Positions 1 through 64,000 of a DNA stretch of 64,000 nucleotides are shown here, one piece after another (positions within the stretch are counted from its first letter, which is position 1; every line of letters begins with the position of its first letter). Source of the DNA: Candidatus Hadarchaeales archaeon (GTDB lineage Archaea > Hadarchaeota > Hadarchaeia > Hadarchaeales > Hadarchaeaceae); assembly GCA_038872135.1 (NCBI GenBank), contig JAVZGN010000001.1:64147-128146 (forward strand), read 5' to 3'. Below the pieces are notes generated by a model. The model was not told where the DNA came from, did not search any database, and worked only from the letters and a program-made list of their open reading frames with translations. The position numbers and the translations under genes were made by a program.

Positions 1-1995
1 GGAAAAGTTGAAGAGGTGGACGGCATGAAAACACTCCTGTTGACCTCCCCCCCAAGGAAAGTAGAGCTTCCCCTCCCCGAGCTCAACATCATGAGCTTTG
101 ACATAGAGGTTTACAACCCGGTGGGGACACCCAGGCCGGAAAAAGACCCAATCCTGATGATAAGCTTGGCAGATAACCATGGGCTGAGGAAGGTGATTAC
201 ATGGAAGGAGGGCGCGAAGCCATCATTTGTCGATATCGTTGGAAGCGAGAGGGAGATGGTAGAAAAATTCATGAAGATTCTGAAGGAAAGGAAGGTTGAC
301 ATCCTCCTCGGCTACAACACCGACTTTTTCGACTTCCCCTACCTGATCGAAAGAGCAAGACAGCTGAAGCTGGGCCCAATTTTTGGAAAAGGAGGGATCA
401 CAACTAGAAGGAGAAAATTTGCGACCGCTACAAAACTTAGATCAGCAGTTCACGTTGATCTCTTCGCTGCAGTAAACTTTCTCGCCACGATCGGGACGAT
501 TAGGTTGATCCACTACACCTTGGAAGATGTTTATCGCCACCTCCTCGGAAAAGAAAAACCAGATTTCGAGTTCACCAAGTTTGTGGAGGCCTGGGAGAAG
601 GGGGGGAAGCTCTGGCAGGACCTCCTAGACTACTCCCTCTCAGATGCAGTGGCCACCCTCGAGATCGGGCTGGAGATTCTTCCTCTTTTCATAGAGCTTT
701 CAAGGGCCGTCGGGCAGACCCTTTTTGATGTTACGAGGATGAGCCCCGGGCAGCTGGTGGAGTGGCTCCTCATCTCGAGCGCTCATAGATTCAGGGAGAT
801 GATCCCGGCCAGGCCAGTTGGAGAAGAGTTTGAGGAGAGGGCCATGGAAACCTACACCGGGGCCTATGTCATGGAGCCGGTGAAGGGCCTCCACGAGAAC
901 CTTGTGGTATTTGATTTCAGGTCCCTCTATCCATCAATAATTGTCACCCACAACATCGACCCCTCAACGCTCAATTGCGAGTGCTGCTCCCCCTCGGTAA
1001 AAGTCCCGGAACTTGGACATCACTTCTGCCAGAAGAATAGAGGGTTCATCCCAGCCACCCTTGAAGAAATCCTCAAGGAAAGGCTGGCGCTGAAAGAGGA
1101 GATGAAGAAACATAGAAAAGGCACCAAAGAGTACCAGTCCCTCTACACAAGGCAGTGGGCTTTCAAAATCCTCGCCAACTCCTTCTATGGAATGCTTGGC
1201 TATCCCAGGGCCCGCTGGTACTGCAAAGAGTGTGCGGAAAGCGTCACAAGTTTCGGCCGCCACTACATCCACCAGAGCATAAAGATGGCCGAGGACTTCG
1301 GCTTCAAGGTGATCTATGGAGATACAGATTCTCTTCACTGCAGGCTTGAGGGGAAATCGAAAGAGGATGCTCTCAAATTCCTGGCGGAGGTCAACAGGAA
1401 GCTTCCCGGAGCCCTGGAGCTTGAGCTGGAAGGGTTCTACCCCCGCGGCATCTTCATCACAAAAAAGCGATACGCCCTCATAGATGAGGAGGGAAGAATC
1501 ACTGTCAAAGGGCTGGAGTTCGTTAGGAGGGACTGGGCGGCAATAGCAAAGAAGACCCAGGAGGAGGTCCTCAAGGCCATTCTCAAAGATGGATCAAAGG
1601 AAAAGGCTGCTGAGATCATCCGCGAGACCACTAGAAAAATTTACGAGGGGAAGATAGACCTACAGGATCTCATCATCTACACCCAGCTGAAAATGCCAAT
1701 AGAAAGCTATCGCTCGGTGGGCCCCCATGTTGTCGCAGCGAAACGCTTGCGGAGCACAGGGCGGGAGGTGGAACCGGGGATGATGATCGCTTACGTGGAG
1801 GTGAGGGGGCCAGGGAGCATAAGCGAGAGGGCATATCCTGTGGAGCTATTGGAGGGAAAAAGCTACGACCCGGACTACTATGTCAACAATCAGGTTCTCC
1901 CTGCTGTGATGAGGATAATGGAGGTTCTCGGCTACCGGGAGGATGACCTGAAGTTTGAGAAGGAGAAGCAGGTTGGGCTTGACAGGTTCATGTGA
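1..1995 (+). CDS. polB: Family B DNA polymerase (PolB), 5'-partial; reading frame is open back to window position 1
   Basis: Exo I motif FDIEVY near the N-terminus, motif A DFRSLYPSII, motif B KILANSFYG, motif C YGDTDS. The N-terminal domain expected upstream of Exo I is absent, so the gene is truncated by the window edge. Confidence 0.9.
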   Translation, partial: GKVEEVDGMKTLLLTSPPRKVELPLPELNIMSFDIEVYNPVGTPRPEKDPILMISLADNHGLRKVITWKEGAKPSFVDIVGSEREMVEKFMKILKERKVDILLGYNTDFFDFPYLIERARQLKLGPIFGKGGITTRRRKFATATKLRSAVHVDLFAAVNFLATIGTIRLIHYTLEDVYRHLLGKEKPDFEFTKFVEAWEKGGKLWQDLLDYSLSDAVATLEIGLEILPLFIELSRAVGQTLFDVTRMSPGQLVEWLLISSAHRFREMIPARPVGEEFEERAMETYTGAYVMEPVKGLHENLVVFDFRSLYPSIIVTHNIDPSTLNCECCSPSVKVPELGHHFCQKNRGFIPATLEEILKERLALKEEMKKHRKGTKEYQSLYTRQWAFKILANSFYGMLGYPRARWYCKECAESVTSFGRHYIHQSIKMAEDFGFKVIYGDTDSLHCRLEGKSKEDALKFLAEVNRKLPGALELELEGFYPRGIFITKKRYALIDEEGRITVKGLEFVRRDWAAIAKKTQEEVLKAILKDGSKEKAAEIIRETTRKIYEGKIDLQDLIIYTQLKMPIESYRSVGPHVVAAKRLRSTGREVEPGMMIAYVEVRGPGSISERAYPVELLEGKSYDPDYYVNNQVLPAVMRIMEVLGYREDDLKFEKEKQVGLDRFM

Positions 1996-2392
1996 CGATT
2001 ATCCCTCCATCTCCGGTGATCGCCACCTCAAAGCTTTCTTTCGCCCTTCTCCCCTGAATCTTCTCCCCGGCCTTCTCGCGGATCTCGCTGATTATCCCAG
2101 GGATGCTTGCCTTCACTTTCACCCCTACTTCATCGGCCTTCTTCAGAAGCCTCCCAGGAATTTTCATTATATCCTCTCCCCTTGTGACTTTCACCCTCAC
2201 AGGGGCGGTGAGCTTCTTCGCCAGCGCAACCGTCTCCGCTGCTTTTGCAATGTTCGCTTTCGCCCGCCTCTCAAGGATGCAGACATTTGGGACGGTAGTT
2301 CCCAGGATTTCTGCTATCTCCCGCTTTGAGAGGCCCTTTGCCAGCAGGGTCAAAATCTTCTGCTGTTTTTTCGTCAGAAAAGTTTCTCCCAT
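1988..2392 (-). CDS. tfx: Tfx-family DNA-binding protein (HTH, LuxR/sigma-70 region 4-like)
   Basis: N-terminus FLTKKQQKILTLLAKGLSKREIAEILGTTVPNVCILERRA matches the archaeal Tfx N-terminal HTH. Start is probably the internal Met (MGETFL) rather than 2413. Confidence 0.7.
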   Translation of the reverse strand: MGETFLTKKQQKILTLLAKGLSKREIAEILGTTVPNVCILERRAKANIAKAAETVALAKKLTAPVRVKVTRGEDIMKIPGRLLKKADEVGVKVKASIPGIISEIREKAGEKIQGRRAKESFEVAITGDGGIIVT

Positions 2393-2437
2393 CACCCCAT
2401 TATTTAAATGCATCGATTAAACAATTTTGGCGGTGGC

Positions 2438-3331
2438 ATGCTGACCGAAGAAGAGCTTCAGAACTACAGGAGGGCCGGAAAAATCCTAGCCGAGATAAGA
2501 GAGGAGGTAAGGAAGGTTGTGAAGCCGGGAGTAAAACTTCTGGAGATAGCAGAGTTGGCGGAGAATCTGATTGTAGAGAAAGGGGCAAAGCCGGCATTTC
2601 CCTGCAATGTCTCCGTGAATGAGATAGCGGCGCACTACAGCCCACCGGCAGATGATGCCAGGGTGATAGAGGAGAACGACATGGTGAAAGTTGATTTGGG
2701 AGCCCACGTGGATGGCTACATTGCTGACACAGCTTTCACAGTTGCTTTTGGGGAGAAGCAGGAGATGGTTCAGGCTGTTGAAAAAGCCTTGGAGGCGGCT
2801 ATCTCTGTTGTGAAGCCGGGGGTAGATGTTGGGGAGATAGGAAAGGCTGTGGAGGAGGTTGCAGCTGCTTCCGGCTTCAAGCCCATAAAAAATCTCACAG
2901 GCCACAGCCTCGCCAGATGGGATCTCCACGCAGGGATAACAATCCCAAATGTCGGTGAAACTACAGGGCATATCCTCGCTGCCGGCGATGTCCTCGCCAT
3001 AGAGCCATTTCTCACCGATGGAGCAGGCTATGTTGACGATAAAAATGAAGCGCACATCTTCCGCTACCTCAGGGATGTTCCAGTTAGGCTGAGGATGTCT
3101 AGGGGGCTCCTGAGGGACATAAAGGAGAATTACCGGGGGCTCCCCTTTGCTGAAAGGTGGCTTGCGAAAAAAATGTCGAAGCTGAGGTTGGAGCTGACCC
3201 TGAAGGAGCTTGTTGGAAGCGGCGGCCTCTGGCCATATTACATCTTGGCGGAGAGGGCGGGAGGGAAGGTGGCGCAGGCTGAGCACACGGTGATAGTCAC
3301 AGAGAGTGGTGGCGAGGTTATCACGAGGTAG
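2438..3331 (+). CDS. map: Methionine aminopeptidase, type 2 (archaeal)
   Basis: Pita-bread fold signatures: metal-ligand context D..D..H..E..E, HYSPP, GHSLARWDLHAG, AQAEHTVIVT. Start probably at MLTEEE. Confidence 0.85.
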   Translation: MLTEEELQNYRRAGKILAEIREEVRKVVKPGVKLLEIAELAENLIVEKGAKPAFPCNVSVNEIAAHYSPPADDARVIEENDMVKVDLGAHVDGYIADTAFTVAFGEKQEMVQAVEKALEAAISVVKPGVDVGEIGKAVEEVAAASGFKPIKNLTGHSLARWDLHAGITIPNVGETTGHILAAGDVLAIEPFLTDGAGYVDDKNEAHIFRYLRDVPVRLRMSRGLLRDIKENYRGLPFAERWLAKKMSKLRLELTLKELVGSGGLWPYYILAERAGGKVAQAEHTVIVTESGGEVITR

Positions 3332-3334
3332 AAA

Positions 3335-4021
3335 TCATTTCTGGAGAACCATCATCGCATGATCCTTTTCATATGGATCGAGAATCTTTGTGTCAATTAT
3401 TTCCATTTCCTTCCCAAGCTTCTCCATCTCATCCCTGAAGATTTCCCTTGGCTCTTTTGTGACGTCGATTGCCCTAGCCTTCAGAGCCAGAATCGTGTGC
3501 CCCCCATCTTTTAGAAACATTTTCACATTTTCCAAGAGAATTTCCACCTGATTTGGCTGGGCGACATCCTGGTAGATGACGTCAACTTCATTTACAAGAG
3601 GGGAATAGCTTGATGGATCTCTAGCATCGGCCAGAATCGGGCACATGTTTTTCCTTTTGCTGCAAAGGAGCATGAGGTCATGAAGGGGCCTTGAAGAAAT
3701 CTCAACGCAGAAGATTTTTCCCAGAGATCCAGCCAGGTCACTCACAAAGCTTGCGGTTGTTCCACTGGCTGCTCCAAGGTAGAGGACGGTGACTCCTGAT
3801 TTTATCGGCACCTCCTCAAGACCTTTTAGGATGGCGGCCGCGAGTTTACTTCTATATGGGTCCCAGATCCTGTACTCCCCAGACTCATCTGAAAAAGTTT
3901 TTTCGTCGGCATATGCTTTGCACCCCGGGACGAGGCTTTTGGTTGCAAGCTTTTTTGTTTTATCCTCGAACTCTATCCAGAAGACATTTTCTATCTTTTC
4001 ATGGGGGATTACCCTTGGCAT
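3335..4021 (-). CDS. flpA: Fibrillarin, rRNA/tRNA 2'-O-methyltransferase
   Basis: VLYLGAASGTTASFVSD SAM-binding motif; full-length fibrillarin fold; immediately downstream of nop5. Confidence 0.9.
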   Translation of the reverse strand: MPRVIPHEKIENVFWIEFEDKTKKLATKSLVPGCKAYADEKTFSDESGEYRIWDPYRSKLAAAILKGLEEVPIKSGVTVLYLGAASGTTASFVSDLAGSLGKIFCVEISSRPLHDLMLLCSKRKNMCPILADARDPSSYSPLVNEVDVIYQDVAQPNQVEILLENVKMFLKDGGHTILALKARAIDVTKEPREIFRDEMEKLGKEMEIIDTKILDPYEKDHAMMVLQK

Positions 4022-4095
4022 TCGATTATAGAACTTCGCCCGATTTCATAAACCTTTCGGGAGTTTTTTCAGTCTCAGTTAAAGAATGACTTCCC

Positions 4096-5238
4096 CTATC
4101 TTCTCTCTCGGAGAATTTTGGCTATCTTGGACTTGAGCTCCGCTACAAGTCTATCCCCGGCATATGTTCCGGCCATTGCATCTATCCTCGCTGCTATCGC
4201 AATCTTTCCGGCCAGCGCTCGGGCAATTTTACCCCTGACATCCTTTGGGTTCCCTCTAATGTCCGGATACTGGTAAATCACCCCATGCTTTGGAGGTCTC
4301 GCTTTCCCCTTCATGGATCTGAAGAGGGCTTTTTCTGCCCCCAGAACCTGGATGGTGCTGGCAGGCAATTTTGAAAGCTTCTCCAGCCCACCCGCAAGAG
4401 AGATGAGTCTGGCTCCTATGGCCCCGCCGACCACAGCTTTTAAATTTGGGGCGATCTGGGCCATCACTCCATCGATATACTCTGCCAGCTCTCCTCTCAC
4501 TTCGTAGATATGGAGAATCTCTTTAGCGCAGGCGCTTAAGGTACCAACATCTATTTCATCAAGAGGTGCCCCAACCGACTTCTGGGCGGCATCAGAGATT
4601 TTTCTTGCATCCTCCTCCCCAACACCTGCAACATTCTGAATCATCGCCGGGGTAAACTTCTCCCTCTGTCCAAGTCCCTCCACAAGTTTCAGATATTTTA
4701 TGTGGTCTGGGACCAGCCTGTTGAGCTCCGGAAAGTGGAGAGAATACCATTCCCTCAGATGTCCGGTGAGAATGTTTATTGCTTTATCCATTTCATCGAG
4801 CAGGGATATAGTTTGAATGATGAGTTTATCCCTCTGGGTTGCCTCCTTCCTCAGCTTCAGCCTCGTGATGATCAAGTTCACCTCGCGCTGGAGGCTATCG
4901 ATTTCAGGATAGCCCATCTCCCTTGCAATCTTCTGGAGATTTTTTCTGAGGACGCTTCCAGCAACATTGGGGGCTTGAAATTTGAAGTGGAGGTTCGGGA
5001 ACTCCTTCTTTATCTGCTCTATTATTGCCCGCGATTCCAGCACTACCTCCTTCTCTCCGCGCTCGGCCACCTCCCTCACAAGCTCTCTGTGCTCATCCGT
5101 CGGCGTTCCCATCTGGATGGTCAGGAGCCTCCCAGCAACCTGTCCAGCATCTCTGGGGAACTGCTTCGAGGCCAAGAGATTCCCCGCTTCATCGAAGGCA
5201 AACACTCCCAGCACACACTCTGCTATGTGGACAGTCAT
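4096..5238 (-). CDS. nop5: Nop56/58 (Nop5) box C/D snoRNP protein
   Basis: Coiled-coil middle region plus C-terminal Nop domain (GAEKALFRSMKGKARPPKHGVIYQYP...AGKIAIAARIDAMAGTY); classic nop5-flpA pair. Confidence 0.9.
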   Translation of the reverse strand: MTVHIAECVLGVFAFDEAGNLLASKQFPRDAGQVAGRLLTIQMGTPTDEHRELVREVAERGEKEVVLESRAIIEQIKKEFPNLHFKFQAPNVAGSVLRKNLQKIAREMGYPEIDSLQREVNLIITRLKLRKEATQRDKLIIQTISLLDEMDKAINILTGHLREWYSLHFPELNRLVPDHIKYLKLVEGLGQREKFTPAMIQNVAGVGEEDARKISDAAQKSVGAPLDEIDVGTLSACAKEILHIYEVRGELAEYIDGVMAQIAPNLKAVVGGAIGARLISLAGGLEKLSKLPASTIQVLGAEKALFRSMKGKARPPKHGVIYQYPDIRGNPKDVRGKIARALAGKIAIAARIDAMAGTYAGDRLVAELKSKIAKILRERR

Positions 5239-5288
5239 CCTCCACCCATCTAAAATCTAACTTTCATGTTATAATCGTTGATGCCTCT

Positions 5289-6506
5289 TCACCGGAGGAG
5301 CCATGGATTTCCTATCCTGACCTTTTGAAGGCCCTCTTCCCTGCATATCTGGAGGAACTTTTCTGCATCATTTTTTCTCGTGAATGGCATGTCGTCCATG
5401 TAGTGGAGGGGGTGAAAGGCCAAGAGGGAATATGGGATGGTCGGGTCGAGATCAGCGATGAAGGAGGCTATCCCACGAATCTCTTCCTCATCAATGTAGC
5501 CCGGGACCAGAAGAGTGCTTGCTCTCGCCAAAGGAACCTCTGGTCTTTCCCCATGTCTTTTGGCCAGCCATTCAAAATTTTTGTAGGCAGCCCTGTGGGT
5601 GACTCCAGAGAGGGCGTAGAGGATTTCCGGGGACCAGCACTTCAGGTCCGCCTTTATTCCCCCGCCGCTTTCCAGTGCTATTTCTGTGAAGCGTTCGAGA
5701 AATCTTTTACTCATGCTCAGGTTTGTTTCGAGACAGCAGCGCAGAATTCTCTTTTCCTTTCCCGCCCTTTCTCTCATGAGCTCCGCTGAGGCAATAACAA
5801 ACTCCATCTGGCTTGAGGGATCTCCGCCAAAATAGCAGACGCACCTAACCCTCTCACCGGCTTTTTCCGCAAGCTCCTCCGAAGTCATCGCTGGTTTTTT
5901 CTCCACCGTTAAATCGCGGAAGCTGTAGTTCTGGCAGAAGAGACAGTTATAGGTGCAGCTCCCCAGAAAGACGGAAAGGTTGTAGAGGCCGATGTCTCCC
6001 CTTGGCGTCCTACACCACTTTGGATATCCCGCCCCGCCCGACCCAGCGCAGAATTCTGCCGGGACGCAGTTGGTCGGGATCGGATCGTAGTACCAGGAGA
6101 GGAGGCCAAGCTTTGATGTCCCGAATTTCCTAAGAAGCTTTCCATCCCGGTTTTCCACAAGCCCGCAGAATCCAACTCCTCCATCTGGAATCCTGCATGC
6201 GTTTCCACAGTCGGTGCAAACTTTGCCATCGGTTGCCCTCGGAGGCGCCGGCGGCAACCCATATCTTTTCATCACCTCCGCATGAGCCCTTTCAATAAAT
6301 GGTCTTGCATCTTCAAACCTTTCCTTCACGCAGGATGGGCAAACCTTCAAAGTTTCAGAAATCTCCTCAGATTCTTTGCCGCAAACCTCACATTTTGATC
6401 TCCATCCAGCCATCTGAGGGATAAACACCGCTAAAACATCTACACTGCTTCTAAAATGTTTGATGGCGGGAGGTGATTCTTGTATAAGCTGATCGCGGTG
6501 GTTCAT
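5289..6506 (-). CDS. Radical SAM protein, PflX/COG1313-like, with N-terminal Cys4 zinc ribbon
   Basis: CTYNCLFCQN (Cx3Cx2C) radical SAM cluster motif; N-terminal CEVCG...CPSC and CTDCGNAC cysteine pairs. Confidence 0.7.
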   Translation of the reverse strand: MNHRDQLIQESPPAIKHFRSSVDVLAVFIPQMAGWRSKCEVCGKESEEISETLKVCPSCVKERFEDARPFIERAHAEVMKRYGLPPAPPRATDGKVCTDCGNACRIPDGGVGFCGLVENRDGKLLRKFGTSKLGLLSWYYDPIPTNCVPAEFCAGSGGAGYPKWCRTPRGDIGLYNLSVFLGSCTYNCLFCQNYSFRDLTVEKKPAMTSEELAEKAGERVRCVCYFGGDPSSQMEFVIASAELMRERAGKEKRILRCCLETNLSMSKRFLERFTEIALESGGGIKADLKCWSPEILYALSGVTHRAAYKNFEWLAKRHGERPEVPLARASTLLVPGYIDEEEIRGIASFIADLDPTIPYSLLAFHPLHYMDDMPFTRKNDAEKFLQICREEGLQKVRIGNPWLLR

Positions 6507-6599
6507 TTTGTGGAATCGAAGATTTAAAAGTTGAGCCTATCCGAAAATGGAGACTATTAGCCACTTACCCAATAGTTTGCTATCTCTAAAAGAAGCAAT

Positions 6600-6983
6600 T
6601 TGCATGAAATCCCAAATCCTTATAAGCTATTGCCCCAACGCCTAATAGAGAAAATGAGTGAATTGGTTGATTCTCTCAAAAAAGTTCTTGAAACCGCCAG
6701 AGAGTGGGAAAGAAAGCCAACAACCATTCCTGGAATCTTCCTGATGAAACTTCCGGGATACAAAAAATCGCCACCGCGGCTGATAGTCGAGGTCAATCCC
6801 ACAGATTCCTACGGGAACCCGACCAAGAAGCGGGGATTGATCATCAGGGGTGCGGCCGACCTCGAGGAGTACAGGAAAATCCTCGCCAACAAAAAGATCG
6901 ACGAGCTTGTGGAGGCCCTCACCAAGGTCAACCCACCACTTGTCGAGCGGGGAAAGACCGGCGGAGAAGTCATAGAGATATAA
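6600..6983 (+). CDS. Hypothetical protein, no recognisable motif
   Basis: 127-aa ORF in an intergenic gap; start uncertain (alternative Met at MSELVD). Confidence 0.35.
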   Translation: MHEIPNPYKLLPQRLIEKMSELVDSLKKVLETAREWERKPTTIPGIFLMKLPGYKKSPPRLIVEVNPTDSYGNPTKKRGLIIRGAADLEEYRKILANKKIDELVEALTKVNPPLVERGKTGGEVIEI

Positions 6984-7122
6984 ACTGACGATTGCTAACC
7001 TGAGGTCTGTCTGATCGAAAGCTCCTTAGAGCTAGCCTCCTGGATCAGTATTGAGTACGAAACATCGGACGCAAGAATCCTTGGCGTTTACAATACACCC
7101 GACACATGTTGGATACACAGAA

Positions 7123-7187
7123 TAGGTGGCAAAAGCTTTATATTAGGTGCCAAAAATATACTATTAGGTGATTATAGGTGACAAAAG
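7123..7187. promoter_or_regulatory. Four phased direct repeats TAGGTG(N)CAAAA(G), a candidate operator/promoter upstream of the RHH regulator
   Basis: TAGGTGGCAAAAG at 7123, TAGGTGCCAAAAA at 7144, TAGGTGATTA at 7165, TAGGTGACAAAAG at 7175; spacings of 21, 21 and 10 bp (multiples of a helical turn); AT-rich TATA-like TTTATATTA between the repeats. Confidence 0.5.
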
Positions 7188-7216
7188 AAAAAAATCAGCC
7201 CCAGACGCCACCAGAG

Positions 7217-7474
7217 ATGGGAATTGAATACCGGGCAACCATTCGATTCCCGCGCAAAGATTACGAGTTCATGCAGAAAATGATTGAAGAGGGGGAATAC
7301 ACGAACATGACGGAGATAGTTAGAGAAGCCGTGAAGAGGCTGAGAAAGGAGGTGGAGGAGGCAAAGATGATGGAGAAGTATTTCTGTGCCCCTCCTTTCC
7401 CCCCATTCTGGCTTCGAAAAATGGCGTGGCGCAGGCACCTGAGGCTCCCCGATGAAGAGGCTGAACAAAAATGA
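7217..7474 (+). CDS. Ribbon-helix-helix (CopG/Arc/MetJ-like) transcriptional regulator
   Basis: EYTNMTEIVREAVKRLRKE is a typical RHH helix; start taken at the ATG (MGIEY) downstream of the repeat array; overlaps the ABC ATPase start by 4 nt. Confidence 0.55.
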   Translation: MGIEYRATIRFPRKDYEFMQKMIEEGEYTNMTEIVREAVKRLRKEVEEAKMMEKYFCAPPFPPFWLRKMAWRRHLRLPDEEAEQK

Positions 7475-8457
7475 AGCAGCTAGCGGTGGTAGCCGATAAT
7501 CTCACGAAGAGATATGGGGAGCTGGTGGCGGTCGATGGAGTCTCCCTGAAGATAAGGGAGGGGGAGTTCTTTGGGCTCCTTGGGCCAAACGGTGCGGGAA
7601 AAACTACTTTCGTTCACATGCTGACCACCATCCTTCCTCCCACCTCCGGCACCGCCAAAATCTTCGGCAGAGACATCTTGAAGGAAAGAGATGAAGTCAG
7701 AAAACTCATTGGCATAGTCTTTCAGGACCCATCTCTAGACAACCGCCTCACGGGAAGGGAAAATCTAGATTTCCACGGGCGGCTCTACGGGATGCCAAAA
7801 GCCGAGAGGAAAAGGAGAATAGACGAAGTTCTGGAGCTCCTGGAGCTGAAAAACCGGGCGGATGATCTTGTTCAGCACTACTCCGGTGGAATGAAGCGGA
7901 GGCTGGAGTTGGCAAGAGGCCTCATGCACCGTCCCAAGATAATGTTTCTCGATGAGCCAACTCTTGGTCTCGACGCTCAGACCAGGAGAGTGATCTGGGA
8001 CTACCTGGAAAGGCTAAACAGGGATGAAAAAATCACAATATTTCTCACCACCCACTACATAGAGGAAGCAGACTATCTTTGCGGGAGAGTGGGAATCATC
8101 GATCACGGGAGAATAATTGCCCTTGGGTCCCCCGGCTCGCTGAAAAACAAACTTCAGGGAGACATAGTTTTCCTGGAAGTTGCAGACCCCCAGCGGCACA
8201 TAGGAATTTTTCAGAAGATGAAAGCTGTGAAGGAGGCAAAAATCGTCGCCGGCAAACTCTACCTGAAAGTGAACAATGGAGAGAATGCTCTTCCAAGACT
8301 AATCGAAGCCGTTAGAAAAAATGGAGGAAATGTTCAGAGCGCCGGGATCAGCAGGCCAACCCTTGAGGATGTCTTCATAAAATATACCGGCCGCCAGATC
8401 AGGGAGGAGGAGCCGCGGGCAAAGGTGATGGGGCCCGGGATGCACGGGTGGAGATGA
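7471..8457 (+). CDS. ABC transporter ATP-binding protein (ABC-2 type)
   Basis: Walker A GPNGAGKTT, signature SGGMKRRLELA, Walker B IMFLDEPT, H-loop. Confidence 0.9.
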   Translation: MKQLAVVADNLTKRYGELVAVDGVSLKIREGEFFGLLGPNGAGKTTFVHMLTTILPPTSGTAKIFGRDILKERDEVRKLIGIVFQDPSLDNRLTGRENLDFHGRLYGMPKAERKRRIDEVLELLELKNRADDLVQHYSGGMKRRLELARGLMHRPKIMFLDEPTLGLDAQTRRVIWDYLERLNRDEKITIFLTTHYIEEADYLCGRVGIIDHGRIIALGSPGSLKNKLQGDIVFLEVADPQRHIGIFQKMKAVKEAKIVAGKLYLKVNNGENALPRLIEAVRKNGGNVQSAGISRPTLEDVFIKYTGRQIREEEPRAKVMGPGMHGWR

Positions 8458-9209
8458 TGAGGGGAGAGGCGATATACACTCTGTGGCTGCGGGAGATGAA
8501 GTGGTTTGTGCGTGCAAAGGCGAGAATCGCCCAAACAGTTTTCCAACCATTCCTCTGGCTTGCGATAGTTGGAATTGGGATGGGGTCGGCGTTTAAATTT
8601 CCCGGGAACTTCACCTACATCCAGTTTCTCGCCCCAGGAGTTATCGGGATGAGCCTGATATTCTCGTCAACGATGGGCGGCGTTTCCATCCTCTGGGACA
8701 AACAGTTTGGCTTCATGAAGGAGGTGCTGGTCTCACCAGTCTCTAGAACCCACATAATGATTGGAAAAGCGCTTGGGACAGTAACGGTTTCCATCATCCA
8801 GGGCTCTCTCCTGCTCCTTGCCGCAGGACTTCTGGGTGCATGGCCCCCGAGCATCTTTGCAGTTCTCCAGATACTGCTGTTCATGCTGCTCATCTCCCTC
8901 GCGTTCGTCAGCTTTGGGTTGATAATCGCCTCGAGGCTGGAGGACCCAATCGCCTTCCCGGTAGTGGTCAATTTTCTGATAATGCCCCTCTTCTTCCTCT
9001 CAGGTGCCATCTTCCCGCTCAGCGCCGCCCCGGAGTGGATGAGAGCCATTGGCCATGTCAATCCCCTCGCCTATGGTGTGGATGGGCTCCGAAACGCCAT
9101 GCTCGGTACATCTGAATATCCTCCGCTGGTGGATCTCGGCGTCCTCTCAATATTTTCCCTCTGTATGATCCTCTTAGGAGGATATTTATTCCAAAAGATG
9201 AAAGCCTGA
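8448..9209 (+). CDS. ABC-2 type transporter permease
   Basis: Six predicted TM helices; overlaps the ATPase gene by 10 nt; typical ABC-2 exporter pair. Confidence 0.8.
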   Translation: MEMMRGEAIYTLWLREMKWFVRAKARIAQTVFQPFLWLAIVGIGMGSAFKFPGNFTYIQFLAPGVIGMSLIFSSTMGGVSILWDKQFGFMKEVLVSPVSRTHIMIGKALGTVTVSIIQGSLLLLAAGLLGAWPPSIFAVLQILLFMLLISLAFVSFGLIIASRLEDPIAFPVVVNFLIMPLFFLSGAIFPLSAAPEWMRAIGHVNPLAYGVDGLRNAMLGTSEYPPLVDLGVLSIFSLCMILLGGYLFQKMKA

Positions 9210-9265
9210 GCCAGCATTTCCGCCCACGGGAGCATTAATAATCAGAAAATCAAAAACTCTTTTAG

Positions 9266-10300
9266 ATGGAAAAAGCCAGAGTGGCAATCGCCGGCCTTGG
9301 ATTCATGGGGAGAATGCACGCCCGCTGTTTGAGTACAATCCCAGAGGCAGAAGTCGTGGCGGCATGGTCAAAATTTCCTGAGGAGCACCAGAAGTTCCGG
9401 GAATTCACCGCAACTCTCGGCATGAACATCTCGGCCTACTACACAGAGCTGGAAAAAATGCTGGAGGATGAGAGGATAGATGCAGTTTTCTGTGCCATTC
9501 CCCCGAGGTTCATGGTTGAGGTTGCTTCAAAGATAGTTGAAGCTGGGAAGGCGACGCTGGTGGAATGTCCGCCGGGGAGCACACCAGAGGAAGTAGAATC
9601 TCTCAGCAAGCTTGTGAGAAGAAAAGGGGTGAAAGCCATGCCGGGACACTGCTACCGTTTTGCCCCCTGCTTCAGAAAAGCCAGAGAGCTCGCGGAAAAT
9701 CTTGGAAAACCATCGATGATCAACTTCAGGGAATTTGTTCCAGCCGAGAGCCTCGCCAGGCAATGGCCCCGCGGCTCCTGGATCTGGAAAAGGGAGAACG
9801 GTGGGCCGATTCCAACAATGACCGTCTTCACAATGGATTTGGCCCGGTGGTTGCTGAACTCCGAGCCATCCATCTCCTTCTCGATTCTTCAATGGCAGGA
9901 TATTGAAGAGCTTGGAATCCTCGGCTATGATGTGGTAAACATCCTCAGATTCAAAAATGGGGTTGTGTGGACAAATGAGTTCAGTGGCAGCGTTGGAAAA
10001 CTCATGAACAGCATGCAGCTTGAGATCATCTGCGAGGAAGGCCGGGTTTTGGCAGATGGTCCAGAGAGGGTCATCATGGAGGGAAAGGAAAGGGTCGAGG
10101 TGCCGCTGAATCTCACTAGGCAGGAGAGGTGGGGCCATAAGTTTCAGGACGAATACTTTGTGAAATCCGTGGTCATCAATGATGAAGACCCATCTGTGAC
10201 GCTGGAGGATGCAAAAAAGGCCCTGGAGATGTCCCTTTCCATCCTCAAATCAGGAGAAACTGGTCTTCCGGTCAAATTTGAGAATCTCCGCCAAAGTTAA
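9266..10300 (+). CDS. Gfo/Idh/MocA family NAD(P)-dependent oxidoreductase
   Basis: N-terminal Rossmann VAIAGLGFMGRMHA and conserved EKP-like region. Confidence 0.7.
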   Translation: MEKARVAIAGLGFMGRMHARCLSTIPEAEVVAAWSKFPEEHQKFREFTATLGMNISAYYTELEKMLEDERIDAVFCAIPPRFMVEVASKIVEAGKATLVECPPGSTPEEVESLSKLVRRKGVKAMPGHCYRFAPCFRKARELAENLGKPSMINFREFVPAESLARQWPRGSWIWKRENGGPIPTMTVFTMDLARWLLNSEPSISFSILQWQDIEELGILGYDVVNILRFKNGVVWTNEFSGSVGKLMNSMQLEIICEEGRVLADGPERVIMEGKERVEVPLNLTRQERWGHKFQDEYFVKSVVINDEDPSVTLEDAKKALEMSLSILKSGETGLPVKFENLRQS

Positions 10301-10328
10301 ATAGAGTCTTGACAACAGGGATTCGGAG

Positions 10329-10703
10329 ATGGTAGGCCTGCGATCGCTCAAGAGGTTCTTTGAAAAACCTGCTGAAAAGGAGCCTGAGGAGGTGAAGGAA
10401 GTTCCAGTGGTCGAGCTGGAGGAGAGCATGCCCTCTCCCACCCCAGAGCCTGTCTACATAAAAAGTCTAGAGCTGAAAAACCAGGTCGAGGTTCAAGATG
10501 TGATTTCAGAAGTTCAGAGCGGCAACATCATGATCGTCGACCTCGCCCCCCTCCTCAGCCAAGACCCAGCGCAGGTGAAGCAGGCGATAGATCAGCTCAA
10601 AGGCGCCTCGAGCAGGATAGGTGGGGAGATAGGAAAATTGACCGATTCCAAGATAATAATGACACCAAAGTTCATCAAGATCAAGTTCAAGAAATCAGAC
10701 TGA
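10329..10703 (+). CDS. sepF: SepF-like cell division protein (DUF552)
   Basis: C-terminal domain pattern NIMIVDLAPL...VKQAIDQLKGASSRIGGEIGKLTDSKIIMTP fits the SepF fold consensus. Confidence 0.55.
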   Translation: MVGLRSLKRFFEKPAEKEPEEVKEVPVVELEESMPSPTPEPVYIKSLELKNQVEVQDVISEVQSGNIMIVDLAPLLSQDPAQVKQAIDQLKGASSRIGGEIGKLTDSKIIMTPKFIKIKFKKSD

Positions 10704-10718
10704 TCCCGGTGCCGCCGG

Positions 10719-11267
10719 ATGGTTGAAAGAGATTTTGAGGTTGCAGTTGAAAGATGTCCACTCTGTGGTGCCGCAAATTCCTGCACCTTCAGAGGAAAAA
10801 TTCATGAGATTCCCTACTTTGGCGAGACAATGGAGAGCATCCTTTTCTGCACCTCATGCAACTTCAGGCATGCCGATGTCATGCACCTCGGCGAAAAAGA
10901 GCCCTCCAGACATGAATATAAAATAGCTTCCAAAGAGGACATGATGGTTAGGGTTGTTAGATCTAGCACCTGCCACATAAAGATCCCAGAGCTCGGCGTC
11001 CACGTCAGGCCCGGACCAATTGGAGAAGGCTTCGTCTCTAACATTGAGGGTGTGTTGGAAAGAGTTAAAAATGCCCTCCTAATCTTAAGAAACTCTACCT
11101 CTGAAAATAGCGAAAGCGCTGAGAAGAAGCTAAAGGAGATAGAGGATTTAAAAGAGGGGAGGAAAACGGCGACCCTCATCCTTGAAGATCCTTCAGGCAA
11201 CAGCGCGATAGTCAGCCAGAGAGCCGTTAGAAGAAGGCTCACAGAGGAGGAGATATCGCAACTCTAG
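10719..11267 (+). CDS. ZPR1-type zinc finger protein
   Basis: CPLCG...EIPYFGETMESILFCTSCNF matches the ZPR1 zinc-ribbon signature. Confidence 0.6.
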   Translation: MVERDFEVAVERCPLCGAANSCTFRGKIHEIPYFGETMESILFCTSCNFRHADVMHLGEKEPSRHEYKIASKEDMMVRVVRSSTCHIKIPELGVHVRPGPIGEGFVSNIEGVLERVKNALLILRNSTSENSESAEKKLKEIEDLKEGRKTATLILEDPSGNSAIVSQRAVRRRLTEEEISQL

Positions 11268-13192
11268 CGAAGTCTTATCGTCTCGAGATTCTGAGGAGCC
11301 CTCGTTTCCACCCTGAACATCTTGCGAATGGAGCTGGCAAAGTTTAGACATTTGCTCTCCTCCCCGTGAATGCTTACAACCCTCTCTGGCTTCGGCGATA
11401 TCTTCTTTATATAGTTCATCAGCTGGGTTCTGTCGGAGTGCCCGCTGAATCCTTCAACAGTCTTTATCTCCATGTTAACTTTGACCTCCTCCAGCCTTCC
11501 CTTCTCTCCCCTCAAGGGGATCTCCCTCCACCCCTTCTGAATCCTTCTCCCGAGCGACCCCTCCGATTGATAACCAACAAAGACAAGGGTGTTTTTTGGG
11601 TCGGGGGCGAGATTCTTGAAGTACTCTATAACTGGTCCCCCGGTCATCATTCCCGCTGTCGAGATTATCACGCAGGGCTCTCCTTCTATCACATCCTTTC
11701 TCTCGTCCGGCGTCTTCACCCTCTTGAAGATGTCTGAGAGGAAGGGGTTGGCATCCGCCTGAAATATCTGCTCTCTGAGCTCCCTCGAAAGATACTCTGG
11801 ATAGGCTGTGTGGACCGCTGTTGCCTCCCATATCATCCCATCCAGATAGACGGGGACATTTTCAAGCAGCCCCCTTCTGGTGCAGTCCTCGAGGAGAACC
11901 ATCATCTCCTGAGCCCTTCCAACAGCAAACGCCGGCACTATCACCTTGCCCCCTCTTTTTATCGTCTCCGCCACAGTTTTGATCAGCTCCTCCTCTGCCT
12001 GGGCCCTCCTCGGCTGAACATCGTTCACATCCCCATAGGTGGTGTCGATAAGCAGAGTTTCAACTCTCGGGAAAGTGAAAACTGCTGGAGAAAAAAGCCG
12101 GCTCTTGTCAAACTTTATATCCCCGGTGTAGACAACATTGTAAACTCCCTCCCCAATGTGGAAGTGGACGATGGCTGAACCAAGGATGTGGCCGGCGTTG
12201 TGAAGGGTAATTCTGATGTCTGGGGCTATGTCTGTCACATCCCCATAATCCAGCGGGATTGTGTGGGAGAGAAAGGTGGTGAGATCGCGCTTCGTGTATG
12301 GGAGTTCCTTGTCTTCCCTCTCGGCAACTTCAAGGTAATCCAGCTGGAGGAGGACTGCAAGATCTCTGGTTGGGGGTGTGCAGTAAACTGGACCATCATA
12401 GCCCTGCCTGTAGAGATAGGGAATGTATCCGCAGTGATCGAGATGGGCGTGGGTGAGAATCACCCCATCCAGATTTTCAAGCTCTGCCTCGGGAACATCC
12501 AGGTATGGATATGCTCGGTCCTCTGAAGCCACATTCACGCCACAGTCAATCATTACCCTGCTTTCAGGGGTCTGAAGGATGAAGCAGGACCTCCCGACCT
12601 CTCTGGCCCCTCCGAGCGCAGTTATCCTCACCCAGTCCCCCTTGCCCCCCTTGCTCCTGTGAATTCTCCTCCCGATTTTTCTGAGGATTTCCTTCCTCTC
12701 TTTCCCCGCCTGGATCATTGAGAGCCTTATGGTCCTCACCAAGTCAGACCTGATGGGCGGGGCCCTCACAACCCTTGGTGTCCATTTTATCTTGTACATG
12801 AGCTCTCTGAGAACAGAGCCCTCTTTCCCTATCGCCACACCTGGCTTCTCGGCCTCAATTGTGACCTCCCCAACATCCTCGCTGAAAATTATGTCAGTTA
12901 TTCCGGCTTCCTGAGGGATGAACTCTCTTATGATTTTTTCAGCCTTTTCCTTTGGGAGGAGGATTTCATCGTCTGGACGGAGAATTATTCTCTTCCTTAT
13001 CTTTTTGGCGAGATTTTTTATGGCATCTCCTTCCTGCGCCAGGATGTCGAGGTTTGTGCAGTAGAGGACGACCCTGGGCCCCTCGAAATCCACCTTCTTT
13101 ACCGACTCTCCAAAAGGTGACTCGGTCTTTACTATTCGTTCTATTTCTTTTAGCAGCTCTTCTCCAGGCATTTTATCATCGTGAGGAATCAA
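11264..13192 (-). CDS. fttA: aCPSF1/FttA: KH-domain beta-CASP metallo-beta-lactamase ribonuclease (transcription termination factor)
   Basis: Two N-terminal KH-like segments, HAHLDHCG metallo-beta-lactamase motif, beta-CASP region, ~640 aa. Confidence 0.9.
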   Translation of the reverse strand: MIPHDDKMPGEELLKEIERIVKTESPFGESVKKVDFEGPRVVLYCTNLDILAQEGDAIKNLAKKIRKRIILRPDDEILLPKEKAEKIIREFIPQEAGITDIIFSEDVGEVTIEAEKPGVAIGKEGSVLRELMYKIKWTPRVVRAPPIRSDLVRTIRLSMIQAGKERKEILRKIGRRIHRSKGGKGDWVRITALGGAREVGRSCFILQTPESRVMIDCGVNVASEDRAYPYLDVPEAELENLDGVILTHAHLDHCGYIPYLYRQGYDGPVYCTPPTRDLAVLLQLDYLEVAEREDKELPYTKRDLTTFLSHTIPLDYGDVTDIAPDIRITLHNAGHILGSAIVHFHIGEGVYNVVYTGDIKFDKSRLFSPAVFTFPRVETLLIDTTYGDVNDVQPRRAQAEEELIKTVAETIKRGGKVIVPAFAVGRAQEMMVLLEDCTRRGLLENVPVYLDGMIWEATAVHTAYPEYLSRELREQIFQADANPFLSDIFKRVKTPDERKDVIEGEPCVIISTAGMMTGGPVIEYFKNLAPDPKNTLVFVGYQSEGSLGRRIQKGWREIPLRGEKGRLEEVKVNMEIKTVEGFSGHSDRTQLMNYIKKISPKPERVVSIHGEESKCLNFASSIRKMFRVETRAPQNLETIRLR

Positions 13193-13812
13193 GCAAAGGA
13201 TTTGATGCTGGCGGGCGGTATCTCCCTGTAGCCGCCCCTATCGATCACAGCCACCATCACCTCGTTTCCTGTGGCGATATCCCTTTTCATCGCCGTTTTA
13301 ATGGCTTTTACCACTATTGGAAGGACCTCATCGATCTTCATCCCCTTCTTGATTTCGCTTTCGAGCACCCCATATGCCACGGACGACCCAGAGCCAGTTG
13401 CTGTCATTTCTTCCTCGGTAAGGCCCCCATCGATGTCAAGGAAGAAGAGTTTTGGTTTGTCCCCCTCGAGGCCACCGACGAGGAAATTTGCGATGAAGGG
13501 GAAAAGTGAGGAGGAATTGAGAATGTTGGCCAGAAGTCTCGCGCATGCCGTCACCCCCATCGGAGCCCCCTCATGCAACTGATAGTATGCTGCTTCCGCC
13601 CTCAGAAGATCAACCAGCTTTTGGGTGTCGGCCACGCTCCCGGCCGTCGTGAATGCTATGGTGTCGGTAATTTTGTATATCTTCTTGGCCTCTTTGCTGG
13701 CAATCAGATATCCTCCTGTGGCCCTCGTGTCGGTAGCAAGGACCACTCCATCCCTGCAGACCACCCCAACTGTGGTGGTCCCCTTCAGATATTCTGATTT
13801 ATCTGCTCTCAA
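13189..13812 (-). CDS. psmB: Proteasome subunit beta (with short propeptide)
   Basis: GTTTVGVVCRDGVVLATDTRAT mature N-terminus with catalytic Thr. The ORF-track start at 13914 overlaps egsA, so the start is probably TTG at 13812 preceded by GGAGATGG (inferred). Confidence 0.8.
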   Translation of the reverse strand: MRADKSEYLKGTTTVGVVCRDGVVLATDTRATGGYLIASKEAKKIYKITDTIAFTTAGSVADTQKLVDLLRAEAAYYQLHEGAPMGVTACARLLANILNSSSLFPFIANFLVGGLEGDKPKLFFLDIDGGLTEEEMTATGSGSSVAYGVLESEIKKGMKIDEVLPIVVKAIKTAMKRDIATGNEVMVAVIDRGGYREIPPASIKSFA

Positions 13813-13901
13813 TCCATCACCACAAAACGCCGCATAGAAGCAGCAAATAAAGGTTTTACCACCGATATTTAAACTTTGCCAGAATAGTTGGACTGAGGAA
13901 A

Positions 13902-14942
13902 TTGAAGGAGCCAAAATTCATTCAGCTTCCGAGAGAGATCTGGATGGGGCCGGGGGTGCTGAAGGAGACTCCTGGGGCATGTGAGAGGCTAGGGCTCAAG
14001 AAAAAAGCTGTGCTGGTGGCAGATGAAACAACCTATAAAATCGCTGGGGTGAGGGTTGAGAGGCTGCTGGAGAGCCGCGGGATCGATGTTTCTCCTGTGA
14101 TTATCACAAGCGCCACGATAGAGGAAGTGGAGAGGGTTAGGGGAGCCGAGCGCCCAGAGTTCTACATCGGAGTTGGAGGAGGGAAGGCAATAGATGTAGC
14201 GAAGCTGGCTTCATTTCTTGAAAAGGAACCATTCATCTCAATTCCAACGGCAGCTTCCCATGATGGCATTGCCTCATCGAGAGCATCGATAAAAGGGGGA
14301 AAAAAGCCGACTTCTATAGAGACCCATGCCCCTCTAGCCATCATCGCCGACACCCTGGTTATAAAAAAGGCACCCCACCGCCTTCTCGCCGCAGGATGTG
14401 GGGACCTTCTTGCAAACTTCACGGCCGTCTGGGACTGGCAGCTGGCCCATAGAATTAAAGGGGAGCCATACAGCGAGTATGCTGCGACACTATCCCTTGT
14501 GAGCGCTCAGATAGTAGTGGACAATGCGGAGGTGATAAGAAGGCATTCTGAGGAGAGCGTTAGGAAAGTTGTCAAGGCCCTCATCTCAAGCAGTGTGGCG
14601 ATGGCGATTGCTGGAAGCAGCCGCCCGGCAAGCGGGGCTGAGCACCTTTTCAGTCATGCTTTAGACATGGTTGCCGCAAAACCTGCTCTTCATGGGGAGC
14701 AGTGTGGGGTGGGGGCAATAATGATGGCCAAGCTCCATGGGAAGGATTGGAGGAAGATCAAGAAAACACTGGAAACTGTTGGGGCGCCCACAACCGCGGA
14801 GGAGCTTGGAGTCACGGCAGATGAAGTAATAACAGCGCTTGTGTCTGCCTGGAAGATCCGCCCGGAGAGGTACACTGTGCTTAGAAGAGGGCTGGAGAAG
14901 AAAGAGGCCGAGAAGCTTGCGAGAGAAACCGGCGTGATATAG
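13902..14942 (+). CDS. egsA: Glycerol-1-phosphate dehydrogenase [NAD(P)+] (archaeal lipid backbone)
   Basis: Iron-type ADH/DHQS-like fold, GGGKAIDVAK, ~346 aa typical for G1PDH. Confidence 0.75.
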   Translation: MKEPKFIQLPREIWMGPGVLKETPGACERLGLKKKAVLVADETTYKIAGVRVERLLESRGIDVSPVIITSATIEEVERVRGAERPEFYIGVGGGKAIDVAKLASFLEKEPFISIPTAASHDGIASSRASIKGGKKPTSIETHAPLAIIADTLVIKKAPHRLLAAGCGDLLANFTAVWDWQLAHRIKGEPYSEYAATLSLVSAQIVVDNAEVIRRHSEESVRKVVKALISSSVAMAIAGSSRPASGAEHLFSHALDMVAAKPALHGEQCGVGAIMMAKLHGKDWRKIKKTLETVGAPTTAEELGVTADEVITALVSAWKIRPERYTVLRRGLEKKEAEKLARETGVI

Positions 14943-14985
14943 GGAACCTTCCACCTTTTTATTTTTTCACCAGAATTATTTTTCG

Positions 14986-15624
14986 ATGAAGAAAAATCCC
15001 AGGGTTTTGCGGGAGATTCTCTACAGGGTTTATGAGAAGGGGGAGCTCTTCATGACCCAGAAATCTCTGGCGGAGAGCTGTGAGATTTCCCTTGACGCTG
15101 TGAACAGGGTCATCTCCAAGCTCTTCCAGTTTAGGGCAATTGAAAAAAAGCCTTTTGGCTTCAGGGTTGTTGAGCCGAAAAAAATTCTTCTTTACTGGGC
15201 GACCACTAGAAATCTTCAGGCAGACATCGTTTATTCAACCTACTCTCCAGATGCGCCCGAGGAGATAGAGAATGACATGCCCGAGGGCACCATTTTCACA
15301 GCATTTTCCGGCTACAAGAAGAAGTATGGGAGCTGTCCCCAGAGCTATGATGAGGTGCATGTTTATTCTAAAAACCCAGAGGAGATAAAGCGCAGGCATC
15401 CTGAGAGAGAGGCGGGGATTGAAAATATCATTGTTATGAGAATGGACCCCCACCTGGAAAAGCTGAGCGAGAAGTCTGTGCCCCCCATCGCCCAGATTTA
15501 CGTTGATCTATGGCAACTGGGGGGTTCCGCTGCCGAGCGTTGCCTCCTTGCGCTCGACGAAAAGCTGGAGGCGAGATCAACTGAAGCCTTCAAGCAGCTG
15601 ATTGGACTGCTTCCAAAAGCTTGA
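14986..15624 (+). CDS. Winged-helix domain protein of unknown function
   Basis: N-terminal wHTH-like segment LREILYRVYEKGELFMTQKSLAESCEISLDAVNRVISKL. Confidence 0.4.
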   Translation: MKKNPRVLREILYRVYEKGELFMTQKSLAESCEISLDAVNRVISKLFQFRAIEKKPFGFRVVEPKKILLYWATTRNLQADIVYSTYSPDAPEEIENDMPEGTIFTAFSGYKKKYGSCPQSYDEVHVYSKNPEEIKRRHPEREAGIENIIVMRMDPHLEKLSEKSVPPIAQIYVDLWQLGGSAAERCLLALDEKLEARSTEAFKQLIGLLPKA

Positions 15625-15684
15625 GTTCCTAGGATGAGCTAGCTTTAACCTTTTAAACTACTACTACCAATTTAGAAGGAGAAA

Positions 15685-15807
15685 ATGAAAATCGTCTGCC
15701 CAAGATGCAAACACGAGTGGAATTACCGTGGAAAATCAAAATACTACGTCACCTGCCCTCAGTGTCTTAGAAAGATAAAACTTGATGAACCGCCGGGGAG
15801 GAGATGA
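15685..15807 (+). CDS. 40-aa zinc-ribbon protein (absent from the ORF track); stop overlaps the minD-like start
   Basis: MKIVCPRCKHEWNYRGKSKYYVTCPQCLRKIKLDEPPGRR: CPRC...CPQC; SD-like AGGAG 6 nt upstream; TATA-like TTTTAAACT about 30 nt upstream. Confidence 0.5.
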   Translation: MKIVCPRCKHEWNYRGKSKYYVTCPQCLRKIKLDEPPGRR

Positions 15808-16601
15808 TGGTCAGAAGAAGGAGAGGGCTGGTGATGGGCATTTTCTCCGCAAAAGGAGGTGTGGGGAAGACAACCACAGTGGCTAATCTTGGCGCCGCAA
15901 TTTCGCAGAAGTTAAAGGGGAAGGTCATAATCACCGAGACGAACATGACAGCTTCAAACCTAGGGCTTCACCTGGGAATTGTTGACCCGCCGGTAGTAAT
16001 TCAGGATGTGGTTTACGGGAGGGTGAAGATAAGCGATGCGATAATAAAAACTGAGTATGGGCTGCATGTTCTCCCCGGCTCTGTAGCCTACACAGAAGAA
16101 GTCGGCCCGATAGACCTATCCCCGGTGATAGAGGAGCTGAGAAAAAAATACAGCTTGGTTCTGTTGGATACTGCTCCTGGGTTTGCCATGGAAGTGATTG
16201 CCGGGATGAAGGTCTCCGATGAAATCCTCGTCTGCTGCCAGCCCCATGTGCCAGCAATTGCCGGGACCCTTCAGACGTTCAGGATGGCTGACCGCATGAA
16301 GCTCCCCGTCTTTGGTGTTGTCATGACGAGGGTTGCTGGAAAGAGATACGAGATTCCGATAACAGATATCAGGAGAACCCTTGGCTGGCCAACGCTGGTC
16401 CAGATCCCGGAAGATGACATGGTGCCGGAGAGCATCACCAGGGGGGTGCCGGTGGTCATGTATTCTCCAAACTCTCCAGCCGCCGTCGAGTACAGGAAGC
16501 TGGCTCAGATGGTAATATCCCACTTGAGGGCAAGAAAGAGGAAACATTTGGGCGCAAGAAAGAGAAAAACCTCTAAGAGCACCGGTAAAAGGAGAAGGTG
16601 A
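15804..16601 (+). CDS. MinD/ParA-family ATPase with Arg/Lys-rich C-terminal tail
   Basis: Deviant Walker A SAKGGVGKTT; C-terminal tail RARKRKHLGARKRKTSKSTGKRRR. Confidence 0.8.
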   Translation: MMVRRRRGLVMGIFSAKGGVGKTTTVANLGAAISQKLKGKVIITETNMTASNLGLHLGIVDPPVVIQDVVYGRVKISDAIIKTEYGLHVLPGSVAYTEEVGPIDLSPVIEELRKKYSLVLLDTAPGFAMEVIAGMKVSDEILVCCQPHVPAIAGTLQTFRMADRMKLPVFGVVMTRVAGKRYEIPITDIRRTLGWPTLVQIPEDDMVPESITRGVPVVMYSPNSPAAVEYRKLAQMVISHLRARKRKHLGARKRKTSKSTGKRRR

Positions 16602-16613
16602 TGGGGGATAAAA

Positions 16614-17138
16614 TTGTTGTGCGTCCTACTTCTCGCCATCATCACTCCCATCTCAAGGCTGTATGCTCCTCTTCCAGAAGACCTCAGGAAAACTAGAAGA
16701 AAATTTCCTTTAAAAAAGGGTGTGCCGCAGATCCTGGAAGAAAAATCGCGCGAAACATTCAGAGCCCTTCTTAGCCATGGTCACGCCGGGCTCTGGATAA
16801 CGGCCACCCAGCCGGAAGAGGTCAGGAAAAAACACAAGCTTTTTCTCACACCAATTTTATGGTTGACAACCGAGAGAGATGATGAGCTGTCGATTGCTCC
16901 AACCAACCTTGAAAGGATACTGAAGGTTTGCCAGCACTTTCTATCAAATGCCAGAAATCCCGCTATTTTCATAGAATATCCTGAGACGATAATCTCTGCA
17001 AATGGGCTTGAGAAAACAATAGAATTTTTTAAGAAACTCAAGGAGCTGTGCAAGAAGGAAGAGGCCATACTCATCATCCGAGGAGCTGGGCTTGGAAAAA
17101 GAAAAATCCAAGAGATAAATGAGGCTATTTCTGGCTGA
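16614..17138 (+). CDS. Hypothetical protein downstream of the MinD-like ATPase
   Basis: ORF only; hydrophobic N-terminus. Confidence 0.3.
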   Translation: MLCVLLLAIITPISRLYAPLPEDLRKTRRKFPLKKGVPQILEEKSRETFRALLSHGHAGLWITATQPEEVRKKHKLFLTPILWLTTERDDELSIAPTNLERILKVCQHFLSNARNPAIFIEYPETIISANGLEKTIEFFKKLKELCKKEEAILIIRGAGLGKRKIQEINEAISG

Positions 17139-17370
17139 GGTGGCCCAGGGCTCTCCCTATCTCCAAATATGCCCAAGCCCAAATCAGACACTCGAAGCTC
17201 TTTATTAGATCTCCCTTCCCAGCAAAATGCTCTGAGTCGCTTCTGTAGGCGAGGATATTTTTCAAAAACTTTTCTCCCATTTCCGATGTCGCGGCGGTTT
17301 CGGCCAGGCTCTGGTCGAGCTTTTTACTCCACTTCTCAATTTCTCCCCGAAGCTCTTCCTCTAGATCCAT
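17125..17370 (-). CDS. Hypothetical 81-aa protein co-oriented with the dphB-nnrE fusion (10-nt overlap)
   Basis: ORF only; acidic and helical. Confidence 0.3.
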   Translation of the reverse strand: MDLEEELRGEIEKWSKKLDQSLAETAATSEMGEKFLKNILAYRSDSEHFAGKGDLIKSFECLIWAWAYLEIGRALGHLSQK

Positions 17371-18794
17371 CCATCCACCTCAAGGGGAATCCCGATATCG
17401 GCCACGATTAGCTCGCCAACAAATTCCGGCTTCTTTTGCAGCCCAATCTTAGGCCGGTGGAATGTTACGGTGGCATCGGCTTTGACTGCCTTTCCCAGAA
17501 TTTTTCCAGACTCTGCATCGAGGCCAGATGGAACATCGACAGCAACTTTAAAGGCCCTCGAGGAGTTTATCAGATCTATCACCGAAGCTTGGGGTTCTCC
17601 CACCTCCCCTTTTAACCCTGTTCCAAAAATTGCATCGACCACGGCCTCCGCGGAAGAAAGGGCTTCTCCAAGCTTTTCAAGGAAATCTCCGCCCATTGTC
17701 GTCAGCTGAACTCCTTTCAGCTGCTTCAGTCGGTTCCAGTTGAGCTCTGCCCTCTCGCTCCTGATGTCTTTTTCCTGTCCAACCAAGAAGACATGGACGG
17801 AGGCTCCACTGTTGGCGAGATATCTCGCCGCAACAAAGCCGTCCCCACCGTTGTCCCCTGTCCCGGCGGCCACGACAACTTTTCTGCAGCCTTTTCTAGA
17901 GACGAAATCTGCAACAGCCTTTCCGGCGTTCTCCATCAAAAGGAGTCTTGGGACCCCGGCTGCCTCAGCCCTCTCCTCAATCCTCCGCATTTCCGCCGGA
18001 GTTATGTATCTCTCACCCCTGGTTTTCATCCCGCCAAGAATCTGCAGGGCCTCCGCCTCCAGGAAGTGGAGATTTCCCGGAACGATGAGGATGTGGGGGG
18101 GAGGGCCAAAGTCCCGTGAAAGAAGATCTCTGACCCTGCCTGAAACCACAACCCCATCTTCGCTTCCAGCCCTAGCCACCCCAACAACAAGAGTGTCCTC
18201 GGTGAACACCCCTTTCTTGAACCTCCTTTCGAGCTCCAGCATCACCCTCAGCCCTTCATTGAGAGTCATTGCCCTTCCCTCTTCAACCCTCAAATCCATC
18301 AGAAGCAGTGTGTGGAGCCCCCTTCTCAGATTCTCCGCCAAAACATCATAGGGTCGGGAAGAAATGTTGTCCTCAAAAGGAACCGTGGCGGAAGCCCCGA
18401 ATTTGTAGCTTTGAAGACCCGCAACCCCGGCCGCGGCGGAGAAAATGCTTCCGGCGTGAATCACCCTTGTTTTTATCCCGCGTTTTTCTGCCCGCAGCCT
18501 GAGGTCAACGTGGGTTGTGGCAACCATCGGGTCACCGGGCACAAGGAGGACAACCTTTTGAGTTCTCGCTGCATCGAGAATTTCTTCGGGGTTTTCCTCG
18601 ATTTTTTTCCTGTTGACTACTTCCACCGGCTTTCCAACCATTCTTTCCAGCTCTGCTCTTGATAATCCAGGAACAATGCTTGTGTAAAGCTCTGCATACA
18701 CTTTATCGGCTGTTCTTGCCTCATCCAACCCATCCAATGAAATCCCGCGCCTGGTGAGGCCCAAGCCCACGAAGACGAGCATCTGGCAAGACAT
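17361..18794 (-). CDS. dphB: Fusion protein: diphthine synthase (DphB/Dph5) N-terminal domain plus NAD(P)H-hydrate epimerase (YjeF-N/NnrE) C-terminal domain
   Basis: N-terminal 260 aa matches archaeal diphthine synthase (GLGL, YAELYTS, GDPMVATTH, GLHTLL, PPHILIVPGNLH). C-terminal 215 aa carries YjeF-N motifs (LLLMENAGKAV, AGTGDNGGDGFVAARYL). One open frame with no stop between the two parts. Confidence 0.8.
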   Translation of the reverse strand: MSCQMLVFVGLGLTRRGISLDGLDEARTADKVYAELYTSIVPGLSRAELERMVGKPVEVVNRKKIEENPEEILDAARTQKVVLLVPGDPMVATTHVDLRLRAEKRGIKTRVIHAGSIFSAAAGVAGLQSYKFGASATVPFEDNISSRPYDVLAENLRRGLHTLLLMDLRVEEGRAMTLNEGLRVMLELERRFKKGVFTEDTLVVGVARAGSEDGVVVSGRVRDLLSRDFGPPPHILIVPGNLHFLEAEALQILGGMKTRGERYITPAEMRRIEERAEAAGVPRLLLMENAGKAVADFVSRKGCRKVVVAAGTGDNGGDGFVAARYLANSGASVHVFLVGQEKDIRSERAELNWNRLKQLKGVQLTTMGGDFLEKLGEALSSAEAVVDAIFGTGLKGEVGEPQASVIDLINSSRAFKVAVDVPSGLDAESGKILGKAVKADATVTFHRPKIGLQKKPEFVGELIVADIGIPLEVDGWI

Positions 18795-18960
18795 TTACAT
18801 CAGAATTTTAAAGCGGTTCTCCTCGGTCCTTTGACTTGGAGGCTACTGCCTTTCGCTTCATTTTCTCATTCGGCTTTTGGGGGGGAGTTCCAAGTCAGAC
18901 GCTTAAAGAAAAACCCTTGGCGCAGCAAACCTGATTGTGACCAACTGCATCACGCCAGAA

Positions 18961-18968
18961 TTTTAAAG
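18961..18968 (+). promoter_or_regulatory. TATA-box-like element for tRNA-Lys
   Basis: TTTTAAAG centred about 29 nt upstream of the tRNA 5' end. Confidence 0.4.
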
Positions 18969-18992
18969 CAAAGGGGCAAAGTCTATGCTGGT

Positions 18993-19089
18993 GGGCCCGT
19001 GGCTCAGTCTGGTTAGAGCAGCCGACCCCTTTGGGGGGCTGAAGCTCTTAACCGGCAGGTCGGGGGTTCGAATCCCCCCGGGCCCGCCA
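18993..19089 (+). tRNA. tRNA-Lys(CUU) with a ~19-nt intron, CCA encoded
   Basis: Acceptor GGGCCCG/CGGGCCC, D-arm GCTC..GAGC, T-arm GGGGG-TTCGAAT-CCCCC. The mature anticodon arm GCCGG-CUCUUAA-CCGGC forms only after removing ACCCCTTTGGGGGGCTGAA, which sits inside the anticodon stem. Confidence 0.75.
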
Positions 19090-19127
19090 AATGACCATCC
19101 CCTTATATCAAGGCGCGCGAAGGGGTT

Positions 19128-20405
19128 ATGGAGGAAATGAACATCTTGGTGATTGGAGCCGGCTATGTGGGATTGACCACTGGTGTTGGCTTTGCCTCTC
19201 TCGGCCACAAAGTGGTATGCGCAGACATCGACAAGAAGAAGGTTGATATGCTGAATCAGGGGAAATCCCCCATCTATGAAGAAGGCCTAGATGAACTTCT
19301 AAAAAATGTGAGATCAAAAAAGCTCTTCTCAGCCGTGACCGATGTCCAGGCTGCAGTAAAGGATGCAGAGATAATTTTCATATGCGTTGGGACCCCATCA
19401 AAGAAAACCGGTGAGATAGATCTCCGCTACCTCCTTCAGGCCGCAAGATCGGTTGGAGATGCCCTAGGCAAGGTTGATGAATACAAAATTGTTGTTGTTA
19501 AATCCACGGTGGTTCCCGGGACCACTGAGGAAAAGGTTATCCCCATCCTGGAAAAATCCTCGGGAATGAAGGCCGGGAAGGATTTTGGGATATGCGTCAA
19601 CCCCGAGTTTCTCAAGGAAGGGAGCGCCCTGAAGGATTTCTTCCACCCTGACAGAATTGTTATCGGTGAATTGAATCCAAAAAGCGGCAATGCCCTAGCA
19701 AGACTCTACCACAACTTCAAATGTCCATTCATCAGAACCAACCTGAGGACGGCGGAGATGATAAAATATGCTTCAAATGCCTTCCTGGCGGCAAAAGTGA
19801 GTCTGATAAACGAGATTGGAAACATCTGCAAGAGGCTCGGCATAGACGTCTATGAGGTGGCAAAGGGAGTGGGCGCAGACCCGAGAATTTCACCCCACTT
19901 CCTCAGGGCAGGGATTGGTTTTGGTGGCTCCTGTTTTCCAAAGGATTTGAAAGCGCTGATAGCCAGGGCCGAGGAGCTCGGCTACCGCCCGAAGATTCTC
20001 AGGTCGGTGATTGAGGTGAATGAAAGACAGCCCCTCCGCCTGCTGGAGCTCCTTAAAAAGCACATCCCCAATCTCCGCGGCAAAACGATAGGTGTCTTGG
20101 GCCTTTCATTCAAGCCCGGCACCGACGATATCAGGGAGGCCCCATCGATAAAAATCGTTAGGGAGCTGCTGAAGGAGGGCGCCAAGGTGAAGGCCTACGA
20201 TCCAGAAGCAATGGAGAACTTCAGGCGGCTTTTTCCAGACATCGACTATTGTAATGCAAAGGAGGTTTTGAAATCAGATGCAGTCCTGATCCTGACGGAG
20301 TGGGAGGAGTTCCGCAGGCTCGACTACAGGGGAAAGGTTGTTATAGATGGGAGAAAGATAGATGAGGCAAGAAAAGCAAAGATATACGAGGGGGTCTGCT
20401 GGTGA
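19128..20405 (+). CDS. Nucleotide-sugar dehydrogenase (UDP-glucose/GDP-mannose 6-dehydrogenase family)
   Basis: N-terminal Rossmann ILVIGAGYVGLTTGV; catalytic region GFGGSCFPKD; C-terminal UDP-binding domain. Confidence 0.85.
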   Translation: MEEMNILVIGAGYVGLTTGVGFASLGHKVVCADIDKKKVDMLNQGKSPIYEEGLDELLKNVRSKKLFSAVTDVQAAVKDAEIIFICVGTPSKKTGEIDLRYLLQAARSVGDALGKVDEYKIVVVKSTVVPGTTEEKVIPILEKSSGMKAGKDFGICVNPEFLKEGSALKDFFHPDRIVIGELNPKSGNALARLYHNFKCPFIRTNLRTAEMIKYASNAFLAAKVSLINEIGNICKRLGIDVYEVAKGVGADPRISPHFLRAGIGFGGSCFPKDLKALIARAEELGYRPKILRSVIEVNERQPLRLLELLKKHIPNLRGKTIGVLGLSFKPGTDDIREAPSIKIVRELLKEGAKVKAYDPEAMENFRRLFPDIDYCNAKEVLKSDAVLILTEWEEFRRLDYRGKVVIDGRKIDEARKAKIYEGVCW

Positions 20406-21235
20406 AAGCCGACAAGTTGGTTGGATTGATCCCGGCGGCGGGAAGCGGGAAAAGGTTGTTTCCCTTTGCAAAAGCAGTTCCAAAAGAGATGTACCCGATC
20501 CTCGGAAAAGCCGTCATTGAGCATTGTGTGGAGAATTTGAGGATTGGAGGAGTTTCAAAAATATTTGTGATCGTCGGGTATCAGAAAGGAGCGCTGATGG
20601 ACTACCTCGGAGATGGATCCCTCTTTGGTGTAAAAATAGCGTACATCTATCAGCTAGATCGAAAAGGTCCGGGGACAGCGATACTCCAGGCCAGGGACTG
20701 GATTGATTCAACTTTCGTCACCCTCTTCGGTGATTCTTTCATCGAGCCAAAGGAAGAAATAAAAAATCTGATCGCCCTCCATCTCAAGGAGAAGCCAATC
20801 GCCACGATACTGCTGTTTGAGGTGAACGATCCTCGAGGTTACGGCATAGCAAAATTTGAGGAGGATAGGGGAATTTTAAGAGTTAAAAAGCTTGTGGAGA
20901 AACCAAGCAGGAAACAGGCGAAACCTCTCATGGTAAATGGCAGATATTATGCCTTCTGCGGAGCCGGTGTTTTTGAGCCCAAGATCTTTGACTACATCTC
21001 AAAGACAAGACCGGGGGCCGGCGGCGAAATCCAGATAACAGATGCGATGATGCAGGCAATAAAAGACGGAGAAAATGTGAATGCACTCGTGCTCAAAGGA
21101 AAATACATTGACATTGGAAAATGGGCGACGGTCTTTAAGGCTGAGAAGGAACTTCTCGAGTCCCACACCCTCGAATTTCACACCAAAGAGAGAGAAAAAA
21201 TGGCAAAATTGATCCAGGAAAAGTGGGGAGAGTGA
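20402..21235 (+). CDS. Sugar-1-phosphate nucleotidyltransferase
   Basis: GLIPAAGSGKRLFP nucleotidyltransferase signature; 4-nt overlap with the upstream dehydrogenase. Confidence 0.8.
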   Translation: MKADKLVGLIPAAGSGKRLFPFAKAVPKEMYPILGKAVIEHCVENLRIGGVSKIFVIVGYQKGALMDYLGDGSLFGVKIAYIYQLDRKGPGTAILQARDWIDSTFVTLFGDSFIEPKEEIKNLIALHLKEKPIATILLFEVNDPRGYGIAKFEEDRGILRVKKLVEKPSRKQAKPLMVNGRYYAFCGAGVFEPKIFDYISKTRPGAGGEIQITDAMMQAIKDGENVNALVLKGKYIDIGKWATVFKAEKELLESHTLEFHTKEREKMAKLIQEKWGE

Positions 21236-21245
21236 GCACCAGAAT

Positions 21246-22190
21246 CTACAGCTTTTTTCTCCAGTAGTCAAGGGTTTTTCTGAGGGTCTCGTCAAAGGGG
21301 ATTTTCGGCTCCCATCCGCACTCCCTTTTTATCTTTGTGTTATCTCCAACAACAATGGGTTCATCGGTCGGCCTGATTTTCTTTGGATCCACCTCTATCT
21401 TCGGCCTGATGTTCGAAAAGCTTAGCAGCTTGTTCAGCATGTCTCCAATTCTGAGGGGTTTCGAGGAGCATATGTTATATATTTCCCCTATTTTCTTTTT
21501 TTCAACCAGTATCCAGAAAGCCTCCAGCGCATCCTCCACATCCATCAGATCCCTTATCACATTGAGGTTGCCAACCTTCACCACCGGCTCTGCCTCCCCC
21601 CTCTCAATTTTCACTATCTGTTTACAGAAATCGGAGCAGGCGTCCCCAGTTTTCCTTGGTCCAGTAGCACCAAAAATTCTGACCATTATCGTCTTCATCC
21701 CATAATTCTTGAAATATTGGCATGCCATCAGCGTCTGGGCAACTTTGCTAACGCCATAGGGGCTGACAGGGAGGAGTGGATGGTCCTCTTTTATTGGGGG
21801 CTCATCGGGGGAGATTAACCCATACTCCGCGCTGGACCCCGCCACCAGGATCACAGGATCGATGTTCATTTTTCTCACCCTCTCAAAGAGATTCACCGTG
21901 CCGATGACGTTCGTCTCCAATGTTCCCCTCGGCTCTATCCAGGAGATGTCTGGCCTGCTCTGCGCCGCCAGATGAAAAATCAGGTTAGGCGAAGACTCCT
22001 CAAGGGCATTTCTCACATGCTCCTCCTCTCTAACATCGCAGGTGATCAAATGGAGTTTTGGAACGAGATGCGCAACATTTTCCATTTTTTTGTCGTGAAT
22101 TGTCCCATAAACTTCGACATCCTTGGCAAGAAGAAATTCAGCCAGCCAGCTCCCGATAAACCCATTCACACCGGTTATCAGAGCTCGCAC
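21246..22190 (-). CDS. NAD-dependent epimerase/dehydratase (extended SDR)
   Basis: ITGVNGFIGSWL glycine-rich motif; YxxxK region. Confidence 0.8.
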   Translation of the reverse strand: MRALITGVNGFIGSWLAEFLLAKDVEVYGTIHDKKMENVAHLVPKLHLITCDVREEEHVRNALEESSPNLIFHLAAQSRPDISWIEPRGTLETNVIGTVNLFERVRKMNIDPVILVAGSSAEYGLISPDEPPIKEDHPLLPVSPYGVSKVAQTLMACQYFKNYGMKTIMVRIFGATGPRKTGDACSDFCKQIVKIERGEAEPVVKVGNLNVIRDLMDVEDALEAFWILVEKKKIGEIYNICSSKPLRIGDMLNKLLSFSNIRPKIEVDPKKIRPTDEPIVVGDNTKIKRECGWEPKIPFDETLRKTLDYWRKKL

Positions 22191-22254
22191 ACCATCTCCT
22201 CCGCCTACAATTCAATTTCCAGCAAATGTCTAAATACCTACCGCAGATAGATAA

Positions 22255-23244
22255 GTGATATCGATGATTATAACGAGAAGTCCAGCAAGAATAACTTTTG
22301 GTGGTGGCGGCACAGATCTCCCCTCTTACTATCTCCAGCGCGGGGGCTTCGTGATAGGAGCTGCAATAGACAAATATATCTACATAAACCTGCACGACAT
22401 TTTCATCGACAAAATCATCGCCCATTACTCAAAGTCTGAGATGGTCGACTCAGTTGATGAGCTGAAACATCCGATAATAAGGGAGGCTCTGAAGATGACG
22501 GGGGTCACAAGGAGGATAGAAGTCGGAAGCATGGCTGACATCCCTGCAAGAGCTGGGCTGGGTTCATCCGGCAGTTTCACAGTGGGGCTGCTGAAAGCCC
22601 TCCATTTTCACAACAGGGAGTTCGTCCCACCCCAGGACTTGGCGGAGGAGGCATGCAAGATAGAAATAGAGCTGCTGAAAGAGCCGGTGGGAAAGCAGGA
22701 TCAGTACATCGCGGCATTTGGGGGGATTCTAGCAATAGAATTTAAGAAGGATGGGACAGTCATTCCACAGTCCATGAGATTGTCCAAAAACACCCTTGTT
22801 GACTTGGAGGACAATCTCCTGCTCTTTTTTACGGGATTTTCCCGCAAGGGCCACAAGGCTCTGAAAAAACAGGACATTCTAACTAAAAGAGCCGACCGGG
22901 AGATGATCAGAAGTCTGGATGAAATAAAAGAAATTGGATATTTGTGCAGGGATGCCCTAAAGGCAGGAGACACCGTGAGATTCGGAGAGCTGATGAATCT
23001 TCACTGGCAGAGCAAGAAGAAACGCGGGAAAGAAATCACCAACCCAAAAATAGACAGATGGTATGAGATAGGGATAAAAAATGGCGCTGTAGGGGGGAAG
23101 CTTGTGGGAGGGGGAGGAGGCGGCTTTCTGATGTTTTATGCGAGCGACAGGGAGAAACTCAGGGCCGCGATGGAGGGGGAGGGCCTCAGGGAGGTAAGAT
23201 TTTCATTTGACTTTGAGGGCGCAAAAGTTCTTGTAGGCACATGA
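22255..23244 (+). CDS. GHMP-family sugar kinase (HddA-like)
   Basis: RSPARITFGGGGTDL N-terminus and GLGSSGSFTVGLLKAL GHMP motif. Confidence 0.7.
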   Translation: MISMIITRSPARITFGGGGTDLPSYYLQRGGFVIGAAIDKYIYINLHDIFIDKIIAHYSKSEMVDSVDELKHPIIREALKMTGVTRRIEVGSMADIPARAGLGSSGSFTVGLLKALHFHNREFVPPQDLAEEACKIEIELLKEPVGKQDQYIAAFGGILAIEFKKDGTVIPQSMRLSKNTLVDLEDNLLLFFTGFSRKGHKALKKQDILTKRADREMIRSLDEIKEIGYLCRDALKAGDTVRFGELMNLHWQSKKKRGKEITNPKIDRWYEIGIKNGAVGGKLVGGGGGGFLMFYASDREKLRAAMEGEGLREVRFSFDFEGAKVLVGT

Positions 23245-23256
23245 CAGGAGAGCCAG

Positions 23257-24540
23257 ATGGCAAAAATAGCAACTTTCGGGCTGTGGCATCTCGGATGCGT
23301 CTTTTCCGCTTGTCTTGCCGAGCTAGGGCATGATGTGGTGGGGACTGATTTCGATAAAAAAACGGTGGATGATTTGCAGCAGGGAACCCCGCCAATCTAT
23401 GAGCCTGGATTAGAGGAGTTGATAAAAAAACACCTTGGAAAAAATCTCAGTTTTGAGCCTGACAGAGAAAAAGCTTTGAATAGCGCAGATTTCATTTTTA
23501 TAACATTCGATACCTCTGTGGATGAGCAGGACAGGCCAGACTTAACGCCGATAATGAATGCCGCCGACGAGATCTCAAGATATGCAAAAGATGGAGCAAT
23601 CATCGTTGTTTCAAGCCAGGTCCCGGTTGGCACCTGCGACGAAATAAAGGAAATAATTTCACAAAAATCACGGCGAAAAGTTGATGTCTGCTACCTGCCG
23701 GAAAATCTCAGACTTGGCCGGGCCCTTGACTCATTTCTGAAGCCGGAAAGGATTGTGCTGGGTGTAAATGATCCTGAGACATCCAAGAAGGTGAAGGAGC
23801 TTTTTCTTCCTCTGGAATGTGAGATTCTAGAAATGAGCGTCAGAAGCGCAGAGATGTCAAAGCATGCCCTCAACGCTTACCTCGCCACATGCATTTCTTT
23901 TGCAAATGAAATCTCGGACCTTTGCGAAGCCTACCGAGCCTCAGCGGTTGATGTTGCAAAAGCCTTGAAAACCGACGGGAGGGTTGGAAAGCTTGCGCCG
24001 CTGGCCCCTGGCCTTGGGTTCTCCGGCGGCACCCTAGCGAGAGATGTGCAGGTTCTGAGAACTCTCGGAGAAAGGGTAGGTTGCAAAACGCATTTGCTGA
24101 ACGCCGTCATGAATGTGAATGAAGAAAGAAAGCATCTCGTCCTTAACAAACTGATGAAAATTTTCGGTGATGTCTCATCCCTCAGGGTGGGAATTTTAGG
24201 CCTCACCTACAAGCCGGGGACGGACACCTTGCGACGTTCACTGGCCCTTGAGGTCGCAAGAGAACTGATCTCCCGGGGTGTGCGGGTGAAGGCACATGAC
24301 CCCAAGATCTCTGGGCCGATAGATGGATTTCCAGAACTTCAAGTTTGTTCAAGCATTGAGGAGGTAGCAGATGGCTGTGATGCATTGGTTCTCATGACAG
24401 AGTGGCCAGAGTTCAGAGATCTCCCATTAGAAAAATTGAAGAAAATTATGAAAAGGCCGGTGATTCTTGATCCAAAGAATTTTTTGGATGGAGAGAAGTT
24501 GAAGAGGATGGGATTTGAATACTACGGGGTGGGTGTTTGA
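23257..24540 (+). CDS. Second nucleotide-sugar dehydrogenase paralogue (UDP-glucose/GDP-mannose dehydrogenase family)
   Basis: Rossmann ATFGLWHLGCVFSACLAELGHDV; GFSGGTLARD catalytic region; same three-domain layout as 19128..20405. Confidence 0.8.
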   Translation: MAKIATFGLWHLGCVFSACLAELGHDVVGTDFDKKTVDDLQQGTPPIYEPGLEELIKKHLGKNLSFEPDREKALNSADFIFITFDTSVDEQDRPDLTPIMNAADEISRYAKDGAIIVVSSQVPVGTCDEIKEIISQKSRRKVDVCYLPENLRLGRALDSFLKPERIVLGVNDPETSKKVKELFLPLECEILEMSVRSAEMSKHALNAYLATCISFANEISDLCEAYRASAVDVAKALKTDGRVGKLAPLAPGLGFSGGTLARDVQVLRTLGERVGCKTHLLNAVMNVNEERKHLVLNKLMKIFGDVSSLRVGILGLTYKPGTDTLRRSLALEVARELISRGVRVKAHDPKISGPIDGFPELQVCSSIEEVADGCDALVLMTEWPEFRDLPLEKLKKIMKRPVILDPKNFLDGEKLKRMGFEYYGVGV

Positions 24541-25391
24541 AGCTCAAAGGGAAAGTTGCCATCGTCACGGGAGCGAGCAAGGGAATCGGGCGGTGTATCG
24601 CAGAGACCTTCGCCAGGGAAGGTTGCGCTCTGACAATAGTTTCCAGAAATCTAGAAGAGATAGCTGCTGCCGCGAAGGAAATGGGAAAATATGGGGCTGA
24701 TGTATTGGCTTTGAAATGTGATGTTTCGCGAGAGGAGGAGGTGAAAAAGATGGTGGACGCCACGATTGAAAAATTTGGAAAGATAGATATTCTCGTTAAC
24801 AATGCTGGGATTTACGGCCCGTTGGGTCCATTTGTAGGCAACTCTCTGGAGGAGTGGAAGCAGACAATTGAAATAAATCTTCTGGGAGTAGTCAACTGCA
24901 CAAAGTTCGTCCTCCCCCACATGATTGCTGCGAGAAAGGGCAAAATAATAAATCTTTCTGGCGGTGGCGCGGGGGGCCCCCCAACCCCAACTCTCAGCGC
25001 CTATTTCACATCAAAGGTTGCAGTAGTTGCATTCACAGAAATCCTCGCCGCAGAAGTGAAGGATTTTAACATTCAGGTAAATGCAATAGCCCCAGGAGCT
25101 GTAAACACAAGGTTGCTTGATCAAGTGCTGGCGGCTGCGGATAGAGTGGACAAGAAGTTTCTGGAAAAATCCATAAGGCAGAAGGAGACGGGCGGCACAC
25201 CTCCCCAGAAAGCCGCCGACCTTGCTCTCTTCCTAGCCTCAGATGAGTCGGACGGGATAACCGGCAAGCTTCTCAGCGCCGTCTGGGATGATTACAGGAG
25301 CTTTTCGCAGCTACCGCCAAGCGTCAGAGATTCCAGCATCTATACCCTCAGAAGAATCGATGGAAAATTTTTCAGAGAGGTTCAGCCATGA
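24537..25391 (+). CDS. Short-chain dehydrogenase/reductase (SDR)
   Basis: TGASKGIG cofactor motif, NNAG, YxxxK. Confidence 0.85.
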   Translation: MKLKGKVAIVTGASKGIGRCIAETFAREGCALTIVSRNLEEIAAAAKEMGKYGADVLALKCDVSREEEVKKMVDATIEKFGKIDILVNNAGIYGPLGPFVGNSLEEWKQTIEINLLGVVNCTKFVLPHMIAARKGKIINLSGGGAGGPPTPTLSAYFTSKVAVVAFTEILAAEVKDFNIQVNAIAPGAVNTRLLDQVLAAADRVDKKFLEKSIRQKETGGTPPQKAADLALFLASDESDGITGKLLSAVWDDYRSFSQLPPSVRDSSIYTLRRIDGKFFREVQP

Positions 25392-26371
25392 GGATTGGAA
25401 TAATCGGTGCTGGGCTGGTGGGGAGCAAGAGGGCGAAGGCGATTGGAGATCACCAACTCCTGGCCGTGGCAGATATAAATGAAAGCCGGGCGAGAGAGCT
25501 AGCTGCAGCTCATAGGTGCAGGTGGACAAAAGACTGGAAAGATGTTGTTGCAGATGATTCAATTGACCTGGTGATTGTTTCCACGACAAATGACTGGCTT
25601 GCACCGATTACAATTGAAGCAATCAAGAATGGAAAGCACGTCCTCGTAGAAAAGCCGGCTGCCAGAAACCCCCCAGAGCTTCAAAAAGTAATCGAGGTGG
25701 CGAAAAAACATCCAGAATTAAAGGTGAAGGTTGGGTTCAATCATAGATTTCACCCAGCCATTCAAAAGGCCAAGGAGATTTTTGAGAGCGGCAGGTTCGG
25801 CAGACTCATGTACATTCGGGGAAGGTATGGGCATGGAGGAAGAAAAGGCTATGAGAAGGAATGGCGGGCAAAACCAGAAATCGCGGGAGGTGGAGAAATG
25901 CTAGATCAGGGCATACACCTCGTGGACCTCTGCAGATGGTTCGGGGGGGATTTTGATGTGGCGATGGGATATTGCGCCACAATGTTCTGGGACATGGAGG
26001 TCGAGGATAACTGCTTTGCCCTTCTAAAAAATAAGAGGGGGGCGGTGGCATGGCTCCACGCCAGCTGGACTGAGTGGAAAAATCTTTTCTCCTTCGAAAT
26101 TTTTTGCGAGAGGGGGAAGCTGGAGATAAATGGACTTGGAGGAAGCTATGGTGAAGAGACCCTCACCTGCTATAAAATGAGACCAGAGTTTGGCGTCCCC
26201 GACAAAGAAGTTTTCTCCTGGAAGGGAGAGGATGTCTCTTGGAGGAAGGAATTAGAGCATTTTGTGGCGGCAATAGAAAAGAAAAAGCCAATTTCTGGCA
26301 CTCTTGAGGATGCCGCTGCGGCGATGAAGCTGATTTTCGACATCTACAGGTGGAGCAAAAAGCAGGGATGA
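25388..26371 (+). CDS. Gfo/Idh/MocA family oxidoreductase (sugar-nucleotide oxidoreductase-like)
   Basis: IGIIGAGLVGSKRA Rossmann; EKP motif (LVEKPAARN). Confidence 0.75.
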   Translation: MRIGIIGAGLVGSKRAKAIGDHQLLAVADINESRARELAAAHRCRWTKDWKDVVADDSIDLVIVSTTNDWLAPITIEAIKNGKHVLVEKPAARNPPELQKVIEVAKKHPELKVKVGFNHRFHPAIQKAKEIFESGRFGRLMYIRGRYGHGGRKGYEKEWRAKPEIAGGGEMLDQGIHLVDLCRWFGGDFDVAMGYCATMFWDMEVEDNCFALLKNKRGAVAWLHASWTEWKNLFSFEIFCERGKLEINGLGGSYGEETLTCYKMRPEFGVPDKEVFSWKGEDVSWRKELEHFVAAIEKKKPISGTLEDAAAAMKLIFDIYRWSKKQG

Positions 26372-27336
26372 TTTTTGTGAAAAGGAAAATTCCCGGGGTT
26401 CCAGTCCGCGATATTTCTCTTTCGGATGTTAATACCGTCGATGAAATAGTGAAAAAAATGTTTGAAGGTGGAGGTTTTGTGGCAAAAAATCTGGCGGTCG
26501 CAACGGACATCTTAGAAAAGATGGTCAAGGATGAGAAGTGCGTGAAATTTTTGTCATTTCCGGCGTGCATCATCGCTACAGGCTGCAGAGGAGTCGTAAA
26601 GGAGTTGGTCAAAAGAAAGCTTATGGATGTCCTGATCACCACTTGCGGAACGCTTGACCACGACCTGGCGAGGTGCTGGGGAGACTACTACCACGGGGAT
26701 TTTTCGGCAGACGACAGAAAACTAAAAAAAGAAAGAATCCATAGGCTCGGAAATGTCTTCGTGCCCGAGAAAAATTATGGATTGATTTTGGAGGAAAAGC
26801 TCCAGCCAATTTTCGAAGAAATCTGGAAAGAGAGAAAATCCATAGGGGGAAAGGATCTGATCTGGGAAATTGGGAAGAGGGTGAAAAACAAAGACTCCAT
26901 CCTTTACTGGGCCTGGAAAAATCAAATCCCAGTTTTCGTTCCCGGGATCTTCGATGGGGCAGTGGGAAGCCAGCTCTGGATGTTTTGGCAGTCCCACAGG
27001 GATTTCAGACTGCAGATGTTTGAGGATCAGCAGAATCTTGCAGACATTGTTTTCGGCGCTAAAAGAACCGGGGCGCTGATGATTGGAGGCGGCATAAGCA
27101 AGCATCACACGATGTGGTGGAATCAATTTCATGGTGGATTGGACTATGCCGTGTACATAACTACTGCTCCAGAGTGGGACGGGAGTCTAAGCGGAGCCAG
27201 GGTAAAAGAGGGAATTTCCTGGGGAAAAGTGAAACCAAATGCAAGGTTTGTTACGGTGGATGGGGATGCGACGGTTCTTCTTCCGATAATAGTGGCGGCC
27301 CTCCTCGAAAGGCTCAAAAGGAGGAGAATCAGGTAA
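26350..27336 (+). CDS. dys: Deoxyhypusine synthase
   Basis: Overall DHS pattern: ITTCGTLDHDL, ERIHRLGNVFVPEKNY, IGGGISKHHT, ~320 aa. Overlaps the upstream gene by 22 nt. Confidence 0.7.
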   Translation: MEQKAGMIFVKRKIPGVPVRDISLSDVNTVDEIVKKMFEGGGFVAKNLAVATDILEKMVKDEKCVKFLSFPACIIATGCRGVVKELVKRKLMDVLITTCGTLDHDLARCWGDYYHGDFSADDRKLKKERIHRLGNVFVPEKNYGLILEEKLQPIFEEIWKERKSIGGKDLIWEIGKRVKNKDSILYWAWKNQIPVFVPGIFDGAVGSQLWMFWQSHRDFRLQMFEDQQNLADIVFGAKRTGALMIGGGISKHHTMWWNQFHGGLDYAVYITTAPEWDGSLSGARVKEGISWGKVKPNARFVTVDGDATVLLPIIVAALLERLKRRRIR

Positions 27337-28408
27337 CCCAGATCGGAAGGGGTCTCCCTTCTTTTTTCATCTCTTCAATGACTTTCCTCGCGCTTTCTTT
27401 TTTTGTTCCAGCATTTCTTCTTATCTCTTGAATGCTTTCTTCGCCCATCGGGGAAATCTTCAATTCCCTAAATTTTATAGCAAAATCAAGCGCTTCTTTT
27501 CCACTCTCGGTCCTGACTATGAGTGTAGAATGCCCTTCGGGAGCTCCAGTAGCCCCAATGGAGATGTCGGCTAGCTCTGCCGAGAAATCCATGCAAACTC
27601 TGCAGGGCAAATCCACATATTTTCTTGCAACTGAAAGCGGTATCTCTCTGGTAGGCTTCATGGTCCTATAAATCAAAATTCTCCCATTTTTTATGTCGAA
27701 TTTATCTATTTCCAGAAGCGGGGTTTTCGTCTGTCCTTCCACAACTTCCACGAAAAAATCATATTTGAAAGCTTCGCGACAGAAGATCCCGATGCAGAGT
27801 TTCACTGCTTCTGAAAGCTGTCTGTTTGTTGGATTTGCCATCTGGATCTGTCTGACTGCGGCTATCTGACAGGGAAGCCCAACAATTGCCAATTTTTTCT
27901 TATAGAAGTGGCGAATGGCATCCAACAGTCCAGTTAAGAGCGGCCCCCGCACATACTTGCTCCCGGCAGCGTCAAGGAGTTCATCCCTCGTAGTTGCAAC
28001 AAATGGAGCCGGCATCCACCTCTCGCTTCCCATCCCCGTCACCACCGCCCCATCGACAAACTCATATTCAAGGAGAGTCCCGAGAAGTGAAGTGGCGGCC
28101 CCTCCATCCTGAGCTCTCTGAAGCAAATTTTGGTCCTCGGCTCTCGCGGAAAAGATCTCCAAATAGTTTCCTATCGCTGGATCCCCACTTTTACCGAAGA
28201 GTTTCACCTTTATCGATTCAAGCGATGCCGTCTGCGGACATCCCCCATAGCATATCCCACAGTTTATGCAAGTCCCGGTGAGAGCAGCCCTGTTTTCCCT
28301 GAGGCTCAGACACTGAACAGGACAGGAAGCAACGCATGCTCCACATCCCAAGCAAAGCTCACGGTTGGCGACATCCCCTTCAAGGTCTTTGAACGTTTTT
28401 ACCGTCAT
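27329..28408 (-). CDS. FrhB/FdhB-family (coenzyme F420 hydrogenase/dehydrogenase beta-like) protein with two N-terminal 4Fe-4S ferredoxin motifs
   Basis: CLGCGACVASCP and CINCGICYGGCP ferredoxin motifs followed by an FrhB-like N/C region. Confidence 0.6.
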   Translation of the reverse strand: MTVKTFKDLEGDVANRELCLGCGACVASCPVQCLSLRENRAALTGTCINCGICYGGCPQTASLESIKVKLFGKSGDPAIGNYLEIFSARAEDQNLLQRAQDGGAATSLLGTLLEYEFVDGAVVTGMGSERWMPAPFVATTRDELLDAAGSKYVRGPLLTGLLDAIRHFYKKKLAIVGLPCQIAAVRQIQMANPTNRQLSEAVKLCIGIFCREAFKYDFFVEVVEGQTKTPLLEIDKFDIKNGRILIYRTMKPTREIPLSVARKYVDLPCRVCMDFSAELADISIGATGAPEGHSTLIVRTESGKEALDFAIKFRELKISPMGEESIQEIRRNAGTKKESARKVIEEMKKEGRPLPIWVT

Positions 28409-29523
28409 GAAATTACCCGTGAATATCCATATCTCCTTTTGTCATAAAACGGTGGGGTTGTGATCTCTGCTCTGGCAAGTTTCCCCCTGATATCTATGAA
28501 GACTGTTTCCCCCTCTTTCAATCCAGCCGGAACATATCCCATCGCTATTCCAATTTTTAAAAGAGGTGAAAATGTCCCAGAAGTTACTTCCCCAATTTTC
28601 TCGTTATCTCTCATAATTGAGTACCCCTTCCGAGGAATCTCTCTTCCAGCCATCTTCAATCCAACTCTGAGTTTTTTCACCCCCCCTACCTTTTGGGAGA
28701 GAAGCGGCTCTTTCCCAATAAAATCTTTTTTGTCAAACTTCACCACGAACCCGAGCCCCGCTTCTAAAGGAGTGATGTCTTCACTCAGCTCATTCCCATA
28801 GAGGCAAAGCCCAGCCTCTATTCTCGTTGTATCTCTAGCTCCAAGCCCGCAGGGAAGGATCTCGCCAGCCCCGAGAATGGCCTTCCAGACTTTTTCAGCC
28901 CTCTCGGGAGCTTCCCGCGTGACATCCATCAAAAATATTTCAAAACCATCCTCCCCGGTATAGCCGGTCCTGCTGATGAGGGCTTTTTCACCGGCCACCT
29001 CCCCCCAAGCCGCCTTGAATCTTTTAACCTTGGAGAGGTCAATGGATGCGATTTTTTGAAGGAATTCTTGCGCTTTTGGCCCCTGCAACGCCAGGAGGAC
29101 TGTTGTCATCGTGATATCTTTCATTATTGCCTCTTTCGGCAGGTGCTGTTCAAACCATGAAACAATCTTCTCACGGTTGACGGCGTTGCACACAACTATG
29201 AATTTCTCTTCGCCCAGCCTGTAAACGAGGATGTCATCCTTCACCCCGCCCCTTTCGTTGAGGACTGTAGAGTACTGTGCATCGCCGGGCTGGAGCTTAG
29301 AAACATCATTTGAAGTCACCAGCTGAAGGAATTCCATAGCATTCTTCCCTTCCACAAGTATTTCCCCCATGTGGCTGACATCGAAGAGCCCGGCCTTTTC
29401 TCTCACCGCCATGTGCTCTTCTTGGATAGAGCTGAAGCTCATGGGGCATTCCCACCCAGCGAACTCCACCATCTTCGCTCCGCTTTCCCGGTGGACCCGA
29501 TCGAGCTGGAGAAGGTGCATCAA
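28405..29523 (-). CDS. gcvT: Glycine cleavage system T protein (aminomethyltransferase)
   Basis: LFDVSHMGEILVEGKNA, a typical GcvT N-terminal motif; ~370 aa. Confidence 0.85.
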   Translation of the reverse strand: MMHLLQLDRVHRESGAKMVEFAGWECPMSFSSIQEEHMAVREKAGLFDVSHMGEILVEGKNAMEFLQLVTSNDVSKLQPGDAQYSTVLNERGGVKDDILVYRLGEEKFIVVCNAVNREKIVSWFEQHLPKEAIMKDITMTTVLLALQGPKAQEFLQKIASIDLSKVKRFKAAWGEVAGEKALISRTGYTGEDGFEIFLMDVTREAPERAEKVWKAILGAGEILPCGLGARDTTRIEAGLCLYGNELSEDITPLEAGLGFVVKFDKKDFIGKEPLLSQKVGGVKKLRVGLKMAGREIPRKGYSIMRDNEKIGEVTSGTFSPLLKIGIAMGYVPAGLKEGETVFIDIRGKLARAEITTPPFYDKRRYGYSRVIS

Positions 29524-29589
29524 TTCCTGTCAAATGGAAAAAACTTAAATGTTTTTGTCATCATTTCGTGTGTCGAAGATTTGCTGAAG

Positions 29590-30771
29590 TCAAGAACTTT
29601 TCCTGCTCAACTGAAACTCAACACTTTCCTCGACAATGTCTTTTAAATTTAGGACTGGTCGCCATCCCGTCTTTTGGCAGAACTTAGAATTGTCCCCCAC
29701 GAACCCATGAATTAGCGCCCCGGGATACAGTTCATATGGCCTGAGTCCAGAGACATCGCAATAGATTTTTTCGCTTGGGATGTCGTACAGTCCACACGCG
29801 ATTTTGACAAAATCTCCGGTCAAAACCCCGCGACCAGAGCACACATTATATGGATTGTTTGGCTCACACTTTTCTGCGGCCAATAGATGCGCGTTGACAC
29901 TGTCTCTGACGTGAGTGAAATCCCGCAAGGAATTGGGATTTTGAATGATGATGCGATTACTCTTTCCCTTTTGGTAGGCTGCTATCTGCTTCGCCACCAC
30001 CATTGTAAAGAATCTATCGTCCCTCGCCCTTTTCATTTTCTTTGGATTCCCCACCCCTTCCTGGTTAAACGTCCTGATTTTTAGCACGGGGAGGCCATGG
30101 TTGTAAAAAAAGCTTTCCCCGATGTATTCCGTCGCTATTTTGCTGACGCTGTAGGGAGAAGTTGGCCTGAACGGCTGAGTTTCCTTTATGGGGAGCTCGT
30201 TTACCCCCATCACATACCCATATTGCTCAGATGATAGTGCAGTGTAAACCGTCTGAATGCTGTCCCCGGCATGTTTTGAGAGCGCCTTGAGCAGGTTTAT
30301 TGTTGACCCCACGTTGTTTTGGAAAACCAAGTTCGGTTCCTTTAGACTAGTTGGCACAAAAGATATCGCCGCATAGTGAAAGAGGATCTCCGGCTTTTCC
30401 TCCTTGATTATTTCATCGACATGGCCATAATCCATTAAGTCGCAGGCATGCAGCCTGATCGAGTTTTTTAAATCGCTTAGGTTTGGATATTTCTGTAATT
30501 CGGGGCTTTTCACGATACCCACCACCTCTGAACCGAGCTCGATTAGCCTCTCGACGAGGTTGCTACCGACGAACCCCCCAACGCCGGTAACCAGAACTTT
30601 TTTATTTTTCCAGAATTTCCGCCTGGGTGATGAAGACTTCAAATTTCTAGTCCGCTGATAGTCTTCCCAATTCTCATCATCGATCAAAATATTCTTTTCA
30701 TAGAGGGGGCGCAATTTTTGTTTTATGTCCATTTTTTTCATCACTTCGTCAAGGGGTTTTAATTTTGGCAT
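29590..30771 (-). CDS. NAD-dependent epimerase/dehydratase family protein (extended SDR with N-terminal extension)
   Basis: VLVTGVGGFVGSNLVERL motif; YxxxK. Confidence 0.75.
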   Translation of the reverse strand: MPKLKPLDEVMKKMDIKQKLRPLYEKNILIDDENWEDYQRTRNLKSSSPRRKFWKNKKVLVTGVGGFVGSNLVERLIELGSEVVGIVKSPELQKYPNLSDLKNSIRLHACDLMDYGHVDEIIKEEKPEILFHYAAISFVPTSLKEPNLVFQNNVGSTINLLKALSKHAGDSIQTVYTALSSEQYGYVMGVNELPIKETQPFRPTSPYSVSKIATEYIGESFFYNHGLPVLKIRTFNQEGVGNPKKMKRARDDRFFTMVVAKQIAAYQKGKSNRIIIQNPNSLRDFTHVRDSVNAHLLAAEKCEPNNPYNVCSGRGVLTGDFVKIACGLYDIPSEKIYCDVSGLRPYELYPGALIHGFVGDNSKFCQKTGWRPVLNLKDIVEESVEFQLSRKSS

Positions 30772-30888
30772 TTTCTCTAATTCTTAATCAGCCTAGACTT
30801 AAAAAGGGGATAAGTTCTCTACATTCGAGAACTCGGCCCAGATTGTGGAAAGTGAGGGATTAATACAACCAGCCGCAATATTCTACCG

Positions 30889-32046
30889 ATGGACTTCTGC
30901 TTTGTGGAAGAGGTCTTTCCGTACAAAAGGGATGGCGAGTTGGTGATGCAAACGGGTAGCGGAGCCCACGCATTCTTCTTAGCCAGAGAACTCACGAGAC
31001 GGGGGCATGAGGTGAGAATGGTATGTGGGAGAGTTCCAGGTACTCCGGCAAAAGAGGTGATCGATGGAATAGAGTTCAAGAGATATGGAGAGTATGTCCC
31101 ATGGTCCGAAAGACCGCCGGTGATAGGCGTTAAGAACGCTCTCCTCAACAATGTGGTTGGGCTGAGACTGCTAAATGAGGAGATAAAGCGCAAAAGGCCG
31201 GATTTTCTCGTCGCAGGCATGTCATTTTCAGCACCGAGAGCAATCTTTCTTTCAAAAATTCACAGGGTGCCATTTATCGCCGGGGTTTACGATCCAAACG
31301 ATTTGCGGTTGTATTTTAGGCATGTGGAGGGGACCATCTTAAACTTTCTCGGCGGAATCTACGTGTGGCTTTACACAATTATCCCAAAATATGCAGATCT
31401 CATCGAGACCCTTCTACCAACGACAATTCCAGAGCTGAGTGATAAATTTGGTATAGACGAGAAGAAGATATTTGCCACCGGGCATGGAGTAGACACGAGC
31501 AGATACAAATATTCAGAAGATAAGGAAAATCTTATAGCAGTAGTTGGCAGAATCACCCCCTATAAAAGAGTAGACATGGCGATAGAGATATTCAGGAGAG
31601 TTAGGGAAGAAATAAAAGATGCAAAGCTTGTTGTGATAGGTGGCGGTGAAGACAGAAAGCGCATAGAGGAACTGGTTCGCGGCGATGAAAGCATAAAGCT
31701 TGCGGGCATCCTGCCAGAAGATGAAAAGATAAGGATACTGAGGCGGAGCAAAATTCTCTTATCATGTTCGGAGTTTGAGGGTTTCGGGGTCCCGCCGATT
31801 GAGGCGCTCGCGTGCGGAGCAGTTCCGGTTCTCTCAGACATACCGGCGCACCGGGAAGTGATAAAGAACCACGGCTACATCTTTTCAAATGTTGACGATG
31901 CCGTCGATGAGATAGTCCGGCTTATGGCCGATGAAAAGAGGAGGAAGAAGATGGCTAGAAGAGGACGTGTTTTTGTTGAGTCGAACTACACTTGGTCAAA
32001 GGTTTGCGATAGATTTTTGGACGGCATAAGCCGATGGAACGGTTGA
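30889..32046 (+). CDS. Glycosyltransferase family 4 (GT-B)
   Basis: C-terminal EGFGVPPIEALACGAVPV retaining-GT4 signature. Confidence 0.8.
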   Translation: MDFCFVEEVFPYKRDGELVMQTGSGAHAFFLARELTRRGHEVRMVCGRVPGTPAKEVIDGIEFKRYGEYVPWSERPPVIGVKNALLNNVVGLRLLNEEIKRKRPDFLVAGMSFSAPRAIFLSKIHRVPFIAGVYDPNDLRLYFRHVEGTILNFLGGIYVWLYTIIPKYADLIETLLPTTIPELSDKFGIDEKKIFATGHGVDTSRYKYSEDKENLIAVVGRITPYKRVDMAIEIFRRVREEIKDAKLVVIGGGEDRKRIEELVRGDESIKLAGILPEDEKIRILRRSKILLSCSEFEGFGVPPIEALACGAVPVLSDIPAHREVIKNHGYIFSNVDDAVDEIVRLMADEKRRKKMARRGRVFVESNYTWSKVCDRFLDGISRWNG

Positions 32047-32246
32047 TGAGTTTGTCCAAACGCTGCTTCCTAAGATGAATTAGAGGAAGCGCGAGCATCG
32101 GGATACAGCGGTTTACCGAGTTCCCCACAGCTCCCAATGACAAACGCATTTTCGAAAACAATGGAGTGGCGGAGCGCATTGACTACCAGCTCAGAGGAAG
32201 GGAAAACCGTTTTAATAAAAAGGAAGAGAATAGGCGGCGGGAGAGC

Positions 32247-32771
32247 ATGCCAATAGAGATAAAAGAGGAGATTCAGGTGCCGGAAGGAGTTGAGTTCAGG
32301 GTGGATGGAAGAGCTGTGGAAATCATCGGACCAAAAGGGAGGATTAAAAGAGAGTTCGGATTTCCAAGCGTTACCCTCAGCGTCGATGGAAGAAAAATAA
32401 TTGTGAAGACCATGGGAAAGAGAAAAGAGGACAGGGCAGCAGTAGGCACCGTGAGAGCTCACATCAGAAACATGATCATTGGAGTGACTGATGGCTTCAC
32501 AAAAAAGCTCAGGGTCGTCTATTCACACTTCCCGATCACAGTAAAGGTGGAGGGAAAGAAGGTCTTGATAAGCAACTTCCTAGGAGAGCGGGCGCCGCGC
32601 CAGGCGAAAATAGTTGGGGAGACTGAGGTGGAAGTGGCCGGGGACGAAATTCTTGTGAAAGGGATAAGCAAGGATGATGTCGGGCAGACTGCAATCAACA
32701 TAGAGAGAGCCACTGCGGTGAAATACAGGGACAGGAGAATCTTTCAGGATGGATGCTTTATAGTGGAGTGA
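32247..32771 (+). CDS. rpl6: 50S ribosomal protein L6 (uL6)
   Basis: Two-repeat L6 fold; start taken at MPIEIKEE (the ORF-track start at 32166 is likely too long). Confidence 0.85.
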   Translation: MPIEIKEEIQVPEGVEFRVDGRAVEIIGPKGRIKREFGFPSVTLSVDGRKIIVKTMGKRKEDRAAVGTVRAHIRNMIIGVTDGFTKKLRVVYSHFPITVKVEGKKVLISNFLGERAPRQAKIVGETEVEVAGDEILVKGISKDDVGQTAINIERATAVKYRDRRIFQDGCFIVE

Positions 32772-32775
32772 TTGG

Positions 32776-33120
32776 ATGAAGCCAAAGTTCAGGAGACAGG
32801 ACTGGTGGGCGGTGAAAAGGGTTGGGGAGAAGTGGCGGAGACCCCGGGGCATCGACAGCAAGATGAGGCTCAAAAAGAAGGGGAAACCCCCACTAGTTTC
32901 AGTTGGTTACAGGTCGCCAAAGACGGCGCGAAACCTTCACCCGTCTGGAAAAGTGGAAATCTTGGTAAGAAACATGAAGGACCTTGAAAAGGCAGACCCA
33001 GCAAGGAATGTGGTTAGGATAGCTTCCGGTGCTGGGTTGCGGCTCAGGCTTCAAATCGCTAAAAAAGCGGCTGAGAGGGGAATAAGAGTTCTCAACCAGC
33101 CAAAGGAGGAGAAAAGATGA
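32776..33120 (+). CDS. rpl32e: 50S ribosomal protein L32e
   Basis: WRRPRGIDSKMR...GYRSPK signature. Confidence 0.85.
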   Translation: MKPKFRRQDWWAVKRVGEKWRRPRGIDSKMRLKKKGKPPLVSVGYRSPKTARNLHPSGKVEILVRNMKDLEKADPARNVVRIASGAGLRLRLQIAKKAAERGIRVLNQPKEEKR

Positions 33121-33566
33121 GGCTGGACAAAAAGAAAAAAATTGCTGCCCAGATCCTCGGGGTCGGCGTGAGCAGGGTGTGGATAGACCCAGAAAGAGCA
33201 GATGAAGTGGCTGCAGCTCTGACCCGGGAAGACATAAGGGCGCTGGTCAAGGACGGCGTCATAAGAAAAAGAGATGAGGCAACCCCAAGCAGGGGAAGGT
33301 GGAGGGAGAGGATGAAGAAGAGGAGAGCTGGGAGAAGAAGAGGGCATGGGAGCAGAAAGGGTGCTTCCGGGGCAAGAACACCTAGAAAGGAAAAATGGAT
33401 GGGAACTGTGAGGGCGGTGAGGGAAAGGCTCAGGGAGCTCCGGGAGAAAGGGGTACTGAGCAGCAGAGATTATAGGCGACTTTATAGGATGGCCGGAGGG
33501 GGGGCCTTTAAGAGCAGGGCCCACGTCGACGCCTACCTGCGAGAGAGGGGGATTTTGAAGGGATGA
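33117..33566 (+). CDS. rpl19e: 50S ribosomal protein L19e
   Basis: LDKKKKIAAQILGVG N-terminus; Arg-rich C-terminus. Confidence 0.85.
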   Translation: MRLDKKKKIAAQILGVGVSRVWIDPERADEVAAALTREDIRALVKDGVIRKRDEATPSRGRWRERMKKRRAGRRRGHGSRKGASGARTPRKEKWMGTVRAVRERLRELREKGVLSSRDYRRLYRMAGGGAFKSRAHVDAYLRERGILKG

Positions 33567-34159
33567 GCATGAAGCATGGACCGAGGTTCAGGGTTCAGTT
33601 CAGAAGAAAGAGGGAAGGGAAGACAGACTATCGGCTGAGATTGAAACTTCTGAAGTCTGGGAAACCCAGGCTAGTGGTGAGACCCTCCTCAAAGCATTCC
33701 AGCGCCCAAGTGGTCAGAGCCTCCAGCATCGGCGATGTAGTTGTGGCATCTGCCCACTCAAAGCAACTTCAGAAGTATGGGTGGAAGGGGGGGACGGCAA
33801 ATATCCCCGCGGCATATCTCGTTGGGCTCCTGTGTGGAAAAAGAGCGGCAAAAGCGAAAGTCGGGGAGTGCGTTTTGGACATGGGTTTTCACGTTCCTGT
33901 GAAGGGAGGAAAAATATTCTCACTGGTGAAAGGAGCGATTGATGGGGGAATTGCTGTGAACTGTAGTGAAGATGTTTTTCCAGATGAGGGCAGAATCCGA
34001 GGGGAGCACATAGCCGCCTTCGCCAGACACCTCAAGGAAACCTCTCCAGAACTCTACAGGAAGAGGTTCTCAGGATATCTGGCTGCGGGACTTCCTCCCG
34101 AAGAGCTCCCCGACCACTTTAATTCAGTTAGGCAGAAGATATTGGGGGCGGAGGTATAG
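33563..34159 (+). CDS. rpl18: 50S ribosomal protein L18 (uL18)
   Basis: RFRVQFRRKREGKTDYRLR signature. Confidence 0.85.
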   Translation: MSMKHGPRFRVQFRRKREGKTDYRLRLKLLKSGKPRLVVRPSSKHSSAQVVRASSIGDVVVASAHSKQLQKYGWKGGTANIPAAYLVGLLCGKRAAKAKVGECVLDMGFHVPVKGGKIFSLVKGAIDGGIAVNCSEDVFPDEGRIRGEHIAAFARHLKETSPELYRKRFSGYLAAGLPPEELPDHFNSVRQKILGAEV

Positions 34160-34161
34160 GA

Positions 34162-34827
34162 ATGGAAAGAAAGGGTTTTGACATCAATCTCTGGGAGCCG
34201 AAGACATCTCTCGGGAGGAAGGTGAAGGCTGGGGAAATCACAAGCATCTCTGAAATCCTCAGGAGCGGACAGAGAATAATGGAGCCAGAGATAGTTGCCG
34301 CCCTAGTCCCGGATATGGGGGAGGAAATCCTCAGCCTTGGGATGATGCAGCGGATGCACAAGTCTGGAAGGAGGGTGAGATACAGGATAGTTGTGGTAGT
34401 AGGAAATGGTGATGGAATTGTGGGGGTAGGTGCGGCGAGCGCTAGGGAGGTTGGGGCAGCGGTTGAGAAGGCCACAAATGCCGCGAGGCTGAATGTGATT
34501 GAGGTTGCGAGGGGATGCGGGAGCTGGGAGTGTGGATGTGGGAGGCCCCACTCCGTTCCAGCGAGGGTCAGCGGTAAGAGTGGGAGCGTTGAGGTTTCGC
34601 TGAAGCCCGCCCCGAGAGGGCTTGGAATAGTGGCGGCCGAGGTCCCGAAGATAATTTTGAGGATGGCGGGGGTGAAAGATGTCTGGACGCAGACCTTCGG
34701 GGAGACGAGGAGCACATACAACTTTGCCTTTGCAACATATGAGGCACTCAAGCAAACGTCCAGGCTGGCTTTTCCGGAAAGGATTGCCAAAAGTGTGGTG
34801 ATCGGAAAGGCTGGTGACCATGGTTAA
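34162..34827 (+). CDS. rps5: 30S ribosomal protein S5 (uS5)
   Basis: Central S5 dsRBD region and C-terminal domain; conserved position in the operon. Confidence 0.85.
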   Translation: MERKGFDINLWEPKTSLGRKVKAGEITSISEILRSGQRIMEPEIVAALVPDMGEEILSLGMMQRMHKSGRRVRYRIVVVVGNGDGIVGVGAASAREVGAAVEKATNAARLNVIEVARGCGSWECGCGRPHSVPARVSGKSGSVEVSLKPAPRGLGIVAAEVPKIILRMAGVKDVWTQTFGETRSTYNFAFATYEALKQTSRLAFPERIAKSVVIGKAGDHG

Positions 34828-35284
34828 GCTTATGGTTGTGAGGATCAGGGGCGGGGTGAAGGCCAGAAAGGAGGTGAATGATACTCTTGCGATGTTGGGC
34901 CTCACGAGGATAAACCACTGCGTTCTGGTCGACTACACCGATTCAATTCAGGGGATGCTCCAGAAAGCTAAAGACTACATAACCTGGGGCGAAGCAAGCC
35001 CAGAAACTGTTGAAATCCTTTTGAGGAAGAGAGGACGGCTGGTGGGGGATAGAAGAGTTACGGAAGAAATCGTTCAAAAGGCTGGATTTTCATCCATCAA
35101 GGATTTCGCCGAGAAGCTCTGCGCGGGAAAAGCTGAGATTTCTGCGGTTCCAGGGCTGAAGAAGGTCTTCAGATTGCACCCTCCCAGAAGGGGCTTCAAG
35201 TCGACTAAGCGACACTTTGGAGACTTGGGAGACCTGGGTTATCGGGGGGAGGCGATAAATGAACTTGTGAAGAGGATGGTGTGA
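34814..35284 (+). CDS. rpl30: 50S ribosomal protein L30 (uL30)
   Basis: VVRIRGGVKARKEVNDTLAMLGL signature. Confidence 0.85.
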   Translation: MTMVKLMVVRIRGGVKARKEVNDTLAMLGLTRINHCVLVDYTDSIQGMLQKAKDYITWGEASPETVEILLRKRGRLVGDRRVTEEIVQKAGFSSIKDFAEKLCAGKAEISAVPGLKKVFRLHPPRRGFKSTKRHFGDLGDLGYRGEAINELVKRMV

Positions 35285-35757
35285 AGATGGTGGTTAGGAG
35301 AAGGAGAAAGGTTGTGAAGAAAAGGGGGAGTAGAACCCACGGACGAGGATGCGCAAAGAGGGGAAGGAAAAGCGGGGAGAAAGGCGGAACGGGGATGAGC
35401 GGCGGCCACAAGCACAAGTGGTCCTATGTAATCAGATATATGCCGGACTATTTTGGAAAGCACGGGTTCAAGATGCACCCAGTTACCAGAGAAGCGCCAA
35501 CGATGAATGTTGGGGAAATAGAGGAGAGACTTGAGGAGCTGATCGCTCAGGGGGTAGCTTCCCGGGAAGGGGAGAAGATAAGAGTGGACTTGGGCAAGCT
35601 CGGGATTTCCAAGGTTCTTGGAGGGGGAAGGGTGACCAAGCCAATTGAGGTGGTGGCCGGGGAATTTTCAGCTTTGGCAAAGGAGAAGCTTGAGAAGGCG
35701 GGGGGCAGGGCGATAGCTGGTGAAGGAAATGGAAGAAGTGGAGAAGCCCAGGTCTAA
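35281..35757 (+). CDS. rpl15: 50S ribosomal protein L15 (uL15)
   Basis: Gly/Arg-rich N-terminus GRGCAKRGRKSGEKGGTGMSGGHKHKW. Confidence 0.85.
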   Translation: MKMVVRRRRKVVKKRGSRTHGRGCAKRGRKSGEKGGTGMSGGHKHKWSYVIRYMPDYFGKHGFKMHPVTREAPTMNVGEIEERLEELIAQGVASREGEKIRVDLGKLGISKVLGGGRVTKPIEVVAGEFSALAKEKLEKAGGRAIAGEGNGRSGEAQV

Positions 35758-37060
35758 GCTCTACGCCCTTGAGCCGCTGCTCCGCCACATCCCAGAGATA
35801 GAAGTTCCAAAGCGGCATGTTCCATTCAAAGAAAAATTCATGTGGACTGTTGCGGCGCTCGTCATCTTCTTTGTGATGGCTCAGATTTCTCTTTACGGAA
35901 TTCCTCCGGGACATGGTGTTGGAGAACTCCTGGGGCAGCTCAAGTATGTGTTTGCGAGCCAGACAGGAACTTTGATGGAGCTGGGAATCGGTCCGATAGT
36001 CACAGCTGGGATTATCCTCCAGCTGCTGGTCGGGAGCAAGGTGATCAACCTGGACATGACGGATCCAGATGACAGGGCGCTATTCACGGGGGCGCAGAAG
36101 TTTCTGGCCGTTCTCATGGGGCTTTTTGAGGGAAGCATGTTGGTGCTCGCTGGAAGGTATGGGGTGGGAATAGACACTCCCGCAGGTCTTTTCATTCTCT
36201 TTCAGCTGGTCTTGGGCGCCGTCATAGTGATTTATCTCGATGAGATAGTTTCAAAATATGGGCTGGGGAGTGGGGTTAGCCTTTTCATAGCCGGAGGGGT
36301 CTGTATGACCCTCTTTTGGCAGATATTTAACCCATCGACAGGGGTCCTCCCGGCTTTCTTCCGGGACATAGCCAGCGGAGAGGATCCAGTCCAGGCGTTT
36401 TTTGCTCCCGGGCCAGCGAACATGATGGGACTTGTCGCAACGATTCTCGTCTTCCTCGTCGTTGTCTATGCGGAGAGCCTCAGGGTCGAGATCCCGGTTG
36501 CCCACGAGAAGTATGGGGGCATCAGGGGAAAATATCCAATAAAGTTCCTCTACACATCAAACATCCCGGTGATCCTGGCCATGACAATTTTTGCAAACTT
36601 CAAGATAATTTCTGCCATCTTCAACATCCCCTGGCTCACTCAAGTCACAACACCGCCAAACGGCATCCACACCGTCATTGAAGCGCCCATCAACACCATC
36701 ATCTATGTCATAATTTTGCTTGGGTTTGCAGTAGGCTTCTCCTGGCTCTGGATTTATATGACGGGCATGACTCCGAGGGACATTGCCCAGCAGCTTGACG
36801 ATGCCGGGATGATCATCCCCGGCTTCAGAAAAGATGTGAGGGTTATGGAAGAGGTTCTCGGCAGGTATGTTCTAACAACCACAATCCTCGGCGGGCTATT
36901 CGTTGGGCTGATCTCTGCTGGAGCGGATGTTTTGGGAGCGATAGGTAGCGGAACCGGGATACTCCTCACTGTAGGGATTATTTATTCCCTCTACGAGCAA
37001 ATTGCTAGGGAGCAGGTGGCTGAAATGTTCCCGGCTGTGAGGAGGTTGATCGGTGAGTAG
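35720..37060 (+). CDS. secY: Preprotein translocase subunit SecY
   Basis: Ten TM segments; position between L15 and adk; GIGPIVTAGIILQLL-type TM2 plug region. Confidence 0.9.
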   Translation: MKEMEEVEKPRSKLYALEPLLRHIPEIEVPKRHVPFKEKFMWTVAALVIFFVMAQISLYGIPPGHGVGELLGQLKYVFASQTGTLMELGIGPIVTAGIILQLLVGSKVINLDMTDPDDRALFTGAQKFLAVLMGLFEGSMLVLAGRYGVGIDTPAGLFILFQLVLGAVIVIYLDEIVSKYGLGSGVSLFIAGGVCMTLFWQIFNPSTGVLPAFFRDIASGEDPVQAFFAPGPANMMGLVATILVFLVVVYAESLRVEIPVAHEKYGGIRGKYPIKFLYTSNIPVILAMTIFANFKIISAIFNIPWLTQVTTPPNGIHTVIEAPINTIIYVIILLGFAVGFSWLWIYMTGMTPRDIAQQLDDAGMIIPGFRKDVRVMEEVLGRYVLTTTILGGLFVGLISAGADVLGAIGSGTGILLTVGIIYSLYEQIAREQVAEMFPAVRRLIGE

Positions 37061-37628
37061 GGTGGCAGTGATAACTGGCGTCCCGGGCTCTGGGAAAAGC
37101 ACTGTGGTTGGAAGAACACTTGAGGAGCTCAGAAAGGAGGGGATTGAATACACTGTTGTGAACTATGGAGATGTGATGCTCGAGCTGATGAGGGAAAAAG
37201 AAGGAATTACCCACAGAGATGACATGAGGAAGGTTCCAACTCAGCGCTACCGGGAAATCCAAAGGGAGGCCGGGAGGAGGATAGCTCAGGTGGCGAAAGA
37301 AAAAAATGTTTTGGTCGATACCCACTGCCTTGTGAAGAAGCCGGAGGGTTACTACCCTGGACTTCCCATCTGGGTCCTGGAGGAGCTCAAGCCAGATCTT
37401 CTCCTGATAGTGGAGGCCGCGCCGGAGGAGATCACGAGGAGGAGGGTGAAAGACGCAGACAGAAAGAGAGATGCAGAGGTTCAGCTTGAGATAGAGGAAC
37501 ACCAGCTTCTGAACAGGGCCACGGCAATGGCCTATGCTGCTCTAACTGGGGCGGCCGTGAAGATAATCAAGAACAGGGACGGAAAATTAAATGAGGCGGT
37601 GGAAGAGATGGTTTCGGTGCTGAGGTGA
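37053..37628 (+). CDS. adkA: Adenylate kinase, archaeal type
   Basis: P-loop GVPGSGKST; ~190 aa archaeal AdkA. Confidence 0.85.
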   Translation: MSRVAVITGVPGSGKSTVVGRTLEELRKEGIEYTVVNYGDVMLELMREKEGITHRDDMRKVPTQRYREIQREAGRRIAQVAKEKNVLVDTHCLVKKPEGYYPGLPIWVLEELKPDLLLIVEAAPEEITRRRVKDADRKRDAEVQLEIEEHQLLNRATAMAYAALTGAAVKIIKNRDGKLNEAVEEMVSVLR

Positions 37629-37632
37629 TCTG

Positions 37633-38454
37633 GTGAAGACGGTTTACTCGCTGGCAATAGCAGTCGTTCTAATTCTTGTGGCAGCTTACGCTGTACAGGC
37701 CACCGCTGGCGAAAAGACGCGAAATCTTGAGAGGATAATCGCCGGGATAGACTCCAAGGTCAGAGAGATGAGGATAAACAGAGAGACTACCGGAACAGTT
37801 AGCCACATTGCGGATCTCTTCAAGTCCACCTTCTCAGAGTACGAGAATGATAATCCAGATCTCTACAGCAGCATTGTGGCGGCTTTTGGAGAGACTCAGT
37901 CTGAGGAGAATATTTTCATCCTCAGGAACAACATCCTAGCGTTTGCTGCCTCATCAGGAATTTCCCTCACCTTTGTTAGGCAGCATTCCCTCCTGATAGT
38001 TTTCTTCATTTCCGCTTTAACTTCTCTTACAGTGACCCTTTTCACGAGGGAGAAGGTTGATTGGAGGATGGTTGGAGAGTATAGGGCGAAGATTTCGGCA
38101 TTCGCAAAAGAATACAGGGATGCAGCGAGAAAAGGTGACAAAAAGCGCATGATGAAGCTTTCGGAGAGAATGGGTGAAATCAATAGAATGCAATCGGTCG
38201 TGATGGTTCAGACGATGAAGCCAACCCTCTACTATTTTGTCCCGCTGATCGTCCTGTGGTATATCCTCCTCTCCATGTTTAGCGGATGGGTGTTTGCATT
38301 CCTTCCCTTCAGGCTTGATCTTCCTTTTGTCGGTCCATTGGTTACCTTTGGAGTTGGCTGGTGGTACTTCATAACTTATCTCGGCTGCTCAACATTCTTC
38401 AGGGGCCTTCTTATAAGGGAGAGCGCCCCAGCGGAAACTGCTGGTGGGAGGTGA
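37633..38454 (+). CDS. DUF106/EMC3-like membrane protein (archaeal YidC/Oxa1-superfamily candidate) with a 130-aa N-terminal extension
   Basis: Conserved position after adk; C-terminal region with MKPTLYYFVP and the LPF...WWYF TM pattern resembling DUF106. Confidence 0.5.
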   Translation: MKTVYSLAIAVVLILVAAYAVQATAGEKTRNLERIIAGIDSKVREMRINRETTGTVSHIADLFKSTFSEYENDNPDLYSSIVAAFGETQSEENIFILRNNILAFAASSGISLTFVRQHSLLIVFFISALTSLTVTLFTREKVDWRMVGEYRAKISAFAKEYRDAARKGDKKRMMKLSERMGEINRMQSVVMVQTMKPTLYYFVPLIVLWYILLSMFSGWVFAFLPFRLDLPFVGPLVTFGVGWWYFITYLGCSTFFRGLLIRESAPAETAGGR

Positions 38455-38460
38455 TGGAAA

Positions 38461-38715
38461 GTGCCAGCCCCACGCTTCAGGACAGCAGGCTATAGAAAAC
38501 GACAGGTGAAGGGGACTTCGGGAAGGGTTAGAGAACACTTCAGAAGAAGACTGCCAAAAATAGCCGCGTGTGGGATGTGCGGGAGGCCTTTGAGTGGTAT
38601 TCCAAGGGTGGTGCGTGCGCTTCCGAAGAGCCAGAAGAGGCCCAACAGGCCATTTGGTGGAAATCTCTGCTCCTCATGCATGCGGGAGATTCTGAAGGAG
38701 AGGGCGAGGGTGTGA
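38461..38715 (+). CDS. rpl34e: 50S ribosomal protein L34e
   Basis: RFRTAGYRKRQ...CGMCGRPL...CSSC zinc-ribbon L34e signature. Confidence 0.85.
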   Translation: MPAPRFRTAGYRKRQVKGTSGRVREHFRRRLPKIAACGMCGRPLSGIPRVVRALPKSQKRPNRPFGGNLCSSCMREILKERARV

Positions 38716-38718
38716 TAG

Positions 38719-39249
38719 ATGGTGGTCGTGACAATCAGCGGCCTCCATGGAGCAGGGAAGACAACCGCAGCCAAGCATCTGGCAAAGAAATTTGGACTTG
38801 AATATGTATGCGCTGGAGATGTCTTTAGACAGATGGCGAAAGAAAGAGGGCTCACGCTTGAGGAGTTTTCGAAGGTGGCGGAGCGAGACCCGCGCATAGA
38901 TCTGATGATTGATAAAAGAACGGCAAGAATGGCCAGGAGGGGAAATGTTCTGATAGATGGAAGGCTTGCTGGATGGATGGCCAAGAAAGCGGATCTCAGA
39001 ATTCTTCTCACAGCTCCCTTAGAAGTAAGGGTGAAGAGAATCGTTGGGAGGGAAAGGCGCAGATATAAAGAGGTGCTCAGAGAGACAAGGGCAAGGGAGA
39101 GGAGTGAGGCAAAGAGGTTCAGAAAATTTTACCACATAGATGTGAACGACTATTCAAAGTTTGACTTAGTAGTCAACACAGCCAACCTTTCGGCCGAGGA
39201 AGTGGCGAAAATTTTAGAAGCGGCTGTGGCATCCATTATGAGAAGGTGA
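38719..39249 (+). CDS. cmk: Cytidylate kinase, archaeal
   Basis: P-loop ISGLHGAGKTT; ~175 aa. Confidence 0.85.
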   Translation: MVVVTISGLHGAGKTTAAKHLAKKFGLEYVCAGDVFRQMAKERGLTLEEFSKVAERDPRIDLMIDKRTARMARRGNVLIDGRLAGWMAKKADLRILLTAPLEVRVKRIVGRERRRYKEVLRETRARERSEAKRFRKFYHIDVNDYSKFDLVVNTANLSAEEVAKILEAAVASIMRR

Positions 39250-39253
39250 TGGA

Positions 39254-39496
39254 ATGATAGATGTCGGGCGAGTTTGTTTGAAAATCGCCGGGAAGGAGGC
39301 GGGGAAATACTGCGTGGTGGTGGAGCGGCTCGATGAAAACTTTGTCGTGATTAGCGGGCCAGGAGTAAAAAGGAGAAGATGTAACATCGCCCATCTTGAG
39401 CCCACCGAAAAAATTGTTGAGATTTCTAAAGGGGCTTCTGATGAAGAGGTGAGGCGGGCCCTGGAGAAGGCGGGGGTAGGTGGCGCAGGTGGGTAA
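39254..39496 (+). CDS. rpl14e: 50S ribosomal protein L14e
   Basis: GRVCLKIAGKEAGKYCVVV KOW-like motif. Confidence 0.8.
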   Translation: MIDVGRVCLKIAGKEAGKYCVVVERLDENFVVISGPGVKRRRCNIAHLEPTEKIVEISKGASDEEVRRALEKAGVGGAGG

Positions 39497-40475
39497 GCTC
39501 CCCTGTGACGTCAGAAGAACCGTTTTGACCAAGGCCCATGATACCACCGACCCAGCCCACGGTTGTGAGCCGAGGAGCCGCCGGCTTCAAGATTACCTCA
39601 GGCTTGGCGCAATAAACCTGGATAAACCAAGAGGCCCCACATCTCATGAAGTGACTGCGTGGGTGAAGAGAGTTCTGGAAGTTGAGAAGGCTGGGCATGG
39701 GGGGACTCTCGACCCCGCGGTGAGTGGAGTCCTTGTTGTGGCTATCGAGGATGCAACCAAGGTCCTTCAAGCTTTCCTCCCGGCCGGGAAGGAATATGTT
39801 TGTGTGATGCACCTTCATGGAAATGTCGAAGATGAAAGGCTGGCGCAGGTGCTTGGAGAGTTTACAGGAAAAATATACCAGAAGCCCCCCCTGAGAGCGG
39901 CTGTCAGGAGACAGGTGAGAACCAAGGAAATTTACTACATAGAGATGATTGAGCGGGAGGACAGAAATGTCTTGATCAGGGTTGGATGTGAGGCTGGAAC
40001 ATACATGAGGAAGCTTTGTCACGATATCGGTGAGGCCCTCGGTTGCGGTGCACACATGAAGGAGCTGCGGAGGACCAGAGTGGGGATGGTTGACGAGAAA
40101 TCTTCTGTAAGTTTACAGGACTTGGCGGATGCATATGCCATCTGGAAAGAGGAGGGTGAGGAGAAGTTTTTGAGGAAGGTGATAGTGCCGATAGAGGAGA
40201 TACTTGGACACCTTCCCAAAATAGTTGTGAGGGATGGGGCCGTCGATGCCCTGTGTCATGGGGCGGATCTCGCGGCTCCCGGGGTTCTCAAGGTTGATTC
40301 AGGAATTGGGAAGGGGGAGCTGGTTGGAATCTTCACCCTTAAAGGGGAGCTGGTCGAGCTGGCGAGGACAACAATGGGTTCTGAGGAAATCGTGGATGCT
40401 GATCACGGAATTGTCGCTAAACCAGAAAGGGTTGTAATGGCTCCCGGAACATATCCAAGGGCCTGGAAAAGTTGA
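39480..40475 (+). CDS. cbf5: tRNA/rRNA pseudouridine synthase Cbf5 (TruB family) with PUA domain
   Basis: INLDKPRGPTSHEV, catalytic Asp in GTLDPAVSGVL, C-terminal PUA domain. Confidence 0.9.
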   Translation: MAQVGKLPCDVRRTVLTKAHDTTDPAHGCEPRSRRLQDYLRLGAINLDKPRGPTSHEVTAWVKRVLEVEKAGHGGTLDPAVSGVLVVAIEDATKVLQAFLPAGKEYVCVMHLHGNVEDERLAQVLGEFTGKIYQKPPLRAAVRRQVRTKEIYYIEMIEREDRNVLIRVGCEAGTYMRKLCHDIGEALGCGAHMKELRRTRVGMVDEKSSVSLQDLADAYAIWKEEGEEKFLRKVIVPIEEILGHLPKIVVRDGAVDALCHGADLAAPGVLKVDSGIGKGELVGIFTLKGELVELARTTMGSEEIVDADHGIVAKPERVVMAPGTYPRAWKS

Positions 40476-40515
40476 AGCCGGCAAATTTTTATCAATGCGG
40501 GAGGAAGGTGTTTGA

Positions 40516-40914
40516 ATGGTTGAGGAAGGAATTTATGGCCCGCTGGGATTCACTGAGCCGATTCTTAGAGTTTTGCGGCCGTATATCCGGGTTGAAGAAG
40601 AGGGGGAAGTTTACACAAAACCTGTGCCATGGAAAGTTTTGAAAAAAGTGAAAAAGCTTGTCCCAGAAAAAAACATGGAATATCGGCATGGAAACGCGCC
40701 AAAAGTTTTAGAAATGTTTGGCTTTGGGAAAGAAGGCGTGGAGTATTTGTGCTATATAGTGACGTCTGAGCGACCGGGGGAGAAATTTTCTATCTATGGA
40801 ATTCTCTTCCCGAAGGAAAATCAGCAGCTTTTAAAGGCGATAAAAAGCAAGGCGTTGGGGCCTCCCACACAGGTTTATGAAGAGAGGGGCCTCCTCGCGC
40901 TCTCGTGGGAGTAG
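40516..40914 (+). CDS. Hypothetical protein
   Basis: 132-aa ORF, no recognisable motif. Confidence 0.35.
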   Translation: MVEEGIYGPLGFTEPILRVLRPYIRVEEEGEVYTKPVPWKVLKKVKKLVPEKNMEYRHGNAPKVLEMFGFGKEGVEYLCYIVTSERPGEKFSIYGILFPKENQQLLKAIKSKALGPPTQVYEERGLLALSWE

Positions 40915-40924
40915 CTGCAGCCGT

Positions 40925-41911
40925 TTAATCTCTTCTCAGCTTTTTGCCCCATCTCGTCAGCTGTACGCGTTTACCGGCTCCAAAGCCAGTTCTCCTGATT
41001 ATCCCCTTTGCTTCCAGCCTTTTCATTGTGCGGGAGAGGGTGGCCTTTGGTATCCCGGTTCTCTCACAGATGGTCTTCTGGAGTAGGTTGTCTTCGCGCA
41101 GGAGCTCTTTGGTCACAGCTCTTTCGTGGTCGGTCAAGAGATTGAGGATTTTTTCAACGTCAGCAGAGCTAAGTGGTTCAGGTCTAGTCAGCTCCTGAGG
41201 AATCTCCACTTTTCTGCCAGCAGCCATCTTTACAAGGATTGCGAGAAGGATTGCTACTACAGCACCGATAGGAACGAGAGTCCAATAAGATCCTTCCTGT
41301 TGGGTCCCCTGGCTAGATTCGGAAGGGGCAGGAGGCGGGGAGGAAAGCTGGAAGGTCATCTCCGCCTGTAATCTACTTTCCGATATTCTCACCCATCTGA
41401 GAGATATCGAATCTCCCGAGGATGAGATAGATGAAGGTGAGGGTTCAGAGTGCAGGAGTTTTGCAAATTTTGGGAGAGTGACAGAGATTTTTGACAGCAT
41501 GGGGGAGGTCGTCCACTGGTATCCGATTGCATAGAAAAGCCCATTATCTGAGGCGATCACAGGTTTTGTCAGCTCAATGATTACAGTGTACCTTTCACCC
41601 TCCATCATCCCCGAGCTGAAGAAAAATTTGATCACAGCTGTGTTGTCTTCTCCTCTGTTTTCAAAAATTAAATTTCGGCCAGAATTGTCCCTGATGGAGA
41701 TGGTTGTGGGTCTCCCCATGACGATTATTTCATCCGAGACATTTTCTCCAGAGGCAACCATTGCATACTCGATGGAGATGATTTCCTTTGCAGAGTTTTC
41801 GCCGATTTCAATGGTAGATTCAGCCCAGGTTATCTGAAAAGTAGGCGCCGCTTTTACAGGGATGGTAAGCAGAAAGACAAGTAGCAGAGGAACAATTTTC
41901 TTTTCCATCAT
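40925..41911 (-). CDS. Membrane-spanning one-component regulator: signal peptide, ~200-aa extracytoplasmic domain, one TM helix, cytoplasmic winged-helix (MarR/TrmB-like) DNA-binding domain
   Basis: MMEKKIVPLLLVFLLTIPVKA signal sequence; TM WTLVPIGAVVAILLAILVKMAAG; C-terminal LLTDHERAVTKELLREDNLLQKTICERTGIPKATLSRTMKRLEAKGIIRR wHTH. Start is probably MMEKK rather than 41968. Confidence 0.6.
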   Translation of the reverse strand: MMEKKIVPLLLVFLLTIPVKAAPTFQITWAESTIEIGENSAKEIISIEYAMVASGENVSDEIIVMGRPTTISIRDNSGRNLIFENRGEDNTAVIKFFFSSGMMEGERYTVIIELTKPVIASDNGLFYAIGYQWTTSPMLSKISVTLPKFAKLLHSEPSPSSISSSGDSISLRWVRISESRLQAEMTFQLSSPPPAPSESSQGTQQEGSYWTLVPIGAVVAILLAILVKMAAGRKVEIPQELTRPEPLSSADVEKILNLLTDHERAVTKELLREDNLLQKTICERTGIPKATLSRTMKRLEAKGIIRRTGFGAGKRVQLTRWGKKLRRD

Positions 41912-42033
41912 TTCTATTCTGCAAAAGTTTAAAAAAATATTTTCGTTTTGGGGTAGCCCCCGTTGCAAAAAATGGAACAGGAAGTTTCACATAATTCTTT
42001 TACCCCACTAATTCCGAGAGAAAATTGATATAG

Positions 42034-45000
42034 ATGGCGATAAAAAGCTATTCATGGAGGAATGAAAAGGCACGGGGAGTTTTGTCTCTGCTACTGGTTC
42101 TAGCCCTCTTGGCTTCTCCAGTTGTTTCAGCTGATCACTCCAGCCAAATAACTTTGGAGCCAACGCTAACGCTCGATAATGTAATAACCCTGTATACAAT
42201 CGTGGTTACGAATACAGGCACCGCAGACAACATAGAAAATGTCAGGATATATGTTCCTGAAAACTTTACCTCTATCCAAGATAATGAAAATGCTGGCTGG
42301 ATTTACCTGTATGATGTTGCTTCCAGAACAATAACTTACTGGACAATGGACAATGCAAAAAAGATTGGCCCCGGCTCTAGTAAAATCTTCAAGTTCAAAG
42401 CCACAACCCCAAATCTTTCCTCCCCTCAGCCCCTTTACGTTAATTGGGCATTTTCAACAAAAGATAACTCAGGTTCTTTGTTTGAGGCACTCCCTGTTTC
42501 AGCCACGGTCGTCCCCGCAATGTTTGCATCCACGGGCCACACCGACAGCGGAATCGACGAGAACGGTGATAGCATTTACGAGTATCTTGGGGTGAATTTT
42601 AAGGTGGATGTCGCAACTCCTGGAAAATATTACGTGAGCGCCTCTTTATATGAGAATGAGAATTTCACATGGGTTTCGTGGGCCACCAGTGATCAACTCT
42701 TCCTAGCAGAAGGACAGCAGACAGTTCAGCTGAGATTCAAAAGCAGTGGAATATACAGGCTGAATAATCCGAGCGTCAACTTCCGGATCGAGGCATGGCT
42801 CTACAATGAAAACTGGTGGTACTTACATAACATCTCTTATATTACTGGTACATATTCTTCCGCCAGTTTTGCACCTCCACCTGTCATGTTTAATCCACCT
42901 CACTCTTTCACTCCACCATCGAGCCTGCCAGATTCCAACGGAAACTCATATGCTGACAACCTCCCGGTTAACGTCGGTGTAAAAGTTACGAAAGCCGGCT
43001 ACTACTGGATCCACGGATGGCTGAGCGAAAATGAAAGCGGATATTACATCACGTGGCTGGATTCGCAGAAGATTTATCTGTCCTCGGATACCACCCTCCA
43101 GCTGGCGTTCGACGGGTGCCGCATACGTCAGGCAAAGCGGTCAGGGTTCTACCGAGCGTACTTTAATATCTCTGATGAGAACTGGAACTGGCTTGACAGC
43201 AGTGAGGCAGTTTCAGACACTCAGTACTCTTGGGAGAATTTTGAGCCGCCGGCGGCAAGCTTCAATCCACCCCACAGCTTCGCGATGATAGACAACGACA
43301 AAGACAACAAATTCGACTATCTTGCGGTTGATGTTAAGCTGAGGGTTAACGTCCCGGGGAGGTACTGGCTGAGTGGCAGCTTGTATGAAAATATAACTGG
43401 AAGCTACGTCACATATATGGAGTCAACTTCGCTATCAGCAAACACAGCAGGCCAATACACTGTTCGGGTGCTGTTCGATGGTACGAGAATTCGATCGTCT
43501 GGGATCTCGGGCCACTACAGGGTCGACATGTCGTTATACGATGGCAACTGGAACTGGCTCGAAAGTGATAGCTATGTGGTGGAGAATTACTATTCGTCGG
43601 ATAACTTCGAGCCACTCGGGGCAACGATCACGTCTGTGTACAGCGACGTTGAAGATCTCAACAACAACCAAAAATTCGATTCACTATTAGTGATAGTCAA
43701 TCTAGATGTCAACAAGGCTGGAAATTATTCCGCCCATGGCTATCTTTCAGACAGCAACTGGACGTACGTCGGCTGGAGCCGCGGTGAGAATTATCTGAGT
43801 GGTAATGGGCAAATAACGGTGAGATTTGATGGCAGGGAGATAAGGAAGGCACGCGCAAATGGTCCCTACCAGGTTTACATTTCTCTTTATGAGAAGGATA
43901 CCGGCACGTATCTTGAAGGTTATTCGGGAGGAGTCGGCGCAGACTATTCATGGGAAGACTTCGAGCCCCAAGCGGCTGAAATCCTTTCTGTGGAGTATGG
44001 TGGAACCGAGGACACGAACGGGAACGGGTTTAAGGATTTTCTAGTGGTGAACGTGGTTGAAAATGTAAATGCCGCCGGGTGGTACAGGGTCGGTGGGAAC
44101 CTCTTTGACAATGAGAACTATATGTGGCTTGGCTGGGCAGAAAATTACGTTTACCTGCCAATAGGCGTCCAGACGGTGCAACTAAGACTTGATGGTTCCA
44201 GAATAAGGAAAGCGGGGATTTCCGGCGGTTACAAGGCCTCAGTTTCTTCATACGATGAGTATTGGAATTGGCTTGGGTGGATGGAGAATAATTTGGGGCA
44301 ATTTAATTGCCAAGATTTCGAACCAGGCGGCGTCGAGATACTCTCAATAGTGACATTTGGTGAAAATACCGACGAAGACAGCTACTTCAACTACTTGGTA
44401 GAGAATGTTAATTTAAAGGTAAACAAGCCAGGGAAATACAGGATAACTGCCAATCTCAGGAAGGACTGGAAGTGGATAGATGGGGCTTGGTCTGAGAATG
44501 ATTTGACGACGGACACAACGGTTCAGCTGCGGTTCAGCGGAAGAAATATTTATTCATCAAGGGAAAACGGCCCATATACCTTGGAGGTATGGATTTCCGA
44601 TGAAATGTGGAACCCAGTTACAGATAATTCTGTAGAAGTTGGTGCAGAGTTCACGTATGAAAATTTCCAGCGTCCACCAGCCGTCATCGCTTCAACCGGG
44701 CACACGGACGAAGGAATAGATACAAACAACAATGAGAATTTTGATTTTCTCTACATAGACGTAAAGGTGAATGTTGCCACACCGGGAAAATATCGCCTGA
44801 GCGGTTCTCTCTTCGACAATAACTGGATGTGGATCGACTGGGCAGAGAACATTGTAACATTGGATGCTGGAGTTGGAAAGAGTGTTGGGCTTTCATTTGG
44901 CGGTTACCGCATCCGCAACTCTGGGAGAAGCGGCCCATACATTGTTGAGCTGTTCTTGGATGAGGTAAAAGAAATGGAACCGTTCAGGCCATGGATACCG

Positions 45001-47622
45001 GCGATGGAGAGGACAGTTTACACCACCCGGGCATACATCCCGGAGAACTTTGAAACCGCACCAATAGAATTTCTGCCGTCATTCACGGAGAATGTTGTGG
45101 ACGAGGATGGAGGAGGATATGACTATTTGACTGTAAATGTGAGCGTTAAGGTCACCACTGAAGGAAGATACTACATTGGGGGATCGCTGTTTACCAGCCC
45201 ACTCATTCAGAAAAATATGCCTCCAAGATCGCCTGTTTGGATTACATGGGCGAGCACTGAGGTGGACCTTACGCCCGGGGTTCATTCAATCCCGCTGAGG
45301 TTTAGAGGAGCAGATATAAACAGAAGCGGAGAAAATGGCCCCTATCGGGCAGATATCAATATCTCAGGCTTTGTCGGTGGAAGATGGGATTGGTTTGGGT
45401 CTACCACCTACATCACGGCAGCATACTTTAGTACTCAGTTCAATCCTCCGCCTGTTGTTATCCTTCCGCCGCCCCACGCAGATTACGGTTACGACTCCGA
45501 TGGTGACAATCTGTATGACTTTATAGTGGTGAGGTTCAAGGTGGATGTGAACAAAGCTGGCAGGTATATAATCGGAGGGGATCTTTGGCCGGCAGGGCAT
45601 GCGATGGAGGAAAAGCAGCTAGGGGTTGGTGTTCAGACGGTGGAACTCCGCTTCTCAGCTTCCAAGATTTATGCAAACAAAACGAATGGACCCTACTGGG
45701 CATACTTCAGCATCATGGATGAAAACTGGAAGCCGCTTGGTTGGGGAAATCACCAGACCGGCAATTATAGATACGACCAGTTTGATCCTCCGCGGGTAGG
45801 GCTGGTCCGGCAGGGTCTTGTCTCATCATCTCCAATGGTCCCGCCGCAGGTGAAGATTTCGGACACAGGCATAAACATAGATCCAGAGAACGATAATCTC
45901 TACGATTTCCTGAAGGTGGATGTGAGCGTTAAGGTCATGGAAAATGGGGTCTACACCGTGATGGGGGCGCTATTTGCACAGAACATAGCTGGGAGTCCAC
46001 CCATCGACTGGGCCGAAAATAGACTGACGCTGAGGACCAGCGATAACACTGTTACCCTCCTCTTTAGTGGGTATGGGGTGGTTCAATCTAGGGTGAACGG
46101 CAAAATATACATTGGGCTGGCTATTCTCGATGAGAACGGTGTGTGGCTAGATACTGAGATTACACCCACGAACGCCTCTTATTCTTATGAGCAGTTTGAG
46201 AACACAAAGAGGGCGCGCTTCGCTATAGTCGCAGGGAAATCTGTCCGGCCAAGCGCTGCAGGTGAAACAGTTTTGGTGAATCTAGAAAACACAGATGCTG
46301 AATCGGTTACTGAAGTTGAGTTGAGGGCCAAAAATAACAGGTCGTCGGCCTCGGTCATAAACATAACCGAGCATGAAGAAGCACCTCTCGGGACAAAAGA
46401 CATTACTGGGGAAGAGCTCAAGTATTTCGACATCACGGTTTCAGATGCGCAGAACATAGAAAGCGCCATTATTCATTTCAAGATTCCGAAATCTGTGGTT
46501 AGCCAGCAGAACATCGATGTTAGCACGATAAGACTCAGGCGGGAAAATATTTTAACCGGTACCACAGTTGAGCTGGAAACATGGTTAGAGGGTGAAGATG
46601 CGAATTACTACTACTTCTCGGCCAGAACTCCAGGATTCTCGTTCTTCGTGGTGGTGGGGCAGCTGAGACAGCCTTCACCACCCCCGCCATCCCCAGGACC
46701 ACCCACAGTTGGCCCCTCTCCAGCGACTTTTGAGTTCAGTGTCTTTGAAGTTCCGGATGTTATAAAGATAGGCGAGAAGGCAGTCATAAGCTTTACTATA
46801 AAGAACACTGGGGGGACGGCCGGGACTTACACTGTGATTCTCTCGCTGGACAATGTTGTTCTAGAGAGCAGGACGATAACGCTGGCTCCAGGTGAGAACC
46901 AGCGGGTAAGCTTTGAAGTTATCCCGCCGGCTATAGGGACATTTCTCATTCAAATTGCTGGGCAGACTGCAGAACTCACAGTGCTGCCAGAGTTGATCGT
47001 TTCTCAAGATCTTGTGGCGGTGAGCTTGGAGCCCATTTACATAGACAGGATTTCCGTTGAAACCCCGCTAACACTGAGCTTCACAGAAACTGCGATAACC
47101 AAGTTGACCCTCAGCGTCTGGAAAGAAGTTTCTGGAGTTATTCTGAAGATAAAGCAGTTGAAAGCCCTTCCATCCGAGGTTCCGGTCCCGGAAACACCAG
47201 TTTTTACATACCTTGAAATCACGGCCGAGAAGCTTCCAAGCTCAGACATAAACAATGCTCTGATTTCATTCAAGGTTGAGAAATCCTGGGTAATAAGTGA
47301 AAATATAGCAGAAAATGAGATAGCGCTCCTAAGATATCACTCCGGCGAATGGCAAAAGCTCAGGACAGAGAAACTCGGCGAAGATGATAGATATCTTTAC
47401 TTCACTGCCATCTCCCCAGGCTTCTCAATCTTTGCTATATCTGGGGAAAGGGCGGCTGCCATAACTCCACCCGGCGTTACGCCGACCCTTCCAACCCAGC
47501 CGTTTGCCCCGATACCGTCAATATATCTTGTGGCGATAACAGCGCTGATATTAATTGGTGTAATTCTGGCGGTGGTCTGGAGGTACATCTCTCTAGGAAC
47601 GAAGAGGCTACCAGTGGAGTGA
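42034..47622 (+). CDS. Giant secreted surface protein (1862 aa): signal peptide, DUF11-like N-domain, ten tandem ~115-aa repeats, two PGF-pre-PGF-like domains, a CARDB-like domain, and a C-terminal TM anchor
   Basis: Signal peptide ~aa 1-33. TVTNTG-type DUF11 motif at aa 55-62. Repeats ending in ...YDENWNWL...FEPP (aa ~165-1390). Pro-rich linker PSPPPPSPGPPTVGPSP. CARDB-like TIKNTGGTAGTYTVIL. Two copies of ...YFSARTPGFSFFVV / ...YFTAISPGFSIFAI. C-terminal hydrophobic IYLVAITALILIGVILAVVW followed by RYISLGTKR. Confidence 0.8.
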   Translation: MAIKSYSWRNEKARGVLSLLLVLALLASPVVSADHSSQITLEPTLTLDNVITLYTIVVTNTGTADNIENVRIYVPENFTSIQDNENAGWIYLYDVASRTITYWTMDNAKKIGPGSSKIFKFKATTPNLSSPQPLYVNWAFSTKDNSGSLFEALPVSATVVPAMFASTGHTDSGIDENGDSIYEYLGVNFKVDVATPGKYYVSASLYENENFTWVSWATSDQLFLAEGQQTVQLRFKSSGIYRLNNPSVNFRIEAWLYNENWWYLHNISYITGTYSSASFAPPPVMFNPPHSFTPPSSLPDSNGNSYADNLPVNVGVKVTKAGYYWIHGWLSENESGYYITWLDSQKIYLSSDTTLQLAFDGCRIRQAKRSGFYRAYFNISDENWNWLDSSEAVSDTQYSWENFEPPAASFNPPHSFAMIDNDKDNKFDYLAVDVKLRVNVPGRYWLSGSLYENITGSYVTYMESTSLSANTAGQYTVRVLFDGTRIRSSGISGHYRVDMSLYDGNWNWLESDSYVVENYYSSDNFEPLGATITSVYSDVEDLNNNQKFDSLLVIVNLDVNKAGNYSAHGYLSDSNWTYVGWSRGENYLSGNGQITVRFDGREIRKARANGPYQVYISLYEKDTGTYLEGYSGGVGADYSWEDFEPQAAEILSVEYGGTEDTNGNGFKDFLVVNVVENVNAAGWYRVGGNLFDNENYMWLGWAENYVYLPIGVQTVQLRLDGSRIRKAGISGGYKASVSSYDEYWNWLGWMENNLGQFNCQDFEPGGVEILSIVTFGENTDEDSYFNYLVENVNLKVNKPGKYRITANLRKDWKWIDGAWSENDLTTDTTVQLRFSGRNIYSSRENGPYTLEVWISDEMWNPVTDNSVEVGAEFTYENFQRPPAVIASTGHTDEGIDTNNNENFDFLYIDVKVNVATPGKYRLSGSLFDNNWMWIDWAENIVTLDAGVGKSVGLSFGGYRIRNSGRSGPYIVELFLDEVKEMEPFRPWIPAMERTVYTTRAYIPENFETAPIEFLPSFTENVVDEDGGGYDYLTVNVSVKVTTEGRYYIGGSLFTSPLIQKNMPPRSPVWITWASTEVDLTPGVHSIPLRFRGADINRSGENGPYRADINISGFVGGRWDWFGSTTYITAAYFSTQFNPPPVVILPPPHADYGYDSDGDNLYDFIVVRFKVDVNKAGRYIIGGDLWPAGHAMEEKQLGVGVQTVELRFSASKIYANKTNGPYWAYFSIMDENWKPLGWGNHQTGNYRYDQFDPPRVGLVRQGLVSSSPMVPPQVKISDTGINIDPENDNLYDFLKVDVSVKVMENGVYTVMGALFAQNIAGSPPIDWAENRLTLRTSDNTVTLLFSGYGVVQSRVNGKIYIGLAILDENGVWLDTEITPTNASYSYEQFENTKRARFAIVAGKSVRPSAAGETVLVNLENTDAESVTEVELRAKNNRSSASVINITEHEEAPLGTKDITGEELKYFDITVSDAQNIESAIIHFKIPKSVVSQQNIDVSTIRLRRENILTGTTVELETWLEGEDANYYYFSARTPGFSFFVVVGQLRQPSPPPPSPGPPTVGPSPATFEFSVFEVPDVIKIGEKAVISFTIKNTGGTAGTYTVILSLDNVVLESRTITLAPGENQRVSFEVIPPAIGTFLIQIAGQTAELTVLPELIVSQDLVAVSLEPIYIDRISVETPLTLSFTETAITKLTLSVWKEVSGVILKIKQLKALPSEVPVPETPVFTYLEITAEKLPSSDINNALISFKVEKSWVISENIAENEIALLRYHSGEWQKLRTEKLGEDDRYLYFTAISPGFSIFAISGERAAAITPPGVTPTLPTQPFAPIPSIYLVAITALILIGVILAVVWRYISLGTKRLPVE

Positions 47623-47624
47623 GG

Positions 47625-48869
47625 TCACCTTTTGACCAGTTCCTCCATCTCCATAAACAGCTTCTTAAGGTAGAGATATATGAGATAACCCAAGCAAATG
47701 ACTCCGAAAATAAACATCAGCGATTGCAGGGCCATTCCTCCCTCAGGCCAGAAATGCTCCATCACCGTTCCAGGCTGGACAATGTTGTATAGGCCATGAA
47801 AGAGAATCAGCCCAAAAACATTTCTCGTCCTGTAGTAGGCTATCCCCCACCACAGGGCAATCAAGAAGAGTCCTCCGAGGAAAAAGATACCAGTTGGGCC
47901 AAAGGAAAGGTACCAGAGGTGGAGGGAAGCAAAGAGCGCTGCACTGGCGGCTATTGCTTTGGTCCCTCCGAGCACAGACAGCCTCTCTATCATGAAACCC
48001 CGGAAAACTATTTCTTCTGTGAAAGCAACCGGGAAGAAGAAGGCAAAGCCAAGATAAATGAAATACCAGTCGGCCGAGGCTCCAAAGAACCCCCGCATCA
48101 TTGATTCTGGATTTGCTCCAACAAAAAGCTGCACAACGCTCCAGTAGAAGTAGATGATCACGGTGAAAATTACTGAAAGGGCGAAAACCCAGATGACGCT
48201 GTCGAGCATTTTTTCCCGCTTCACCCCGACAGATGGCCAGAACTTCCTCCCCTCAAACCTAGTTGTGTGGAGGTAGGCTATAGCAAGGGCTGTTGTGAAA
48301 GTTACAGCGTGAGAGAGGACATCGGAGATCTCTCTCCCAGTTCTCCACCGCAGAACCCACGCCGTTTCCACATTCTCCCCTGTGGCGTTGTCAACCATCA
48401 GAAGTTCATGAAAGCCATATGAAAGATTTTCAACGCTTAGGACCACCGGCACCGGTTTATTTTCTCCAGCCTTTAGAGCAACACTGAAATCAGCTCTGGC
48501 ATCGCCAAGTTTTAGGGAATACATCTTTGCCACAGAATTTTCCGAGAGGTTCGAGAAATTGACTGTAATAATTGACAGCAAATTTTCATAGATTGTCATG
48601 GGCTCGTGGTTTTCCACTATATAGATGAGAAGATTATCAATGGGAGGAGGTGCATTTTCCATTTCATAAACAGAAATGGCCTCGCTGCCGTAGGCTGATG
48701 CAACAACGCTGGCAAAAAGCATAGCGCTGAGGACGCAGATGTAAACCACTAACGGCCCAAGCCACCACGGCTCTTTTCCTAGAGCCGGTTTTTCGGTGGG
48801 TCTCGGCAACGGTTTTTTCACAGTTTTCCCGCTACTTTTGGCAGGCATTCGATTTAGATTTGGCATCAT
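47625..48869 (-). CDS. CPBP-family (CAAX protease/Abi) intramembrane metalloprotease with an N-terminal TM plus ~130-aa extracytoplasmic domain
   Basis: CPBP motifs EEIVFR (motif 1), FASLH (motif 2), HGLYN (motif 3) within a polytopic C-terminal half. Confidence 0.7.
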   Translation of the reverse strand: MMPNLNRMPAKSSGKTVKKPLPRPTEKPALGKEPWWLGPLVVYICVLSAMLFASVVASAYGSEAISVYEMENAPPPIDNLLIYIVENHEPMTIYENLLSIITVNFSNLSENSVAKMYSLKLGDARADFSVALKAGENKPVPVVLSVENLSYGFHELLMVDNATGENVETAWVLRWRTGREISDVLSHAVTFTTALAIAYLHTTRFEGRKFWPSVGVKREKMLDSVIWVFALSVIFTVIIYFYWSVVQLFVGANPESMMRGFFGASADWYFIYLGFAFFFPVAFTEEIVFRGFMIERLSVLGGTKAIAASAALFASLHLWYLSFGPTGIFFLGGLFLIALWWGIAYYRTRNVFGLILFHGLYNIVQPGTVMEHFWPEGGMALQSLMFIFGVICLGYLIYLYLKKLFMEMEELVKR

Positions 48870-48885
48870 ACCTTATAATAGACTT

Positions 48886-49908
48886 TCAAAGGGGAACTTC
48901 TTTTGCCATGGTTACGGCAAGGGTCGCCATCTTTGCATAGAAGTTGTCGTCGGCCTGCTCATAGATTACAGAGTTGGGCGAGTCCACTGCATCGTCTGCT
49001 GCTTCTTCGTTTCTCATCACAGGGAGGACGTGGGTCATTATCGCGGGTTTTGCCATGAGGTCGTCGATGTGACGCTTTTCCAGCCTCCAGTTTTTGTACT
49101 TTTGGTAAATTGCTACTTCTCTGTCAACTCCGAATTTCGATGCCCCGACCCGCAGAAACTCTGATGTCCCCCAGCTCCTGGGAAAGACGACATTTGCTCC
49201 CTTCAGCCCCTCCTCGAAGTCATTGACTATTTCAAAGCTTCCTCCAGCATCTTTAGCGTTTTTCTTTGCAGTTTCAACGATTTTCGGGTCGATGTCAAAG
49301 CCCGGTGGGTGGGCCAGCGTCACATCCATCCCAAATCTAGTTGCTATCAGGACTTCTTCCTGAATACTGCAGCGTCCGCGGGGTTTGCTGGAGTATGCCC
49401 AAGTTATTGTGTATTTTTTCCCGCTCAGATTTCCAAGCTTCTTCCTTATCGTCCAGATATCTCCAAGTCCCTGGGTGGGATGGTATGTGCAGTCGGCCAT
49501 GTTGATCACTGGTTTGTCGGAGGCTTCAGCAAACTCCTTCACCACTTTTAACCCAGCCCCATAGACATAGTCAATTGCCTTGTCGAGGATTCTCACACCT
49601 ATTCCATCGCCATAGGAGGCATACATGTGAGCGGTGTCCTTCACTGCTTCTTCCATCCTCGTCGTTGAAACATCGATGAAGGCTGGGTGTCCTCCGAGAA
49701 TCGCAGTTGCGGCCTCAAATGCTCCCCTGGTTCTGGTAGAAGGCGCGTAGAAAATCATGAAGAAATTTTTGCGGTCGAGGATCCTTGGTGGCCTATCTCC
49801 CCTTTTGACTATCTTCTGAAGTTTTTCCGCCACTTTTATCGTGTACTCCAGTTCTTCGATGCTCCAGTCCTGCGTAGTTATGAAATCTCTTCCATAGAGC
49901 TCAACCAT
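48886..49908 (-). CDS. Aspartate/ornithine carbamoyltransferase-family protein (specificity unclear)
   Basis: STRTR carbamoyl-phosphate motif and HPTQ motif; lacks the canonical OTCase HCLP motif. Confidence 0.6.
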   Translation of the reverse strand: MVELYGRDFITTQDWSIEELEYTIKVAEKLQKIVKRGDRPPRILDRKNFFMIFYAPSTRTRGAFEAATAILGGHPAFIDVSTTRMEEAVKDTAHMYASYGDGIGVRILDKAIDYVYGAGLKVVKEFAEASDKPVINMADCTYHPTQGLGDIWTIRKKLGNLSGKKYTITWAYSSKPRGRCSIQEEVLIATRFGMDVTLAHPPGFDIDPKIVETAKKNAKDAGGSFEIVNDFEEGLKGANVVFPRSWGTSEFLRVGASKFGVDREVAIYQKYKNWRLEKRHIDDLMAKPAIMTHVLPVMRNEEAADDAVDSPNSVIYEQADDNFYAKMATLAVTMAKEVPL

Positions 49909-49985
49909 CCTTTCACCAAATTTTTGCCTGCTCGGGAGTTTATAAACCCCGACTACAGGGCGCCTCGCCGTCCCTCCGACTGTTC

Positions 49986-50867
49986 ATGTATAAATCCCAG
50001 CACTTTTCAAAGGAATTGGATAGTTTGGCGAGAAATCTCCGCGAGGCCCTAGCTGGGAAGCTCTCAAATGAAGAAATTGCAATGCTGCGGGCGTTTGATC
50101 TCATCGGAGATATCGCCGTCATGAAGATTCCAGAGGCCCTCCTCCCAAAGAAGGAGGAGATAGGCAGAGCGTTGATGGAGGTTCACCCCCACGTGAAAAC
50201 CGTCCTCAACCAGACAACTCCAGTTTCCGGGCAGTTCAGAACAAGGGGGCTGGAGGTGATTGCCGGGGAACCAAAAACTCTCACAGTTTACAGGGAGAAT
50301 GGTTGTTTTTTCAAGGTTGATCTTGCAACCTCATATTTTTCCCCGCGCCTCGCCACCGAGAGAATGAGAATAGCAAAAGAAGTGAAGAGCGGCGAAGTTG
50401 TAACGAATCTATTTGCTGGTGTTGGCTGCTATTCAATAGTCATCGCAAAATGGAGTGAAGCTACAAAAATCTACTCCATTGACATAAACCCCGCAGCGTA
50501 TGAGCTCATGGTTGAAAATGTGCGCCTGAACAGGGTTGGAGATAGAGTGGTTCCAATTTTGGGCGACAGCAGAAAAATCGTGGAGGAAATGCTGGTTGGA
50601 AAAGCCGACAGGGTGCTGATGCCGCTTCCAGAGCTTGGGAGGGAGTTTTTTGGGGTGGCGCTGGATGCTCTTAAATCCAGTGGTGGCATGGTTCATTTCT
50701 ACGATTTCGGGAGCGAGCCGGATGTTTTCGGTCCCTCAGAAGAATTTGTAAGGAAAGAAGCGGCGGGGAGAGGGCTGGAGGCGACTGTCGTCAAGAGAAG
50801 AAAGGTGAGGTCCTACGCCCCAAGGTGTTATCACATAGTCCTTGATGTGATGATTGGAGGGGTTTAG
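49986..50867 (+). CDS. Trm5/Taw2-family (Met-10+) tRNA methyltransferase / wyosine-pathway aminocarboxypropyltransferase paralogue 1
   Basis: NGCFFKVDLATSYFSPRL, FAGVGCYSI, IYSIDINP class I MTase motifs. Confidence 0.75.
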   Translation: MYKSQHFSKELDSLARNLREALAGKLSNEEIAMLRAFDLIGDIAVMKIPEALLPKKEEIGRALMEVHPHVKTVLNQTTPVSGQFRTRGLEVIAGEPKTLTVYRENGCFFKVDLATSYFSPRLATERMRIAKEVKSGEVVTNLFAGVGCYSIVIAKWSEATKIYSIDINPAAYELMVENVRLNRVGDRVVPILGDSRKIVEEMLVGKADRVLMPLPELGREFFGVALDALKSSGGMVHFYDFGSEPDVFGPSEEFVRKEAAGRGLEATVVKRRKVRSYAPRCYHIVLDVMIGGV

Positions 50868-51168
50868 GATGGAAGAGAGGGCAGTGCTGCGGCGCCTCAA
50901 GAAATTTGCTCTGGCGGAGATGCGGGAGAAGGGCTGGGGGGAGGCAATAATTTACCGGGCGCCATCGTCCCTCATCATGAGGAGAGATAGAGTTCCTGGG
51001 ATGATGGTCAGAGGGAGCTCTGGCCCAAAATACTTCGTCTGCGTGAAGAAGGGAAAACTGCAGCGGCTGTACCTTTTTGGAGCTTCTGGGGAAATGCTAG
51101 GCGCGGAGGATTTAACGGAAGAGCCAGAATTCCTGCGCTCAGGCACCGCCCTTCTTAAACTTCGATGA
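50854..51168 (+). CDS. Hypothetical protein
   Basis: 104-aa ORF. Confidence 0.3.
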   Translation: MEGFRMEERAVLRRLKKFALAEMREKGWGEAIIYRAPSSLIMRRDRVPGMMVRGSSGPKYFVCVKKGKLQRLYLFGASGEMLGAEDLTEEPEFLRSGTALLKLR

Positions 51169-51342
51169 TCTGCGCTTTTCACTTATCTTTCTGGCAATTT
51201 TCCCATCCTCGATTATTAGCGCCCCCCGATAGCCGCAATTCAAACATTCATAGATGGACCAGAGCTGGGGCAATCCAGATGCCCATCTAACCCTCTCAGA
51301 GCCACAGTTTGGGCAGTACTTTCTTGGAGGAGGTTTCTTCAT
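51139..51342 (-). CDS. Small zinc-ribbon protein
   Basis: CPNCG...CLNCG, 67 aa. Confidence 0.5.
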   Translation of the reverse strand: MKKPPPRKYCPNCGSERVRWASGLPQLWSIYECLNCGYRGALIIEDGKIARKISEKRRSSKFKKGGA

Positions 51343-51998
51343 CAGATCTGTAGGAGTTCTATTTCAGGTCTTGTGTTTCCATTTATCCTTATCTCCGCGG
51401 CAAATCCCTTTGCTATCGGTCCTGGGTTTACCATCAGGGTGTTGTTGAGAACATCTATTCCTCTGGCTTCGTGGACATGACCGCATGCAACGACTGTCGG
51501 CTGTTTCGCTTCCACATACTCCCTCATGCTTTTGCTCCCAACGTGATTTCCACTGTTCACGATGTCTAGAGCTGTCCCGTATGGCGGTGTGTGGGTTGCG
51601 AGAATCCACTGCCCGGAGAGGTTACACCCAATTGCGGCCAGCTCCTCTTTGATTTCCGTCTCTGTCAGCTCAAACGGAGTTTTGAATGGGGTGATGTTAG
51701 AGCCGCCGAGCCCAACAAAGGTTATGTTGTCGAGTGACTGGCACTTCCCGTGAAGGTTAACGCCATACTTCTCAAGCAGCTGGAGTATCTGCTTGGGGTC
51801 ACAGTTGCCTGGTACGGCAAATGATGGCACTCCATGTTTCTTTACCATCTCCAGCAGGCTTTCCGCCGCTTCCAAGGGGCCGAAGTTTGTAAGATCTCCA
51901 ATCATCAGCAGACAATCATAGCCGCGCTCAAGGAATTTTGCCAAGTTTGCCTCGGCGTTGGAATTCCCGTGGAAGTCGGCGGCGACCAAAATTTTCAA
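51342..51998 (-). CDS. Metallophosphoesterase (calcineurin-like phosphoesterase)
   Basis: ILVAADFHGN, GDLTNFGP, ACGHVHE motifs. The ORF-track start (52181) runs through tRNA-Glu; start re-set to TTG at 51998 with upstream GGTGG (inferred). Confidence 0.7.
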   Translation of the reverse strand: MKILVAADFHGNSNAEANLAKFLERGYDCLLMIGDLTNFGPLEAAESLLEMVKKHGVPSFAVPGNCDPKQILQLLEKYGVNLHGKCQSLDNITFVGLGGSNITPFKTPFELTETEIKEELAAIGCNLSGQWILATHTPPYGTALDIVNSGNHVGSKSMREYVEAKQPTVVACGHVHEARGIDVLNNTLMVNPGPIAKGFAAEIRINGNTRPEIELLQI

Positions 51999-52088
51999 TC
52001 GCCCACCTAAGCGAATACTCGAGCATGGTGATAAAAATCTTTTCTTTGCGGGCAAAAGCTGGGAAAAACCCGGTTTATTTGTGAAAAA

Positions 52089-52100
52089 GAAAATAGATAA
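52089..52100 (+). promoter_or_regulatory. TATA-box-like element for tRNA-Glu
   Basis: AAAATAGATAA centred about 26 nt upstream of the tRNA 5' end. Confidence 0.35.
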
Positions 52101-52121
52101 GCGGGAGGATAATAGTCTGGT

Positions 52122-52199
52122 GCTCCGGTGGTGTAGCCCGGTCAAACATGCGAGCCTCTCGAGCTCGCGCCCCGGGTTCAAATCCCGGCCGGAGCACCA
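52122..52199 (+). tRNA. tRNA-Glu(CUC), CCA encoded
   Basis: Acceptor GCTCCGG/CCGGAGC (perfect), anticodon arm CGAGC-CUCUCGA-GCUCG, T-arm CCGGG-TTCAAAT-CCCGG. Confidence 0.8.
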
Positions 52200-52231
52200 C
52201 TTTTAAGCCTCCAAGGAGACGGTTGAGAGGG

Positions 52232-52813
52232 ATGGAGATGCTGGCAGAGATATTGAAGTGTTTTGTTTCTCTCTTTGTCATCATGGGGCCCTTTGCGAGT
52301 ATTCCGGTTTTCATCTCCGTGACAAAGACGATGAAGGAAAAGAGCATATCTGCCGCAGCCTTCCAAGCCATTGCCATTGCCGCGCTTCTCCTTTACATCT
52401 TCCTCTTTCTAGGTCCCCTGATCCTTTTGGCGTTTGGAATTTCTTTTGACTCCCTGAGAGTTGCTGGTGGAATAGTTCTCTCGATTCTGGGCGTTGAGCT
52501 GGTTCTTGGAATTTCTCTCGCAGGAAAGAGATATCGGTATTCTCCACCGATTGTTCTCATAGGCACACCACTCCTCACAGGGCCCGGGGTCATAGTCACA
52601 ACAATGCTTTTTGTTAAGATGTATGGTTTTCTCATCACTGGCATTGGAGCAGCTGGCGCTCTTTTCCTCAGCTGGCTGATCCTTTGGCTCTCCCACCATA
52701 TTTCAAAAATTCTGGGGAGGTATGGAGTGGAAATTCTTTCGAGGATCACAGGCATTTTGCTGGTGGCTGTTGCAGTTGAGTTCGCGGTGGAGGGCCTGAA
52801 GGCAATGGTTTAA
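52232..52813 (+). CDS. MarC/UPF0056 family integral membrane protein
   Basis: Start re-set to MEMLAEI just downstream of the tRNA; six hydrophobic segments typical of MarC. Confidence 0.6.
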   Translation: MEMLAEILKCFVSLFVIMGPFASIPVFISVTKTMKEKSISAAAFQAIAIAALLLYIFLFLGPLILLAFGISFDSLRVAGGIVLSILGVELVLGISLAGKRYRYSPPIVLIGTPLLTGPGVIVTTMLFVKMYGFLITGIGAAGALFLSWLILWLSHHISKILGRYGVEILSRITGILLVAVAVEFAVEGLKAMV

Positions 52814-52864
52814 GCCTCCTAAAAATCGTCATTTGCTTCTCTCTTGGGCATGGGGCAGTGAAAT

Positions 52865-54193
52865 TTAGAACATGGATAGCTCAAAGATAAGCACTCCCCA
52901 AATGACCGCAATTACCGGAAATGTGATGATAACACCATATTTCAAAAACTCTGAAAAAGAAATGGGCCTCCCCCTTTCTGCAAGGATTCTCGCCCACATG
53001 ATGCCAGCCAGAGACCCCGTGAGCATGAGGTTTCCCCCAAGGCTACTACCGGCGATCAGGGCGAGTGTGGGCCCTAGTTTTGGAAGGGCAAAGGCACCAC
53101 CGTGAATGGCCTTGACGAAGAGCAGGGACATGGGGTGATTGTTCATAAACCCGGCTGCCACTACCGATGTTAGCAGGATAAAAAGCATCGCCACCGGAAC
53201 ATTTGGTGATATTCCAGAAATAAAACTGCCAAATCTTTCCGGTATTCCTGCGGAGGAAAGCTGATCGACGATAACAAAAAGTCCAAAGAGGAAGGGGCAG
53301 ATCTTCCATGGAACCCTCGCAGAAACTTCAGTGAAGTATGGGCCGTAAACCATTATGTCGTGAATTATCATCACTAAGGCAAAGAAGAGTGCTATCATCC
53401 AGAGGGGAGCCAGGGTAATCTCATAAGGGAGGCTCATGAAAAGAATGGTCAAGCAGAGAACATTTGCTCCAAAAATTGCACTCTCCCTGTTTTTGATTGC
53501 GGCTGAGGGAGGGATCGGTGGCACTGAAAATTTTTTTGAGATTTTTTTCCTGAAAACAGCCCAGAGGATAAAAAAGCAGGCAGATCCACCAATGAAAGAC
53601 GGTAATATCATCCATTTTGCATAGTCGAGAAATGAAAGCCCATAGGCATCGGCTCCTATGATGTTCGTGGGATTTCCGATGTAAAGCCCCATTCCGACTA
53701 TGTTCACGGAGAAAAATTCCACCAAAAGAAATGGCAGTGGGTCTATCTCAGCTTTTCTGCAAACATAGATGAGAAGGAATGTTAAGGTTAGGATGACGAT
53801 GTCGTTGTCTGTGAAGAGCGTGAGAATAGAGGAGAGAAGGAATGTGTAAATAAAGAGCCTGAAGCCGGACCCCTTGCTTGCTTTCACCATCTTCAACGAG
53901 AGGTACTCGAAGAAGCCAGTGTGGTCTAGGGAGACGCAGATGTACGATAGTGAAAATATTATGATGAGAATTGAGTAGGGTCTCACGGTATCGGTGCCGG
54001 CCATCCCTTTGTAGAGGATGGAAAGATTACCTGAGGAAAGGATGAAAAGAAGGATGGCGCCGATGAGGGGAGCAACCCCATAGTCTATGTGAAAGTGTCT
54101 TGAGGTGAAAGGAATCCTGAGTGAGGGCTGTTTGAAGATCAAGAAAATCGTGAGTAGAAAAATGAAGAGGGGAAGAAGTTCCAACGAAGTCAC
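52865..54193 (-). CDS. ArsB/NhaD-superfamily anion/cation permease
   Basis: ~12 TM helices; IGNPTNII-type motif; internal duplication typical of the ArsB/NhaD fold. Confidence 0.6.
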   Translation of the reverse strand: MTSLELLPLFIFLLTIFLIFKQPSLRIPFTSRHFHIDYGVAPLIGAILLFILSSGNLSILYKGMAGTDTVRPYSILIIIFSLSYICVSLDHTGFFEYLSLKMVKASKGSGFRLFIYTFLLSSILTLFTDNDIVILTLTFLLIYVCRKAEIDPLPFLLVEFFSVNIVGMGLYIGNPTNIIGADAYGLSFLDYAKWMILPSFIGGSACFFILWAVFRKKISKKFSVPPIPPSAAIKNRESAIFGANVLCLTILFMSLPYEITLAPLWMIALFFALVMIIHDIMVYGPYFTEVSARVPWKICPFLFGLFVIVDQLSSAGIPERFGSFISGISPNVPVAMLFILLTSVVAAGFMNNHPMSLLFVKAIHGGAFALPKLGPTLALIAGSSLGGNLMLTGSLAGIMWARILAERGRPISFSEFLKYGVIITFPVIAVIWGVLIFELSMF

Positions 54194-54205
54194 CGGCTGG
54201 AATTT

Positions 54206-54607
54206 TCATCGGGGCTCTTGGGGCTTTCTGACGAGAATAACGGTACAGGGAGCATTTCTCACCAAATAGTCCGTTACCGATTCTGAGAGGTAGCCAACCA
54301 AGCCCTTTCTTGGGATGGTGCCGCTGATGATCACATCGCACATATTTTTTTTGGCGAAAGTTACGATGGCTTTTTTTGGATCCACCGATTCCACTAGTTC
54401 AAGCTTGGCGTTTATGTGATTTTTTTTCAGAAATTTTAGAAATGGTGAGAATAGCTCTTCGGATTTCTTCCGCGCGAATTCATTGAGAACCCTTACAACA
54501 TGGAGGAGATAAACCTCCGTCTTTTTTGTGGAGAGTTTGCTTGCAATCTTTATCACTTCACTTGAGGTGGCCTCGGTGACGCAAACAACCATTTTCTTGA
54601 ACATCAA
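54206..54607 (-). CDS. Universal stress protein (UspA family)
   Basis: MVVCVTEATSS...LLHVV...DVIISGTIPRKG...GSVTDYLVRNAPCTVILVR. Confidence 0.75.
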   Translation of the reverse strand: MMFKKMVVCVTEATSSEVIKIASKLSTKKTEVYLLHVVRVLNEFARKKSEELFSPFLKFLKKNHINAKLELVESVDPKKAIVTFAKKNMCDVIISGTIPRKGLVGYLSESVTDYLVRNAPCTVILVRKPQEPR

Positions 54608-54650
54608 TGAAATGATTTCAGTTGGGGTAAAAAGATTTCTGAGTTGAAGA

Positions 54651-54658
54651 TTAATAAT
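54651..54658 (+). promoter_or_regulatory. TATA-box-like element for tRNA-Leu
   Basis: TTAATAAT centred about 24 nt upstream of the tRNA 5' end; purine-rich stretch upstream. Confidence 0.4.
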
Positions 54659-54677
54659 CAGATTTCAAAGTTTTATT

Positions 54678-54764
54678 GCGGGGGTGCCTGAGCATGGCCT
54701 AAAGGGCAGGACTTAAGATCCTGTGCCCCAAGGGGCTTCGCAGGTTCGAATCCTGCCCCCCGCA
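54678..54764 (+). tRNA. tRNA-Leu(UAA), class II with long variable arm
   Basis: Acceptor GCGGGGG/CCCCCGC, anticodon arm CAGGA-CUUAAGA-UCCUG, variable arm GCCCC-AA-GGGGC, T-arm GCAGG-TTCGAAT-CCTGC. Confidence 0.8.
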
Positions 54765-54791
54765 CCTGTAGAATGAATGGACAGCTTTAAC

Positions 54792-55367
54792 CTATTTTGA
54801 AACGTAGGAGTTTCCAGCCACAAAGAATCTTAGTTTCCTTTTCAAATCCTCTTTCACTCCAATTCTGTGAGAGGAGGAGATAGAAAATTTTTTCCAGAAG
54901 CCTGGCACAACCCTGAGAGGCGCATCTGGAGCCGTCAAATCACTTCCATGGAGCTCCTTTGTTATCCCCATGGCTTCTGTGAGCCTTCCTGGTCCAGATG
55001 TGAGCAGAAGCTCGTCGCCGACTCCTCTCCTCTTCTTCATCAGTTCTATTCCTTCAGAAGGCTCCAGAGCTCTAATGAGAACCCCGCCAGGAACCCCCCT
55101 CTTCTCCGCGGTGATGTTGAACATCCACTTTCCATGAACCATATATATGAAGGCAAGCCCGCCCCGGTCCCACATCAGCTCATTTAACGGTGTTTTCTTT
55201 CTGCTGGCTCTCGAGGCCGGATCACCTTTTCCAAAGTATGCTTCAGTTTCCACGATGATCCCGCTGGTTCTTCCTTCTTTGGAGTCGTGGACGAGAACTT
55301 TTCCCAGAAGTTCCCTTGCAACCTTCGCCGGAGATCTCTCAAAGAATCTCCTAGGAAGAGGCTTCAT
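54792..55367 (-). CDS. mpg: DNA-3-methyladenine glycosylase (Mpg/AAG family)
   Basis: GIIVETEAYFG...DPASRA...GLAFIYMVHG, characteristic Mpg N-terminus. Confidence 0.85.
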   Translation of the reverse strand: MKPLPRRFFERSPAKVARELLGKVLVHDSKEGRTSGIIVETEAYFGKGDPASRASRKKTPLNELMWDRGGLAFIYMVHGKWMFNITAEKRGVPGGVLIRALEPSEGIELMKKRRGVGDELLLTSGPGRLTEAMGITKELHGSDLTAPDAPLRVVPGFWKKFSISSSHRIGVKEDLKRKLRFFVAGNSYVSK

Positions 55368-55429
55368 CAGAAATTCATGAACAGGAAAATTAAAAAGAGC
55401 GCCGCTGGAAGTGATAGTGGAGGTGGAAG

Positions 55430-56095
55430 ATGAAACTTGATCCAGCGGTCAGGGAAAAATATCCGGATTTTCTAGCGGGATATCTCATGGTCAGTGGGGT
55501 GACGGTTGAGCAGACAGTCGAGGGCCTGGTGGAAAGGAAGCGGGCGGTTTTCAGTGATTTGAAGACGAAGTTCGGCGGGCTTCCAATAACGGAGATTCCC
55601 GAGTTGAAGTACTACAGAAACTTCTTCAAGCTGATGGGGGCGGATCCCTCGAGCTACCGCCCGGCCCCCGAGTATCTCCTGCGGAGGGTCCTGGACGACA
55701 GATTTCCGGCGATAAACAATGTCGTCGACTCATGCTTGCTTGCCTCTGTGGAGCACTTCATCTCTGGCGGAGTCTACGATGTGCTGAAGATGAAGGGGGA
55801 GCCGATAACCACTTTGGCCACAGGAGAGGAAGGGCCATTCGAACTCATAGACGGGAGAAAGCTGCCGCCAAAGCCGGGTGAGATAGTTCTGAAGGACGCT
55901 CAAAGAATCATCTCCGCGTACACTATAGGGGACTCAAAATATGCAAAGATAACATTCGAGACATCAGGAGTTTTGGTGGTGTTGTGGAATGCTCCAGGCA
56001 TACCCCGGTCCAATGTTGAGGCGGCGATATCTTCTCTGAGCACCTACTTCAAAAAATACTGCGGCGGGCACGTCGATAAAACCGAGATTCTCTAG
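55430..56095 (+). CDS. B3/4-domain protein (PheT B3/B4-like tRNA-binding domain)
   Basis: Overall B3/4 domain pattern (PAINNVVDSCLLASVEH...GGVYD). Confidence 0.45.
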   Translation: MKLDPAVREKYPDFLAGYLMVSGVTVEQTVEGLVERKRAVFSDLKTKFGGLPITEIPELKYYRNFFKLMGADPSSYRPAPEYLLRRVLDDRFPAINNVVDSCLLASVEHFISGGVYDVLKMKGEPITTLATGEEGPFELIDGRKLPPKPGEIVLKDAQRIISAYTIGDSKYAKITFETSGVLVVLWNAPGIPRSNVEAAISSLSTYFKKYCGGHVDKTEIL

Positions 56096-56104
56096 GGCAG
56101 GAAA

Positions 56105-56314
56105 ATGCACCCGTTTACGTGGATTGGGCTGGCGCTGATAATGTTAGGGGTGGCGTTTGTGATACTTCCAATTATTGGAAAATACATAGATGTTTCAAAC
56201 ATTCCTCCCTGGCTGATATACATCTATAGAAGTGACGGATTTTATTTTGTGACGTCACCGCTTCTTCTCCTGATCTCGCTAATTTCTATATTGCTCTATT
56301 TCTTCCTCAAGTGA
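56105..56314 (+). CDS. Small membrane protein (2 TM)
   Basis: 69-aa ORF with two hydrophobic helices; 4-nt overlap with pabB. Confidence 0.35.
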   Translation: MHPFTWIGLALIMLGVAFVILPIIGKYIDVSNIPPWLIYIYRSDGFYFVTSPLLLLISLISILLYFFLK

Positions 56315-57465
56315 TGGTGCTCCCCATGCTCGCTTTTCTGGCTGGAGAGGGATGGGGAAAGGCGAGGGGGATTTTCGGAAACTGCGCTTTTTCGCTCGAG
56401 ATAATGAACGGCAAGGTTTTTGTGAAGGAGAGAAACAGGCTCAGAGAAATGAGGAAACACCCCGCAAGTGTTTTCGACGAGCTTTTGAGCAGGGGGTACT
56501 GGGGAGTCGGGTACTTGGGGTACGAGTTCTTCAAATACCTGAAAAGCGGATTCCCGCCATCTTCCGGAAAGGATGGATCAATTGGGCCAGAAGCGGCGGT
56601 AATGTTTTTCGAGTCCCGCGAAAAAGCTTCAGAGCTGCTGGAAGGCGATGGTCGAGATTTTGGAAGGTGCGGGGAGCTGGTTCCAAACTTGAGCAGGGGA
56701 GAATTCATCGGCATGGTGAAGAGGGTGAAAGAGTATATTGCGGCCGGTGATGTTTATCAGGTAAATCTTTCCCAACGACTTGATTTCACGATAAAATCAG
56801 ACCCCACCGCCATCTTCCGCCGGTTCTACCAAGTGCAGCCGGTGCCATACGGGTGTTATCTCGATTTTGGGAGGTGGAAGCTGCTGAGTGGCTCGATGGA
56901 GCTTTTTTTGAGGAAAAGTGGTAGGAAGATTGTCACAAGGCCCATCAAGGGGACCAGAGAAAAAAGGGGAGCGGAGCTTCTAAGGAGCGAGAAGGAAAGA
57001 GCGGAAAATCTGATGATTGTTGATTTGATGAGAAACGATTTGGGACGAGTGTGTGAGTTTGGGAGCATCAGGGTGAATGACCTTTTTAAGGTGGAGAAAT
57101 ACAACACCCTCTACCAGATGGTTTCCGAGGTGGAGGGGAAGCTCAGAGAGGAGGCTTCATTTTGGGACACCTTGGAAGCCACCTTCCCACCTGGCTCGGT
57201 TACCGGTGCACCAAAGCGGCGGGCAATGGAAATCATCAACGAGCTTGAGCCCCATCTCAGAGGGCCCTATTGTGGGGCGATTGGTGTACTAGAGCCAAAT
57301 GGAGACTTCACCCTAAGCGTGGCCATCAGGGTGATGGGAATGAATGGGATGAGAGGCAGCATCTGGGTTGGGGGCGGGATAACATGGGGATCTATTCCCA
57401 GGATGGAATATGAAGAAACATTGCTAAAAGGAAGGGCGGCGATGATGGCTCTTGGGATAAAATGA
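56311..57465 (+). CDS. pabB: Aminodeoxychorismate synthase component I-like (chorismate-binding enzyme, TrpE/PabB family)
   Basis: C-terminal chorismate-binding signature (PGSVTGAPKRRAMEII...GPYCGAIG). Confidence 0.75.
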   Translation: MMVLPMLAFLAGEGWGKARGIFGNCAFSLEIMNGKVFVKERNRLREMRKHPASVFDELLSRGYWGVGYLGYEFFKYLKSGFPPSSGKDGSIGPEAAVMFFESREKASELLEGDGRDFGRCGELVPNLSRGEFIGMVKRVKEYIAAGDVYQVNLSQRLDFTIKSDPTAIFRRFYQVQPVPYGCYLDFGRWKLLSGSMELFLRKSGRKIVTRPIKGTREKRGAELLRSEKERAENLMIVDLMRNDLGRVCEFGSIRVNDLFKVEKYNTLYQMVSEVEGKLREEASFWDTLEATFPPGSVTGAPKRRAMEIINELEPHLRGPYCGAIGVLEPNGDFTLSVAIRVMGMNGMRGSIWVGGGITWGSIPRMEYEETLLKGRAAMMALGIK

Positions 57466-58271
57466 GGTCATTTGTGACAATTGACGGCAAGCCGGTTGAT
57501 GGGGACCTGCCCCTGAGATCTCTCTTTTATGGGGAGGGGGTTTTTGAAACATTTAGGTGGAAGGGGCGACCGCCAGTTTTCTTTGGACATCATTTAAAAA
57601 GGATGGAAAGGGGGTGTAAGTTCCTTTGTGTTCCTTTTTCTCCTAAGAGAATTGTTTGGGCGGTAGAGAGAACAGTTGAACTGGCAGGAATAGATGATGC
57701 AAGGGTTAAAGTCTGTGTTGTTTCTCTGGGCCCTCTCAGGTTCTCGTCTAGGCCGGCGGCATCCCGGACGGTAGTTCTGGTTGAGAGATATAGAATAAAG
57801 GCGGGCCCGTGGAAATGCTGCATAGCTACAACGAGGAGAAATTCCTCTTCTCCCCTCTGTAAAATTAAATCATTGAATTATCTGGAAAACGTGGTCGCGA
57901 GGAGGACCGCTGAGGGGAAGGGCTTTGATGAGGCAATATTTTTGAACGAGCGGGCAGAGGTTGCAGAGGGGACCACCACAAACATCTTCTGGATAAATGA
58001 TGGGCGCCTCTTCACACCTGCAATCGATTGCGGTGCGCTGCCGGGAATCACGAGAAAAGTGGTGATGGATCTCGCCAAAGATGCTGGGGTGGAGGTTGTA
58101 GAAGGGTGCTTCAAACTGAAGTCACTTTTGAACTCCCAGGGGGCATTTCTCACTAATTCCATTATAGGACTTGTGGAGATCGAGACAATCGAGAAAACTC
58201 AGCTGGAGCGAGGCGGAGAATTGATAAAGGGGTTGAGAGAGCGTTTGTTCACGGCGCTGGGGTGGAAGTAG
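57462..58271 (+). CDS. pabC: Class IV aminotransferase-fold protein (aminodeoxychorismate lyase-like)
   Basis: Fold-type IV PLP enzyme pattern; 4-nt overlap with pabB. Confidence 0.65.
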   Translation: MRSFVTIDGKPVDGDLPLRSLFYGEGVFETFRWKGRPPVFFGHHLKRMERGCKFLCVPFSPKRIVWAVERTVELAGIDDARVKVCVVSLGPLRFSSRPAASRTVVLVERYRIKAGPWKCCIATTRRNSSSPLCKIKSLNYLENVVARRTAEGKGFDEAIFLNERAEVAEGTTTNIFWINDGRLFTPAIDCGALPGITRKVVMDLAKDAGVEVVEGCFKLKSLLNSQGAFLTNSIIGLVEIETIEKTQLERGGELIKGLRERLFTALGWK

Positions 58272-58611
58272 CCCCTTTTTTCAGCAGCATTATTGCCTCC
58301 GCCAGATCTCCATTTGCTTCGGAAATCGCTTTCACGGCTGCCTCTTTGGTGGCGCCGGTCTGCTCCATCACAAGTTTTATGTCCTCCTCCGATGGCTGCA
58401 TCTGCAAACTTCGCTCCACTTCACGCCCTGTGACCTGGTAGCTCCTCTGCCCAGCCATCTCCGTGAGAGTCACCTGTGGATCCTGAATTGAGATCTCCTT
58501 TCCCTCCATCCTGATCAGAACTTCTTTGACTCCTTCCAGCTCCCTGGTCTTTATCCCCATCTGTCTCATGATCCTTTCCATCTGCCTCCTGTCCACCTTG
58601 AACATCACCAC
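58249..58611 (-). CDS. nac: Nascent polypeptide-associated complex protein (NAC alpha, with UBA-like C-terminus)
   Basis: QMERIMRQMGI N-terminal NAC motif; C-terminal ATKEAAVKAISEANGDLAEAIMLL UBA-like. Confidence 0.8.
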   Translation of the reverse strand: MVMFKVDRRQMERIMRQMGIKTRELEGVKEVLIRMEGKEISIQDPQVTLTEMAGQRSYQVTGREVERSLQMQPSEEDIKLVMEQTGATKEAAVKAISEANGDLAEAIMLLKKGATSTPAP

Positions 58612-59147
58612 ACCTTCTTCGCCAGAGCATTAAAGGTTCTTGCAATCCCCAGCTTTGCCGCCATGTTTTTCAGATATTCCATATCTATCTTTTCTCTTTG
58701 CCTGATCATCGTGGCGGCGCAATCGACGAGATCCTTGTGCCTCGGTTTTCTGAGCTTCTGGAGCAACAGATCTTCGGCGGAGATGATCCAGATTTTCCGC
58801 CCGAATAGCCTCACCCTCAGCCGCCGCTGGAGGGCCATGTAGTCATGATCAGTTTCGGCCTGACGGAAGTCAACCCTATAGCCCTCCTCCGCCTCCAGCT
58901 GAAAGGTCTTTGGGAGAAAAATGAGCTCTCCAATGGAGCGAAAACCTCTTTTCCTTGCCAAGGCGATCGCCCGATGGAGCTTCCTCTCTTCTGGAGCGAC
59001 TAAGAAATCAACATCTCTCGTTGATCTGGCCATCCCATAGTAACCGGCGGCGAGTGCTCCCGTCAGGGCATATGTCGCCCCGGCAGAATTTAAAATTGAG
59101 GCGATTCTCTTCACAACTTCCCTGTAAGCCATTCCTCCATCTCCCAC
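58605..59147 (-). CDS. Nucleotidyltransferase-fold protein (minimal NTase-like with C-terminal extension)
   Basis: G-x-n-DxD pattern (GALAAGYYGMARSTRDVDFLV) typical of pol-beta-superfamily NTases. Confidence 0.4.
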   Translation of the reverse strand: MGDGGMAYREVVKRIASILNSAGATYALTGALAAGYYGMARSTRDVDFLVAPEERKLHRAIALARKRGFRSIGELIFLPKTFQLEAEEGYRVDFRQAETDHDYMALQRRLRVRLFGRKIWIISAEDLLLQKLRKPRHKDLVDCAATMIRQREKIDMEYLKNMAAKLGIARTFNALAKKVW

Positions 59148-59347
59148 ATCTTTTCAATAGCCTTTCGTTTGTCTGCTTCTTTCATTGTTGAGAGAAAGAT
59201 TTCAAGCATCGTGTCTGAGAGTTCCGCCACCTGCTCCGCCGTCTCCGCCCCGTCGAGATTTTTAAGTGGGTCACAAAGGGTCTTGATATCTGCAACTTCT
59301 GATTTCGTTAACCCAGTTTTTCTAAGTAGAATTTTCCCCTTTCTCAT
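59111..59347 (-). CDS. Hypothetical 78-aa protein overlapping the NTase-like gene
   Basis: ORF only. Confidence 0.3.
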   Translation of the reverse strand: MRKGKILLRKTGLTKSEVADIKTLCDPLKNLDGAETAEQVAELSDTMLEIFLSTMKEADKRKAIEKMWEMEEWLTGKL

Positions 59348-59846
59348 TAAAGCCCCTCCTAGTTTTCACGGCAGCACCAGCTTTAAAAGCAGGCATCTCC
59401 TCCCCGGAGAGAATGGCTCTTCCGGTGGCTAGCAATTTCCCATCCTCATCAACTACAAGGACCTCTTCTCCAGGCCTTATCTCTGGGTCTGCGGCCACTA
59501 CATGTTTTGCGAAGACAGTTTTCCCACTTGTGATAAATTTTCCCACATCTTTTTTCACGACAACCCTCAGTCTCGGTGGGGGGACCGCCTGGTGAAGAAG
59601 CTCCGCGCCCTTTCTATTTAAAACAATGAATCCATCTGTGGCGCGGATGGCGCAGATTGGCTCATTTCCCAGCCACACCTGCCTTATCCTGCCTTTTGTC
59701 TTCATCACTTTTATCCCGGCAGGGAAGAGAATTTTTCCTGTTCCCTTTCCAAAGAGGTAGTCGGCAACTGCTTGCAACCTGTAGACATCCTTTTCTGATG
59801 GTTCAGTGAGCATTCTTCTCACTCTCCTTTGGACCAATCCAAGCAT
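59322..59846 (-). CDS. PUA-domain RNA-binding protein (pre-PUA plus PUA)
   Basis: C-terminal PUA-like GEEVLVVDEDGKLLATGRAILSGEEM; adjacent to the Trm5-family paralogue. Confidence 0.55.
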   Translation of the reverse strand: MLGLVQRRVRRMLTEPSEKDVYRLQAVADYLFGKGTGKILFPAGIKVMKTKGRIRQVWLGNEPICAIRATDGFIVLNRKGAELLHQAVPPPRLRVVVKKDVGKFITSGKTVFAKHVVAADPEIRPGEEVLVVDEDGKLLATGRAILSGEEMPAFKAGAAVKTRRGFNEKGENST

Positions 59847-60648
59847 CGATCACAACATGAGCGACGTTTGGTGAATATTTTTTCACTACCCTCCTTTCAA
59901 TGATTTTGACCTCTCTTCCTCCAGCAGCGTTTAGAATTCTCTTCACAGGCCTATCAAAAAGCATCCGGTAGGGGACTGTTTCATGATAGTGGATGATTCC
60001 GCCGGAGGGTTTTAGAACATCGATTGCTGTGGGAAGATATGTGTGGGTGACGTGAATTATTCCCATTATCACTCTGTCCGCTACCCCTCTTGGAGCGACT
60101 TCTTTGCAGTCCCCCAAAATTGGATGGATGAGATGCCCGACCTTGTTCATTCTTATGTTTTCCAGAAGGTAGCCAAATGTTTCTCGATTTTTTTCAACAG
60201 CATAGATTTTTGCTGGTCGCGCATGTTTGGCGATTGGGATGCTGAACTGCCCAACCCCTGCAAACATGTCAACCACAACCTCTCCTTCTCTCACGAGCCT
60301 TGGTATTCTCGCCCTCTCAAAGATGTTCCCCTTGGAAAAAATCACCTTTGCGACATCAAGCTTAAAGAAACAGCCATTTTCTCTGTGAATAGTTTCCGTG
60401 GATGGGTTCCCAGCAATCACTTTTATCTCGGGCGCCCTCTGCCACCCTCTCACGGGCCCCGTCCTCATGGCAACTGTTTCGATTCCCTTCCTCTGAAGCA
60501 GTTTTTCGGCAATTATCTCGGCCTTGGGAAGGAGGAGGTCTGGGAGGCGGAGAACTGCGACATGGCCAATCCATTCAAAGCCATCTGGCAGGATGCTGAG
60601 CTCATCCCTAGAGAGAACACCGGCCAGGGCATTTTTGAGAAACCCCAT
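59803..60648 (-). CDS. Trm5/Taw2-family (Met-10+) methyltransferase paralogue 2
   Basis: NGCFFKLDVAKVIFS, FAGVGQFSI, IYAVEKN motifs, parallel to 49986..50867. Confidence 0.75.
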   Translation of the reverse strand: MGFLKNALAGVLSRDELSILPDGFEWIGHVAVLRLPDLLLPKAEIIAEKLLQRKGIETVAMRTGPVRGWQRAPEIKVIAGNPSTETIHRENGCFFKLDVAKVIFSKGNIFERARIPRLVREGEVVVDMFAGVGQFSIPIAKHARPAKIYAVEKNRETFGYLLENIRMNKVGHLIHPILGDCKEVAPRGVADRVIMGIIHVTHTYLPTAIDVLKPSGGIIHYHETVPYRMLFDRPVKRILNAAGGREVKIIERRVVKKYSPNVAHVVIDAWIGPKESEKNAH

Positions 60649-60652
60649 GCTT

Positions 60653-62179
60653 TCACTGAGTCTTTGCCTTTTCCGCGAGTTTGAAAAGTGTAAGCTTTTG
60701 GGAAGCTTCCAGTGGAGTTATCCTCTTTTTGGCCGGCCTTCGCTTCTTCTTCGGTTTGACGATGCCTGCAGCAACCAGAAATCTCGTGCTCAGCTCTCTG
60801 TCGATCACTCTTCTTTCTTTTCTTCCTTTAAATGCCGAAAGGGGTATGGTCGCCCCAGCCATCTTCGGATGCCCTCCCGCAGACCCGATTTCTCTGAAGG
60901 CCTCGCGCAGCACATTTCCCAAATGAATTGAGACATCCTTCGTCCTAGCCGATACATAGATATTGTCCCCAACTATTCCGTAAACTAAGGTTGTCCCCAC
61001 ACCCTCTCTGTTGAGGAGGACATCCGCGGCAAAGGCTATCAATTCCCTGTTTTTCACCTCCCCAACATTTGCAAAGAGAAATCCCTCTTTTATTTTAGAG
61101 GCCCGGTGAGCGGCTATGAGCACCTCAAAGTTCTCTGGCGGTATCGATGGCGACATCAGGCGTCTTAGCATGTCCATGTCGGCAAACTTTGAGAGAAACT
61201 GGTAGGCTTCCATGTCCAGTGAAGAAAATCCCCTCACGAGGTTGATGGTGTCGGTGAGGATTCCAACAAGCAATGCTGTCGCCGTGGGAGGATCAATATC
61301 TATTCCTGCAAACCGGAGGTAGTTGGCGAGGAGGGTGGATGCGGCGGCCGCAGGAGTAATGTCGACGAATGTTCCCTTTATCTCGCTTTCTGGGACGGTG
61401 TGATGGTCAATGATGATGGTTGGGATGATCGATGTTGGGAGGGCGCAGTAAGAATGGGTAGCGACATCCACCAATGCAAACCACCGGTAGTCATTAAAGT
61501 TTACGCGGCTGGCTTCTATCATCTCCACCCCAAGGAGGTTCACGAGCGCCTTATTTTGCAGGTGTCCGATGATCCCGTCGTAGATGATGTCTGCGTCGAT
61601 GCCAAATCTCTTTGAATACAATTTGAGTGCAACCCCGCTTGCAATGCTGTCTGGATCTGGATTGGTCTGCAGGACTATCGCCATTTTTCCTCCTCTCGGG
61701 CGCTCCCTTTCGATGAGCCTCCTGAGCTTCTTTTCATTCATCATGCACTTGAGTCGGGTGAAAGTTTCCATTGCTGAGTTGGACAGAAGCTGGTTCTCTG
61801 GAAGAACCTCGCTTGCCCCAAGCCCTTTTGCATCTCCGGCATATGCCTCGTCGGGAACTCTTGCGATTACAACCGGGTCTATAGGAACCCCTGCTTTTGA
61901 TTTTTCCCTCAGCTCCTTTATCCTCATCAGAACTTTTCTAGTAGTGGAATAATCCTGTAGCATGACTAAGACAGCATCTGCATCGGAAATCCCCGCTGCA
62001 GAGAGGATCTCCGGAGATGTTGGATCGCCACAAAAAACTTCGTCTTCTTTATAGCCGAGGTTTTTCAAATGTTTTGTGCGGGTTTCATCGCGTTCGACCA
62101 CCACAACTTTTGTCCCCTTTCCTCTTATGCTCTCGGCGATAGCAAAGGCAAAATCATCCGATCCTATCATCAGATACAT
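60653..62179 (-). CDS. TrkA-N (Rossmann) domain fused to a DHH/DHHA1 phosphoesterase
   Basis: N-terminal MIGSDDFAFAIAE...VVVVERDE TrkA-N; DHH motif IIDHH; DHHA1 GGGH motif (GSAGGHPKMAG). Confidence 0.7.
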   Translation of the reverse strand: MYLMIGSDDFAFAIAESIRGKGTKVVVVERDETRTKHLKNLGYKEDEVFCGDPTSPEILSAAGISDADAVLVMLQDYSTTRKVLMRIKELREKSKAGVPIDPVVIARVPDEAYAGDAKGLGASEVLPENQLLSNSAMETFTRLKCMMNEKKLRRLIERERPRGGKMAIVLQTNPDPDSIASGVALKLYSKRFGIDADIIYDGIIGHLQNKALVNLLGVEMIEASRVNFNDYRWFALVDVATHSYCALPTSIIPTIIIDHHTVPESEIKGTFVDITPAAAASTLLANYLRFAGIDIDPPTATALLVGILTDTINLVRGFSSLDMEAYQFLSKFADMDMLRRLMSPSIPPENFEVLIAAHRASKIKEGFLFANVGEVKNRELIAFAADVLLNREGVGTTLVYGIVGDNIYVSARTKDVSIHLGNVLREAFREIGSAGGHPKMAGATIPLSAFKGRKERRVIDRELSTRFLVAAGIVKPKKKRRPAKKRITPLEASQKLTLFKLAEKAKTQ

Positions 62180-62253
62180 GCTCTCCCTCTAAAGGATGGG
62201 AAACGATAGATTTATAAGCATCTTTTTATAAACTCCATCACACAGGGGTTGGC

Positions 62254-62511
62254 ATGGAGTTCTGCAAAAAGTGTGGGGGGATGCTGGTTCCCCAAAAAAT
62301 CGGGCGCGCCACAAAGCTGGTCTGCCAGCACTGCGGTAAAAAGACGAAGCCAAAGAAAAGGACGGCCTACAAGATAAGTGAGAAGGCCAAGGGAAAGGAG
62401 GAAATTCCAATAATCGTGGAAAAGAAGAAAAGAAAGGGTGAAAAGAAAGTGGTTGAGCAAGAGTATGAGCTAGAACCCCCAGAATACTATGAAGAGTTCT
62501 TTGAGGAGTGA
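62254..62511 (+). CDS. Small zinc-ribbon protein (TFS/RpoM N-ribbon-like) with Lys-rich then acidic tail
   Basis: CKKCGGMLVP...LVCQHCG; tail KKKRKGEKK...EYYEEFFEE. Confidence 0.45.
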   Translation: MEFCKKCGGMLVPQKIGRATKLVCQHCGKKTKPKKRTAYKISEKAKGKEEIPIIVEKKKRKGEKKVVEQEYELEPPEYYEEFFEE

Positions 62512-62519
62512 TGCCAGTC

Positions 62520-63317
62520 CTACACCCTGATTTTAGATTTTTCCAACACGCTTGCACATATGCATTTTCTTTCTTTTGGAATATCTGGAATGGTCTCAGC
62601 AAAAAGCCGCTGAACCTCTCCCGCAGCCTTTTTCATTTCATCCAGGACCGCGGCGTGGGAGAGAATTTCTTTTGAGATTCCTGCAGCGTAGTTGGTGATG
62701 ATAGCGACGGCCGCATAGCACATCCCCAGCTCCCGCGCGAGCACACATTCCGGTACATTTGTCATTCCCACCAAGTCTGCTCCCAGGACCTTCAGGGCGC
62801 GGATTTCAGCAGGCGTTTCAAATCTTGGCCCCTCCATACAAGCGTATGTGCTCTTTTCGTGGAGTTTCAGCCCCATCTTCTTGGCGGTCTTAGAGAGGAT
62901 CTCCCGGAGCTCCGGACAGTAGGGCTCTGTTAAGTCGATGTGCACGACTCCTTCCCTTCCCCCCTCGTAGAATGTCTGCGCCCTTGACTTTGTAAAATCT
63001 ATGAACTGAGTGAGGAGGGCGAGTTCTCCAGGGCGAAAGCTCCTGTTTATGGTTCCGGAAGCTGTTGTCGCCAGGATTCTCTCAACCCCAAGCCTGTAGA
63101 TGGCCCAGATGTTTGCCCGGTAGTTTATTCTATGAGGGGGAATAGTGTGCTCCTTGCCATGTCTCGGGATGAACGCCACCATCTTTTCTCCAAGCCTGCC
63201 GACTGTTATTTCCGGCGATGTGCCATATGGAGTTTTGACAGTTACATTTTTCTTGTCCTTGAGCATAAAGGCAGAATATATCCCGGAGCCACCGATGACT
63301 GCAACTTCCGCCTTCAT
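62520..63317 (-). CDS. mtnP: 5'-methylthioadenosine/purine nucleoside phosphorylase (PNP family 2)
   Basis: VAVIGGSGIY...FIPRHGKEH...MTNVPE. Start taken at MKAEV to avoid a long overlap with uppS. Confidence 0.8.
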   Translation of the reverse strand: MKAEVAVIGGSGIYSAFMLKDKKNVTVKTPYGTSPEITVGRLGEKMVAFIPRHGKEHTIPPHRINYRANIWAIYRLGVERILATTASGTINRSFRPGELALLTQFIDFTKSRAQTFYEGGREGVVHIDLTEPYCPELREILSKTAKKMGLKLHEKSTYACMEGPRFETPAEIRALKVLGADLVGMTNVPECVLARELGMCYAAVAIITNYAAGISKEILSHAAVLDEMKKAAGEVQRLFAETIPDIPKERKCICASVLEKSKIRV

Positions 63318-64000
63318 CTTCCAAACCTCCTTTCTCTTATTTGGAAGCTTCTTATCGCCCGCAGGAAGTCCAGCTTCGAGAAGGAGGGCCAATCGGCTTC
63401 GCAGAAATAGAGTTCAGAGTATGCGGATTGCCAGAGCAAAAAGCCGCTGAGCCGCTCCTCTCCGCTCGTGCGAATGATGAGGTCTGGATCGGGGAGGCCT
63501 GCAGTGTAGAGATTTTGCTCGATCATCTTTTCATCAACTTCATGGGACCTGAGCTCTCCCTTTTCGATTTTTTCACAAATTTTTTTGACGGCCTGCGCCA
63601 ACTCTGCCCTTCCCCCATAGCCGATTGCAATGTTAAGAGTGTATCCATCATACCCCCCAGTGGCTTCTTCGGCTTTTTTTATAGCCTCTTGAACTTCTGG
63701 AGGAAGTTTGCTGACATCGCCGATAGCCTTTATTCTTATTTTATATTTGTGAACTCTCCTGTCTTCGGTAGCGTCTTTAAACTTTTTCGCAAACAGCTGC
63801 ATGAGTGCTTCTACCTCTTCCTTTGAGCGCTGGAAATTTTCTGTGGAGAATGAATAAACTGTCACGTGTTTTATCCCAATTTCCCTGCACCACTCCAGAA
63901 CCTCCTCAAGTTTTTCTGCTCCATAGATGTGGCCGGCCACGGGCGGTAGCCCGCGTTTCTGCGCAAACCTTCTGTTGCCATCTAGAATTATTCCTACGTG
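63314..64000 (-). CDS. uppS: Undecaprenyl/tritrans,polycis-prenyl diphosphate synthase (cis-prenyltransferase), 5'-partial at window edge
   Basis: Reverse frame stays open to position 64000 and encodes HVGIILDGNRRFA...; RTSGEERLSGFLLWQSAYSELYF C-terminal motif. Confidence 0.85.
   Translation of the reverse strand, partial: HVGIILDGNRRFAQKRGLPPVAGHIYGAEKLEEVLEWCREIGIKHVTVYSFSTENFQRSKEEVEALMQLFAKKFKDATEDRRVHKYKIRIKAIGDVSKLPPEVQEAIKKAEEATGGYDGYTLNIAIGYGGRAELAQAVKKICEKIEKGELRSHEVDEKMIEQNLYTAGLPDPDLIIRTSGEERLSGFLLWQSAYSELYFCEADWPSFSKLDFLRAIRSFQIRERRFGR

Follow-up and report, generated by a model that had tools for sequence, protein, structure and literature searches.

Fusion of a diphthine synthase gene with an NAD(P)HX epimerase (YjeF_N) domain in one clade of Hadarchaeota

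The window (the whole 64,000-nucleotide stretch of DNA that was analysed) carries on its minus strand a gene in which a diphthine synthase (Dph5/DphB) is directly followed by an NAD(P)HX epimerase domain (YjeF_N/NnrE). The initial annotation had described a single uninterrupted frame at this position and the open reading frame listing agrees with it (Table 1). The true start of the protein is probably Met5 (ATG at 18780..18782), because the homologues and the orthologue of a second lineage (L001) begin with MLVFVGLGL, the latter without an upstream ATG, and because a conserved TTTAAAAT box precedes the Met5 ATG at a distance of 22-26 nt. The NCBI product call has the length expected from this start (473 aa). 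The position of the TATA-like box suggests that the transcript may be leaderless or have a very short leader. The fusion gene overlaps the start of a gene for a DUF357 protein, its downstream operon partner. PF04010 is called on the DUF357 orthologues in L001, L002 and L093, and there is a match to PDB 2OO2 at 2e-19. The Shine-Dalgarno-like GAGGTG ahead of the DUF357 ATG indicates that internal genes of the operon use SD-led initiation.

Table 1. Coordinates of the features of the fusion locus in the window
Feature	Position	Strand	Remarks
TATA-box-like TTTAAAAT	18805..18812	-	22 nt ahead of the Met5 ATG; kept in L001 at 26 nt
Fusion gene, maximal ORF	17361..18794	-	477 codons plus stop, unbroken; from the ORF listing
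Fusion gene, probable CDS	17361..18782	-	473 aa, from Met5
Diphthine synthase (Dph5/DphB) domain	18036..18782	-	residues 5-253; TIGR00522
Fusion junction/linker	18000..18035	-	residues 254-265, GG-M256-KTRGERYIT; from translations and DNA alignment
NAD(P)HX epimerase (YjeF_N/NnrE) domain	17385..18005	-	residues 264-470; TIGR00197, PF03853
Shine-Dalgarno-like GAGGTG	17376..17381	-	within the 3' end of the fusion gene, 5 nt ahead of the DUF357 ATG
DUF357 gene, downstream operon partner	17125..17370	-	81 aa; overlaps the 3' end of the fusion gene by 10 nt

The N-terminal half is a complete Dph5/DphB methyltransferase, as first proposed, and belongs to the family catalogued as EC 2.1.1.98. It matches the NCBIfam dph5 profile TIGR00522 over the whole domain with 290.8 bits (8.5e-87, cut-off 114.3), covering model positions 1-254 of 258, which corresponds to a full-length equivalog match. 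Pfam TP_methylase is found at residues 5-224 (6e-20). The alignment with the P. horikoshii diphthine synthase is end-to-end (244 bits, residues 2-253 of 265 of the latter). All columns invariant across 12 Dph5 sequences are retained: G10, G12, L13, P86, G87, P89, A92-H95, R208-G210, L242 and H243. Alignment to the solved enzyme also reveals the SAM-binding core of class III (tetrapyrrole-methylase fold) enzymes, with the N-terminal GxGL and GDPxxATTH. The motifs cited in the initial annotation were located at residue 87 (GDPMVATTH) and at about 232-243 (PPHILIVPGNLH) and, in the C-terminal half, at residue 311 (GTGDNGGDG).

The epimerase domain that had been reported directly after Dph5 is complete by both available profiles, which place it in the family catalogued as EC 5.1.99.6. 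TIGR00197 (yjeF_nterm) matches with 187.6 bits (2e-55, cut-off 88.6) over model positions 4-205 of 206, and PF03853 (YjeF_N) matches residues 286-451 with 163.7 bits (5e-48, cut-off 24.9) over model positions 4-169 of 169. DNGGDG (313-318), DAIFGTGLKGE (387-397) and DVPSG (420-424) pair with NNGGDG, DAIFGTGLRGE and DVPSG of T. maritima Nnr in an alignment that covers residues 13-213. From the UniProt/HAMAP annotation of Nnr, we take NGGDG, DAxFGxGxxG and DxPSG to be nucleotide/K+-site motifs. A catalytic-type lysine, Lys449 (TVTFHRPK449IGL), aligns with TVTFGVPKIG of TM0922 and is the counterpart of K192 of E. coli YjeF (ITFIALKPGL). The K192A substitution in E. coli YjeF, whose primer encodes ITFIAL[K->A]PGLL, removes at least 95% of the epimerase activity (PMC5938422).

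The protein carries no PF01256 match, and the profile of the bifunctional Nnr (NF007856 / PRK10565) reaches just 89.9 bits where its cut-off is 703, with model positions 22-219 alone being covered. The dehydratase half (YjeF-C) is therefore absent from the fusion protein, as had been noted from the sequence, and the protein terminates 7 residues past the epimerase domain. A search of the 64-kb window for Carb_kinase/NnrD (yjeF-C) found none (tblastn, best E 0.77). Stand-alone NnrD is common in Hadarchaeota, and those NnrD matches that were traced to contigs sat in genomes other than the fusion-bearing ones. Epimerase and dehydratase are mostly separate in Hadarchaeota, whereas 97% of the prokaryote genomes that have both carry them fused (PMC5938422).

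The initial annotation had placed the boundary between the two domains around 18000..18030. The codon of Met256 (18027..18029), the former start codon of yjeF_N, falls within this interval. What the fused gene lacks in comparison with unfused relatives is the end of dph5 (the final ~7-13 codons and the stop codon) together with the yjeF_N Shine-Dalgarno. Between conserved anchors the fused genes show a net loss of 14 nt; the simplest model of the junction is a single deletion of 20 nt, the 14 nt being the net length change. AF2 predicts two folded domains (pTM 0.53; epimerase pLDDT mostly above 90) connected by a coil of low confidence (254-265) with helices 244-253 and 266-278 on either side, and therefore no fixed interdomain packing. 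Loops 116-130 and 209-214 of the Dph5 half are also of low confidence, probably because the alignment of this half is shallow.

The fusion gene is 100% identical in the window and in L002 and L093, three assemblies of one population. L001, a second lineage (81% aa and 79% nt identity), likewise keeps the fused frame unbroken, and both lineages have the junction EALQI(L/F)GGMK. In the Dph5 tree these four fused sequences group as a single clade. Comparison of the window gene with L001 gives dN/dS values of 0.053 for the Dph5 half and 0.093 for the YjeF_N half (dS about 1.5-1.6), and ω = 0.12 for a 30-codon stretch around the junction. Both halves are under strong purifying selection.

The refuting case foreseen by the initial annotation was a sequencing or assembly error masking a stop or a frameshift between two ordinary adjacent genes. 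Since dph5 and yjeF_N overlap in different frames in the relatives, a small indel error could in principle join them; moreover, the identical assemblies come from one population and possibly from one pipeline. However, the independently assembled L001 shares the junction, and the difference from unfused relatives is a net 14 nt (modelled as 20), not a single-nucleotide or homopolymer slip. The alternative reading frames at the junction contain stops, and the low ω, 0.05-0.09 across the halves as well as near the junction, is measured in the fused frame. Together with the presence of the same gene in L002 and L093, this excludes the refuting case for practical purposes, and an artefact is scarcely credible.

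In ten distinct other Hadarchaeota lineages dph5, yjeF_N and DUF357 are separate genes that follow each other in this order. The first two overlap, in different frames, by 22 nt in L005-L008 and by 4 nt in L090/L092, and are also in different frames in L010, L012 and L020. The yjeF_N start of the relatives has a Shine-Dalgarno-like GGAGGTG or GGTGA ahead of it, which the fused genes have lost by deletion. Close stand-alone YjeF_N homologues are adjacent to dph5 in every case whose context was read; the homologue search with the YjeF_N half as query did not return the fused proteins. Nearly all Hadarchaeota loci have DUF357 as the next gene after dph5 or after the dph5-yjeF_N pair. A further apparent in-frame fusion, in L018, was discarded: the ORF crosses a masked N-stretch, and while the gene order is the same, the junction is uninformative. 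An ancestral nnrD-dph5-nnrE cluster was considered, prompted by the proximity of YjeF_C, L40e and dph5 in L003/L004. This proximity is taken as coincidence because no other dph5 locus has a Carb_kinase nearby except L063. In L063 a bifunctional nnr lies near dph5 on the opposite strand, which is taken as chance.

The adjacent and overlapping genes of the relatives bear out local gene fusion, one of the two causes initially put forward. A lineage-specific dph5-nnrE fusion, encoding a bifunctional protein whose two independent domains have the predicted activities, is the reading that we hold to be very likely. The ancestor possessed an operon dph5, nnrE (yjeF_N), DUF357, in which the nnrE start overlapped the dph5 end out of frame (translational coupling). 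A small deletion took out the variable Dph5 C-terminal tail, the stop codon and the nnrE ribosome-binding site, and brought the nnrE ATG (now Met256) into the dph5 frame. The product would be a protein of 473 aa and roughly 52 kDa, composed of two autonomous catalytic domains and a flexible linker of ~12 residues. Its N-terminal domain is predicted to work as a diphthine synthase, using SAM for the trimethylation of the ACP-modified histidine of EF2. The C-terminal domain is predicted to work as a NAD(P)HX epimerase, converting the R and S forms of NAD(P)H hydrates into each other and so serving a dehydratase that is encoded by another gene. Both activities are probably kept and may act independently.

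We infer that the epimerase is now produced solely within the fusion. It is very improbable that, the fused ORF being real, initiation inside it at Met256 yields a free 222-aa epimerase in addition to the fusion or as the main form. The original start codon is kept as Met in both fused lineages and a G-rich GGCGGG directly adjoins it, which would suit such a start. However, this GGCGGG has no spacer, the nearest GGAGG is 20 nt upstream of Met256, and no SD-like element of the GAGGTG kind precedes this codon. The well-spaced GGAGGTG or GGTGA of the unfused relatives is gone, while the DUF357 start of the same operon retains a properly spaced GAGGTG.

The two halves occur together in the P0001 cluster only (phmmer, 1.84 billion protein representatives). 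The searched literature contained neither a link of diphthine synthase with YjeF nor one of diphthamide with YjeF_N, nor any description of this domain combination, which the initial annotation had not recognised as a described architecture. The fusion sequences are already present in NCBI, where they are named just "diphthine synthase".

The second cause initially put forward was a functional link, and the data lend it weak support. YjeF_N could be tied to diphthamide/EF2, with Dph5, YjeF_N and DUF357 forming one module and the fusion a Rosetta-stone signal; for example, the ADP-ribose/NAD(P)-derivative pocket might act in the NAD-derived diphthamide chemistry, or the epimerase might have the 'moonlighting' role that has been proposed. 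The gene order with overlapping, SD-coupled starts in ten distinct lineages, the recurrent fusion of Dph5 to the third member, DUF357, the separation of epimerase from dehydratase in this phylum against the prokaryotic habit, and the strong purifying selection that maintains the fusion all point in this direction. Experiments have also served to argue for a second role of the epimerase, outside repair, but the published one leads to vitamin B6 and not to translation (PMC5938422). Moreover, the dph5-yjeF_N linkage does not extend beyond part of one phylum: yjeF_N is missing from about 18 other Hadarchaeota loci with dph5-DUF357, and adjacency is observed in 0 of ~55 dph5 loci of Bathyarchaeia, Nitrososphaerota or Methanomethylicia. 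A small indel readily fuses overlapping neighbours irrespective of function, Dph5 and the epimerase have no common substrate, AF2 predicts no interdomain interface, and the literature search gave no link between Dph5/diphthamide and YjeF. Functional coupling is thus unlikely, and slightly more so in the version where the three proteins form a module, the epimerase has an EF2/diphthamide or moonlighting role and both kinds of Dph5 fusion count as Rosetta-stone evidence.

The locus is an example of gene fusion and not evidence of new chemistry. The fusion would mainly lock two housekeeping enzymes into 1:1 co-expression, and no new pathway would arise from it. The conservation of dph5-nnrE-DUF357 over part of the phylum could mean more than co-expression.

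The case is fully reconstructed: overlapping, translationally coupled genes became a multidomain protein through one small deletion, and the product was then kept by selection. It also corrects annotation, as the public 473-aa "diphthine synthase" records overlook the NAD(P)HX epimerase half, and metabolic reconstructions of these MAGs would therefore wrongly score NnrE as absent. After the dehydratase and the plant PPOX, Dph5 is the third fusion partner for an epimerase whose physiological role is debated. The dph5-yjeF_N-DUF357 neighbourhood is a cheap generator of hypotheses. If the module reading were true, it would offer an approach to the long-suspected, enigmatic second role of NAXE/YjeF_N as well as to DUF357, a near-universal archaeal protein whose function is likewise enigmatic.

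Among known systems, the closest is the unfused operon of Hadarchaeota (Candidatus Hadarchaeum sp. GCA_049969415.1, L005; JGI Ga0315282_10000926, L090). Gene order and orientation are the same, the halves are 57-66% identical in protein to the fusion, and DUF357 overlaps or abuts the yjeF_N end. However, that operon keeps dph5 (258-263 aa) and yjeF_N (220-230 aa) as two ORFs, and yjeF_N has its own SD. The stand-alone P. horikoshii DphB (PH0725, PDB 1VCE/2DEK and others) aligns end-to-end with the N-terminal 253 residues of the fusion (244 bits). In the fusion the variable Dph5 tail of ~7-13 residues is missing, and there is an additional C-terminal epimerase domain of 220 aa.

Other Dph5 proteins are joined to a downstream operon neighbour, namely the Dph5-DUF357 fusions (P0101, P0369, P0370, P0372 and P0379; 338-363 aa). 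These differ by their small DUF357 partner and recur in several clusters, while the YjeF_N fusion is found in one. P0386 (558 aa, three matched stretches), a candidate for a fusion in reversed order, proved to be a tandem double Dph5.

The bifunctional Nnr/YjeF proteins (E. coli YjeF; T. maritima TM0922, PDB 2AX3) have a homologous epimerase domain (108 bits to residues 13-213 of TM0922) with the same nucleotide/K+-site motifs and catalytic Lys. Their partner is a C-terminal ADP-dependent dehydratase, whereas it is an N-terminal Dph5 in the fusion. The plant PPOX-epimerase (Arabidopsis At5g49970 / PDX3) likewise joins a YjeF_N epimerase to an enzyme whose pathway seems unrelated, and a second epimerase function has been argued from it (PMC5938422). 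However, that partner is the pyridox(am)ine-phosphate oxidase of vitamin B6 salvage in a eukaryotic host, and the fusion is widespread in plants, while Dph5 is a SAM methyltransferase that belongs to EF2 modification and its fusion with YjeF_N is confined to one archaeal lineage.

The fusion protein consists of two adjoining domains (Table). Pfam assigns residues 5-224 to TP_methylase (6e-20) and residues 286-451 to YjeF_N (5e-48). The NCBIfam assignments are more specific for both halves: diphthine synthase equivalog TIGR00522 (residues 5-253, 290.8 bits, cut-off 114.3) and NAD(P)HX epimerase domain TIGR00197 (residues 264-470, 187.6 bits, cut-off 88.6). The signature motifs and the junction lie where the initial annotation had placed them. 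It had also described the dehydratase half as not fused, and this domain, when looked for, was absent (epimerase-dehydratase model NF007856, 89.9 bits of the 703 required). The true start is probably Met5, since stand-alone Dph5 proteins and the orthologue from L001, a second locus with the fused gene, begin with MLVFVGLGL and L001 has no ATG upstream of it. The position of the TTTAAAAT box, a putative promoter element, would suit an archaeal transcript with a short leader or none. A tRNA-Lys(CTT) gene lies upstream of the fusion gene in the window, and one 94% identical to it in L001.

Features of the fusion gene, its relatives and their neighbourhoods (L-numbers are genomic loci, with their own coordinates)
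Feature	Locus	Position	Strand	Remarks
Fusion ORF	window	17361..18794	-	single frame, 477 codons
GDPMVATTH motif	window	from residue 87		fusion protein, Dph5 half
GTGDNGGDG motif	window	from residue 311		fusion protein, YjeF_N half
Junction Met256 codon	window	18027..18029	-	
Probable start, Met5 ATG	window	18780..18782	-	giving 473 aa
TTTAAAAT box	window	18805..18812		22 nt upstream of Met5 ATG; conserved in L001, there 26 nt upstream
GAGGTG, Shine-Dalgarno-like	window	17376..17381		5 nt before DUF357 ATG at 17370; properly spaced, same operon as fusion gene
DUF357 gene	window	17125..17370	-	arCOG01224; PDB 2OO2 homologue, 2e-19
DUF357 gene	L001	3808-4053		
DUF357 gene	L003	6785-7024		
DUF357 gene	L005	6447-6692		
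DUF357 gene	most Hadarchaeota loci L011-L069			
dph5/yjeF_N overlap	L005, L006, L007, L008, L009			22 nt
dph5/yjeF_N overlap	L090, L091, L092			4 nt, ATGA/GTGA
tRNA-Lys(CTT)	window	18993..19089	+	97 nt, probably with intron; divergent, ~200 nt upstream of fusion gene
DUF835 and ParA/CbiA-like ATPase genes	window	15804..17138	+	converge on DUF357 end of operon
DUF835 and ParA/CbiA-like ATPase genes	L003	7046-8400		as in window
NnrD-L40e-dph5-DUF357	L003	4821-6807		
NnrD-L40e-dph5-DUF357	L004	4143-6129		
Dehydratase-aminotransferase neighbourhood, or Aminotran_3 by dph5 operon	L003	3367-5708		
as preceding	L094	2533-4891		
as preceding	L095-L097			
as preceding	L007	6898-8250		

Among 5.8 billion proteins searched, both Pfam domains occur together in only two entries: P0001, 100% identical to the fusion protein of the window, and P0002 (473 aa, 81% identity). 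The cluster of P0001 also contains P0241 (473 aa), which adds two more NCBI accessions. P0001 is labelled 'partial', a flag that originates from a 10-N scaffold gap. The gene is 100% identical in L002 (GCA_038874375.1) and L093 (GCA_038883755.1); L093 shows 12 mismatches to the window across 18 kb, indicating that the three are separate assemblies of one population. L001 (GCA_046294655.1), with ~79% DNA identity, has the same unbroken frame and the junction EALQI(L/F)GG-M-K. Nei-Gojobori dN/dS between window and L001 amounts to 0.053 in the Dph5 half and 0.093 in the YjeF_N half (dS ~1.5-1.6), and to 0.12 over the 30 codons round the junction. Both alternative frames of the window carry stops at the junction. 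The initial annotation had reported an uninterrupted frame that a hidden stop would invalidate. Such a stop, or a frameshift, is ruled out by the two identical assemblies, the shared junction in L001, the low dN/dS and the stops in the other frames. Judging from these sequences, selection has kept the fused frame through near-saturating synonymous divergence.

Both domains appear intact. The Dph5 half aligns with P. horikoshii diphthine synthase over residues 2-253 of 265 (244 bits) and retains all columns invariant among 12 Dph5 sequences. Little was lost from it, since the natural Dph5 of the unfused locus L090 (258 aa) reaches just 7 residues past the fusion point. For the YjeF_N half the match is to residues 13-213 of T. 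maritima Nnr, its epimerase domain (108 bits), and DNGGDG, DAIFGTGLKGE and DVPSG are conserved. K192 of the E. coli epimerase (context ITFIALKPGL) is needed for at least 95% of activity (PMC5938422); its counterpart is K449, in TVTFHRPKIGL. In the AlphaFold2 model on alignment A4 (mean pLDDT 82.6, epimerase domain mostly >90), the last Dph5 helix (244-253) and the first YjeF_N helix (266-278) are joined by a coil of low confidence (residues 254-265), and a pTM of 0.53 indicates two folded domains without a confident interface. The best-supported reading, to which we give high probability, is that the protein is bifunctional, its two catalytic domains working independently. The first would act as SAM-dependent diphthine synthase in the EF2 diphthamide pathway and the second as NAD(P)HX epimerase working for a separately encoded dehydratase. 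Stand-alone NnrD of ~295 aa is the norm in Hadarchaeota, with few bifunctional exceptions; none of the stand-alone proteins traced there is linked to fusion-bearing genomes.

The Dph5 half is closest to stand-alone Hadarchaeota proteins of ~263 aa, the YjeF_N half to stand-alone proteins of 219-230 aa from Hadarchaeota, then Nitrososphaerales. The search with the YjeF_N half did not list P0001 or P0002 although both contain the query, pre-selection being able to drop best matches. Many of these stand-alone relatives share the same short contigs, and every readable context has the order dph5, yjeF_N, DUF357 on one strand. The final dph5 codons contain, a few nt ahead of the unfused yjeF_N start, a Shine-Dalgarno-like element (GGAGGTG, GGAGGCGG or GGTGA). 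In alignment A2, the stretch from the conserved EAEAL codons of dph5 to the ITPxEM codons of yjeF_N measures a net 14 nt less in the fused genes. With L090 as a model, removal of the 20 nt GCTCCAAAGGGGATGGTGAG converts ...FAG APKGMVR* / MRLD... to ...FAG-MRLD..., exactly the fused topology. At one stroke, a single deletion would have eliminated the variable tail and stop codon of Dph5, the ribosome-binding site of yjeF_N and the offset between the frames. The local gene fusion suggested initially is thus borne out by relatives in which the genes are adjacent and overlapping. Met256 of the fused genes is abutted by GGCGGG only, while DUF357 of the same operon has a properly spaced GAGGTG. Presumably the fused protein now accounts for most of the epimerase, with some free epimerase from initiation at Met256 conceivable but unlikely. 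The fusion would hard-wire a 1:1 co-expression already given by translational coupling.

The distribution was examined among the best 80 dph5 loci of GTDB species representatives, screened by tblastn. Adjacency of dph5 and DUF357 is almost universal among the Hadarchaeota loci, and yjeF_N lies between them in L010, L012, L018, L020 and L037 (same contig as L005), always in a different frame. L018 is unreadable: its apparent single frame crosses masked Ns and is uninformative. No yjeF_N was detected by tblastn within ±6 kb of dph5 in ~18 Hadarchaeota loci, and none of ~55 Bathyarchaeia, Nitrososphaerota or Methanomethylicia loci showed the linkage; a bifunctional nnr 1.8 kb from dph5 on the opposite strand (L063) was taken as chance. 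In a low-resolution, single-protein NJ tree, window and L001 form one clade while 'adjacent' and 'absent' states are interleaved across the rest of the phylum. These patterns fit a single fusion event superimposed on an ancient, patchily distributed adjacency. When 1.84 billion representatives clustered at 50% identity were searched exhaustively with phmmer, only the P0001 cluster contained both halves. Matches of unusual length were Dph5-DUF357 fusions, tandem Dph5 (P0386, 558 aa) or YjeF_N with other partners, as in P0443 (374 aa), where the partner is a 2-thiouracil desulfurase domain (PF04463).

DUF357 directly follows dph5 or dph5-yjeF_N in nearly every Hadarchaeota locus, and Dph5-DUF357 fusions occur in at least five separate protein clusters (P0101, P0369, P0370, P0372, P0379). 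A 2019 review, which counts DUF357 in 463 of 524 archaeal genomes, ranks it as a top-priority unknown and does not mention Dph5 (PMC6393860). DUF357 might play an accessory part in making diphthamide. These repeated fusions of the third operon member, the recurrent dph5-yjeF_N adjacency in part of Hadarchaeota, the separation of epimerase from dehydratase, unlike 97% of prokaryote genomes having both, and the proposal of a second epimerase function (PMC5938422) could be taken as signs of a functional link between Dph5 and the epimerase. We consider this link improbable: its taxonomic range is narrow, the published second function points to vitamin B6 (PMC5938422), the enzymes have no common substrate, no interface is predicted, and overlapping neighbour genes readily fuse.

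The stand-alone dehydratase gene of Hadarchaeota repeatedly adjoins, divergently, a class-III aminotransferase (PLP enzyme) gene, often with an Orn/DAP decarboxylase, in line with the published link between NAD(P)HX repair genes and those of vitamin B6 enzymes (PMC5938422). Aminotran_3 also lies just past dph5-yjeF_N-DUF357 in L007 and L005. One unfused lineage (L003/L004) has NnrD two genes upstream of dph5, separated by ribosomal L40e. Since a Carb_kinase gene is placed like this at no other dph5 locus examined, the proximity is probably coincidental. The DUF835-ATPase pair is syntenic between this lineage and the fused one, suggesting that they are fairly close relatives.

The gene offers a fusion mechanism of textbook quality and an annotation fix; as a lead on DUF357 and on a second role for YjeF_N it is testable, if unlikely to hold. 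Each domain is an ordinary member of its family. Lacking the dehydratase domain, the protein falls outside the family of bifunctional Nnr. Fusion partners of YjeF_N described in PMC5938422 are the dehydratase and plant PPOX, the literature searched contains no link of diphthine synthase or diphthamide with YjeF, in agreement with the initial failure to recognise the combination, and the public fused sequences are named only 'diphthine synthase'. It is therefore an undescribed architecture made of two known enzymes and limited to one small Hadarchaeales lineage.

Follow-up and report, generated by a model that had tools for sequence, protein, structure and literature searches.

A candidate Hadarchaeota surface-protein cassette of a transmembrane regulator, a giant repeat protein and an Rce1-like intramembrane protease

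Proteases of the CPBP/Rce1 type, which current classification places among the glutamic intramembrane proteases (bioRxiv 10.1101/2023.06.07.544157), have been described as partners of C-terminally anchored surface proteins, including the predicted archaeal pair MrtA/CGP-CTERM (10.1101/2023.06.07.544157; PMC11980579). Cleavage of MYXO-CTERM by MrtX is experimentally established, and MrtJ forms two-gene pairs with a single substrate (PMC11980579; 10.1101/2023.06.07.544157). The motifs EExxxR, FxxxH and HxxxN/D define proteolytically competent CAAX-type proteases, while the non-catalytic CAAX homologues SpdC, LnsB and SpbR have degenerate motifs (PMC12260438). Transmembrane transcription regulators, which carry a DNA-binding domain and at least one TM helix in one polypeptide, have been recorded widely across archaea (PMC10269533), and ArnR/ArnR1 is a studied archaeal case (PMC6396743). 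The initial annotation of the locus described here had held that no archaeal system was known to couple a transmembrane winged-helix regulator and a CPBP protease to a giant repeat protein. This was overstated, as both the regulator type and the pairing of CPBP proteases with surface proteins have precedents, although the literature searched contained neither the exact three-part combination nor the cysteine-free C-terminal tail described below.

The locus lies in a 64,000-nucleotide stretch (the window) from a Candidatus Hadarchaeales MAG. Hadarchaeota are uncultured archaea of the subsurface and hot springs, and we know of nothing reported on their cell envelope. Three genes, here called REG, GIANT and CPBP, stand side by side (Table 1). 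REG and GIANT diverge from a spacer of 33.6% GC, compared with ~48-50% locally, and CPBP converges on GIANT, the two stops lying 2 nt apart. Frames, spacer and convergence are all as first described. Alignment of homologues places the REG start at MMEKK (41911) and discards an upstream TTG; homologues also suggest that CPBP probably starts at M8 (48848), giving 407 aa. Directly upstream of CPBP, on the same strand, is a gene for an OTCase/N-acetylornithine carbamoyltransferase-like protein, whose NCBIfam matches score under the equivalog cut-offs. This gene and CPBP probably form one transcription unit, outside the shared REG/GIANT promoter region, and the carbamoyltransferase is not obviously part of a surface function. 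As CPBP and GIANT are convergent, they are not co-transcribed.

Table 1. Features of the REG-GIANT-CPBP locus, in window positions
Feature	Residues (aa)	Position (nt)	Strand	Description
REG		40925-41911	-	type-I transmembrane transcription regulator, 328 aa
REG signal peptide	1-22
REG ecto-domain	23-195	41327-41845		all-beta
REG TM helix	about 207-235	41207-41293		single
REG wHTH	249-323	40943-41167		cytoplasmic, MarR-like
REG/GIANT divergent promoter region		41912-42033	.	122 bp, 33.6% GC; six lineages aligned
REG TATA-like stretch		41929-41945	-	AT-rich, about 18-30 nt upstream of start codon; putative function
Operator-like element		41962-41989	+	GTTGCA-N5-TGGAAC-N5-GTTTCA; three hexamers, alternating orientation, 11-bp phasing
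GIANT TATA-like box		41997-42003	+	CTTTTAC (consensus CTWTWAC); conserved column block in six-lineage alignment; putative function
GIANT		42034-47622	+	C-terminally anchored surface protein, 1862 aa
GIANT signal peptide	1-33
GIANT N-domain	35-170			weakly DUF11-like
GIANT tandem repeats	175-1389	42556-46200		ten, ~120 aa each; Pfam DUF4785_3rd
GIANT PGF-pre-PGF 1	about 1400-1545
GIANT Pro-rich linker				between PGF-pre-PGF 1 and CARDB
GIANT CARDB domain	about 1574-1638
GIANT PGF-pre-PGF 2	1672-1804
GIANT C-terminal TM helix	1830-1849
GIANT C-terminal anchor module		47488-47619	+	LPTQP aa 1819-1823; PS-IYLV + TM aa 1830-1849; WRYISLGTKR aa 1849-1858
CPBP		47625-48869	-	Rce1-like glutamic intramembrane protease, 414 aa
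CPBP N-tail				basic, cytoplasmic
CPBP TM1	37-58
CPBP ecto-domain	62-177	48339-48686		beta-sandwich, about 115 aa
CPBP core	179-413			7-TM
CPBP catalytic motifs				EExxxR 285-290; FxxxH 313-317; HxxxN 358-362
Carbamoyltransferase gene		48886-49908	-	Pfam OTCace_N/OTCace

Because the three genes adjoin in many relatives and come with a conserved control site and a conserved anchor tail, they probably function jointly. We favour, with roughly even confidence, the explanation that the locus is a cassette specific to the Hadarchaeota lineage and devoted to the production and handling of a single large surface protein. In this cassette REG would control GIANT, and CPBP would cleave or dock the GIANT anchor. 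Such a cassette offers candidates for a major surface or adhesion protein of Hadarchaeota, for an operator together with its membrane-bound regulator, and for the natural substrate of a prokaryotic CPBP protease. To our knowledge, very few DNA sites are established for archaeal transmembrane regulators, and for most CPBP-family members we know of no physiological target.

GIANT would be exported by Sec and held by its C-terminal TM helix, with its ten beta-sandwich repeats displayed outside the cell, and would thus be an adhesin-like or envelope protein. A Pfam search with a single repeat found no family, and no sequence relatives of GIANT were found among solved structures. Its two PGF-pre-PGF domains match TIGR04213 (162.1 bits, cut-off 28). 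In archaeal surface proteins such domains normally precede a PGF-CTERM anchor. GIANT shares them with the PGF-CTERM substrates of archaeosortase A, but has no detectable PGF-CTERM at its extreme C-terminus; downstream of the PGF motif stand instead a linker, the PTxP motif and a TM tail of another kind, which ends in WRY. The consensus of this tail is PTxP...TM...WRY(I/L/V)S, with PTxP in 8/9 aligned tails, its T and second P in 9/9, and WR invariant. Cys is absent from the tail in every one of at least nine lineages, and neither the whole of GIANT nor four isolated tails (E<=10) matched an NCBIfam CTERM model. When 1.84 Mb were scanned in six frames with a regex, the tail turned up solely at the C-termini of genes convergent with CPBP, and it was confirmed in L136 and L137 also. 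A near-match in L117, on the other strand and unrelated, was taken as chance. Mean identity is 49% in the tail and 44% in the adjacent PGF-pre-PGF domain, so the tail is the more conserved by a small margin only.

Synteny bears out the grouping of the three genes, whose recurrence rules out random juxtaposition. The full triad, divergent at REG/GIANT and convergent at GIANT/CPBP, is found in four diverged lineages (the window with L001 and L002, L006, L126 and L132), among which CPBP is 44-52% and REG 34-40% identical. The divergent REG and GIANT are present in L003, and L128 has the operator-like element, GIANT and CPBP. The convergent GIANT-CPBP pair occurs in ~12 loci (L005, L006, L007, L125-L128, L130, L132, L134, L136 and L137), its two genes overlapping by up to 11 nt or lying up to 64 nt apart. 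Alignment scans of genomes and metagenomes with CPBP returned mostly generic EExxxR matches and, as relatives, only L004-L009 and L071; the other locus contexts were taken from contigs encoding homologues. The short, distant CPBPs of L008, L009 and L071, which have housekeeping genes around them and no GIANT, were treated as another subfamily and left out.

All the loci are from a single phylum, and their housekeeping proteins share 62-84% identity, so part of the synteny could be inherited order. REG and GIANT could then be the sole functional unit, with CPBP a protease for housekeeping or for other substrates that belongs with the carbamoyltransferase. The linkage of CPBP to the carbamoyltransferase gene is as tight as that to GIANT: the adjacency is kept in 11 loci, co-directionally and with a gap of 5-43 nt, and CPBP is convergent to GIANT. 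L004 keeps a CPBP beside a different, tail-less surface protein and a radical-SAM/SPASM gene, and the short CPBP of L133 has no GIANT on its 3' side. Against such a housekeeping role, L007 and L136 have lost the carbamoyltransferase neighbour but retain a tail-bearing GIANT homologue, and the GIANT-CPBP pair persists while the flanking DNA differs or is rearranged between loci. In L134, moreover, the CPBP neighbour has an unrelated body of PPC-like repeats yet carries the same C-terminal module, so that the tail is conserved and the body is not. We regard separate employment of CPBP as rather unlikely. The proposal of a three-gene unit stands as far as recurrent synteny goes, but CPBP is convergent and likely linked to the carbamoyltransferase, and REG is missing from L007 and L125, where GIANT and CPBP are present.

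CPBP scores 56.4 bits with PF02517 (cut-off 22.4), and its model has the fold of an Rce1-type helical bundle, matching SpdC and MmRce1, SpdC best. A Pfam search found no family for its ecto-domain, and no sequence relatives of the CPBP family were found among solved structures. E285, E286 and R290, F313 and H317, and H358 and N362 are invariant in 19 homologues, and from these intact motifs CPBP is predicted to be catalytically competent. The label of metalloprotease given to it initially is outdated, CPBP/Rce1 enzymes being glutamic intramembrane proteases (bioRxiv 10.1101/2023.06.07.544157). In SpdC-SagB of S. aureus, as here, a CPBP-fold polytopic protein is found with a single-pass anchored extracytoplasmic protein, although SagB is anchored by its N-terminus and GIANT by its C-terminus. 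CPBP might by analogy be a non-proteolytic scaffold or chaperone that positions or stabilises the GIANT anchor, as SpdC holds the SagB TM helix. We consider this unlikely: SpdC, with its scaffold role, has degenerate catalytic motifs, as do other non-catalytic homologues (PMC12260438), whereas CPBP keeps all three, invariant in 19/19. Many prokaryotic CPBP genes have also been tied historically to bacteriocin loci (10.1101/2023.06.07.544157), which would make CPBP an immunity or 'Abi' protein unrelated to both neighbours. That reading is highly improbable, as none of the loci showed genes for small peptides or bacteriocins, the locus lies in a housekeeping region, and both the CPBP family and its synteny are conserved in the lineage.

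In the favoured cassette, CPBP would probably be expressed constitutively with the upstream carbamoyltransferase gene, and would recognise the GIANT anchor (PTxP-TM-WRY) in the membrane and cleave it for maturation, sorting or shedding; the two would therefore be a dedicated enzyme-substrate pair comparable to MrtJ/JDVT-CTERM. As in that pair, in MrtX/MYXO-CTERM and in the predicted archaeal MrtA/CGP-CTERM, a CPBP-family enzyme adjoins or co-occurs with a Sec-exported protein, and GIANT, like the Mrt substrates, ends in a tripartite C-terminus of short motif, TM helix and basic cluster (10.1101/2023.06.07.544157; PMC11980579). Adjacency of enzyme and signal protein, one of the marks of myxosortases, is seen in ~12 loci, and the tail only there within the 1.84 Mb scanned. 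There are several differences. First, all four described Mrt signals have an invariant, presumably lipidated Cys, which the GIANT tail lacks. Second, CPBP scores far below the cut-offs of the Mrt models (MrtJ NF033192, 21.3 bits versus 75; Mrt_core NF040914, 18.4 versus 100) and has an extra N-terminal TM helix and a beta-sandwich ecto-domain. Third, GIANT and CPBP are convergent, with a transmembrane regulator attached, and we infer the cleavage. It is possible, though we hold this only tentatively, that PTxP-TM-WRY(I/L/V)S is an undescribed Cys-independent sorting or maturation signal for surface proteins of archaea, cleaved by a dedicated ecto-domain CPBP, with its substrate placed under the surface-sensing REG through the three-hexamer operator, as a self-contained sense-regulate-display-process unit. 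If the Cys-less tail is cleaved, CPBP-dependent sorting would reach beyond signals with a lipidated Cys, and a second lineage of archaea would be added to it.

REG has the topology initially predicted, an ecto-domain, one TM helix and a cytoplasmic winged helix. Its C-terminal domain matches Pfam MarR_2 (37.9 bits, cut-off 27) and also HTH_24, and its N-terminal ecto-domain, for which a Pfam search found no family, has a ribophorin-I/M1-aminopeptidase-N-domain-like fold. The AF2 model has a pLDDT of 77 overall, 85-95 in both domains and low in the TM/linker. While the winged helix agrees with the MarR HMM and fold, REG departs from the MarR layout of a soluble homodimer of ~140-150 aa with N-/C-terminal dimerisation helices around the wHTH. 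It fits the definition of a transmembrane transcription regulator (Demey et al. 2023) and belongs to that class, already known as common in archaea. Like ArnR/ArnR1 of Sulfolobus acidocaldarius and the bacterial ToxR/CadC types, REG would be a membrane-resident one-component regulator; those proteins control cell-surface-structure genes, and REG is predicted to do likewise with GIANT (PMC6396743; PMC10269533). The domain order is reversed: ArnR has an N-terminal HTH and C-terminal TM helices, and in ToxR/CadC an OmpR-type wHTH at the N-terminus is joined to a periplasmic sensor at the C-terminus, whereas REG begins with a cleaved signal peptide and the ecto-domain and has its MarR-like wHTH at the C-terminal end.

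The recognition-helix stretch of REG is near-invariant (8/9 residues in one homologue alignment, 7/9 in another), while the remainder is 34-54% identical in the same two alignments. Bacterial membrane-tethered regulators are often under the control of intramembrane proteases, and REG is single-pass with a cytoplasmic DNA-binding domain. CPBP might then cut REG, freeing the winged helix on a surface signal and switching GIANT on or off by regulated intramembrane proteolysis. Both proteins bear ecto-domains, and L007, whose CPBP is the only short one lacking an ecto-domain to stand beside a GIANT, is also without REG. However, the TM helix and juxtamembrane linker are the least conserved region of REG in the homologue alignment, which disfavours REG as a conserved intramembrane substrate; L007 and L125 keep CPBP and GIANT without REG; and transmembrane regulators can work while membrane-bound (PMC10269533; PMC6396743). 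Proteolysis of REG seems to us quite unlikely. The ecto-domains of REG and CPBP and the GIANT N-domain have no mutual sequence similarity, so sensing of GIANT by REG through a shared domain is unsupported.

In the favoured cassette, the extracytoplasmic beta-domain of REG would sense something at the cell surface, and its winged helix, probably as a dimer or higher oligomer, would bind the three-hexamer operator abutting the GIANT BRE/TATA. From the membrane, REG would control GIANT and probably its own gene; we infer the DNA binding, the direction of regulation and the sensed signal alike. Activation is the more likely mode, as the operator lies upstream of the GIANT TATA box. The regulatory role first suggested for the shared intergenic region agrees with the conserved operator-like element that it contains. 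This element, with the consensus GTTKCA-N5-TGRAAC-N5-GTTYCA, is found in 6/6 lineages with a visible upstream region. In the six-lineage alignment the hexamer core positions are invariant, with one variable position per hexamer, while the flanking DNA is poorly conserved. Across 135 loci (about 1.9 Mb) the exact pattern is confined to REG-GIANT intergenic regions, and the 64-kb window holds no second match even when 2 mismatches are allowed (0.01 matches expected). The GIANT TATA-like box follows the third hexamer at a distance of 7 nt and precedes the ATG by ~31 nt. On the REG side, the closeness of the TATA-like stretch to the start codon suggests a leaderless or very short-leader mRNA, and AT-rich blocks are found at the equivalent position in L006, L126 and L132.

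The initial annotation described three open reading frames, and all three lie exactly where it put them: a predicted transmembrane winged-helix regulator gene (REG), a large repeat-rich surface protein gene (GIANT) divergent from it, and a predicted intramembrane protease gene (CPBP) convergent with GIANT. REG and CPBP are 100% identical to annotated proteins of Candidatus Hadarchaeales MAGs (GCA_038874375.1 and GCA_038883755.1), indicating that the window is archaeal. The surroundings of the cassette are of housekeeping type: one flank carries SecY-adk-EMC3/YidC-like-cmk-CBF5 and a 132-aa orphan, and the other a carbamoyltransferase gene (OTC), Trm5/Taw22, tRNAs and an ArsB-like permease. As the orphan, which has no match in Pfam or NCBIfam, is seen only in the same species (loci L001 and L002), it lies outside the conserved block. 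The length of the tRNA-Lys would accommodate an intron, and the tRNA-Glu overlaps the upstream end of a mechanically listed metallophosphoesterase ORF, whose TTG start is therefore probably wrong.

Features of the cassette and its surroundings (window positions)
Feature	Position	Strand	Details
tRNA-Lys-CTT	18993-19089		97 nt
132-aa ORF between CBF5 and REG	40516-40914	+	stop 10 nt from REG stop
REG	40925-41911	-	start MMEKK, set by homologue alignment
Operator-like element GTTKCA-N5-TGRAAC-N5-GTTYCA	41962-41989		six-lineage conservation
TATA-like box CTWTWAC	41997-42003		six-lineage conservation; GIANT ATG at 42034
GIANT	42034-47622	+	1862 aa
CPBP	47625-48869	-	PF02517 match
OTC (OTCase / N-acetylornithine carbamoyltransferase-like)	48886-49908		NCBIfam scores below equivalog cut-offs
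tRNA-Glu-CTC	52122-52199		
tRNA-Leu-TAA	54678-54766		

Loci of hadarchaeotal relatives (L numbers) were gathered through the CPBP family and exact-protein look-ups and then mapped by tblastn. Synteny, the check proposed in the initial annotation, proved positive, with REG<->GIANT-><-CPBP present in the window species, L006, L126 and L132 at 44-52% (CPBP) and 34-40% (REG) identity to the window proteins. REG<->GIANT is visible up to the contig end in L003, and the convergent GIANT-CPBP pair is also found in L005, L007, L125, L127, L128, L130, L134, L136 and L137. The GIANT and CPBP stop codons range from an 11-nt overlap to 64 nt apart, and neighbours outside the block vary by locus (Trm5, AAA_14 ATPases, ABC transporters, a Mo-hydroxylase operon, a restriction-modification methylase, radical-SAM genes). 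REG is absent from L007, and an IS takes its place in L125.

In most loci CPBP lies 5-43 nt 3' of a same-strand carbamoyltransferase gene (equivalents in L004-L006, L125, L126, L128, L130, L132, L134 and L137), so the two are probably co-transcribed; no functional reason is apparent for coupling an arginine-pathway-type enzyme to a membrane protease. One alternative is that CPBP is a housekeeping gene merely inherited beside GIANT. The strongest argument that their adjacency is selected comes from L007 (IS element and acetyl-CoA synthetase upstream of CPBP) and L136 (thymidylate kinase upstream), which lose the carbamoyltransferase link and keep the GIANT homologue. Two loci depart from the pattern around CPBP: L133 has a short CPBP with no GIANT at its 3' side, and L004 (9680-14853; Hadesarchaea MAG; slot CBF5 ... 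CPBP-OTC) keeps the slot and CPBP but encodes a different, Gly-rich surface protein of 1358 aa, with PGF-pre-PGF-like and CARDB-like parts and a different tail, and a TIGR04084 (AF0577-type) radical SAM/SPASM gene between it and CPBP.

Alignment of the REG-GIANT intergenic region from six lineages reveals poorly conserved DNA except for the operator-like element, whose three hexamers, set at 11-bp intervals, switch orientation from one to the next, and a TATA-like box 7-8 nt 3' of it. Among 135 loci scanned, the exact pattern occurs once per REG-GIANT intergenic region and nowhere else; L128 carries it though REG lies past the contig end. It is unique in the 64-kb window even at two mismatches, with 0.01 matches expected. 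REG is predicted to bind the element. The putative operator lies immediately 5' of the GIANT BRE/TATA, a position that would fit activation of GIANT.

REG begins with a Sec-type signal peptide, after which come an all-beta ecto-domain (aa 23-195), a single TM and, at the C-terminus, a winged helix (MarR_2, 37.9 bits); confidence in the AF2 model is high for both domains. In a full HMMER scan covering 1.84 billion representatives, 1042 relatives passed E<=1e-3 and 109 passed E<=1e-10. Many of them have 300-350 aa and the same ecto-TM-wHTH layout, which assigns REG to the transmembrane transcription regulators, a broad class reported to average about four members per archaeal genome (PMC10269533). 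The recognition-helix stretch I287-T295 is nearly invariant (8/9 residues in one alignment, 7/9 in another), while the remainder diverges.

In GIANT, a signal peptide precedes an N-domain that weakly resembles DUF11 and a tandem array of ten repeats (about 120 aa each; aa 175-1389), all starting with the motif D-x-[DN]-x-[DN]...[YF]D[YF]L. There follow PGF-pre-PGF, a proline-rich linker, CARDB, a second PGF-pre-PGF and, as C-terminal anchor, a TM; PDB contains no sequence relatives of the protein. All CPBP-convergent genes end ...PGFS.FAV.G - linker - (L/M)PTxP - ~6 aa - PP.Y(L/V)V - TM - (I/V/L)WR(Y/K)(I/L/V/M)(S/A).G(T/S/A/P)(K/R)... Scanning 1.84 Mb in six frames with a regex located this tail only at those ends, plus one near-match in L117, unrelated, on the opposite strand and taken as chance. 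L134 bears the same tail on a 568-aa protein with a different body of PPC-like repeats. As the tail exceeds the PGF-pre-PGF domain before it only modestly in conservation (49% vs 44%), the conserved unit is the whole C-terminal module. The tail is devoid of Cys, and none of the described CTERM sorting models matches it.

CPBP opens with a basic cytoplasmic N-tail and TM1, which lead into a beta-sandwich ecto-domain (about 115 aa) and then a core of seven helices. Initially called a metalloprotease, it belongs to a family now regarded as glutamic proteases (10.1101/2023.06.07.544157). Its motifs EExxxR (285-290), FxxxH (313-317) and HxxxN (358-362), by which CAAX-type proteases with activity can be told apart from non-catalytic homologues (PMC12260438), are invariant across 19 homologues; these intact motifs disfavour a SpdC-like non-proteolytic scaffold for the GIANT anchor (10.1101/2020.05.21.109470). 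Intramembrane proteolysis of REG by CPBP is likewise disfavoured, since the REG TM and linker, in contrast to the GIANT tail, are the least conserved part of REG, and some loci lack REG. A role for CPBP as an immunity protein is a further rival. The evidence best supports a two-link cassette, in which REG would control GIANT, and probably its own gene, from the membrane through the operator, and CPBP, catalytically intact by its motifs, would act on the GIANT anchor. The closest precedents for the latter are CPBP sorting enzymes: MrtX, with demonstrated cleavage of MYXO-CTERM (PMC11980579), and MrtJ, which forms two-gene neighbourhoods with a single JDVT-CTERM substrate (10.1101/2023.06.07.544157). 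However, the window CPBP scores far under the HMM cut-offs of the Mrt families and falls outside them, and the GIANT tail lacks the invariant Cys of their substrate signals. The sense-regulate-display-process unit proposed initially is supported in part: the genes make up a conserved unit with a clear cis-element, the processing step is putative, and every component is of a known kind. The literature searched held no description of the three-gene combination, the operator or the Cys-less tail.

Several loci show further variation. L005 (11262-17377) and L006 (3468-12235) carry two tandem GIANT paralogues (about 1170 and 1760 aa) between REG and CPBP, each with the conserved tail. In the sister MAG GCA_038874375.1, GIANT (L001 3823-9217) falls into two ORFs of 1264 and 509 aa, and SecY and adk are split as well, probably through assembly frameshifts and not biology; apparent frameshifts also affect the GIANT homologues of L003, L125 and L134. 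In L007 (Hadarchaeum sp., 14169-16617), five small genes, with N-termini resembling class-III (type IV pilin-like) signal peptides, take the place of REG, divergent from a GIANT homologue without the N-domain, and an IS-type transposase adjoins a CPBP without the ecto-domain. In L136 (1717-3421), the genes ahead of CPBP encode a Peptidase_M50 of the site-2-protease type and thymidylate kinase, the tmk stop overlapping the CPBP start. In L130 (1-5298), a few kb from OTC-CPBP, Trm5 has as its neighbour a 5536-aa gene call (CBM96, LTD and Big_5 domains; C-terminus outside the locus). Upstream of OTC, L126 (3133-8800) has a second surface-related set: a CARDB/NPCBM_assoc protein, two ABC transporter pairs, a 285-aa protein in which a PGF-pre-PGF-like region shares 27% identity with GIANT aa 1658-1805, and a TrmB/DUF7343 wHTH protein of 168 aa (39% identity to the REG wHTH).

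Follow-up and report, generated by a model that had tools for sequence, protein, structure and literature searches.

Our analysis of a 64-kb stretch of DNA from a Candidatus Hadarchaeales archaeon (referred to below as the window) indicates that the gene on the minus strand at 40925..41908 encodes a one-component, single-pass transmembrane transcription factor, in which an extracytoplasmic domain is predicted to be joined to a cytoplasmic winged helix-turn-helix (wHTH) of the MarR type. This core reading had been proposed for positions 40925-41911 in a first-pass annotation; it survives on both the sequence and the structural model, and each feature listed there was found in the open reading frame, its hydropathy, an AF2 model, or Pfam matches. 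Our verdict is that the regulator belongs to a genuinely new family of proteins whose general kind is already known. It is encoded divergently from the gene of a giant surface protein, its presumed target, and a conserved tripartite motif that lies between the two genes is a candidate operator.

The regulator gene and its family

The coding sequence of the regulator (327 aa plus stop) is delimited by the ORF list, by the NCBI protein P0001, and by our family alignment A1. P0001, a 327-aa protein recorded under 'Candidatus Hadarchaeales archaeon' that comes from Hadarchaeales MAGs, is 100% identical to the regulator and has its start modelled at 41908; a second in-frame ATG lies one codon further 5′, at 41911, and would give a protein of 328 aa. 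We rejected a TTG start at 41968, which would overlap the promoter and operator and has no support from homologues. Sequence comparison indicates that the gene is genuine and excludes a chance ORF, because an exhaustive HMMER search recovered relatives of the same size and the same architecture down to ~25% identity. It was this search, made with the ectodomain, that revealed the family, of which 18 relatives were examined for layout and charge bias. Word-indexed homologue searches were nearly blind, returning 2 matches for the full protein, 7 for alignment A1, and 1 short match for the module consisting of the transmembrane (TM) helix and wHTH (A4). Several long multi-domain proteins (P0010, P0017, and P0019-P0023) were dismissed as relatives; at E ≤ 0.01 none of them matches the HMM built for the family, and their similarity is driven by composition. 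The 64-kb window contains no further copy of the regulator wHTH.

The wHTH is predicted to face the cytoplasm

The N-terminus of the regulator contains a hydrophobic segment (residues ~5-24) with the sequence VKA/AP at its end, and the first-pass annotation had suggested either a signal peptide or a signal anchor here. Hydropathy together with features conserved in the family points to a signal peptide comprising residues 1-20 (MEKKIVPLLLVFLLTIPVKA, followed by AP; 41849..41908, minus strand). A basic n-region, an h-region, and a small-x-small/Q site are conserved among the homologues, and we predict from sequence that the signal peptide is of the cleavable type. A single TM helix, as had been claimed, is found at residues ~209-231 (41216..41284, minus strand), where the Kyte-Doolittle 19-mer maximum (2.56) falls at residues 211-229 and AF2 models a helix at 211-230. 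It is followed by a short, flexible linker rich in basic residues and proline (residues ~232-246, GRKVEIPQELTRPEP...; 41171..41215, minus strand), for which the AF2 pLDDT is below 50 at residues 231-235 and which has a K/R cluster after the TM helix in 18/18 family members.

The same layout recurs throughout the family. In all 18 members the N-terminus resembles a signal peptide, the ectodomain is acidic on balance, a single TM helix is present, and the last ~100 aa are strongly basic (23 K/R versus 13 D/E in the regulator itself). Applied to these 18 proteins, the positive-inside rule predicts a wHTH that is cytoplasmic rather than outside the cell. This topology is based on hydropathy, charge bias, and the conserved cleavage-like site; the pTM of the AF2 model is 0.55, and the arrangement of the domains in the model is therefore undefined.

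The DNA-binding domain is a minimal MarR-type winged helix

The putative cytoplasmic wHTH occupies residues ~247-322 (40943..41170, minus strand), with recognition helix IPKATLSRTMKRLE and wing GFGAGKRVQLT, as judged from Pfam, PDB profiles, and the AF2 model. In an HMM search, the C-terminal region matched two HTH families above their Pfam cut-offs, MarR_2 (37.9 bits, cut-off 27) and HTH_24 (28.8 bits, cut-off 21.9). The narrower MarR model PF01047 fell below its cut-off (21.8 versus 24.6), as did two haloarchaeal wHTH families, DUF7343 (26.5 versus 27.6) and HVO_A0261_N (26.8 versus 35). The domain is nevertheless close to DUF7343, since some of its relatives (L013, 33.5; L006, 28.2) pass the cut-off of that family. 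Of the description 'MarR/TrmB-like' given to this domain in the first pass, the MarR half thus holds, whereas the TrmB half does not: the TrmB profile scored 22.8 bits against a cut-off of 25.6, and the Regulator_TrmB domain is absent. Among proteins of solved structure, profile matches were to the wHTH domains of ROK-XylR, MarR, HosA, and Lrs14.

In the AF2 model the domain (~75 residues) consists of a short extra helix, a three-helix core, and a wing (helices 248-256, 260-271, 277-284, and 288-300; wing strands 304-307 and 314-317), and dimerisation helices are absent. Three residues of the recognition helix, T290, S292, and R293, are invariant in A1. Because the wHTH is this minimal, its affinity for DNA may be low unless dimerisation is forced upon it.

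An orphan ectodomain whose modelled fold has known counterparts

The region predicted to be extracytoplasmic comprises residues ~21-208 (41285..41848, minus strand), as defined by the AF2 model, composition, and Foldseek. The ~200-aa β-rich extracellular region that had been claimed corresponds to an all-β sandwich of 14 strands within residues 24-188, most of it modelled with pLDDT >90, followed by a Pro/Ser-rich stalk (residues ~190-208) of low AF2 confidence. The ectodomain (~185 aa) is acidic, containing 14 K+R and 22 D+E. A profile of the ectodomain found nothing meaningful among PDB sequences and Pfam, the top match being uL6 with an E-value of 0.15. We also considered whether the ectodomain resembles domains of the neighbouring giant protein and rejected this, as all HMM domain scores were about 0 bits.

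Comparison of structures by Foldseek gave matches for the ectodomain to ribophorin I and to the N-domains of M1 aminopeptidases, with E-values of 1.6e-9 to 4e-7. For the whole model the top matches were chains of human ribophorin I (6s7o_E, 8pn9_E, and 8b6l_O, chain identities verified; E 1.6e-9 to 7e-9), aligned over ~335 columns at an RMSD of ~24 Å. The M1 N-domains (LTA4H, ERAP1, and APN) aligned with the ectodomain over 200-215 columns at 5.6-7 Å. The ectodomain belongs to an unannotated family and is an orphan by sequence, whose modelled fold resembles those of ribophorin I and the M1 aminopeptidase N-domains. The peptidase domain of the M1 enzymes is absent from the regulator. The regulator may share the type-I layout of ribophorin I (lumenal β domain, single TM span, and, in the cytosol, a helical domain that binds nucleic acid); however, it has one β domain where ribophorin I has two, and its cytoplasmic domain is a wHTH rather than a four-helix bundle. 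Kinship in sequence was rejected: Pfam Ribophorin_I (PF04597) matched neither the whole protein at E ≤ 1 nor any of 12 ectodomains at E ≤ 10, and hhalign against the lumenal region of human RPN1 gave a probability of 0.3%. No OST genes were found near the regulator, and AglB was not seen in the conserved neighbourhood.

The regulator gene is paired with the gene of a giant surface protein

The presumed target gene (42034..47622, plus strand), identified from TIGR04213, DUF4785_3rd, and synteny, is divergent from the regulator gene and encodes a giant surface protein of 1862 aa. It has a signal peptide, about ten repeats of ~118 aa, two PGF-pre-PGF domains, a Pro/Thr stalk, and a C-terminal TM helix, and it matches NCBIfam TIGR04213 (162 bits) and Pfam DUF4785_3rd. 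Orthologues of the giant gene adjoin the regulator in four further Hadarchaeota lineages (L003, L004, L005, and L010), the giant proteins being 36% identical over ~1600 aa and sharing a conserved C-terminal WRYISxG[KR] tail after the TM helix. Although identity between the regulators of these lineages is as low as 36-54%, the divergent pairing is kept, with an intergenic length of 100-127 bp. In a sister MAG (L001) the giant gene looks split, which is an assembly artefact caused by an N-gap and not a sign of a pseudogene. The distant members L007-L009 have a different neighbour, a PepSY-like secreted protein encoded on the same strand.

Convergent with the giant gene is a gene for an Rce1-like/CPBP intramembrane protease of 414 aa (47625..48869, minus strand), recognised as an ORF and by PF02517 in an identical MAG locus. 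Three lineages encode an Rce1-like protease past the giant gene (that of the window; L010, PF02517 65 bits; and L004, 52 bits), and it is the third conserved gene of this neighbourhood, with a possible tie to the regulator.

A conserved tripartite motif lies between the divergent promoters

The first-pass annotation had suggested that operators be sought as palindromes in the region 41912..42033. Within this divergent intergenic region of 122 bp we found three hexamers phased at 11 bp: GTTGCA (41962-67), TGGAAC (41973-78), and GTTTCA (41984-89). The latter two form an inverted repeat, TGGAAC-AGGAA-GTTTCA (41973..41989; consensus TGRAAC-N5-GTTYCA), that we regard as the candidate operator on the strength of its uniqueness and conservation; the first, which reads TGCAAC on the minus strand, is a third half-site (41962..41967) 11 bp from the nearer palindrome arm and occupies invariant columns in alignments A3 and A5. 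Our scans covered the 64-kb window and, in the other genomes, 13-21 kb. In the window the palindrome occurs once (0.02 matches expected) and remains the sole match even when one mismatch is allowed, and no second operator was found there. It is present once each in L003, L004, L005, and L010, at the equivalent intergenic position, and in these four lineages the third half-site reads TGAAAC. The start-to-start spacing of the hexamers is 11 + 11 bp in 5/5 lineages, and the hexamers have been kept while the remaining intergenic DNA, like the regulators (36-54% identical), has diverged. In a sixth lineage (L011, regulator 32% identical), three TGGAAC hexamers are found within 50 bp of the divergent intergenic region, facing another secreted-protein gene. 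The palindrome is absent near the distant relatives L006-L009 and L012-L017 with two mismatches allowed. Nor did we see the motif upstream of L007-L009 and L013, which are distant members of low GC content, or of the protein in L006 with which the wHTH is shared; the operator assignment is therefore restricted to the Hadarchaeota clade.

The palindrome is located between two TATA-like boxes, both read manually, and is closer to that of the giant gene than to that of the regulator. The former (TTCTTTTAC; 41995..42003, plus strand) is separated by 7 nt from the edge of the palindrome, lies 30 nt ahead of the ATG, and belongs to a block that is conserved in A5 (GTAAAAG/TTATAG/TAATAG); the same CTTTTTACCCC element is found at about -33 before another gene of the window (54206..54604). 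The latter, an AT-rich box on the minus strand (AAAATATTTTTTTAAA; 41928..41943), is likewise conserved in A5 (TTTATT/TTTTTTTA). Its position implies, on this manual reading, an mRNA that is leaderless or has a very short leader, and similar TATA-to-ATG distances occur at other genes of the window. The proposal that the regulator controls the neighbouring giant gene thus gains real support at the sequence level, from the conserved divergent pairing and from the conserved tripartite motif between the TATA-like boxes.

A model for control of the giant gene from the membrane

The reading that we favour, and hold to be probable though well short of certain, is that the regulator acts as a membrane-anchored type-I protein whose wHTH occupies the tripartite operator, controls both its own gene and the giant gene, and signals through dimerisation. 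A Sec-type signal peptide would export the acidic β-sandwich ectodomain, and the protein would remain in the membrane, with the basic flexible linker (~15 residues) tethering the minimal MarR_2/HTH_24-type winged helix at the cytoplasmic face. There the wHTH would bind TGRAAC-N5-GTTYCA-N5-TGMAAC, in which the hexamers are one helical turn apart and which appears to abut the BRE position of the giant-gene promoter. Because the site lies between two TATA-like boxes, one bound oligomer could control both promoters, and the outcome would be autoregulation together with control of the giant gene. Its position upstream of the BRE/TATA fits activation slightly better than repression, the sign not being readable from position alone. 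The helices through which soluble MarR proteins dimerise are absent from the wHTH, so that its pairing at the palindrome would have to come from the TM helix, the ectodomain, or both. An extracellular cue, perhaps the state of the surface layer or the giant protein itself, would then alter association of the ectodomains and so change operator occupancy directly, as in ToxR/CadC. Binding of the motif by the regulator, control through oligomerisation, the sensed signal, and the sign of regulation are what we infer, and the sensing of envelope state suggested in the first-pass annotation is likewise purely inferential. There is precedent in ArnR and ArnR1, membrane-bound archaeal regulators that activate surface-appendage promoters (PMC6396743).

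With the protein and its DNA target unchanged, signalling might instead rely on regulated proteolysis: a membrane protease, which could be the neighbouring Rce1-like/CPBP one, would cut the regulator within the membrane or close to it and free a soluble wHTH to act on the operator, in a Notch-like manner. The conservation of the protease gene past the giant gene in three lineages speaks for this, and a type-I protein in which the linker next to the membrane is short and unstructured has the look of released transcription factors. In Bacillus, the CAAX-protease-like PrsW reportedly makes the site-1 cut in RsiW, a single-pass anti-sigma factor. We nevertheless consider release unlikely: the freed wHTH (~90 aa) would be a monomer with no surface for dimerisation, although its site is palindromic; the TM helix and linker of the regulator show no evident cleavage motif; and the protease gene adjoins the giant gene rather than the regulator, the C-terminal TM helix and WRYISxG[KR] tail of the giant proteins being at least as plausible a substrate. 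More speculative still, and in our view improbable, is a single envelope-feedback module formed by the regulator, the giant protein, and the protease, in which the ectodomain would report assembly of or damage to the giant layer and the protease would cut either the regulator or the WRYISxG[KR] anchor, thereby setting expression of the giant gene. If true, this would be an archaeal Notch-like pathway of regulated proteolysis.

Two further readings, to neither of which we would give much credence, dispense with control of the giant gene by the regulator. The regulator could, instead of being a transcription factor, be a ribophorin-I-like membrane protein that assists the giant protein in its secretion, glycosylation, or assembly, its wHTH binding ribosomes, RNA, or protein and the motif belonging to some other, soluble regulator. 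Human ribophorin I is indeed the best structural match of the whole model and appears to have the same overall layout, and in both archaea and humans OST1 binds ribosomes through its cytosolic domain (PMC11417166). Set against these likenesses are the lack of any relation in sequence to ribophorin I, the ~24 Å RMSD of that match, and the equal match of the ectodomain to the M1 aminopeptidase N-domains; moreover, the C-terminal domain is a genuine wHTH of the MarR type, has a recognition helix that is invariant, and is not a four-helix bundle, and the motif co-occurs with the family in six lineages. That the likeness to ribophorin I reflects common ancestry, which would place a nucleic-acid-binding type-I membrane protein akin to the OST1 lineage outside Asgard and TACK, is even less likely than the envelope-feedback module. 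Alternatively, the regulator might be membrane-bound as proposed and act elsewhere, or on its own promoter only, being adjacent to the giant gene as one of a set of co-inherited envelope genes. The limited extent of our scans leaves room for a wider regulon, and the different neighbour of L007-L009 is consistent with another target, but the divergent layout, the intergenic length, and the position of the motif relative to both TATA-like boxes have all been kept at 36-54% regulator identity, and the palindrome is nearer to the giant-gene TATA-like box than to the regulator's own promoter.

Discussion

Our favoured reading, a regulator that works on DNA from the membrane, has parallels among known systems. 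With ToxR, CadC, and TcpP the regulator has in common a one-component design (extracytoplasmic domain, single TM helix, and cytoplasmic wHTH), and all are thought to act on DNA while anchored in the membrane, control of oligomerisation by the outer domain being expected. The 'ToxR-like topology' of the first-pass annotation is therefore apt as a concept, but not in domain order or wHTH family. ToxR has an N-terminal wHTH, a TM helix, and a C-terminal periplasmic domain without a signal peptide, the reverse of the order seen here; and the wHTH of ToxR and CadC is of the OmpR type (Trans_reg_C) in an N-in protein, whereas that of the regulator, which Trans_reg_C does not match at E ≤ 1, is of the MarR_2/HTH_24 type in a protein predicted to be N-out. 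The promoters also differ, being archaeal (TBP/TFB/TATA) for the regulator and sigma-70 for the ToxR group.

Like the protein that we propose, ArnR and ArnR1 of Sulfolobus acidocaldarius, which control archaellum and pilus genes, are membrane-bound one-component regulators that act at surface-structure promoters with conserved cis boxes (PMC6396743). ArnR, however, has an N-terminal HTH, HAMP-like and cytoplasmic sensor domains, two C-terminal TM helices, and no sizeable ectodomain (PMC6396743). The regulator, with its large ectodomain and C-terminal wHTH, differs from that description in every element, and no sequence relation between the two was seen in the homology searches made. Its DNA-binding core is instead that of soluble MarR/HTH_24 proteins, ROK-XylR N-domains, and Lrs14, as both its profile scores and its alignments to solved structures show. 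A short palindromic operator is usual for MarR dimers, and the candidate operator upstream of the regulator gene is likewise palindromic; a canonical MarR protein, however, is a soluble homodimer of ~140-160 aa with dimerisation helices and a ligand pocket, in place of which the regulator has a membrane anchor and an ectodomain attached to its ~75-aa core.

A census of archaeal transcription regulators (Demey et al. 2023) counted 1,384 transmembrane ones in 367/404 species, about 4 per genome (PMC10269533), so that the first-pass view of such proteins as uncommon in archaea is not upheld. Calling them poorly characterised is fair, few membrane-bound regulators (e.g. ArnR and ArnR1) having been studied experimentally. 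Single-pass proteins are the commonest in the census, and HTH_24 (601) and MarR_2 (273) are among the families of its 50,302 regulators (PMC10269533). With a DNA-binding domain and at least one TM segment, the regulator belongs to the class as defined there, and its DNA-binding side is predicted from sequence to be cytoplasmic. The census names no operator or target for such proteins, and neither 'Hadarchaeota' nor 'Hadesarchaea' appears in the portion of its supplementary text considered here (PMC10269533).

The regulator locus embodies no new principle of regulation. How large archaeal surface proteins, including those of the S-layer type, are regulated is almost unknown, and the locus offers a compact and directly testable model from an uncultured phylum. 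It combines a tripartite site defined to 28 bp, a pair of divergent promoters, a separately expressible DNA-binding domain of ~90 aa, and an orphan ectodomain whose fold class is known. If confirmed, the regulator would be the first archaeal transmembrane regulator of type-I topology with a large ectodomain to have an assigned operator and target, and it would demonstrate that a minimal MarR-type wHTH can be driven by dimerisation that occurs outside the cell or at the level of the membrane.

A predicted membrane-anchored regulator with a cytoplasmic wHTH domain

The minus-strand ORF encoding the regulator ends at 40925 and has neighbouring in-frame ATG codons at 41911 and 41908. We take one of these as the start, because an ORF beginning at the TTG at 41968 would cross the promoter region and no homologue carries the extension; the interval 40925-41911 proposed in the first-pass annotation is correct within one codon. 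An NCBI protein from 'Candidatus Hadarchaeales archaeon' MAGs matches the 327-aa product at 100% identity, and the contig of one of those MAGs is 99.97% identical to the window over the 9 kb compared.

Hydropathy analysis revealed only two hydrophobic segments, a signal-peptide-like h-region (residues ~5-24, ending VKA↓AP) and a strong TM helix (residues ~209-231) followed by GRK. The residues between these segments are acidic on balance (14 K/R vs 22 D/E), and the last ~100 of the protein are strongly basic (23 K/R vs 13 D/E). An AlphaFold2 model built from a 15-sequence family alignment (mean pLDDT 86) comprises an ectodomain of 14 beta strands (residues 24-188), a disordered Pro/Ser stalk, a TM helix (211-230), a disordered linker of ~15 residues and a compact wHTH with helices at 248-256, 260-271, 277-284 and 288-300 and wing strands at 304-307 and 314-317. 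In Pfam, the C-terminal domain matches MarR_2 (37.9 bits, cut-off 27) and HTH_24 (28.8, cut-off 21.9); TrmB, MarR (PF01047), DUF7343 and HVO_A0261_N score just under their respective cut-offs, and the same search gave no match to Trans_reg_C. Comparison of the family profile with solved structures aligned the domain with the wHTH of ROK-XylR, MarR, HosA and Lrs14-like proteins. The signal segment, beta-rich outer region and single TM helix read initially from the sequence are thus borne out by hydropathy and the model, as is the C-terminal wHTH by the Pfam scores. Since charge bias and hydropathy put the wHTH inside and the cut-offs are passed, we found neither an HTH outside the cell nor a C-terminus lacking an HTH-family score. 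The regulator is very probably a membrane-anchored protein with a cytoplasmic wHTH, in the predicted topology.

The regulator belongs to a family whose cytoplasmic module also occurs with a different outer domain

Word-indexed searches recovered almost no relatives of the regulator. An exhaustive HMMER search, for which only the ectodomain served as query, gave 23 matches at E<=0.001 among 1.84 billion representatives, and we retrieved 16 candidate family members, 12 full-length (320-389 aa) and four shorter or partial (135-287 aa); very large proteins among the remaining matches failed the family HMM and were set aside as spurious. In all full-length members, the N-terminus resembles a signal peptide and keeps a small-x-small↓Q site; after it come an acidic ectodomain, a single TM helix followed by a K/R cluster, a short Pro/Lys/Arg linker and a highly conserved wHTH with the consensus (N/D)LTQxxLCxxTGIPKATMSRxLxxLExKG...GxGxxKRVxLTxW, in whose recognition helix T290, S292 and R293 are invariant across the alignment. 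By the positive-inside rule, this common charge layout indicates N-out/C-in topology in 18/18 proteins examined. Every member with a named source comes from Hadarchaeota/Hadesarchaea; for a low-GC branch at greater distance, metagenomes are the only source.

A 652-aa Hadesarchaea protein (L006, 5454..7412, plus strand) carries the same TM and wHTH module (44% identity) below a wholly different ectodomain of Big_13, fn3 and purple-acid-phosphatase-N-like repeats. The cytoplasmic module therefore pairs with differing outer domains, that is, domains have been shuffled on the outer face. Its gene lies directly downstream of an Lrp/AsnC-like gene, and in the intergenic region (~4925..4985) between the latter and a gene for a 754-aa secreted protein are two direct copies of TTGCGAAC(A/C)TCGCAG, a different candidate operator. 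In the low-GC branch, a same-strand secreted-protein gene (L007, 44..1081; L008, 2..631; L009, 109..1335) precedes the regulator, which points to an operon in which the regulator has another extracellular partner. That secreted protein has a low-complexity Ser/Thr/Asp-rich region, a weak PepSY match (E 0.0017) and, at the C-terminus, a conserved domain that ends in ...DLNELNYK(D/N)(V/I)(R/K)(G/D)NFR.

A conserved hexamer array separates the regulator from a giant surface-protein gene

Divergent from the regulator is a giant gene (42034..47622, plus strand) for a protein of 1862 aa. Besides a signal peptide and about ten repeats of ~118 aa, this protein contains two PGF-pre-PGF domains (TIGR04213, 162 bits) and a Pro/Thr stalk, and a TM anchor lies at its C-terminus. 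The divergent pair of regulator and orthologous giant gene recurs in four further lineages (L003, L004, L005 and L010), with regulators only 36-54% identical to that of the window; between the window and L004, the giant proteins share 36% identity over ~1600 aa.

Alignment of the five intergenic regions (100-127 bp each) revealed three conserved blocks in otherwise diverged DNA: a TATA-like block on the giant-gene side (CTTTTAC / CTATAAC / CTATTAC), another on the regulator side (TTTATT / TTTTTTTA) and, between them, a hexamer array, TGRAAC-N5-GTTYCA-N5-TGMAAC, in which start-to-start spacing is exactly 11 and 11 bp in 5/5 lineages. The window hexamers are, on the plus strand, GTTGCA (41962-67), TGGAAC (41973-78) and GTTTCA (41984-89). 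The palindrome search envisaged for this region thus yielded a conserved palindrome and a third half-site. In the whole 64-kb window the palindrome pattern has a single match (0.02 expected), which stays the only one even with one mismatch allowed; each of the four related loci has exactly one match, in the homologous position. In a sixth lineage (L011, regulator 32% identical), three direct TGGAAC hexamers lie within ~50 bp of divergent intergenic DNA (~280..370), with the half-site of the window in a different arrangement (spacing 23 and 20 bp), facing a signal-peptide protein with PxNNE...W..V.GA..Y-type repeats. Around L006 and the distant low-GC relatives we did not find the motif. Between the third half-site and the regulator TATA-like box of the window lies a small GC-rich inverted repeat, GGGG-TAG-CCCC (41950..41960), a lineage-specific insertion missing from the other four regions.

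Promoter elements in the window were read manually. The TATA-like box of the giant gene (41995-42003), whose CTTTTTACCCC element also occurs at one other window gene, lies 30 nt ahead of the ATG and only 7 nt from the palindrome edge, a gap that is the expected place of the TFB-recognition element. TATA-like boxes of other window genes end 13-40 nt ahead of their ATGs. The AT-rich box of the regulator (41928-41943) ends 19 nt ahead of its ATG, which implies a leaderless mRNA. The third half-site is 18 nt from this box and 24 nt from its TTTAAA core (41928-41937). Relative to each of the two core promoters, the entire array thus lies upstream. In archaea, regulators of the Ptr2 and TrmB-family kind more often activate from sites upstream of BRE/TATA and repress from sites over or downstream of TATA. 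Because the array is so near the BRE position, binding could also repress by excluding TFB.

The giant proteins of the window (47440..47622), L004 and L010 and a 1156-aa paralogue share a tail with a Pro/Thr stalk, a P(I/V)(P/Y)-type TM entry and a strictly conserved cytoplasmic end, (V/I)WRY(I/V)Sx G(T/S)(K/R). No PGF-CTERM was recognisable in these proteins despite the PGF-pre-PGF domains, and the tail may serve as a separate kind of C-terminal signal for sorting or processing, perhaps tied to the adjacent protease. The latter, an Rce1-like/CPBP intramembrane protease, is encoded convergently with the giant gene in three lineages (window, 47625..48869, minus strand; L010, 532..1791; L004, 8..1123) and is ~370-420 aa long. 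Its N-terminal tail is charged, TM1 is followed by what looks like an extracellular insert of ~130 aa, and the C-terminus is conserved as ...F(M/A)EME(E/A)LVKR. In a sister MAG (L001, 3823..9217; GCA_038874375.1) the giant gene appears split into 1264 and 509 aa, which we regard as an assembly artefact because there are 40 Ns in the contig and identity elsewhere is 99.7-99.9%. Convergent with the regulator is a 132-aa ORF (40516..40914, plus strand), called in both sister MAGs and without a Pfam or NCBIfam match; a radical-SAM gene holds its position in L004 and L010. Elsewhere in the window are tRNA-Glu (52122..52199), tRNA-Leu (54678..54766) and a predicted tRNA-Lys(CTT) (18993..19089, plus strand), whose 97-nt length suggests an archaeal tRNA intron.

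The ectodomain model resembles beta-sandwich domains

By sequence, the ectodomain has no Pfam family and no PDB relative. The best PDB fold matches of the model were human ribophorin I (6s7o_E, 8pn9_E, 8b6l_O; E 1.6e-9 to 7e-9), although the alignment of ~335 columns has an RMSD of ~24 Å; we checked that 6s7o chain E is OST subunit 1. Further matches were to the N-terminal beta domain of M1 aminopeptidases (LTA4H, ERAP1, APN; E ~1e-7, ~200-215 columns, 5.6-7 Å), and a viral structure library agreed, returning an M1-like aminopeptidase and an inter-alpha-trypsin-inhibitor family protein. The modelled fold class suggests a protein- or glycan-binding beta sandwich. Ribophorin I, which in humans and an Asgard archaeon binds ribosomes through its cytosolic domain (PMC11417166), has a similar gross layout but a cytoplasmic domain different in kind, and hhalign gave a 0.3% probability of a sequence relationship; we therefore reject family membership and keep ribophorin as a fold class.

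A model for regulation from the membrane

That the regulator might control the giant gene, as initially suggested, gains weight from the conserved divergent pairing and the conserved motif. The analysis establishes the architecture, the topology as a prediction, the family of the wHTH, the synteny and the conservation of the motif; we infer binding and the sign of regulation, together with oligomeric state and signal. The explanation we find reasonably probable is a type-I transmembrane regulator acting on the shared operator and the giant gene. An external cue would change ectodomain association and hence occupancy of the operator, and with it how strongly both the giant gene and the regulator itself are transcribed. 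The wHTH is minimal in the model, without the dimerisation helices of soluble MarR proteins, yet the candidate site combines a palindrome with a third half-site, so the subunits must be joined by the TM helix and/or the ectodomain. With a linker of only ~15 residues, bound DNA would be held at the membrane, to which a gene for a secreted protein of 1862 aa may be drawn anyway if transcription, translation and export are coupled.

Regulated proteolysis could instead free a soluble wHTH, and the convergent CPBP gene in the window, L010 and L004 speaks for it; a freed monomeric wHTH fits a palindrome poorly, however, and the WRYISxG[KR] tail of the giant proteins is an equally good candidate substrate, so that we consider this unlikely. 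Less likely still is a non-transcriptional, ribophorin-like accessory role, for which the fold match is the one argument and against which stand the bona fide wHTH and the co-occurring motif. It is just as improbable, given the conserved geometry, that the regulator serves targets other than the giant gene, as judged over the 64 kb of sequence examined.

Relation to known transmembrane regulators

The regulator counts as a transmembrane transcription regulator under the operational definition of that class. Its working principle is that of ToxR/CadC, but it falls outside their group, because its wHTH is of another family and its domain order is reversed; the label 'ToxR-like topology' accordingly holds for the working principle and fails for the order of domains and the wHTH family. 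The closest functional counterparts are ArnR/ArnR1, archaeal membrane-bound regulators of promoters for surface structures (PMC6396743), which share no architecture with the regulator. The general kind is common in archaea, contrary to the first supposition that it is uncommon, since a census found 1,384 such regulators in 367/404 archaeal species, ~4 per genome, with DNA-binding domains that include HTH_24 and MarR_2 (PMC10269533). Very few have been studied experimentally, in keeping with the description of the class as poorly characterised. What is new is a family with an orphan ectodomain, so far mainly restricted to Hadarchaeota, a type-I layout that ends in a minimal wHTH of MarR type, and the assignment of a conserved candidate operator and a presumed target. 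The regulator locus brings no surprise in principle; it is solid, specific and testable.
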